A stretch of 32,000 bases of DNA from Elusimicrobia bacterium GWD2_63_28. Its GTDB lineage: Bacteria > Elusimicrobiota > Elusimicrobia > Elusimicrobiales > UBA9959. This document shows positions 1 through 32,000 of the stretch, one piece after another (the first letter of the stretch is position 1; the number at the start of each line of letters is the position of its first letter). The DNA lies in the NCBI GenBank assembly GCA_001799895.1, contig MGUI01000052.1:87029-119028 (forward strand), read 5' to 3'. The notes below the pieces were generated by a model, which ran no database searches, was not told the origin of the DNA, and saw only the letters and a program-made list of their open reading frames with translations. The position numbers and the translations under genes were made by a program.

Positions 1-89
1 GCTGTTATGCGTCCCGCGCCCCTCCACGGCTATTATAGGAAAGATAAAGAGGGGATTCAGCCCGCGGCCCCGCCGCCCTGGCGGCGCCC

Positions 90-136
90 TTGCGAAGGGG
101 CGGCGTTTCTGGTATCATGTTTCTATGCATAGAAAC
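90..136 (+). promoter_or_regulatory. Predicted trpR-trpB promoter with overlapping palindromic operator
   Basis: TTGCGA (90-95), 17 nt spacer, extended -10 TGG-TATCAT (113-118), immediately followed by the perfect 18-bp palindrome GTTTCTATGCATAGAAAC (119-136), 14 nt before the trpR ATG. Confidence 0.7.
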
Positions 137-150
137 AAAAGCGGGCGGCC

Positions 151-417
151 ATGAACGCGCTGAAGGAAGTCGCCGGGGCCCTGTGCGGCATCAATAACCC
201 GTCCCAGATGCGGAAGTTCCTGGCCGAGCTTTTTACGCCGGCCGAGCTGGAGGATACGGCCCTGCGCTGGCGGCTGTTGAAAATGCTCAAAGCCGGGCGC
301 ACCCAGCGGGAGATCGCCAGCGAGCTCAATATCAGCCTGTGCAAGATAACGCGCGGTTCTAAGATTTTAAAAGACCGCGATTCGGCTATTAATCAAATCT
401 TGGGAGAACTGAAATGA
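151..417 (+). CDS. trpR: TrpR/YerC-type Trp repressor family protein
   Basis: 88 aa; '[47 protein letters not shown]' matches the Trp repressor helix-turn-helix pattern; overlaps trpB start by 4 nt. Confidence 0.88.
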
Positions 418-1643
418 ATATTCTTAAAAATGACCAGCTGCCCGACGCCAGGGGATATTTCGGGGCTTACGGCGGCAGTTTCGTGCCGCCGCAGCTGCAG
501 GGCATACTCGACGAGATCACCGCGGCTTACCTCAAGCTCAAGGCTGAGCCCGCTTTCATAGCCGAGCTGGAGGGGCTGTACAGGGATTATGTGGGCCGGC
601 CCAGCCCGGTGTTTCTCGCGGCGCGGCTGTCGGCGGAAATCGGCGGGGCGGATATTTACTTCAAGCGGGAAGATCTCAACCATACTGGCGCGCACAAGAT
701 AAACCACTGCCTCGGCGAGGCCCTGCTGGCCAAACGCATGGGCAAGAAGAAGGTGATAGCCGAAACCGGCGCCGGCCAGCATGGCGTGGCGCTGGCCACG
801 GCCGCGGCCCTGCTGGGGCTGGAATGCGACATCTACATGGGCGAGGTGGACATACTCAAAGAGCACCCCAATGTCAGCCGCATGAAGATACTCGGCGCCA
901 GGGTGATCCCCGTGGCGGCCGGCCTGAAGACGCTGAAAGACGCCGTAGACGCGGCTTTCGAAGCCTACCTGAAGGACCCGGTCACGCAGTTCTACGCCAT
1001 CGGCTCCGTGGTGGGCCCGCATCCTTTTCCCATGATGGTGCGCGACTTCCAGGCCGTGGTCGGCCGCGAGGCCAGGCGCCAGATGCTTGAGCGGACGGGG
1101 CGCCTGCCCGACGCGCTGGTGGCCTGCGTGGGCGGCGGTTCCAACGCCATAGGCCTGTTCACGGCTTTCCTGGAGGACCAGGAGGTGCTGATGTACGGCG
1201 TGGAGCCGTCGGGGTTGAGCTTCAAGGACGGGGAGCACGCCGCCACGCTGACCAAGGGCAAGCCGGGGATACTGCACGGCTTTAAAAGCTATTTGCTGCA
1301 GGATGAGCAGGGCCAGCCGCAGAAGGTGTACTCCGTGGCCAGCGGCCTGGACTATCCCGGCGTTGGGCCCGAGCACGGCTACCTGAAGGATATCGGCCGG
1401 GTGCGCTACGAGTGCGCCTCCGACGCCGAGGCCATAGAGGCCTTCTTCACGCTGTCGCGCAAAGAAGGGCTGATACCGGCCATAGAAAGTGCCCATGCCG
1501 CGGCTTTCGCCCTGAAGCTGGCCGCCAGCCTCGGCAAAGGCAAAAATATCCTGGTGAACCTCTCCGGGCGCGGGGACAAGGACATAGACTTCGTGATAGA
1601 AAAATACGGGGCGGCTTACGGCGTCGGCCCCGCGGGGAAATAA
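414..1643 (+). CDS. trpB: Tryptophan synthase beta subunit
   Basis: Full-length 409 aa; '[11 protein letters not shown]', PLP lysine motif 'HTGAHKINH', '[10 protein letters not shown]', 'GGGSNAIG', 'LSGRGDKD'. Confidence 0.97.
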
Positions 1644-1646
1644 AAT

Positions 1647-2123
1647 ATGGCCGAAGACCTGGCGGTGACCGGGGCGACCAAGGAAGAAAAATACCGCAGC
1701 CTGCTGGCCCAGGTAAAAGGGCTGACGGCGGGCGAGAGCGACGCCGTGGCCAACATGGCCAATATCTGCGCCGCCATCAAGTACGGCCTGGGCTATTTCT
1801 GGGCTGGCTTTTACCTGGTGAAGGGCGGCGAGCTGGTGCTCGGGCCTTTCCAGGGGCCGGTGGCCTGCACCCGCATCCGCAAGGGGCGCGGCGTCTGCGG
1901 CCAATGCTGGGAAAAGGGCGAGGCGCTCATCGTGGACGACGTATCGCGCTTCCCCGGGCATATAGCCTGCAGTTCGCGGTCCAAGTCCGAAATAGTGCTG
2001 CCGGTCAGGAACCGGGAGGGGCAAATTGTCGGTGTGCTGGATGTGGATCACGACGCCGTCGGGGCCTTCGACCAGACAGACAAGAGATGTCTGGAAGAAA
2101 TAGCCGCCCTCGCCGGGCTGTAG
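1647..2123 (+). CDS. msrC: GAF-domain free methionine-(R)-sulfoxide reductase (fRMsr)
   Basis: 'FYLVKGGELVLGPFQGPVACTRIRKGRGVCGQCWEKGEALIVDDVSRFPGHIACSSRSKSEIVLPV' matches the fRMsr signature including the three expected Cys positions (ACTRI, GVCG, HIACS). Confidence 0.85.
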   Translation: MAEDLAVTGATKEEKYRSLLAQVKGLTAGESDAVANMANICAAIKYGLGYFWAGFYLVKGGELVLGPFQGPVACTRIRKGRGVCGQCWEKGEALIVDDVSRFPGHIACSSRSKSEIVLPVRNREGQIVGVLDVDHDAVGAFDQTDKRCLEEIAALAGL

Positions 2124-2146
2124 CCGGCCCCGGCGGGAAATGCAAC

Positions 2147-2182
2147 AACTGAACCCCGCGCTCTGGCGGGGTTCAGTTTTTT
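2147..2182 (+). terminator. Rho-independent terminator of trpR-trpB-msrC operon
   Basis: AACTGAACCCCGC / GCGGGGTTCAGTT stem followed by a run of Ts. Confidence 0.9.
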
Positions 2183-2200
2183 GTCCGGCTGATGTTCCTG

Positions 2201-2761
2201 TTAAGGAACGAAGGCGAACTTTATGGTTATGACGCCCTTGCTCCACTCGCGGGCGTTCCTGCAGGCGAACTCCGCCACTTCGCGCAGGTCGGCGTAGAGC
2301 TCCTGGTTTGCCAGGCTGATCCTGGAAGAGTTGCGGACTACTATGAGGATCCTGTTGTTGTGGTGTATGCCCGGCAGGTCGCCGATGAAGTCTATCATCG
2401 CGTCCCAGTTCTCCGGCACGCCGGGCAGGCGCAGCGTCCTGGTGGTGTAGTCCAGCAGGGCCGGCTTGGTGGTCATCTTCGCCCCGTCCAGGCTGAACAC
2501 GGCGTAGCCGTTGGTCTGCGCGTAGTTGGACAGGAAGTCGGCGTAGACCGGGCTCAGGTCGAGCACGTCCGAGGCGAGCGACTTTTCGGCCTGGTACTTC
2601 TGAAGGTCGATGAGGGGCTCCGGTACGGGAACCTCCGCCACCTCGATTTTAAGGCCGGCTGTTTGGGCCAGCAGGGCGCTCAGGGCGCCGTTAGCCTGGC
2701 CTGCATGCGCCGCGCAGGACAGGAACAGGGAGATAGCGATAACGTTCGATACGAGTTTCAT
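2201..2761 (-). CDS. Secreted barstar-like (barnase inhibitor fold) protein
   Basis: 186 aa with signal peptide 'MKLVSNVIAISLFLSCAAHA'; C-terminal 'YAVFSLDGAKMTTKPALLDYTTRTLRLPGVPENWDAMIDFIGDL...RILIVVRNS' resembles the barstar pattern (L.LP....NWDA..D.L.DL). Confidence 0.55.
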   Translation of the reverse strand: MKLVSNVIAISLFLSCAAHAGQANGALSALLAQTAGLKIEVAEVPVPEPLIDLQKYQAEKSLASDVLDLSPVYADFLSNYAQTNGYAVFSLDGAKMTTKPALLDYTTRTLRLPGVPENWDAMIDFIGDLPGIHHNNRILIVVRNSSRISLANQELYADLREVAEFACRNAREWSKGVITIKFAFVP

Positions 2762-3020
2762 AATAGCAGTAGCCTCCGAATATAAGTTTCTATATTCCGA
2801 TACTTTGTGCTAAGTTCCGTTTTTAGGTGGGGGAAACTTAACGCGCCTTCCGATATTATCCTGGAAGGACATCGCCGTAGCCGGTAGTTTTGGTGATTTA
2901 TGGATACCGGGCAGCTTGTAAGATACGGTAAACGCTGAAGTCTTACGTGAAGTATTACTATTATATCAAATCAGGTCCGCGGCCGTGAATTGTTATAATT
3001 TACGAGGGCGAGGAGGAGTC

Positions 3021-3527
3021 ATGAAAAAAATAGCGGTCTTCATAGCTTTCCAGGGTTTCCGCGACGAAGAGTACGTTGAGCCGAAGAAGGCGCTCGAAGC
3101 CGCCGGCCACCAGGTAGTCACGGTCTCCACCGCCAGGGGCGAGGCCCGCGGCAAGTTCCGCGTGACCGCGCAGGTGGACAAGACGGTGGACGAGATAGAT
3201 CCCGCCGATTACGACGCGCTGGCGCTGGTGGGCGGTCCGGGCGCGCTGGAGCATTTGGATAACCCCAAGGTGCACGCGCTCTTTAAAAAAGCTACGGAGC
3301 TGGGCAAGGTGATAGGCGCCATCTGCATCTCGCCGGTGGTCCTGGCCCACGCCGGCCTGCTGAAGGGCAAAACCGTTACCTGCTGGCCGGACGGCGCCGA
3401 AGAAGTGCGCAAGGGCGGCGGCAACTATACAGGCTCGGACCTGGAGATAGACGGCAGGCTGATAACCGCCAGCGGCCCCGTTCCGGCGAAGAAATACGGC
3501 CAGGCCATAGCCGAGGCTTTGAAATAA
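3021..3527 (+). CDS. DJ-1/PfpI (ThiJ) family protein
   Basis: 'KKIAVFIAFQGFRDEEYVEPKKALEAAGHQVVTVS...DYDALALVGGPGALEHL...GKVIGAICISPVVLAHAGLLKGKTVTCWP'; ATG at 3021 preceded by GAGGAGG Shine-Dalgarno (the track start at 2985 is less likely). Confidence 0.92.
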   Translation: MKKIAVFIAFQGFRDEEYVEPKKALEAAGHQVVTVSTARGEARGKFRVTAQVDKTVDEIDPADYDALALVGGPGALEHLDNPKVHALFKKATELGKVIGAICISPVVLAHAGLLKGKTVTCWPDGAEEVRKGGGNYTGSDLEIDGRLITASGPVPAKKYGQAIAEALK

Positions 3528-3540
3528 AAGGAGAATTAAA

Positions 3541-3957
3541 ATGAAAATACTGACAGCTTTATTAATGACGGTCATGCTGGCGGGCTCTGCCGCCGCGGCG
3601 GAGAAGAAGTCAGCGGAAAAGGACGCCTGGAAAAAGCGGGTGTTCACCGCCGAGGAGCTGCAGAAGTACAACGGCAGGGACGGCCAGCCGGTCTACGCGG
3701 CCGTGGACGGCATCGTTTACGACCTGAGCAAGTCCAAGTACTGGAAGACCGGCACGCATATGAAGCAGCACGAAGCCGGCGCCGACCTTAGCGCCGATAT
3801 CCACGAGAAAGCCCCGAAGGGCATACACAAGGACGGCAAGATCCTCAACAAGATGCCCAAGGTGGGCGTGACCGAAGAGTATGCGAAGAAAAAGCCGGAA
3901 GCTTCCGCGGTGAAGGAAAAGGCCGGCGCTCCGAAAGAAAATAAGGTCAAGAAATAG
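3541..3957 (+). CDS. Exported cytochrome b5-like heme/steroid-binding domain protein
   Basis: Signal peptide, then 'RVFTAEELQKYNGRDGQPVYAAVDGIVYDLSKSKYWKTGTHMKQHEAGADLSADIHEKAPKG'; AAGGAG Shine-Dalgarno. Confidence 0.85.
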   Translation: MKILTALLMTVMLAGSAAAAEKKSAEKDAWKKRVFTAEELQKYNGRDGQPVYAAVDGIVYDLSKSKYWKTGTHMKQHEAGADLSADIHEKAPKGIHKDGKILNKMPKVGVTEEYAKKKPEASAVKEKAGAPKENKVKK

Positions 3958-3971
3958 GCGGAAGGCTAATT

Positions 3972-4003
3972 AAAAAACCCGGGCGCGTCGGCCCGGGTTT
4001 TTT
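3972..4003. terminator. Bidirectional intrinsic terminator between convergent operons
   Basis: AAAAAACCCGGGC-GCGTCG-GCCCGGGTTTTTT, with an A-run upstream and a T-run downstream. Confidence 0.92.
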
Positions 4004-4016
4004 ATTGCCGCCGGCC

Positions 4017-5861
4017 TCAGTCCGGCTGCTGCGCCAGCGGGGCTTTTATTTTTTCAGATGCCTCGGCCGCGCGGGCGCGCACATATTGGGAGCGGTGCTG
4101 CTCCAGACCCTTCAGCCGCTGCAGCGCCGTAGCCGCCTCTGCGCCCATGCTGCCCAGGGCGCGGGCGGCGCACATTACCACGAAATCGTCGGTGTCTTCC
4201 AAGGCGGTCTTTAGCACAGGCAGGCCGGTGGAACCCAGCCGGGCCAGGGCGGCCGCGGCTTCCACCGAAAGCGGGTATTCCCCGCGGCGGAGAGTTTCTT
4301 GCAGCGGCTTAACCGCCGCCGGACCTATGTTTGCCAGCGCGCCGGCCGCCGCCCGCGCCAGGTGCTTGTCGCCGGCGAGCTTGCCGATCAGGGCGGGCAC
4401 GGCCTCTCCGGCTTCCGGCCCCATTATGGCCAGGGCCTCCAGGGCGGCGTACGGCATCCTGGAGCGCTTGGAGTCCAGAGCGGCGATAAGTTCCGGGAGG
4501 GCACCCTTCTCCGCCGGGCCTATGCTGGCCAGCAGGCCGCGGAAATCGTCCCCGTAGATCTCGCTGCTTCGGCCCTGCGCGCGGACCAGCACGGGTACGG
4601 CTGACCTGGCGGCGGGGCCTATCGCGCCTAAGGCGTAAGCGGCGTTATCCCTGACCTTCACCTCTTCGTCCTCCAGCGCCGTGACGAGCTGCGGGAGATA
4701 CTCCACCGCCGCGGGCCCCAGCTTTATCAGCCCCCAGGAGGCAAAGATCCGGTCGTTAGCTTCCGGGCTCTTCAGGGCCGCGGCCAATTCCGCGGCTAAG
4801 CCTCGCGTATCGGGGGCTATCGCCGCCAGCGCGCCGGCCGCAAAGGCCCGCGCCGAAGGGTCTTTATCTTCCAGCGCCTTCTCAAGCGCCGGCACCGCTT
4901 CCGCGGCCGGCAGCCCCCGGCGGGACAGGGCCCCGGCGGCGTCGGTGCGGGTCCTGAGGTCGGGGTCCGAAAGCAGCCTGGCCAGCTCCGCTACGATACC
5001 GGGCGTGGCCGGGGACAGTTTTGCCAGCGTGATGGCGGCCGCGCCGCGCACGTCCGGGTCCGCGTCGCCCAGCGCTACCGTCAGGGCCTGCGCCGCCCCG
5101 GCCGGGGCTCTTTCGGTGAAGGTGAAATAAAGCGCCGCGCAGCGGCGGAGATAATTGTCCGGCGAGGACAGCAGTTTGAATATTTCCGGGTTCACTCTTT
5201 CAGGGGGAAACTTGCCCAGGGCGGACGTGACCCTGGCGCAAAGCTGGTAGGGCGCGCCGCTGAACAGCCCGAGGAGCGCGGGCACCGGGTCGGCCTTTTC
5301 CATCCGCAGCTCGCCCAACGCCCAGATGGCGTTCTCCCGCACCTTCTCGTCCTTGTCCTTGAGCAGGTTCAGTATTTTCTGCTCGTCCTTTTCTTTGTGG
5401 TAATGGGTTTTCCCGATCACGTACAGGGCCCGGCCCCTGGCGCCCGCGCTTTCGGAAGCCAGCTCTTTTATAAGGTCGTCGTACGGGTTTATGTCGGCCA
5501 GCGCTTCGGCGGCCGCCAGGCCGAAAGCCTTGTTCTTGTCGCCCATGGCCTCAATAAGTTTTTTCACGCCGCTCGCGGGGAAGGGCTCCATGTGGCCCAG
5601 CGCCCAGGCCGTCACCTCCCTGACTTCCCAGTCCGGGTCTTTAAGGGCCTCTATGAGCGGGGGCACGGCCGCCTCCGGGCCAGCGGCCTTAAGCTTGTAC
5701 ATGGCCGCCAGCTGCGCGTCCCCGTCCCCGGTCCGCGCGGCTGCCTTAAGTTCCTCCGCGGCGGCGGCGGGGTTCAGCTGTTCGAGCACGGCAGTTCCGG
5801 CCGCCGAAGCCGGGAGGCAGGCGGAAAGAAGCCAGGAGAAAAAAAACAGGGCAGAGTTCAT
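4017..5861 (-). CDS. Exported HEAT-repeat protein
   Basis: Signal peptide plus many HEAT-like units ('EVREVTAWALGHM', 'KVRENAIWALGEL', 'DVRGAAAITLAKL', 'KVRDNAAYALGAIG'). Confidence 0.85.
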   Translation of the reverse strand: MNSALFFFSWLLSACLPASAAGTAVLEQLNPAAAAEELKAAARTGDGDAQLAAMYKLKAAGPEAAVPPLIEALKDPDWEVREVTAWALGHMEPFPASGVKKLIEAMGDKNKAFGLAAAEALADINPYDDLIKELASESAGARGRALYVIGKTHYHKEKDEQKILNLLKDKDEKVRENAIWALGELRMEKADPVPALLGLFSGAPYQLCARVTSALGKFPPERVNPEIFKLLSSPDNYLRRCAALYFTFTERAPAGAAQALTVALGDADPDVRGAAAITLAKLSPATPGIVAELARLLSDPDLRTRTDAAGALSRRGLPAAEAVPALEKALEDKDPSARAFAAGALAAIAPDTRGLAAELAAALKSPEANDRIFASWGLIKLGPAAVEYLPQLVTALEDEEVKVRDNAAYALGAIGPAARSAVPVLVRAQGRSSEIYGDDFRGLLASIGPAEKGALPELIAALDSKRSRMPYAALEALAIMGPEAGEAVPALIGKLAGDKHLARAAAGALANIGPAAVKPLQETLRRGEYPLSVEAAAALARLGSTGLPVLKTALEDTDDFVVMCAARALGSMGAEAATALQRLKGLEQHRSQYVRARAAEASEKIKAPLAQQPD

Positions 5862-5881
5862 GGTTGGTTTTTCTCCCGGCC

Positions 5882-6571
5882 CTATTTTCTCATCTCGCCC
5901 GCCGAGCGGGGGGCCGGGTCCTTCCTGGCGCAGAGCGTGAGCTGGAAATTAACGAATTCATTCAGCGCGCCCGGCAGCTGCTTGCCGCTGAGGCCCCTGA
6001 GGATCTTTTTCGCCTCGCTGAAATTTGAGAGCCTGCGCAGCAATTCGGCCAGCAGGTATTGGCCTACCGGCCACTCCGGGGAGCCCTTCGCTATGCCCGC
6101 CATGTAGGTGTTAAGATGGAAGAAGGCCAGCCCCAGGTCCTCTTTGAGTTTAACGGGGTCGTTCTCTTCCTGCCAGGAGGCCTTCAGGTAGGCCTGGCCG
6201 ATATCCGCTTGATCGTGTGCGCCAGTTTTTTTATACAGGAAGGCCAACCTGTAATAACTGGAGCGCGCGCTCAAGGCTTTGTATCGGGGGGAGGCGGTGA
6301 TTTCGCGCATGGCGGCCAGGGCGCGCGGGCCGGCGGAACTGCCGTGCACCACGAAGCCGCACTCGGAGCAGACCGGCAGCGGGGACGGCGTAACCACCGC
6401 GCCCAGCGGCCTGAAATCCAGCCCCGTGTCGAAGACCGAGGCCGACATCTGCGCGTTGTGGAAAATGTCTGCCAGGCAGACCGGGCAGACCTTTGACTCC
6501 CCGGTCATCGTGGACGCCGCCGCGGGCAGGGCCGCCGCGGCGCACAGGGCCGCTAAAACAAAACATTTCAC
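5882..6571 (-). CDS. Exported DUF2225-like protein with Cys pairs and TPR-like C-terminus
   Basis: 'CPVCLADIF...CSECGFVVHGSSAG' with two CxxC motifs; overlaps aroA by 4 nt. Confidence 0.55.
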   Translation of the reverse strand: MKCFVLAALCAAAALPAAASTMTGESKVCPVCLADIFHNAQMSASVFDTGLDFRPLGAVVTPSPLPVCSECGFVVHGSSAGPRALAAMREITASPRYKALSARSSYYRLAFLYKKTGAHDQADIGQAYLKASWQEENDPVKLKEDLGLAFFHLNTYMAGIAKGSPEWPVGQYLLAELLRRLSNFSEAKKILRGLSGKQLPGALNEFVNFQLTLCARKDPAPRSAGEMRK

Positions 6572-7824
6572 TTCCTGCTCCCGGCGGGATAAAAGCCGAA
6601 AACTTTCTTGAAATCCTCCCAGAAGGCCGGGTAGGACTTGCCGACGCAGGCCGGGTTTTTTATCGCCAGGCCCGGGCAGGCCGCCAGCGCGGCGGCGGCG
6701 GCCATGGCCATGCGGTGGTCGTTGAAAGTGTCCGCCGGGGCGACGGGCCTGAACCTGCCCGCCCCTGTCACGAACAGGGTGCCGCCCCTGTAAGTGGCCT
6801 TGACGCCCAGCGCGGCCAGCAGGGCCAGCACGCTGTCCACCCGGTCGGATTCCTTGGCCTTCAAATTCTCTATGCCGCTGATCGCGGTGGTCCCCGCCGC
6901 TTTGGCGGCCAGCAGGGCCAGCAGCGGCACTTCGTCTATCATCGCCGGGATCTCGGCGGGAGTGATCTTTATCGCCGTCAGGGGGGAGGGAATTATTTCA
7001 ATTTCTCCGGACGGCTCCGGGAAGGTGTTGGTGATCTTCAGGGTGACCTTGGCGCCCATCCTCTGCAGCGCGGTGATGAAGCCGAGGCGCCTGGGGTTCA
7101 GGCCGCAACCGGTGATCCTGAGCGGCTGCCCGGCCAGCAGCGCGGCGGCTATGAACGGGGCCGCCGACGAGATGTCTCCGGGCACGGTGACCGGCCGGGA
7201 CGTCAAAGGGCCGGGTTCCAGCCTGAGGGCCGCGCCCTTCGTCGAGAGCTTCGCCCCCATCAGGACCAGCAGGCGCTCGGTATGGTCGCGCGTCGGGAAT
7301 TTTTCTTTCAGCTCCGTGGCGCCGGCGGCGTAAAGGCCGGCCAGCAGCAGGGCGGATTTCACCTGCGCGCTCTCCACGCCGGAAACCTTGCCGCCCTTCA
7401 GCTTCGCCGGCTTTATGGCCAGCGGCAGTTTGCCGCCCTTGCAGTCTATTTTAGCGCCCAGTTTTTTCAGCGCGGACGCGGTGGCGGCCATCGGGCGGTT
7501 CAGCAGCGTGCCGCGCCCGGTGATGGTTGAGGGAAAGGTCTGCCCGGCCAGGAGGCCGGCCAGCATGCGGGCCAGCGCGGCCGATTCTCCGGCGTCCAGC
7601 GGCGCGACCGGCTTTTTAAAACCTTTCAGGCCGCGGCCTTCTATCACCACGGCGTTGCCGTCGCGGCACAGTTTTACGCCCAGGGTTTCCAGGCAGAAGA
7701 TGGCCGCCTCGGTGTCAGCGCAATACAGCGGGTTCTCTACCCGCGCGGTACCGCTGCCGGCGGCGGCCAGCAGCAGGGCCCTTATGGTTATGGATTTGTC
7801 CGGCGGCGGGGTATAGGATTTCAT
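6568..7824 (-). CDS. aroA: 3-phosphoshikimate 1-carboxyvinyltransferase (EPSP synthase), divergent active-site motif
   Basis: 'PPDKSITIRALLLAA', 'SAQVKSALLLAGL', 'FPTRDHTERLL', 'VPGDISSAAPFIAAA', 'LKAKESDRV', 'NDHRMAMAA'. Confidence 0.92.
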   Translation of the reverse strand: MKSYTPPPDKSITIRALLLAAAGSGTARVENPLYCADTEAAIFCLETLGVKLCRDGNAVVIEGRGLKGFKKPVAPLDAGESAALARMLAGLLAGQTFPSTITGRGTLLNRPMAATASALKKLGAKIDCKGGKLPLAIKPAKLKGGKVSGVESAQVKSALLLAGLYAAGATELKEKFPTRDHTERLLVLMGAKLSTKGAALRLEPGPLTSRPVTVPGDISSAAPFIAAALLAGQPLRITGCGLNPRRLGFITALQRMGAKVTLKITNTFPEPSGEIEIIPSPLTAIKITPAEIPAMIDEVPLLALLAAKAAGTTAISGIENLKAKESDRVDSVLALLAALGVKATYRGGTLFVTGAGRFRPVAPADTFNDHRMAMAAAAALAACPGLAIKNPACVGKSYPAFWEDFKKVFGFYPAGSRK

Positions 7825-8249
7825 AGTTTTTTAGTCAGATAATTCAGCGCTTTAAAATAGGAGACCGGGCCCTCGCCCTTGAACTGGACCAGGCAGACGG
7901 GCTTTATCACCGAGACGCGGCGGAAAGGCTCGCGCTTGGAAATGTCGCTGAGGTGCACCTCCGCGGCGGGCAGGCACAGCGCCTCTATGGCGTCGCGGAT
8001 GGCGTAGCTGTAATGGGTGTAGGCGGCGGGGTTTATCACCAGCGCGTCGGCCCAGGGAGCGTTCTTTGTGAGCAGGTCTATAATTTTGCCTTCGGAATTG
8101 CTCTGGAAGATCCGGACTTTAACGCCGAGGCCGGCCGCGTGCTTCTTTATGGCGGCGTTGAGCTGCGGCAGGGTGGCCTGACCGTAAATTTCAGGATCGC
8201 GCCTGCCGAGCAGGTGCAGGTTGGGGCCGTGTATCACCAGGATATTCAT
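7821..8249 (-). CDS. aroQ: Type II 3-dehydroquinate dehydratase
   Basis: 'MNILVIHGPNLHLLGRRDPEIYG', 'QSNSEGKIIDLL', 'INPAAYTHYSYAIRDAI', 'EVHLSDISKREPFR'. Confidence 0.95.
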   Translation of the reverse strand: MNILVIHGPNLHLLGRRDPEIYGQATLPQLNAAIKKHAAGLGVKVRIFQSNSEGKIIDLLTKNAPWADALVINPAAYTHYSYAIRDAIEALCLPAAEVHLSDISKREPFRRVSVIKPVCLVQFKGEGPVSYFKALNYLTKKL

Positions 8250-9334
8250 TTCAGGGCCCCTTCGAAGGCTTTCTTGAGCAGCGGGGCGTCCAGGTTCTCG
8301 GCGGGGCAGAGGCGGCCCGGGCCGGCTATCAGCACGAAGCGGTTGTCCGCGCCGCGCGCCTTCTTGTCGCGCGAGACCAGCGAAAGGAAATGACGGAAAT
8401 CCCGGCGCACGGCTGCGGGCTTCAGGCGCAGCGCTTCCACCAGCGCGTCCAGCTTCAGGAAATCGGCGCGTTTCAGGATGCCGGTTTCCCGGGAAGCTAT
8501 GAGCGCGAAGCGGATGCCGCGCGCCACGGCGTCGCCGTGAGGAAGCTTGCCCCCGGACATGGCCTCGAAGGCGTGGCCGGCGGTGTGGCCGAAGTTCAGC
8601 GCCTCGCGCACGCCGCGCTCGTCGCGCTCGTCGGTGGCCACCAGCTTCAGCTTGTAGGCGGCGCAGGCGCTGACGCAGCCCGTCAGGGCCGACTTGTCGC
8701 CCGCCAGGGTCTTGGAAAGATTCTTCTTTATCACCGCGGCCAGCGCGGCCGGGCCTATCATCGCGTATTTCACCAGCTCGCCCGCGCCGGAGCGCAGCTC
8801 GGCGTGCGGCAGGGAATCCAGGAAGGCCGTGTCGCAGACGGCCAGCGCCGGCTGGTGGAAGGTCCCGGCGATATTCTTGGCGCCGGCCAGGTTCACCGCC
8901 GTCTTGCCGCCCAGCCCGGCGTCTATCTGCGCCAGGAAGGTGGTGGGCACGCTCACCCAGGCGATGCCGCGCATGTAGATGGAGGCCGCGAAGCCGGCCA
9001 GGTCCGTCACCGCGCCGCCGCCCGCCGCTATCACCAGCGAATTGCGCGAGAAGCCGCGGTCGAAGAGGAAAGAGCAGAGGCGGCCGGCCTGCTCGAGGGT
9101 CTTGGCCGACTCGGAGGGCGGCAGCCAGAAATAGGCGTGGGGGCTCTTGCCCTCGGGGAACAGCGCCAGCGCCCGCGCGCGCAGGGAGGGCGGGGCGTCG
9201 GAGCCGGTGACCAGGCAGATCTTGTCGGCGGCGCCGAACAGGGCGGGGAACTCCGCGGGGATGTTCGCCAGGCCGCGGCCGAGCGCCGCTTTTACGGTCC
9301 TGGAGGTTGTGAGCTTGAAGCTGAGGGTTTTCAT
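8246..9334 (-). CDS. aroB: 3-dehydroquinate synthase
   Basis: 'GGGAVTDLAGFAASIYMRGIAWVSVPTTFLAQIDAGLGGKTAVNLAGAKNIAGTFHQP', 'GELVKYAMI', 'NFGHTAGHAFE'. Confidence 0.95.
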   Translation of the reverse strand: MKTLSFKLTTSRTVKAALGRGLANIPAEFPALFGAADKICLVTGSDAPPSLRARALALFPEGKSPHAYFWLPPSESAKTLEQAGRLCSFLFDRGFSRNSLVIAAGGGAVTDLAGFAASIYMRGIAWVSVPTTFLAQIDAGLGGKTAVNLAGAKNIAGTFHQPALAVCDTAFLDSLPHAELRSGAGELVKYAMIGPAALAAVIKKNLSKTLAGDKSALTGCVSACAAYKLKLVATDERDERGVREALNFGHTAGHAFEAMSGGKLPHGDAVARGIRFALIASRETGILKRADFLKLDALVEALRLKPAAVRRDFRHFLSLVSRDKKARGADNRFVLIAGPGRLCPAENLDAPLLKKAFEGALK

Positions 9335-9876
9335 AATTGCAGCGACCTCTTGAGTTTGACCGCGGTCTGCGCCGGGTTCAGCCCGGCCACGTTCACGATT
9401 ATATCCGCCCGGCGGTAGTAGGGCAGGCGGGCTTCGTAGAGCTTTTTGGCCCGGGGGGCGGCTTCGGCCCAGGGGCCGGCCAGCAGCGGGCGCCCGGCGC
9501 GCGAGGACTTGAGCCGCTCCTCCAGCTCCGGCCAGGGGCAGTACAGGAACACGGTGAGCCCGGCTTTTTTAAGCAGCGCCGCGCGGCTTCCCGACGGGTA
9601 GAAGCCGCCGCCCAGGGCTATCACCTGGCCGTCGCTCTCCGCCAGTGAGCGCACCAGCGCGGTCTCGAGCGTCCTGAAATGGCCGAGGCCTTTCTTGTTT
9701 ATGAGGTCGGCGGGGGAGGCGCCGTGTTTCCTTTCAAGCAGGGCGTCGCAGTCGGCGAAGGGGCGCTTCAGGGCGCGCGCCAGCGCCGCGCCGGACCGGG
9801 TCTTGCCGGCGCACATGAAGCCAGTGAGGCAGATATTTATAACCGGCCCAGTACGCGGCCCGTTTCTTTGCGCCAT
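9331..9876 (-). CDS. aroK: Shikimate kinase
   Basis: P-loop 'LTGFMCAGKTRSGAALARALKRPFADCDALLE', 'VIALGGGFY'. Confidence 0.9.
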   Translation of the reverse strand: MAQRNGPRTGPVINICLTGFMCAGKTRSGAALARALKRPFADCDALLERKHGASPADLINKKGLGHFRTLETALVRSLAESDGQVIALGGGFYPSGSRAALLKKAGLTVFLYCPWPELEERLKSSRAGRPLLAGPWAEAAPRAKKLYEARLPYYRRADIIVNVAGLNPAQTAVKLKRSLQL

Positions 9877-10859
9877 TCGTCCAATCTCCGCTTCAGCTCT
9901 CCGAGGGAATCCCCGCCGAATTTTTCCAGCAGCGCATCCGCCAGCTCCAGGGCGGCGGCGTGCTCGGCCACCACGGCGGCGGCGAACACGGCCGTGGTGT
10001 CGGAAGTGCTTGAAACGCTGAGCTTCCGCTTGAAAGTTTTCAGGTCCGTGGAGGGCGCCCCGCCCGGCAGGCCGGGCACGGGCTTTACCGCGCAGCGCAG
10101 GATAAGCCCGCGGCCGTTGGTCATGCCGCCGTCCAGGCCGCCGGAGAGCTCAGGGTACTCCGAGGCCTCGATGCCGCCCAGTTCGGCCAGCGCGAAGCCG
10201 CCGCCGATCTCGAAGCCTTTTACGCCGTTCACGCCCAGCAGGGCCGCGCCCAGCCGCGCGCCCAGGCGCCTGTCGGCCTGCGCGCAGCTGCCGAGGCCGG
10301 CCGGCAGTCCTTCCACTGAAAGTTCGAAGACTCCGCCCAGGGTGTCGCCGGCGGAGCGGGCGCGCAGCAGCTCGGCCGCGGCCGTCGCCGCGGTAATGGA
10401 GGGCAGGCGGCCCAGGCTGAGCACGCGCGAATTGATAGCTATGCCCAGCAGCTCGTGCAGCCGCAGGGCGAAGGAGCCCAGCGCCGTCCGCGCGGCCGTC
10501 TCCCGGGCGCTGGCGCGCTCGCGGATGAGGACGGCGTTGAGCGTATTGTATTTCAGCATGCCCGCCAGGTCGGCGTGGCCGGGGCGCGGCAGGCTCGACG
10601 GCGGGGGCAGGTCGCGCCCGGCGTTCTTTATCAGCACGGTTATGGGGGCGCCGGTGGTGACGCTCCCGCTGAGGCCGGAAATTATCTCGAAGTCGTCGGT
10701 CTCTTTGGCCTGGCGGGCGCCGCGGCCGGGGGCCAGGCGGCGGCGCCGCAGCTGGGCGGCCAGGTAGCCTGAAGGCATTTTCACTCCGGCGGGGAAGCCC
10801 TCCAGGATGCCGGTCAGAAATCTGCCGTGCGATTCGCCGGCGGTGAGGTAGCGCAGCAT
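9837..10859 (-). CDS. aroC: Chorismate synthase
   Basis: 'MLRYLTAGESHG', 'PRPGHADLAGMLKY', 'RERASARETAAR', 'GFEIGGGF', 'SGGLDGGMTNG', 'LADALLEKFGGDS'. Confidence 0.94.
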   Translation of the reverse strand: MLRYLTAGESHGRFLTGILEGFPAGVKMPSGYLAAQLRRRRLAPGRGARQAKETDDFEIISGLSGSVTTGAPITVLIKNAGRDLPPPSSLPRPGHADLAGMLKYNTLNAVLIRERASARETAARTALGSFALRLHELLGIAINSRVLSLGRLPSITAATAAAELLRARSAGDTLGGVFELSVEGLPAGLGSCAQADRRLGARLGAALLGVNGVKGFEIGGGFALAELGGIEASEYPELSGGLDGGMTNGRGLILRCAVKPVPGLPGGAPSTDLKTFKRKLSVSSTSDTTAVFAAAVVAEHAAALELADALLEKFGGDSLGELKRRLDEWRKETGRVLGRL

Positions 10860-10860
10860 G

Positions 10861-11703
10861 TTAAAACCCCTTGTTCGATCTCAGAAGCGCCAGGGCTTCC
10901 TTTTTAAATTCTACTATATCGCCGGCCGGCAGGCCCGACCAGTATTTAAGGGACAGCGCCGCCTGCCAGACCAGCAGGGAGAGGCCGTCTATCGCCGCGG
11001 CGCCGGCCGCGGCGGCGGCCCTGCTGAATTCAGTGCCGCCCGGGGCGTAGGCCAGGTCGGCGCAGAGGACCCCCGGTTGCGGTTCGTAAGGCGGGCGGCC
11101 CGGCTGGTACATGCCGAGCGGCGTGGCGTTCACCACAAGGCCGGGCGCGCCGGCCGGCGCGCCGAAAGGCGCCGCGGAGAAAACGGTTTTGGGGAAAGCT
11201 TCGGCCAGCTGTGCCGCCAGGGCGGACGCCGCCCCTGAGTTGCGGGCGTAAAAGGTGACCGAGGCCGCCGCCGAGCGGCCGAGCGCCCAGCCGGAGGAAG
11301 CCGCTCCGCCGCCGGAGCCGAAGACCGCGGCGTCCCTGCCCGCGGCGGAGAAACCAACTTCTTCCAGCGCGCCGATCAAAGCCCGCGCGTCGGTGTTCAG
11401 GCCCTCCAGCCCGGCCCGGCCGAAGCGGACGGTGTTGACCGAGCCGCATGCCCTGGCGGCCGGGTCGGACAGCGTCAGCATGGCGCAGACGGCTTTTTTA
11501 TGCGGAATAGTGACATTGAAGCCCGCCCAGCCGCCTGCCCGCAGCGCGGGGATGAGATTCTGCAGGTCCTGCGGGGTGCAATCCAGCGGGCTGTAGCTGA
11601 TCTCCGCCCCGGTCAGCGCCGCGAAAACGGCGAAGACGTCCGCGGAAAGGGATTTGGAAACAGGGTGGCCTAACAGCCCCGCCTTGATCTGCTTTTTAGA
11701 CAT
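10861..11703 (-). CDS. aroE: Shikimate dehydrogenase
   Basis: 'LLGHPVSKSLS', 'GFNVTIPHKKAV', 'GSVNTV', 'VVNATPLGM', 'DGLSLLVWQAALSLKYWSG'. Confidence 0.9.
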   Translation of the reverse strand: MSKKQIKAGLLGHPVSKSLSADVFAVFAALTGAEISYSPLDCTPQDLQNLIPALRAGGWAGFNVTIPHKKAVCAMLTLSDPAARACGSVNTVRFGRAGLEGLNTDARALIGALEEVGFSAAGRDAAVFGSGGGAASSGWALGRSAAASVTFYARNSGAASALAAQLAEAFPKTVFSAAPFGAPAGAPGLVVNATPLGMYQPGRPPYEPQPGVLCADLAYAPGGTEFSRAAAAAGAAAIDGLSLLVWQAALSLKYWSGLPAGDIVEFKKEALALLRSNKGF

Positions 11704-12668
11704 TATTTGCCGGTTATCGCGCGGAAGGTCTCTATGGAAACGGTCTGCCTGCCGTCGACGCGGGCGGCGAAAGGGTCCGGGCTGGCTTCCATCAGCAGGC
11801 CGTCGGCCCCGGCGCGCAGCGCCTGCCTGGCCAGTGCGGCCGCCAGCGCCCTGTCGCGCGAGGCGTGGCTGGGATCGGCGAGAACGGGCAGGCCGGTGAG
11901 TTTTTTAGCGGCGGCCATCAGCTTGAAATCCAGCAGCGGCCCGCCGGGGCGGGCCAGGGCGTCGCCCCGCTCGCACAGAATTATTTTTTTCGCGCCGCTG
12001 GCCAGCAGATACTCGGCCGACAGCAGCCACTCGGTGAGCGTGGCGCGCAGGCCGCGCTTGAGCAGCACCGCGCGGCCGGAGCGGGCCAGCTCCTTGAGCA
12101 GTTCGTAGTTGCGCATGTTGCGCGCGCCCACCTGCAGGATATCGCAGGCGGCGGCCAGGCGCTGCACCTGGCGGGTGTCGGTGGCCTCGGTCACCAGCGG
12201 CAGGCCGGTGAGCTTTTTAGCTTTGGAAATTATTTTCAGCCCGGGCCAGCCCAGGCCCTGGAAGGCGTACGGCGACGAGCGGGGCTTGAATAGCGCGGCG
12301 CGCAGGGCGTGCGCCCCGGCGGCCTTCAGGGCCAGCGCGGCGGCGAGATAAGACTGCTCGCCCTCAACGGCGCAGGGCCCGGCTATGAAGACGGGGCCGC
12401 GCCTGAAATCGAGCGGCGAGGAGGGGAGCCGCTTCGGCAGGGCGCAGGCCAGCGGGCACAGCTCGGCGTCCGAGAGGACGGCCTTTTCCACTCCGGGCAG
12501 GTTCTCCAGGGCCGGCGCGGCTTCGGCCAGGCGCTGCGGCCTGGCCGCGCTGATCGTGAGGCGCCCGCCGGAGCGTTTTACCGACGCGCCGGGCAGCAGG
12601 CGCGCCGCGGCCCGGGCCAGTTCGGCCGCCGCGGCCGGGGCCAGGTTCTTTTTAAGGAGTATGATCAT
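11703..12668 (-). CDS. aroF: 3-deoxy-7-phosphoheptulonate synthase, type I-beta-like
   Basis: 'FIAGPCAVEGEQ', 'FKPRSSPYAFQGLG', 'LPLVTEATD', 'LQVGARNMRNYELLKELA', 'VLLKRGLRAT', 'DPSHASRDR'. Confidence 0.93.
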   Translation of the reverse strand: MIILLKKNLAPAAAAELARAAARLLPGASVKRSGGRLTISAARPQRLAEAAPALENLPGVEKAVLSDAELCPLACALPKRLPSSPLDFRRGPVFIAGPCAVEGEQSYLAAALALKAAGAHALRAALFKPRSSPYAFQGLGWPGLKIISKAKKLTGLPLVTEATDTRQVQRLAAACDILQVGARNMRNYELLKELARSGRAVLLKRGLRATLTEWLLSAEYLLASGAKKIILCERGDALARPGGPLLDFKLMAAAKKLTGLPVLADPSHASRDRALAAALARQALRAGADGLLMEASPDPFAARVDGRQTVSIETFRAITGK

Positions 12669-12916
12669 CCGGCGGCCTGGATCTTCTTCGTCTGCCTGAT
12701 TATCTCGGAGAAAACGGCCCTGGCGGCCCGGGCGTGGATCTTTTTTACGGCGGCCGCGGCATTGGCCAGCACCTGCCGCTCGCGCGCCGGGTCGGAGGCC
12801 TTCGCCTTCAGCGCGCGCAGCGGCGCGGCCAGCGCCAAGCGGCGCGACAGCAGCGCGGCTATGCGCCTGTCGAGCGCGTCGATCTTAAGCCTTGCGGCTT
12901 CAAGCTTAGTGGCCAT
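12665..12916 (-). CDS. Chorismate mutase (AroQ-fold), monofunctional
   Basis: 'KLEAARLKIDALDRRIAALLSRRLALAAPLRALKAKASDPARERQVLANA' matches the short all-helical chorismate mutase pattern; first gene of the aro operon. Confidence 0.82.
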   Translation of the reverse strand: MATKLEAARLKIDALDRRIAALLSRRLALAAPLRALKAKASDPARERQVLANAAAAVKKIHARAARAVFSEIIRQTKKIQAAG

Positions 12917-12969
12917 AATAGAATTCTATTAAAATACGGCGGGGAATAAAATTGTAAAATAGTCTTATT

Positions 12970-14115
12970 ATGGCCGGAACGCTGGAACTCAAAGATGTAG
13001 TCAACAAGCTGGAAGAGCTCGCCGCCGCGCTGGACGCCGCGTCTAAGCTTTACGGCCTCGAAGCCAAGCGCGCCACGCTGCGCGAGAAAGAGGCCGTCTC
13101 CGGCTCCGGGGATTTCTGGAACGACGCCGCCAAAGCGCAGGTCCTGCTCAAGGAACTCAACGACCTGAAGAAGGGCGTGGAGCTGCTCGATACCGTCGGG
13201 CGCGAGCTGGAGGACTTCAAGGTGCATTTCGAGCTGGCCAAGGACGCCGGCGACGCCGGCGAGCTGGCTGTCATCATGGACGGCCTGCTGGCCGTGGAGA
13301 GGAAACTGAAGATCCTGGACTTCGAGCTGAAGCTGGCCGACCCGGCCGACAAACTGGACGCCATTATCACCATCCACGCCGGGGCCGGCGGCACCGAGGC
13401 CTGCGACTGGGCCCAGATGCTGCTGCGCATGTACACCCGCTGGGCGGAGCAGAAGGGTTTCACCTTCGCCATCACCGACATGCTGGCCGGCGAAGAGGCC
13501 GGCGTGCGCGGCGTGACCGCCATCGTCAAGGGCAGGTACGCCTACGGCTACCTCAAGAGCGAGATAGGCGTGCACCGCCTGGTGCGGATCTCGCCTTTCG
13601 ACGCCAATAAGCGCCGCCATACCTCCTTCTCTTCCATCGACGTGCTGGCGGACATCGACGACACGATCGAGATCAAGATCGAAGACAAAGACCTGAGCTG
13701 GGACACCTTCCGCTCCGGCGGCGCGGGCGGCCAGAACGTCAACAAGGTGGAGACCGCCGTGCGCGTCACGCACGCGCCGTCGGGCATAGTGGTGGCCTGC
13801 CAGATAGAGCGCTCCCAGCACCAGAACCGCGAGACCGCGATGAAGATGCTCAAGGCCAGGCTCTACGAGATAGAGATGGACAAGAAGCGCACGGAGATGG
13901 AGCGCCACTACGACGCCAAGGGCGCCATAGGCTGGGGCCACCAGATCCGCTCTTACGTTTTTATGCCTTACCAGATGGTCAAGGACCTCCGCACCGGCGA
14001 GGAGACCTCGCAGATAGAAGCCGTTATGGACGGCGCGCTGGACCCTTTCATGCACTCCTACCTCACCTGGGCGGCCGGGGGGAAGAAGAAGCGCAACGTC
14101 AGCAGCGAGGATTGA
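12970..14115 (+). CDS. prfB: Peptide chain release factor 2
   Basis: '[20 protein letters not shown]', RF2 tripeptide context '[15 protein letters not shown]', catalytic '[13 protein letters not shown]'; continuous reading frame. Confidence 0.95.
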
Positions 14116-14163
14116 CGCCCCCTCCGCACCCATGCCTTCCGCCGCCCCGAGGATAATATTTAA

Positions 14164-14964
14164 ATGCTGATAGAAACCCATTCCCACCTCAACGACAAGG
14201 CTTTCGACGCCGACCGCGCCGCGGTGACGGACCGCGCCTTCGCCTCCGGCGTCGGAAAGATAGTGGAGATAGCCTGCCAGCCCTCCGAATGGGCTCAGGG
14301 CGAGGCCTTCTGCGCCGCCTATCCCGGCAAAGTCTCCTGCGCCTTCGGGGCGCACCCCGAATACACCAAGACGCTGCCGCCGGACCTGCTGGCGCAGCTG
14401 GAGCTTTACCTGGCCAAACCCTGCGCCGTGGCGCTGGGCGAGGTGGGGATAGACTACTGGTGGGACATCGGCCCCAAAGAGGCGCAGCTGGCGCTGCTGA
14501 ACCTGCAGCTGCCGCTCTGCGCCAAATTCAACAAGCCCGCGGTGTTCCACGCGCGCAACGGCAAAACGCCGGAGCAGAACGCCTACGCCGACCTGCTGGA
14601 GGCGCTGAAGGGCTGGTCCTATAAGCCTGCCCGGCGCTTTCGCGGCGTGCTGCACTGCTTCTCCGGCAACTGGGACGACGCCAGGGCCGGGCTCGACCTG
14701 GGCCTCGCGCTCGGCGTGAACGGCACCTTTACCTATAAAAAGAACGGCTACCTGCGCGATATAGCGCTGAAGGCCGGCATAGACAACCTGGTGCTGGAGA
14801 CGGATTGCCCGTACCTGCCGCCGGAAGGCTCGCGCGGCCAGCGCAACGACCCGTCTTTCATCCCCGAAATAGCGGCCATGGTGGCCGGCCACCTGGGGCT
14901 GAGCAACGGGGGCGTAGCCGACAAGACCACGGCCAACGCTTTCGACCTTTTCGGAGAATTCTAA
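14164..14964 (+). CDS. tatD: TatD family metal-dependent hydrolase
   Basis: 'ETHSHLND', 'ALGEVGIDYWWD', 'PAVFHARN', 'GVLHCFSG', 'LVLETDCPYLPPEGSRGQRNDPSFIPEIA'. Confidence 0.88.
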   Translation: MLIETHSHLNDKAFDADRAAVTDRAFASGVGKIVEIACQPSEWAQGEAFCAAYPGKVSCAFGAHPEYTKTLPPDLLAQLELYLAKPCAVALGEVGIDYWWDIGPKEAQLALLNLQLPLCAKFNKPAVFHARNGKTPEQNAYADLLEALKGWSYKPARRFRGVLHCFSGNWDDARAGLDLGLALGVNGTFTYKKNGYLRDIALKAGIDNLVLETDCPYLPPEGSRGQRNDPSFIPEIAAMVAGHLGLSNGGVADKTTANAFDLFGEF

Positions 14965-14973
14965 GGAGAATTT

Positions 14974-17490
14974 ATGAGCACGAACGAGATCAAAAAACTG
15001 TTCGCGGAGCGCATCCCCGTCTTCGACGGGGCGATGGGCACCTACCTGCCGGCCTTCGGCCTCAAAGAATCGGATTTCGCCGGCCACGACGGGCTAAACG
15101 AGATGCTGTCCCTCTCCCGCCCCGACGTGGTTACCAAGGTCCACGAAGACTATCTCGCCGCCGGCGCGGACTTCATCGAGACCAACACCTTCGGCGCCAA
15201 CGCGGCCGTGCTGGCCGAATACGGCCTGCAGGCCCGGGTGCGCGAGTTCAACATCGCCTCCGCGCGCCTGGCCAGGGCCGCCGCGGAAAAATATTCCGGC
15301 GACGGCAGGAAGCGCTACGTGGCCGGCTCCGTCGGCCCCACCAACAAGGCCCTGTTCGTCACCGGCGGCCTCTCCTTCGACGAACTGCGCAGCGTCTACC
15401 TGGAGCAGCTGCTGGGCCTCATCGAAGGCGGCGCGGACCTGCTGCTGCTCGAGACCGCGCACGACGTGCTGAATCTGAAGGCGGGGCTGGCCGCGGCGCG
15501 CCTGGCCTTCCAGAAAGCCGGCCGGGACCTGCCCGTGATAGTTTCCGCCACCATGGACGAGCGCAACAAGATGCTGTCCGGCCACGACGCGGAGGCCTTC
15601 TTCGCCGCCGTCGAGCATTTCCCGCTCGCGGCCATCGGCTTCAACTGCTCTACCGGGCCCGAGGGGCTGGGGTTGCGCCTCGAGCGCCTGGCCGCCCGCG
15701 CCCAGTACCCCGTCTTCGCCATGCCCAACGCCGGCCTGCCCGACGAGAACGGCCTCTACCTGCAGACCCCGGAGACCTTCTCCGCCGTGATGGCGGGCTA
15801 CGCTAAAAGGGGGCTGCTCAACGCCGCCGGCGGCTGCTGCGGCACCAACCCGGACCACATAAAGGCCCTCGCCGAAGCCGTAAAAGGCGTAAAGCCGCGC
15901 GTCCCGAACGCCGTCGCCCCCTGGGTGGTGTCCGGCGTGGAGGCCCTGTTCTTCGACGAGATAGAGCCGCCCGCCATGGTGGGCGAGCGCAATAATTCCA
16001 TCGGCTCCAAGAAGTTCCGCGACATGGTGGCCGCCGGGGACTGGGACGGGGCCGTGGCCCTGGCCAAGGCCCAGGCCGGGGCGGGAGCCCATATCCTGGA
16101 CGTCTGCCTGGCCAACCCCGAGCGCAACGAACTGGCCGACGTTAAGACCCTTATCCCCAAGCTGGCCCGCGCGGTGCGCCTGCCCGTCATGACCGACACC
16201 ACCGACACCGCCGTGATGGAAGAGGTGCTCAAAGCCGTGCCCGGCAAGGCGCTGCTGAATTCCGTCAACTTCGAGTTCGGCCTCGAAAAGCCGCGCGCCG
16301 CCGCCGAGCTGGTGAAAACCTACGGCGCCAAGCTGGTGTTCGGCTGCATCGACGAGGACAAGGCGCACGGCCTGCCGCTCGACGCGGAGCGCAAGGTGGC
16401 CATAGCCCGCCGCGCCTACGCCTTCCTCACCGAAGAATGCGGCCTGCAGGCCGGCGACATCGTCTTCGATACGCTGGTGTTCCCGGTGGCCGTCGGCGGC
16501 GAGCACGCCAAAACCGCCCACGAGACCATAAAGGCCATAGAGGCTATAAAAGTGGAATTCCCCGGAGTGAAGACCGTGCTCGGCGTCAGCAATGTCTCTT
16601 TCGGCCTGCCGCCCGCCTCCCGCGAGGTACTCAACTCCGTCTTCCTGCACCACGCCGTGAAGGCCGGGCTGGACCTGGCCATAGTCAACATAGAGAAACT
16701 CAAGCGCTACGCCGGGATCTCCCCAGAGGAGAAGGCGCTGGCCGAGGACCTGATCTTCGCGCGCAAGCCGGACGCGGCGCAGCTCTTCGCCGCGCGCTAT
16801 CGCGACGCCAAGAAAGGCCCGGCCGCCCCGGCTGCGCAGGACGCGCCGCCGGCGGAGAAGCTGCGCCTGGCCGTGCTCAACGGCACGCGCAACGGCATAC
16901 CGGAAGCCGTGGCCGCCCTGCTTCAGACGGAGAACCCGCTCGATATTATCAACGGCCCCGTCATGCAGGCCATGGCCGAGGTGGGCAAACAGTTCTCCTG
17001 CGGCGATTTGATAGTGACCGAGGTGCTGCAGAGCGCCGAGGCGGCCAAGGCCGCCGTCACCGCGCTGGAACCGGCGCTGAAGGCGCAGAAAGCCCCCAAG
17101 CGCGGCCGCGTGCTGCTGGCCACCGTGAAGGGCGACGTGCACGACATCGGCAAGAACCTGGTGGGCATCATCTTCGAGAGCAACGGCTTCGAGGTGGAAG
17201 ACCTCGGCGTGAAAGTGGCGCCGGAGGATATAGCCGCCGCGGCCGCCAAGTCGCGCCCCGACTTCATCGGCCTGTCCGGCCTGCTGGTGCGCTCCTGTGA
17301 GCAGATGACCATCACCGCCCGCGAGCTGGCCCGCGCCGGCGTGAACTGCCCGCTGCTGGTGGGCGGCGCCGCCCTGACGCCCAAATTCACCGAAGCCAAC
17401 ATAGTCCCGAATTACGCCGGGCCGGTCTTCTACGCCAAGGACGCGATGGAGGGCCTCAACTACGTGCTGAAGCTCGGGGTCGCCAAATAG
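14974..17490 (+). CDS. metH: Cobalamin-dependent methionine synthase: Hcy, pterin, cap and B12 modules, lacking the C-terminal activation domain
   Basis: 'FDGAMGTYL', 'ETNTFGAN', 'FNCSTGPEG', 'GGCCGTNP', 'VGERNNSIGSKKF', B12 motif 'VKGDVHDIGKNLVG'; ends directly after the B12 domain. Confidence 0.94.
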   Translation: MSTNEIKKLFAERIPVFDGAMGTYLPAFGLKESDFAGHDGLNEMLSLSRPDVVTKVHEDYLAAGADFIETNTFGANAAVLAEYGLQARVREFNIASARLARAAAEKYSGDGRKRYVAGSVGPTNKALFVTGGLSFDELRSVYLEQLLGLIEGGADLLLLETAHDVLNLKAGLAAARLAFQKAGRDLPVIVSATMDERNKMLSGHDAEAFFAAVEHFPLAAIGFNCSTGPEGLGLRLERLAARAQYPVFAMPNAGLPDENGLYLQTPETFSAVMAGYAKRGLLNAAGGCCGTNPDHIKALAEAVKGVKPRVPNAVAPWVVSGVEALFFDEIEPPAMVGERNNSIGSKKFRDMVAAGDWDGAVALAKAQAGAGAHILDVCLANPERNELADVKTLIPKLARAVRLPVMTDTTDTAVMEEVLKAVPGKALLNSVNFEFGLEKPRAAAELVKTYGAKLVFGCIDEDKAHGLPLDAERKVAIARRAYAFLTEECGLQAGDIVFDTLVFPVAVGGEHAKTAHETIKAIEAIKVEFPGVKTVLGVSNVSFGLPPASREVLNSVFLHHAVKAGLDLAIVNIEKLKRYAGISPEEKALAEDLIFARKPDAAQLFAARYRDAKKGPAAPAAQDAPPAEKLRLAVLNGTRNGIPEAVAALLQTENPLDIINGPVMQAMAEVGKQFSCGDLIVTEVLQSAEAAKAAVTALEPALKAQKAPKRGRVLLATVKGDVHDIGKNLVGIIFESNGFEVEDLGVKVAPEDIAAAAAKSRPDFIGLSGLLVRSCEQMTITARELARAGVNCPLLVGGAALTPKFTEANIVPNYAGPVFYAKDAMEGLNYVLKLGVAK

Positions 17491-18275
17491 TGGCGGCCCG
17501 CTTCCCGGCCGATAACCCGGTCCCCGCGGACCTGGAGCGGCATTTCGTCGAGCAGCCGCTGCCCGAGCTGTTCGCCAACATGGACGAGGACCTGTTCAAC
17601 CTGCGCTTTCTCGGCCTGAAGAAAGCGCAGGAGGATAAGCGCCGCGAGGCCGCCGCGCAGCTGGCCGCCCTTAAAGAGGAAGTGCTGACGAAAGGGCTGA
17701 TAAAGGCGCGCGGCGTCTACCGCTTCTTCCCGGCCGCTTCCGACGGCGACAAGATCCGAGTTTACGGCGGGGACGGGGCCGAAGCGGCCGTTCTGAACTT
17801 CCCGCGCCAGGCCGCCGGCGACCGCCTCTGCCTGGCCGACTTCACCGCCCCGGCGGCTGACGCTAAAAAAGATCATATCGCCCTGCTGGTAGTCACCTGC
17901 GGCGAGGGCGTGCTGGCCCTCGCCCGCCGAGAGCGCGAGGCCGGCAACTATGTGCGGTCCTACCTGGTAGAGGCGCTGGCCCTGACGCTGGCCGAGGCCT
18001 TCGCCGACGTGCTGCATTACCGCATCCGGCGGGAGTGGGGTATAGCGGAGGAGAACCCGGTCATCCCGCTGCTGCGCAGCAAGTACCGCGGCAAGCGCTA
18101 CTCCTTCGGCTACCCGGTCTGCCCGGACCTGGCCAACCAGGCTGTTCTATTCGACCTGCTCAAGCCCGAGCCCGACGCCGGCATCAAGCTGACCGACGGC
18201 TATATGATGGACCCTGAAGCCTCGGTCTCGGCCATAGTCTTCCACACCCCCGCCGCCGTCTACTTCGGCATCTAG
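17490..18275 (+). CDS. Separate MetH reactivation (AdoMet-binding) domain protein
   Basis: Start GTG overlaps the metH TAG (TAGTG). 'AEAFADVLHYRIRREWG...RGKRYSFGYPVCPDLANQAVLFDLLKPE..GIKLTDGYMMDPEASVSAIVFHTPAAVYFG' matches the MetH activation domain. Confidence 0.88.
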   Translation: MAARFPADNPVPADLERHFVEQPLPELFANMDEDLFNLRFLGLKKAQEDKRREAAAQLAALKEEVLTKGLIKARGVYRFFPAASDGDKIRVYGGDGAEAAVLNFPRQAAGDRLCLADFTAPAADAKKDHIALLVVTCGEGVLALARREREAGNYVRSYLVEALALTLAEAFADVLHYRIRREWGIAEENPVIPLLRSKYRGKRYSFGYPVCPDLANQAVLFDLLKPEPDAGIKLTDGYMMDPEASVSAIVFHTPAAVYFGI

Positions 18276-18316
18276 CCTGTCGAGGTTGAACCTCCACGAG
18301 GTTCAGCCTCGACAGG
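18276..18316. repeat. 41-nt near-perfect inverted repeat abutting the stop codon
   Basis: CCTGTCGAGGTTGAACCTC-CAC-GAGGTTCAGCCTCGACAGG: 19-bp arms with a single T:G mismatch, 3-nt loop, no immediate T-run. Confidence 0.9.
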
Positions 18317-18342
18317 GAGTTGACATGGGACTTTTTTGGGTC

Positions 18343-18423
18343 TTGACAGCGGGGATTGGTCTGCTATACTATGAATGGGTCCGCGGCCCCTCTCAGTGGG
18401 TTTCTCGCGGGCCCTTTCTTTTT
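18343..18423 (+). ncRNA. Candidate mini-RNA unit, copy 1: sigma70 promoter plus ~47-nt hairpin/terminator RNA
   Basis: TTGACA (18343-18348), 16 nt, TATACT (18365-18370), 6 nt, then GGGTCCGCG...CGCGGGCCC-TTTCTTTTT (18377-18423). Confidence 0.7.
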
Positions 18424-18509
18424 GGATGGAAACGGGGAGGGAGGGAAGCGTTCCGCGGCCTGATTCCGGGGCCCGACCGGGCATGCTCCGGCCGTGCGCG
18501 GCGCACCCC

Positions 18510-18590
18510 TTGACAAGTCAAGACTATCTGCTATAATATATTTGGGTCCGCGGCCCCTCTCAGTGGGTTTCTCGCGGACCCTTTCTTTTT
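18510..18590 (+). ncRNA. Candidate mini-RNA unit, copy 2: sigma70 promoter plus ~47-nt hairpin/terminator RNA
   Basis: TTGACA (18510-18515), 16 nt, TATAAT (18532-18537), 6 nt, then GGGTCCGCG...CGCGGACCC-TTTCTTTTT (18544-18590); 46/47 identical to copy 1 over the predicted RNA. Confidence 0.72.
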
Positions 18591-18593
18591 GTC

Positions 18594-19553
18594 CTATTTC
18601 TTGTATTCAAAACCTTTGGCGTCTATGTAGAAGGAGCGGCCCCCCAGGCTTACCCTGGCTATGCCGCCGCGGAAGCCAGAGGCCTGCGAATACTTGAAAT
18701 CTATCACGGCCTTGCCGGTCTTGTCTATGTAGCCCCAGCCGCCGTGGAAATCCTTGAGCGCCGGCGCCAGGCCGCCCTCGAAGGAGGCGCACATGGCGAA
18801 GAGGGCCGGTATGGCCTGTTTGCCCTCTGAGTCTATGTAGCCGCAGCGGCCTTCCCCCTCCAGCGCCTGCGCGTGGGCCAGGCCCTCGCTGTAGGGCCCG
18901 ATGGCGACGAAGTCGCGCGCCTTGAAAGCCAGCGTCGAGCGGTTGATGAAGCCGTACCTGTCGCCCAGCCTGGCCGCCGCGAAGCCCCCGCTGAAAGGGA
19001 AGGCTTCGGCGTAGACCGGCGGGGTGGCTTCTTTGCCCGAGAGGTCTATGAAGCCGTACTTGCCGTTCACTTTCACCCGGGCCAGGCCCTCGCTCGGCGG
19101 GTAGATCTCTTCGTAGATGCCGCTGCGGAACTCGCGCGCGTCCCTGAGCAGCAGCCCCCAGCGCCCGCCCTTCTTGGCCGGCGCGGCGCCACCTGAGAAC
19201 TGCAGCAGCTCCTCGTATTCAAAAGGCACGGCCGTTTTTCCGGCCTTGTCCACGCAGCCCCAGAGCCCGCGCGATTTTACCGGCGCGCAGCCCTCGCTGA
19301 AAGAGCCGGCCGACTGGTAACGGGGGGGAATAGCCTTGCCGCCCTTCTTGTCTATGAAACCGTATTTTCCTCCGGAGCGCACCAGCGCCAGCCCCTCGCT
19401 GAAGGGCTCGGCGTAGTCGTAGCGCGCGGGTATGCGCAGTTTGCCGCCGGGCGCGGCGTAGCCCCACTTGCCGCCGGAGTTGAAAGGGATGAGTTCCTGC
19501 GCGGAGGCTCCGGCGCAGCAGGCCAGCAGCAGGGCAAAAGCTATTTTCTTCAT
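18594..19553 (-). CDS. Exported WG-repeat protein
   Basis: Signal peptide and about 8 units of the type 'GKWGYAAPGGKLRIPARYDYAEPFSEGLALVR'. Confidence 0.93.
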   Translation of the reverse strand: MKKIAFALLLACCAGASAQELIPFNSGGKWGYAAPGGKLRIPARYDYAEPFSEGLALVRSGGKYGFIDKKGGKAIPPRYQSAGSFSEGCAPVKSRGLWGCVDKAGKTAVPFEYEELLQFSGGAAPAKKGGRWGLLLRDAREFRSGIYEEIYPPSEGLARVKVNGKYGFIDLSGKEATPPVYAEAFPFSGGFAAARLGDRYGFINRSTLAFKARDFVAIGPYSEGLAHAQALEGEGRCGYIDSEGKQAIPALFAMCASFEGGLAPALKDFHGGWGYIDKTGKAVIDFKYSQASGFRGGIARVSLGGRSFYIDAKGFEYKK

Positions 19554-19638
19554 GGTAAAAATGATACCAATTTTTCCGGCGGCCGCCGCGCGCGCGAAAC
19601 TTCAGCCGGGGTTTCCGGGTTATTTGTATAATGGGCTT

Positions 19639-20121
19639 ATGAAAAAGAGAATCGCGGTTTACCCGGGCAGCTTCGACCCGGTCACCTTCGGCCACCTGGA
19701 CATAATAGACCGGGCGTCTAAAATTTTCGACCACCTCGTAGTCAGCGTGTTCGTGCACAGCGCCAAGAAACACCTGTTCTCGCTGGACGAGCGCGTGGCC
19801 ATGCTGAAGACCGCCCTGAAGGGCAAACGCAACGTGTCGGTGGACTGCTTCGAGGGGCTGCTGGTGGAGTTTGTGAAGAAAAAGAAGACCAGCGTGGTGG
19901 TGAGGGGCCTGCGCGCCATCTCCGACCTGGAGTATGAGTTCCAGATAGCGGCCACCAACCGCACCCTCTACCCCGGCATAGAGACCGTCTTCTTCATGCC
20001 GCGCCAGCGCTATACCTACCTGTCCTCGAGCATAGTGCGCGACATCGCCCATTTTAACGGCGACGTCTCCAAGCTGGTGCCGCCGCACGTGGCCAAGGCC
20101 ATAGCGAAACTGAAGCGCTAG
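19639..20121 (+). CDS. coaD: Phosphopantetheine adenylyltransferase
   Basis: 'KKRIAVYPGSFDPVTFGHLDIIDRASKIFDHLVVSV', 'RGLRAISDLEYEFQIAATNRTLYPGIETVFFMPRQRYTYLSSSIVRDIA'; true ATG at 19639, not 19468. Confidence 0.96.
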   Translation: MKKRIAVYPGSFDPVTFGHLDIIDRASKIFDHLVVSVFVHSAKKHLFSLDERVAMLKTALKGKRNVSVDCFEGLLVEFVKKKKTSVVVRGLRAISDLEYEFQIAATNRTLYPGIETVFFMPRQRYTYLSSSIVRDIAHFNGDVSKLVPPHVAKAIAKLKR

Positions 20122-20133
20122 GCCCGCTATAAA

Positions 20134-20166
20134 TAAAAAACCCCGGCTCGAAACCGGGGTTTTTTA
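20134..20166. terminator. Bidirectional intrinsic terminator between coaD and the FecR-domain gene
   Basis: AAAAAACCCCGG-CTCGAAA-CCGGGGTTTTTT. Confidence 0.9.
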
Positions 20167-20181
20167 TTTACAGGGGAGGGC

Positions 20182-20907
20182 TTACTTCTTCTTCAGCTTT
20201 ATCTCCACGTCCTTGGACTTGCCGTCCTTGTCGATCTTCACCTTGAGGTTCCTGGCGCCCTTGGGGTCCAGGCCCACCTGCTCGAGGTATTTGCCTATGT
20301 CCTTCACGTCAATGCCGTCCTGCCATTTGCCCATCTCGGAGGCGCTCATCTGGCGGGGGGCGGCGGGGGCGGCGTTGGCCCCGGCCACGGTGCTGATCTG
20401 GCCGGCGCGCAGGGCCTGCTTGCCCAGCTTGTTCTGCAGCTCCACGTGGCCCTCGTAAACTTTAACCGTCATCAGTTCTTTCTGCTCGATGTCGGCCTCG
20501 GTGCCGCGCACGGCGCAGACGGCCGAAGGGGTGCGCACGCTGAGCTTGGCTTTCTTGTGCAGCATGCGGCTCCACACCTGGCCCACGGTCAGGTCGAACA
20601 TGGAGCGCACCCTGCTCTTGCCGGGGATGTCGAAGGTGGAATTCTCGTTGATGCGGACCTCGGCGCCGTCCTTGGTGACCATGGAGGCCTTGCCCCCGGG
20701 GCCGGTCTTAATGGAGTCGCCGGGCTGCATGGCCTCGTTGACCTTCAGTTCGGCATAGTCGGCGCCGCCGCGCTTAAGCTTCACGTCGCCCTGCACGAAA
20801 ACTATAACGCCGGCCATCTTTTCAGCGCAGAACGCGTAGCCGGAGGGCCAGAGCGCGGAAAAGGCGAAAGCCGCGGCCAGCGCCAGTGTAAGTTTGTTGA
20901 GTTTCAT
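20182..20907 (-). CDS. Exported FecR-domain protein
   Basis: 'AGVIVFVQGDVKLKRGG...LQPGD-like..IKTGPGGKASMVTKDGAEVRINENSTFDI...LSVRTPSAVCAVRGTEADIE..TVKVYEGHVEL'. Confidence 0.88.
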   Translation of the reverse strand: MKLNKLTLALAAAFAFSALWPSGYAFCAEKMAGVIVFVQGDVKLKRGGADYAELKVNEAMQPGDSIKTGPGGKASMVTKDGAEVRINENSTFDIPGKSRVRSMFDLTVGQVWSRMLHKKAKLSVRTPSAVCAVRGTEADIEQKELMTVKVYEGHVELQNKLGKQALRAGQISTVAGANAAPAAPRQMSASEMGKWQDGIDVKDIGKYLEQVGLDPKGARNLKVKIDKDGKSKDVEIKLKKK

Positions 20908-20962
20908 AATGTTTTGTCCCCTCTATATGGCGGCAGAGCCGCGCAAAAAGCCCATCTCTTAA

Positions 20963-20991
20963 ATTATAGCCGAGGAAGAGGATTTAATCAA
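20963..20991 (-). promoter_or_regulatory. Predicted sigma70 promoter of the FecR-domain gene
   Basis: On the minus strand: TTGATT, 17-nt spacer, TATAAT; leaves a roughly 50-nt leader with GAGGGG near the start codon. Confidence 0.7.
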
Positions 20992-21086
20992 TGTTAATTT
21001 GGTCACTTGTATCCTCATTGGCATTGCCATTCTTATTGTTATCTATTATTATATGAGATGTTGTGAAAAGTGCGTAAGGAGATCAG

Positions 21087-21998
21087 ATGGGAAACGTCCC
21101 GTTTGCGGTTATCCTTTTCGCCGTTCTGACGCTTCCGGCCTCCGGGGGCGAGGGGGCGGTTTTACCCGCGGCTTCCGTGGGCGGCGGAATCGTGTCCGAA
21201 CAGGACATTTCGGACTGGCAGGCGGCGCAGGGGTGCTATGGCGAGGACGCCATTACCTCGCGCAAGGCCGGTTTCATGCGCATGTTCGAGGCCACCATAC
21301 TCGAAGATCTGCTGGTGCACCAGGCCACGCGGCCCATAAACGCGGAGGATTACGCCAAAGAAGTGGCGCGCATAGACAGGGAAACCCGCGCGCCGGACAT
21401 CCTGGGCTGCATTAAGAAATATTTCGGCGAGGGCACGGCCCGCTACGAAAGGGTCTTCATAAGGCCCATCCTGGCGCAGCGCTTCCTAAGGGAATACGTG
21501 AAAACGGACCCGGCGGTGCAGGCCAAAGCTTACGCGCAGCGCGAAGGCGCGCTGAAGGACATAGCCAAAAAGAAGGCCTTCAAGGCCATAGGGGAGGAGC
21601 GCGGCATCGCCTATTCCACCTCGGCCTACGCGGTGGAAGAGGACACCACCGCACCACAGGCCCTGGAGCCTTGGAAGCGCTGGTCGCCTTTCGAGGCCGC
21701 TTTCATCAACGAGCACCTGAAGGGCCTGAAACCGGGCGAGGTGAAGCCGCAGCCCATAGAGGACGAGGCTAACATAAAATTTGTGCGGCTGATAAAGATA
21801 GAAGGCAAAAAATACTATTTCGAGACGCTGACCATCGCCAAACTCACCACCGAAGACTACCTCAGGCGCGTCACCAAACTGCCTTGCAGGATTAACGACA
21901 GGGAATTGCACGACTGGGTGGCCCCCATAAAAGGCAACCCGCTGATAGCCCCGGCGGACCTGGATGGTCCGGGCGGAGCCAGTGGGGCCGGCAAGTAG
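21087..21998 (+). CDS. Exported protein resembling a SurA-type N-terminal chaperone domain
   Basis: Signal peptide, 'VGGGIVSEQDISDWQAAQGCYG...RMFEATILEDLLVHQATRPINAEDYAKEVARID' resembles SurA_N-like helices; 13 nt upstream of the giant gene. Confidence 0.4.
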   Translation: MGNVPFAVILFAVLTLPASGGEGAVLPAASVGGGIVSEQDISDWQAAQGCYGEDAITSRKAGFMRMFEATILEDLLVHQATRPINAEDYAKEVARIDRETRAPDILGCIKKYFGEGTARYERVFIRPILAQRFLREYVKTDPAVQAKAYAQREGALKDIAKKKAFKAIGEERGIAYSTSAYAVEEDTTAPQALEPWKRWSPFEAAFINEHLKGLKPGEVKPQPIEDEANIKFVRLIKIEGKKYYFETLTIAKLTTEDYLRRVTKLPCRINDRELHDWVAPIKGNPLIAPADLDGPGGASGAGK

Positions 21999-22011
21999 GA
22001 AAATAAAAACG

Positions 22012-29031
<7,020 letters not shown>

Positions 29032-29140
29032 CTGGAGGGGACGCTGTTTACTATATGACTATTTGAGCTGAAATTTCGAGAGTAGAGAGTAGAGGGACGT
29101 TGCTTAGTTTTTGAGTTTTGGTCTGCGGGCGCGGTTCTAT

Positions 29141-32000
29141 ATGAAAACGCGCGGGCATAATATATTTGCGCGCCTCTTTGAAAAAGAGGGTGTAAGGGGG
29201 CTATTGGCCGCGGGGCTGCTGGCCGCCCCGCTGGCGCTTTATGTCACCGCGCGCGCGGCCGACTGGTTCCCCGGCAACGGCGCCGCCATGAGCGCCCCCA
29301 GCGCGGAGTTCTACCTGCCCTCCCCGGAACTGATGGCCCAGTGCGGCGTGCTGAAGACCGTAAAGCTGGACGGCGGCGCCGACCATGTCTCCATTCAGGT
29401 AGCCGTCGATTCCCTGGGGGTGAGCCTGAGCACCAACTCCTGCGTGGTGGTGCTCGACCAGAGCACCTACCCCGAAGCCGTCAGCCTTAGCGGCATAGAT
29501 ACCGGCGGTTACAGGCTGCGCATAGTGAAAGATCCTACCATGACCGGGGCCCCTACGGTGCAGCCAGGCGTGGCTTCGCCTGCCTTCCAGGTAAACAGCG
29601 ACAGCGTGACAATACGGGGCATAAATATTTCCATGGGCCTGGGTTCGGAGGCCGTGCGGTTCCAGAACAGTGACGCCTGCGAGTTCAGCCAGAGCACCAT
29701 AACCCACAGCGGCGGCACCTACGCCATTTATTTCAACGGGGCCTCCTCCAATACCGTTTCAGAGGTCTACGTCTCCAACCTGTCTGGAGACGGGCTGCAT
29801 TTTACTAACGGCTCCAACTCCAACTACGTGGAACTGTCCATGCTTGACATCGCAGGCGCTGACATGTCAGGCGCGTATTTTGAGGCCTCTTCATCCAATA
29901 CCGTAACCGGCAGTTTCTTTACAAATCCCGGCGGCTATGGCGCGCATTTTGGCAGTGCAGCCAGTTACAACACCGTGAGTTTAAGCACCATGACCGGCAT
30001 AGCCGGGACGGACCGGCCGGCTTATTACGAAAACATCGCCGGCGCCGGCAACAGGATAGAGGACAGCTACCTCGCCAACATCGGCGGCACGCCGCTCTAT
30101 TTCGGCACGGCCGGCACCGTAAGCGGGAGCGTCATTATTTCCGGCACGGTCGGGATGTACGCCGTGCATTTCGCGGCCTCTAACGCACTGGTGACCGGCA
30201 GTTATGTCAGCAACAGCGCCGGCACGGCGGTACTGGCCAACACCGGCGGCGGCAACAGGATAGAGAACAGCACGGTCACGGCTGCCGCTGGCGCCGGTTC
30301 TTACGCGGTCTCCTTCAACACGGGCGGCAATACGCTGGCCGACAGCTATGTCAGCAACAGCGCCGGCACCGCGGTATATCTCTCCGGCACGGGCAACGCG
30401 GTAAGCGGCAGCACGGTGACCGGCAACGGGGCGGGCGGCTATGCCATCCAGGCCAGCGCGGCCTCGAACACGCTGGTAACCCGGAGCCTCCTGCACAACC
30501 CTATGGGCACCAGCGTGAGCTTCTCTAATTGGGGGAGCGCGAACACAATAAGCTACAGCACCGTAACCAACGGCGCCGGCAATTATCCCGCGCTTAACTT
30601 TTCCCAGGCGCCCGACTCCGTAGTCGCGGACTGTTATGTGGCCGGCTCTACCGCGGCCTATGTGCGGGAGTCCGACCCGACGCGGCTTTACCGTAACGTG
30701 CTGGTCAGCACCTGGACCGGCGGCCTGGGGCTGGTGATAGAGGGTTACGGTGTCTACACCGCCTCGAATAACGTAATTTCCGGCGGTCCCGGCGGTACGG
30801 CGATAAGCTTGGACAAGCAGAGCAGCGGTTCCGTTATACTTTCCTCAAACGCAGTAGGCGGCGGCTCTTACGGCGTGGTGTTTCCCTCGGCTTTTGTGAC
30901 GCTTTCCATCAGCACCCTGACCTTCCGGGCCCTGTCGCCGGGCGCCACGGCCATACAGATGCTGAATTCCAATTACAGCTTAACCATTTCTTCGGTGCAC
31001 TTCGACAGTACCGATATAGCCGTGAACATAAACGCCGCGGCCATGACGGGCGGCGGCATAAATGTCACTTATCCCTTTGGCCAGAGCGCCTCGCAGTATC
31101 TGGCCATTGACCCCGGCAACCGCATAACCTGGCCCTGGCCCTACGCGCGGTCGCTGATGGGGGTGTACGGCAGCACCATCAGCGTGGGCGTGGGCACCGT
31201 CGACGCCCTTGGCTACCAGGTAGTGGCCTCCACCGACGAATACTTTAACGGGGATGTGATCTCCACCGCCACGGCGCAGCAGCTGTCAGTGCTGGACCTG
31301 ACCGGCCTGGCCCACAACACCACCTATTATGTGACCGCGGGCGCGCTGTGGGACCAGACCACCTATTATTATCCCACGCCCAACATGACCCCGGTGACGC
31401 TGATAGAGGAACCGACCGGCGTCTACTTCGACGAGGTGGGCAGCAACACCATAGTGGCCTCCGCCTACGCCCCCGGCGCGGCCTTCACCGGCCTGGAGCG
31501 CGAAGGCACCGCCGTGGCTGTGACCACCGACACAATTTTCGAGGCCTGGGGCTCCACCGGCAATTACTGGACTTCTAAGACGCAGATTCCGTCCCCGCGC
31601 ACCTTTGCGGCGGCCGCCGCGGTTGGCGGGAAAGTTTATGTTGTCGGGGGAGCTTACGGCGGGGCGGCGCTGGATGCTAACGAGGAGTACGATCCGGCGC
31701 TAAATATCTGGACGCCGAAAGCTTCCATGCCTACCGCCAGAGAGTACCTCGCCGCTGTCTCCCTGGCCGGCAAAGTGTATGCCTCAGGCGGCGATAACTA
31801 TGTCGGCACGTACCTGGGCGCCAATGAAGTCTATGACCCGGTTTCCAATTCCTGGCAGACAAAGGCGCCGATGCCTACCCCGCGTGCCGCTTTTGCCGCC
31901 GCGGCATCTGGCGGCCGTGTATATGCCATAGGCGGCTCGGACGGTTCTTATCTGGGTGTTAACGAAGAGTATGATCCGGCCTCTGATACCTGGGCGACAA
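29141..32000 (+). CDS. Second giant modular secreted protein (parallel beta-helix, then Fn3-like linker and kelch repeats), truncated by window end
   Basis: Frame read manually from ATG 29141 through the beta-helix region and again in the kelch region; not listed in the ORF track because it has no stop in the window. Kelch units 'VGGKVYVVGGAYGGAALDANEEYDPALNIWTPKASMPTAREYLAAVSLAGKVYASGG'. Confidence 0.85.
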   Translation, partial: MKTRGHNIFARLFEKEGVRGLLAAGLLAAPLALYVTARAADWFPGNGAAMSAPSAEFYLPSPELMAQCGVLKTVKLDGGADHVSIQVAVDSLGVSLSTNSCVVVLDQSTYPEAVSLSGIDTGGYRLRIVKDPTMTGAPTVQPGVASPAFQVNSDSVTIRGINISMGLGSEAVRFQNSDACEFSQSTITHSGGTYAIYFNGASSNTVSEVYVSNLSGDGLHFTNGSNSNYVELSMLDIAGADMSGAYFEASSSNTVTGSFFTNPGGYGAHFGSAASYNTVSLSTMTGIAGTDRPAYYENIAGAGNRIEDSYLANIGGTPLYFGTAGTVSGSVIISGTVGMYAVHFAASNALVTGSYVSNSAGTAVLANTGGGNRIENSTVTAAAGAGSYAVSFNTGGNTLADSYVSNSAGTAVYLSGTGNAVSGSTVTGNGAGGYAIQASAASNTLVTRSLLHNPMGTSVSFSNWGSANTISYSTVTNGAGNYPALNFSQAPDSVVADCYVAGSTAAYVRESDPTRLYRNVLVSTWTGGLGLVIEGYGVYTASNNVISGGPGGTAISLDKQSSGSVILSSNAVGGGSYGVVFPSAFVTLSISTLTFRALSPGATAIQMLNSNYSLTISSVHFDSTDIAVNINAAAMTGGGINVTYPFGQSASQYLAIDPGNRITWPWPYARSLMGVYGSTISVGVGTVDALGYQVVASTDEYFNGDVISTATAQQLSVLDLTGLAHNTTYYVTAGALWDQTTYYYPTPNMTPVTLIEEPTGVYFDEVGSNTIVASAYAPGAAFTGLEREGTAVAVTTDTIFEAWGSTGNYWTSKTQIPSPRTFAAAAAVGGKVYVVGGAYGGAALDANEEYDPALNIWTPKASMPTAREYLAAVSLAGKVYASGGDNYVGTYLGANEVYDPVSNSWQTKAPMPTPRAAFAAAASGGRVYAIGGSDGSYLGVNEEYDPASDTWAT
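30203..30376 (+). repeat. 30-bp direct repeat inside the beta-helix coding region (144-bp / 48-codon period)
   Basis: TATGTCAGCAACAGCGCCGGCACGGCGGTA (30203-30232) and TATGTCAGCAACAGCGCCGGCACCGCGGTA (30347-30376). Confidence 0.85.

Follow-up and report, generated by a model that had tools for sequence, protein, structure and literature searches.

Twin promoter-hairpin-terminator units in Elusimicrobiales as a candidate family of sibling small RNAs

The gap between two convergent genes of Elusimicrobia bacterium GWD2_63_28 carries two homologous units, each composed of a promoter, a hairpin and a U-tract, which we describe as a new candidate small RNA (sRNA) family of a known kind that matches no catalogued RNA family. 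The explanation to which we give about half of our confidence is that the twin units are paralogous sibling sRNA genes, belonging to a lineage-specific Elusimicrobiales family and probably acting in trans. The units have a gene-like anatomy, an outer stem that covaries, a loop and a bulge evidently under purifying selection, a single locus and no corresponding Rfam family; their transcription, the ends of the RNA, its action in trans and its targets are predictions drawn from the sequence. Elusimicrobiota are represented mostly by uncultivated groundwater and gut lineages, and to our knowledge almost nothing is known about RNA-based regulation in them. The units offer a candidate sRNA family for which the comparative evidence is unusually clean, namely an invariant promoter, a covarying stem and paralogue-specific loops, and the covariance model obtained in this analysis can be used for annotation.

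Anatomy of the twin units

Throughout, the window is the whole 32,000-nucleotide stretch that was analysed (contig MGUI01000052.1), with positions counted from its first letter; the features are collected in Table 1. A repeat search delimits a 65-nt direct repeat of 92% identity (18360-18424 versus 18527-18591) with a start-to-start distance of 167 nt, whereas the 85 nt between the units (18425-18509) and the promoter spacers are unlike in unit 1 and unit 2. This is the pattern that a sequence-only reading of the window had proposed, that is, diverged spacers and inter-unit DNA around a near-identical RNA body, and the flanking genes are likewise those that it had described. Between the end of the unit 2 U-tract and the stop codon of the convergent WG-repeat gene lie 3 nt. 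As that reading had also stated, no + strand gene follows the units in the window before the WG-repeat gene; the same holds for the relatives, in which a same-strand downstream gene is absent, and the next gene downstream convergent, at every locus inspected.

A promoter scan recovered in both units the elements noticed in the sequence-only reading (TTGACA, a 16-nt spacer, TATA(C/A)T and 6 nt to the hairpin): TTGACA-16-TATACT in unit 1 (18343-18370) matches the consensus at 11 of 12 positions and TTGACA-16-TATAAT in unit 2 (18510-18537) at all 12, both with the TG of an extended -10. Eight promoter-like sites were observed in 3 kb against 0.4 expected, and the pattern TTGACA-N13-TGnTATAMT occurs in the 32 kb only at the two units, with 0 expected. 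The units display the features of a sigma-70-type extended -10 promoter (TTGACA, a spacer of 16-18 nt, TGn, TATAAT and a purine about 7 nt further on), a G lying 7 nt past the -10 in every unit. CTTGACA and CTGCTAyAmTAT do not vary among 22 units or in three divergent subfamilies, the 13-nt spacers being impossible to align, CTGCTATA-TAT is invariant among the aligned units, and TCTGCTATAMTAT was found only at units in all fetched loci; the mutual spacing of the -35, TG and -10 and their distance to the hairpin are kept exactly in all subfamilies. Such near-consensus promoters suggest that E. coli-type sigma-70 signals may hold in Elusimicrobiota, which would be useful for heterologous tests.

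The two promoters are differently equipped. The T-tract GGACTTTTTTGGG just upstream of the unit 1 -35, a candidate UP-like element, is conserved in all 'type-1' units (L017, L019, L020, L021, L023, L027, L029, L032 and L033), whereas the palindrome TTGACAAGTCAA, unique in the window, spans the -35 of unit 2 and may be an operator for a dimeric regulator. TTGACNNGTCAA was confined to units among 40 fetched loci, and in L035 and L037 this palindrome stands about 21 nt upstream of the -35 instead of over it. On account of the T-tract of one copy and the palindrome of the other, the two are probably regulated differently, thereby presenting a testable case of sub-functionalised sibling sRNAs.

Each hairpin consists of a 9-bp outer stem, G10, a CCC/GGG inner helix, the 8-nt loop CUCUCAGU and a UUUCU bulge; folding of both bodies returned the 9-bp outer stem, the inner helix and the U tail that had been read from the letters. 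The RNA bodies (18377-18423 and 18544-18590) show one difference, at position 35 (G18411 versus A18578), and it preserves the stem as had been claimed, with a U4-G35 pair in unit 1 and a U4-A35 pair in unit 2. The 34-nt RNA core occurs exactly twice in the window (0 expected), and the stability of the fold has a z of -4.6, none of 200 shuffles being as stable. On the - strand the fold of unit 1 is 7 kcal/mol weaker than on the + strand, and unit 2 has a stable fold there too (-22.2 kcal/mol). Promoters and U-tracts, like the U4-G35 wobble of unit 1 and the G10-U25 pair, are consistent with the + strand as the RNA strand. A terminator scan matched 18398-18414 and 18565-18581, each followed by TTTCTTTTT; with 8 U in 9 nt directly 3' of a GC-rich stem, both units carry the GC-rich hairpin and immediate U-tract, on the transcribed strand, of an intrinsic terminator.

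We propose that each unit would be transcribed strongly and independently from its own near-consensus sigma-70-type promoter with extended -10, beginning at the first G of the hairpin (predicted at G18377 in unit 1, 7 nt past the -10), and that transcription would stop after about 45-47 nt, at the GC-rich outer stem of 9 bp and the UUUCUUUUU behind it. With a start at the hairpin and termination by its stem, the hairpin would be RNA body and intrinsic terminator at once, and because the stem encloses its 5' end, the RNA is expected to be stable and to reach high levels. If true, the 47-nt form would be among the shortest primary bacterial sRNAs, with a terminator hairpin as the entire functional RNA. 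The earlier description of the product as ultra-short, about 47 nt, stands as a prediction for this species but not for most relatives, which have a second + strand GC hairpin with a U-tract directly after the first, so that the short form may be specific to this species. In those relatives an RNA of about 75-90 nt is possible, and the second terminators can be regarded as a backup, as expected for a strong promoter facing a convergent gene.

Table 1. Features of the two units and their neighbours in the window
Feature	Position	Strand	Evidence or remark
Met_synt_B12 gene, stand-alone methionine synthase activation domain (split metH)	17490..18275	+	Pfam E = 6.9e-49; upstream neighbour, context
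Long hairpin, 19-nt arms, 3-nt loop	18276..18316	+	inverted repeat, directly 3' of the metH activation-domain stop codon
GGACTTTTTTGGG, T-tract just upstream of unit 1 -35	18328..18340	+	unique in window; candidate UP-like element
Unit 1 (promoter, hairpin and U-tract)	18343-18424	+
-35 hexamer TTGACA, unit 1	18343..18348	+	promoter scan; invariant in 22/22 aligned units and divergent subfamilies
Extended -10, TGcTATACT, unit 1	18362..18370	+	promoter and pattern scans
Unit 1 RNA hairpin, 38 nt	18377..18414	+	fold -24.0 kcal/mol; covariance model (CM) score 76.7 bits
Unit 1 U-tract UUUCUUUUU	18415..18423	+	terminator scan; conserved in all units
Unit 2 (promoter, hairpin and U-tract)	18510-18591	+
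-35 hexamer, unit 2, inside TTGACAAGTCAA	18510..18521	+	perfect 5-2-5 palindrome spanning the -35
Extended -10, TGcTATAAT, unit 2	18529..18537	+	12/12 consensus match with TG
Unit 2 RNA hairpin, 38 nt	18544..18581	+	fold -24.6 kcal/mol; CM score 77.9 bits
Unit 2 U-tract	18582..18590	+	terminator scan
WG_beta_rep gene, secreted protein, 319 aa	18594..19553	-	Pfam E = 2.6e-75; convergent neighbour

Distribution and conservation of the family

Scans of public genomes and metagenomes with synteny-guided retrieval yielded about 25 homologous units in Elusimicrobiales metagenome-assembled genomes (MAGs), carried by at least a dozen uncultivated Elusimicrobia genomes; all family members come from uncultivated MAGs. 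Over 185,579 species genomes and the metagenomes carriers have the unit once or twice, invariably at a single syntenic locus, which sets the family apart from a dispersed repeat; an 848-kb contig holds the twin units and no other copy, and the covariance model found no further copies in 219 kb. Twin units are present in the window and in L017, L019, L021, L024, L026, L027, L029 and L033, and L023 has two copies 2.4 kb apart; as in tandem sibling genes, the copies are homologous, have individual promoters and terminators, and are conserved in related genomes. Orthologues of WG_beta_rep adjoin the unit in nearly all loci, and those of L036 and L038 (49-55% identity) are without a unit, indicating that the family is limited to part of the order. 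The sequence-only reading had called for covariance modelling in related genomes and had named a dispersed, promoter-less repeat as the finding that would speak against it; the homologues that were found have an outer stem that covaries, number one or two per genome and always come with the promoter.

The outer stem has double compensatory changes in 6 of its 9 pairs, and 120-180 alignment cells are 100% paired; none of 500 shuffles reaches the observed values, sliding the partners abolishes the covariation, and the RNAalifold consensus is the same fold. G-U pairs take up 1 of 180 cells in the two scored helices, the invariant G10-U25 wobble lying outside both. The inner helix GCCCC/GGG and G10 are invariant, even in L034, L035, L037 and L041, which were found without the RNA sequence as query; members of the main family were retrieved with patterns requiring the apical sequence, and part of the apical invariance is therefore due to retrieval. 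The loop CUCUCAGU and the bulge UUUCU are identical across species with scrambled promoter spacers and flanking coding DNA of 70-85% identity, and a second paralogue type, with loop CUUUCAGU and bulge UUA, is conserved across five species. Apical loop and bulge are fixed within a subfamily and different between subfamilies (loops CUCUCAGU, AUAUUAAC and UUAUAAAC), and both appear to be under purifying selection.

A search with the 4227 covariance models of Rfam 15, judged by each family's gathering threshold, gave no match at that level in the whole window and nothing over the units even at E<=10; two relatives with the second hairpin likewise matched no family at threshold, in line with the earlier suggestion of a new family. 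The best sub-threshold matches in such relatives were Atu_C8 (27.2 bits versus a gathering threshold of 50), suhB/mmgR (24 versus 41), anti-hemB (21 versus 49.5), CopA (16.6 versus 60), GadY (15.7 versus 45) and ctRNA_p42d (14.2 versus 50). These are generic two-hairpin sRNA shapes, and the suhB/mmgR and ncS54 alignments, on inspection, match mostly on the generic second terminator hairpin.

Several other identities were rejected. ARAGORN reported no tRNA or tmRNA; the ATG at 18375 that would open a small ORF is absent from other units, and the 62-aa ORF of some assemblies spans non-conserved DNA; a dispersed repeat (REP/BIME or MITE) is at odds with one syntenic locus per genome and no extra covariance-model matches in 219 kb; and two viral-contig scans for a phage or mobile origin gave one chance match, in coding DNA without hairpin or promoter. 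An attenuator or riboswitch leader was dismissed on the grounds that the next gene is convergent everywhere and that there is no room for an alternative fold, since a transcript starting at the base of the terminator stem has no upstream sequence for an antiterminator; with no same-strand gene downstream at any locus, the units appear to be stand-alone, as had been surmised. The upstream genes are MetH in two contexts and B12-binding radical SAM genes in a third, a link that we treat as an unproven coincidence because no riboswitch or shared motif tying the units to B12/methionine genes was found. A literature search on the sequences, Elusimicrobia sRNAs and WG repeats found nothing relevant.

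Predicted mode of action and likeness to known systems

The functional surface of the RNA would be its apical part, that is, the invariant G-CCCC/GGG helix, the 8-nt loop and the U-rich bulge. It might act in trans through base pairing that is initiated by the loop and extends into the C-run, the complement of which would end in a G-rich, Shine-Dalgarno (SD)-like ...AGGGG, or alternatively by binding a protein that recognises the hairpin. A trans target, if the proposal is true, should carry a site that tracks the loop: ACUGAGAGGGG for the main family, GUUAAUAUGGGG for the L034 type and GUUUAUAAGGGG for the L041 type. Within the 32-kb window, a search for the complement of the apical 15-mer returned only the units and GC-rich background, as did RNAduplex with the apical 22-mer against all 30-nt windows, which gave no convincing target; nor did inspection find complementarity to the translation-initiation regions of the WG gene and coaD. 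Some observations weigh against an action in trans: a transcript made only of a terminator-like hairpin offers no obvious single-stranded seed, three of the four conserved Cs being paired, and the strong difference in the loop between subfamilies is unusual for a trans-acting sRNA, in which the seed is normally the most conserved part. The near absence of G-U pairs would also fit a hairpin that forms on both strands, and the constant position of the units at convergent gene junctions makes a plain terminator role plausible.

The closest parallels are tandem sibling sRNAs with individual promoters and terminators, such as PrrF1/PrrF2 of Pseudomonas. The same arrangement is found in the alpha-r15 RNAs AbcR1 and AbcR2 (Smr15C1/C2) of Rhizobiales (PMC3346310) and in NmsRA/NmsRB of Neisseria, which have anti-SD loops (PMC5362039). 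In common with these three systems, the units are homologous genes arranged head to tail within a single intergenic region, every copy having a promoter and a Rho-independent terminator to itself, with microsynteny kept in related species and with promoter-proximal sequences that differ between the copies, suggesting differential regulation; their C/U-rich apical sequence also recalls the anti-SD loops. The known siblings, however, are 70-150 nt long, with one or more seed-bearing domains before a separate terminator, whereas the predicted transcript of the units is, in this species, a single 38-nt hairpin plus tail in which most of the C-run is base-paired. Neither in sequence nor by covariance model are the two alike, and the expression, Hfq dependence and targets of the known siblings have been shown experimentally, the units being known from sequence alone.

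A second likeness is to sRNAs that mask G-rich ribosome-binding sites with C-rich motifs, as RsaE/RoxS of Firmicutes and RepG of Helicobacter do. An invariant CCCC at or in the apical loop, with a G-rich, SD-like complement, is shared with these RNAs, but their C-rich motifs are single-stranded and occur in multiple copies, while three of the four Cs of the units pair with GGG. The few ribosome-binding sites inspected in this clade are not G-rich.

Competing explanations

The sibling-gene explanation has first to be weighed against action in cis, which we consider unlikely, though less so than the other alternatives: the abundant hairpin RNA would match, with perfect complementarity, the 3' end (or 3' UTR) of the convergent, usually WG-repeat, mRNA. 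Pairing between the two complementary hairpins would begin at their loops and spread into a duplex, and processing of that duplex, for instance by RNase III, would alter how stable the mRNA is, in the manner of GadY on gadX or of plasmid countertranscripts. Single-hairpin cis-antisense RNAs include pMV158 RNAII (about 48 nt), CopA, ctRNA_p42d, IS10 RNA-OUT and GadY, the last encoded opposite the gadX 3' UTR, and RF00489, RF00042 and RF00122 are among the cis-antisense families in Rfam. Countertranscripts are typically of this size and shape, single hairpins of about 47 nt that end in a U tail, and the units share with them an overall length of about 50 nt, an internal bulge and a loop of 7-8 nt within one extended hairpin, a strong constitutive-looking promoter and a position opposite the end of another gene. 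Every unit faces an opposite-strand gene, across three upstream contexts; unit 2, whose tail lies 3 nt from the WG stop codon, would have the 3' end of the WG_beta_rep mRNA as its antisense, the overlap depending on where that mRNA ends. No canonical - strand terminator stands between WG and unit, the - strand of unit 2 folds stably (-22.2 kcal/mol), the WG ORF of L034 continues for 24 codons across the complement of the entire unit, and the WG stop codon of L041 lies inside the hairpin.

Complementarity in cis, however, needs no conservation, yet loop and bulge are constant across species, beyond what an action in cis requires. The partner gene is also inconstant: unit 1 of L023 converges on an S1-domain gene, 2.4 kb from WG, and L035 has another gene between unit and WG, so that WG is not an obligatory partner; moreover, unit 1 of the window is about 170 nt beyond the WG stop codon, and the WG orthologues of L036 and L038 have no unit. 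Unlike countertranscripts, the units are chromosomal and lineage-wide rather than plasmid- or IS-borne, and the Rfam ctRNA, CopA and GadY models score far under threshold (14-17 bits versus gathering thresholds of 45-60).

It is doubtful, and somewhat more so, that the hairpin is at bottom a transcription-level device, namely a terminator of the upstream operon (metH or a TPR gene), perhaps shared with the convergent gene, in which a strong self-terminating promoter would act locally, through polymerase traffic or collision against read-through or through insulation, and the RNA would be incidental. The units resemble intrinsic terminators in having a GC-rich covarying stem with a U-tract, placed where an operon ends and two genes converge. 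Without exception they follow a gene of their own strand at its 3' end and point towards a convergent one, the upstream genes of several loci have no other canonical terminator, the stems are almost entirely Watson-Crick (1 G-U in 180 cells), as expected of a hairpin serving both strands, and the double + strand terminators imply that stopping + strand transcription matters here. A plain terminator, on the other hand, needs neither an invariant consensus promoter exactly 6 nt upstream, duplicated together with the unit, nor a fixed loop, bulge and inner helix; the units differ from intrinsic terminators, bidirectional ones included, in the sequence conservation of the apical helix, loop and bulge, and no U-tract follows the hairpin on the - strand. 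No other convergent junction in the window has such a unit.

We hold equally doubtful a minimal module in which a consensus promoter is fused to its own terminator and either the hairpin titrates a factor or the self-terminating transcription is itself the function. In the former case, an abundant, free terminator-like hairpin might sequester a hairpin- or terminator-binding factor; in the latter, a 'promoter-armed terminator', for which we know of no precedent, might use head-on polymerase traffic to end the convergent transcript, which is itself without a U-tract.

Two further readings have little in their favour. It is very improbable that the hairpin is a conditional attenuator of an antisense transcript, with a factor on the apical hairpin relieving termination and read-through silencing WG: a strong promoter with an immediate terminator and a sequence-conserved hairpin does resemble protein-controlled leaders, and the orientation towards WG is conserved, but no antiterminator pairing is possible when the transcript starts at the terminator stem base, the second, unrelated terminator of most relatives argues that read-through is prevented, and read-through from unit 1 would run into unit 2. 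Least credible of all is an untranscribed, REP- or MITE-like repeat or protein-binding palindrome with a chance likeness to promoter and terminator: a GC-rich intergenic palindrome between convergent genes is indeed in a typical REP-type position and variable long palindromes adjoin the unit, yet a copy number of one or two per genome, confinement to a single syntenic locus, a constant orientation, an invariant -35, TG and -10 at exact spacing and hairpin distance in all subfamilies, and a wobble pair that fits only a + strand RNA all speak against it.

Among those adjoining palindromes, the long hairpin at 18276..18316 lies outside the conserved unit, L017 and L023 have unrelated palindromes at the equivalent site, and another palindrome, again unrelated in sequence to the 18276..18316 hairpin, stands upstream of the unit of L035.

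The twin units in the window

The 318-nt gap separating the stand-alone methionine synthase activation-domain gene from the convergent WG_beta_rep gene holds a direct repeat of 65 nt, whose two copies are 92% identical, lie 167 nt apart and each have TTGACA plus a spacer of 16 nt ahead of them. A consensus scan places the promoters of units 1 and 2 at 11/12 and 12/12, both with an extended -10 TG, and counts 8 promoter-like sites over 3 kb, where 0.4 are expected; TTGACA-N13-TGnTATAMT occurs only at the two units within the 32-kb window. In both, GGGTCCGCGGCCCCTCTCAGTGGGTTTCTCGCGG(G/A)CCC begins 6 nt past the -10 and is followed by TTTCTTTTT, and the 34-nt RNA core is found exactly twice in the window. 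Both copies fold (-24.0 and -24.6 kcal/mol; z = -4.6) into an outer stem 9 bp long, an inner CCC/GGG helix, a loop of 8 nt and, on the 3' side, a bulge of 4-5 nt, with G10 unpaired or in a wobble pair. The sole difference between the RNA bodies turns a U-G into a U-A pair and thus preserves the stem, and the polarity of wobble pairs, U-tracts and promoters matches the + strand. The repeat, promoter and fold analyses therefore bear out in every particular the sequence-only reading, which had described twin units with consensus promoters, a 16-nt spacer, a 6-nt gap to the RNA body and a single stem-preserving difference. What is unusual about the family is that it is minimal in size and that promoter, body and terminator are fused within about 80 bp. 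Within the inter-unit spacer, GAAGCGTTCCGCGGCC (repeat family D3) matches the beginning of the RNA body at 81%; it may be the decayed residue of a third copy or of a second terminator since lost.

Coordinates of features in the window and in the loci of relatives (L handles)
Feature	Locus	Coordinates	Strand
Split methionine synthase	window	14974-18275	
Activation-domain gene (metH-act)	window	17490-18275	+
Long palindrome	window	18276-18316	
62-aa ORF	window	18325-18513	
Unit 1; unit 2	window	18343-18424; 18510-18591	+
Direct repeat copies	window	18360-18424; 18527-18591	
Predicted transcription starts	window	G18377; G18544	+
RNA-body difference, unit 1; unit 2	window	G18411; A18578	
GAAGCGTTCCGCGGCC	window	18445-18460	
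Palindrome TTGACAAGTCAA	window	18510-18521	
WG_beta_rep gene	window	18594-19553	-
289-aa ORF	window	19219-20088	-
coaD-like gene	window	~19644-20121	+
2355-aa protein	window	21964-29031	
Radical SAM genes	L016	801-3673	
Long palindrome	L017	~2830-2915	
Two separated units	L023	1690-4155	
Long palindrome	L023	~4215-4290	-
WG ORF read through unit	L034	4128-4199	
Long palindrome	L035	6024-6083	-
WG ORF ending in unit	L041	620-664	

Conservation and distribution of the family

CTTGACA and CTGCTATA-TAT are invariant in 22 non-redundant units, the intervening 13 nt being unalignable; divergent subfamilies likewise keep the promoter elements around an unalignable spacer, and TCTGCTATAMTAT is confined to units in all loci. 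The outer stem has standard pairs in 120/120 cells (180/180 in a larger set) and double compensatory substitutions in 6/9 pairs, e.g. G-C to A-U, U-A or C-G, values reached by 0/500 shuffles; sliding the stem partners removes covariation and pairing alike, RNAalifold predicts the same fold, and the stem of L041 carries one A-C mismatch. G10, CCCC and GGG are unchanged in every member. Across species with scrambled promoter spacers and with 70-85% identity in the coding DNA alongside, the A-type loop and bulge are identical; this invariance is partly due to the retrieval of members with apical-sequence patterns, but the contrast between the A-type apex and the scrambled spacers of the same units is one that the search pattern cannot produce. 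Stem covariation, set against the pattern of the apical part, thus indicates that the outer stem is constrained in structure, and loop and bulge in sequence inside a lineage, to be re-set between lineages.

Loop and bulge types
Type	Loop	Bulge	Note
A-type unit (main family)	CUCUCAGU	UUUCU	
B-type unit (second paralogue)	CUUUCAGU	UUA	kept across five species
L027 unit 1	CUAUUAGU	UUUCU	
L034/L035/L037 type	AUAUUAAC	AUUCU or AUCCU	
L041	UUAUAAAC	UGU	

A scan with the apical 20-mer (one genome per species) returned seven loci, Elusimicrobia-labelled ones among them, and one a 9.7-kb contig binned as Gallionellaceae with the same Elusimicrobia-like gene order; this contig (L020, DMCN01000032.1, labelled Gallionellaceae UBA12482), which has the Elusimicrobia arrangement of metH, unit and WG and proteins 73-89% identical to those of the window, is probably mis-binned. 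Eleven further loci came from a metagenome scan with a degenerate 22-mer, and the gene order common to all scanned loci is a + strand gene, one or two units, the convergent WG gene and a coaD-like gene. No genome yielded a second locus in the 20-mer and 22-mer scans, an 848-kb contig has an adjacent twin and no other copy, and R1, our covariance model of the hairpin family, finds no additional copies in the 219 kb of DNA retrieved. Neighbourhoods of WG orthologues (49-63% identity) were also fetched, so as to avoid the bias of querying with the RNA sequence itself: a diverged unit stands at the expected place and orientation in four of them (L034, L035, L037 and L041; R1 scores of 30-48 bits), none lies beside the orthologues of L036 and L038, and the contigs of L039 and L042 end within the WG gene, the downstream side of which is absent there. 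Taken together, the scans, the R1 search and these neighbourhoods indicate that the family spans part of Elusimicrobiales and that the unit is a gene with a single locus rather than a dispersed repeat. The sequence-only reading had named a promoterless dispersed repeat as the outcome that would speak against it; the genome and metagenome scans reveal one syntenic locus per genome with an invariant promoter, and its predicted stand-alone, duplicated small-RNA family is supported by this comparative evidence.

Promoter flavours, terminators and unit arrangement

Two promoter types can be told apart. In window unit 1, GGACTTTTTTGGGYC, unique in the window and read by us as UP-like, lies directly upstream of the -35; in unit 2 the -35 falls within the perfect palindrome TTGACAAGTCAA, and this palindrome and TTGACNNGTCAA are confined to units among the 40 loci retrieved by the time of that search. 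L035 and L037 have the same palindrome displaced to ~21 nt upstream of the -35, a positional freedom which suggests a candidate binding site of a dimeric regulator rather than mere -35 context, and a putative operator controlling only one of the two paralogues. Most relatives show, 7-13 nt past the first tail, a second GC hairpin and U-tract, unrelated to the first, which form a terminator on the + strand alone; their RNA could come in a form of about 47 nt, one of about 75-90 nt, or both forms. In the window species neither unit is followed by this second hairpin.

In L023 the two units are 2.4 kb apart with two genes between them, one TPR-like and one for a 399-aa S1-domain protein, in the order metH-act, unit 1 facing the S1-domain gene, TPR-like gene, and unit 2 facing WG, and the L016 group has only the junction of TPR-like gene, unit 2 and WG. 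The window twin thus consists of two junction-associated paralogues that have come to lie side by side, and comparison shows its arrangement to be derived or collapsed.

Long palindromes that are near-perfect and mostly unrelated in sequence separate the metH-activation-domain stop codon from unit 1 in three loci (window, L017 and L023); in L035 one stands at the contig end, on the upstream side of the unit. Those of L017 and L035 both end GGGGACG...CGTCCCC. We read the palindromes as possible variable insertions of hairpins, perhaps of a MITE-like kind or taking the place of terminators. The methionine synthase itself is split in the window into an 838-aa protein and a 261-aa activation-domain protein with a stop/start overlap at 17490, and the more distant relatives L034 and L037 have one fused enzyme of 1120-1128 aa. 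L016, the only context without metH upstream, has two B12-binding radical SAM genes there; B12-dependent enzymes thus precede the unit in all three contexts, which may be coincidence.

Proposed mode of action and neighbouring genes

Comparison shows the unit to have a gene-like anatomy of promoter, structured body and terminator under purifying selection, and we argue for a high transcript output because of the near-consensus promoter and the backup terminators of relatives. The RNA would end about 45-47 nt after its predicted start and should be stable, because its 5' end is buried in the GC stem. A loop and bulge frozen within lineages, set on a GCCCC/GGG helix that never varies, speak for a specific partner. 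Action in trans is the reading we favour, at roughly even chances, either by loop-initiated pairing extending into the C-run or through binding by a hairpin-recognising protein; for pairing, the complements would be ...GAGAGGGG, ...AUAUGGGG and ...UAUAAGGGG, G-rich and reminiscent of ribosome-binding regions. Its weak points are a hairpin without free seed, a loop not alike between subfamilies, and a target search across the 32-kb window that found none. Sibling sRNAs arranged in tandem, each with its own promoter, have been well documented (PMC3346310, PMC5362039), and ours appears to be a new sRNA family of an already known kind.

Control of the convergent mRNA by the hairpin RNA as a cis-antisense would suit a unit packed tightly against WG or overlapping it: 3 nt separate the two in the window, the WG ORF of L034 has no stop before the unit and continues for 24 extra codons through its antisense strand, and the WG ORF of L041 runs into the antisense strand and stops within the hairpin. 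This reading is weakened, however, by the sequence conservation of the unit, by L035 and by the S1-domain gene that is the partner in L023, and we consider it unlikely. A module that terminates or insulates, with the RNA as a by-product, would match the position at the junction and the scarcity of G-U pairs (1/180) but leaves the invariant promoter and frozen loop unexplained, and is rather improbable. A conditional antisense attenuator and a non-transcribed DNA repeat both fit poorly, the former being very improbable and the latter scarcely credible.

Comparison with Rfam matched no family at threshold, in keeping with the novelty first proposed; the sub-threshold matches in relatives are to generic two-hairpin sRNA models, and two inspected alignments rest largely on the second terminator. 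A leader or attenuator is rejected since every locus lacks a downstream same-strand gene, as the sequence-only reading had held for the window. No tRNA or tmRNA was detected, there is no conserved ORF, no viral copy was detected, the single match being a chance one, and nothing on these sequences was found in the literature. Some pipelines call a 62-aa ORF across unit 1, which is not conserved.

The 289-aa ORF is probably spurious because it has no Pfam match and overlaps a + strand gene of the source assembly, which is a coaD-like cytidylyltransferase (MKKRIAVYPGSFDPVT) with TATAAT just upstream. In the source contig the 2355-aa protein, in which glycine-rich, Kelch, fn3, beta-helix and FGE-sulfatase domains occur together, is followed by one of about 8,460-8,480 aa for which no Pfam match is on record.
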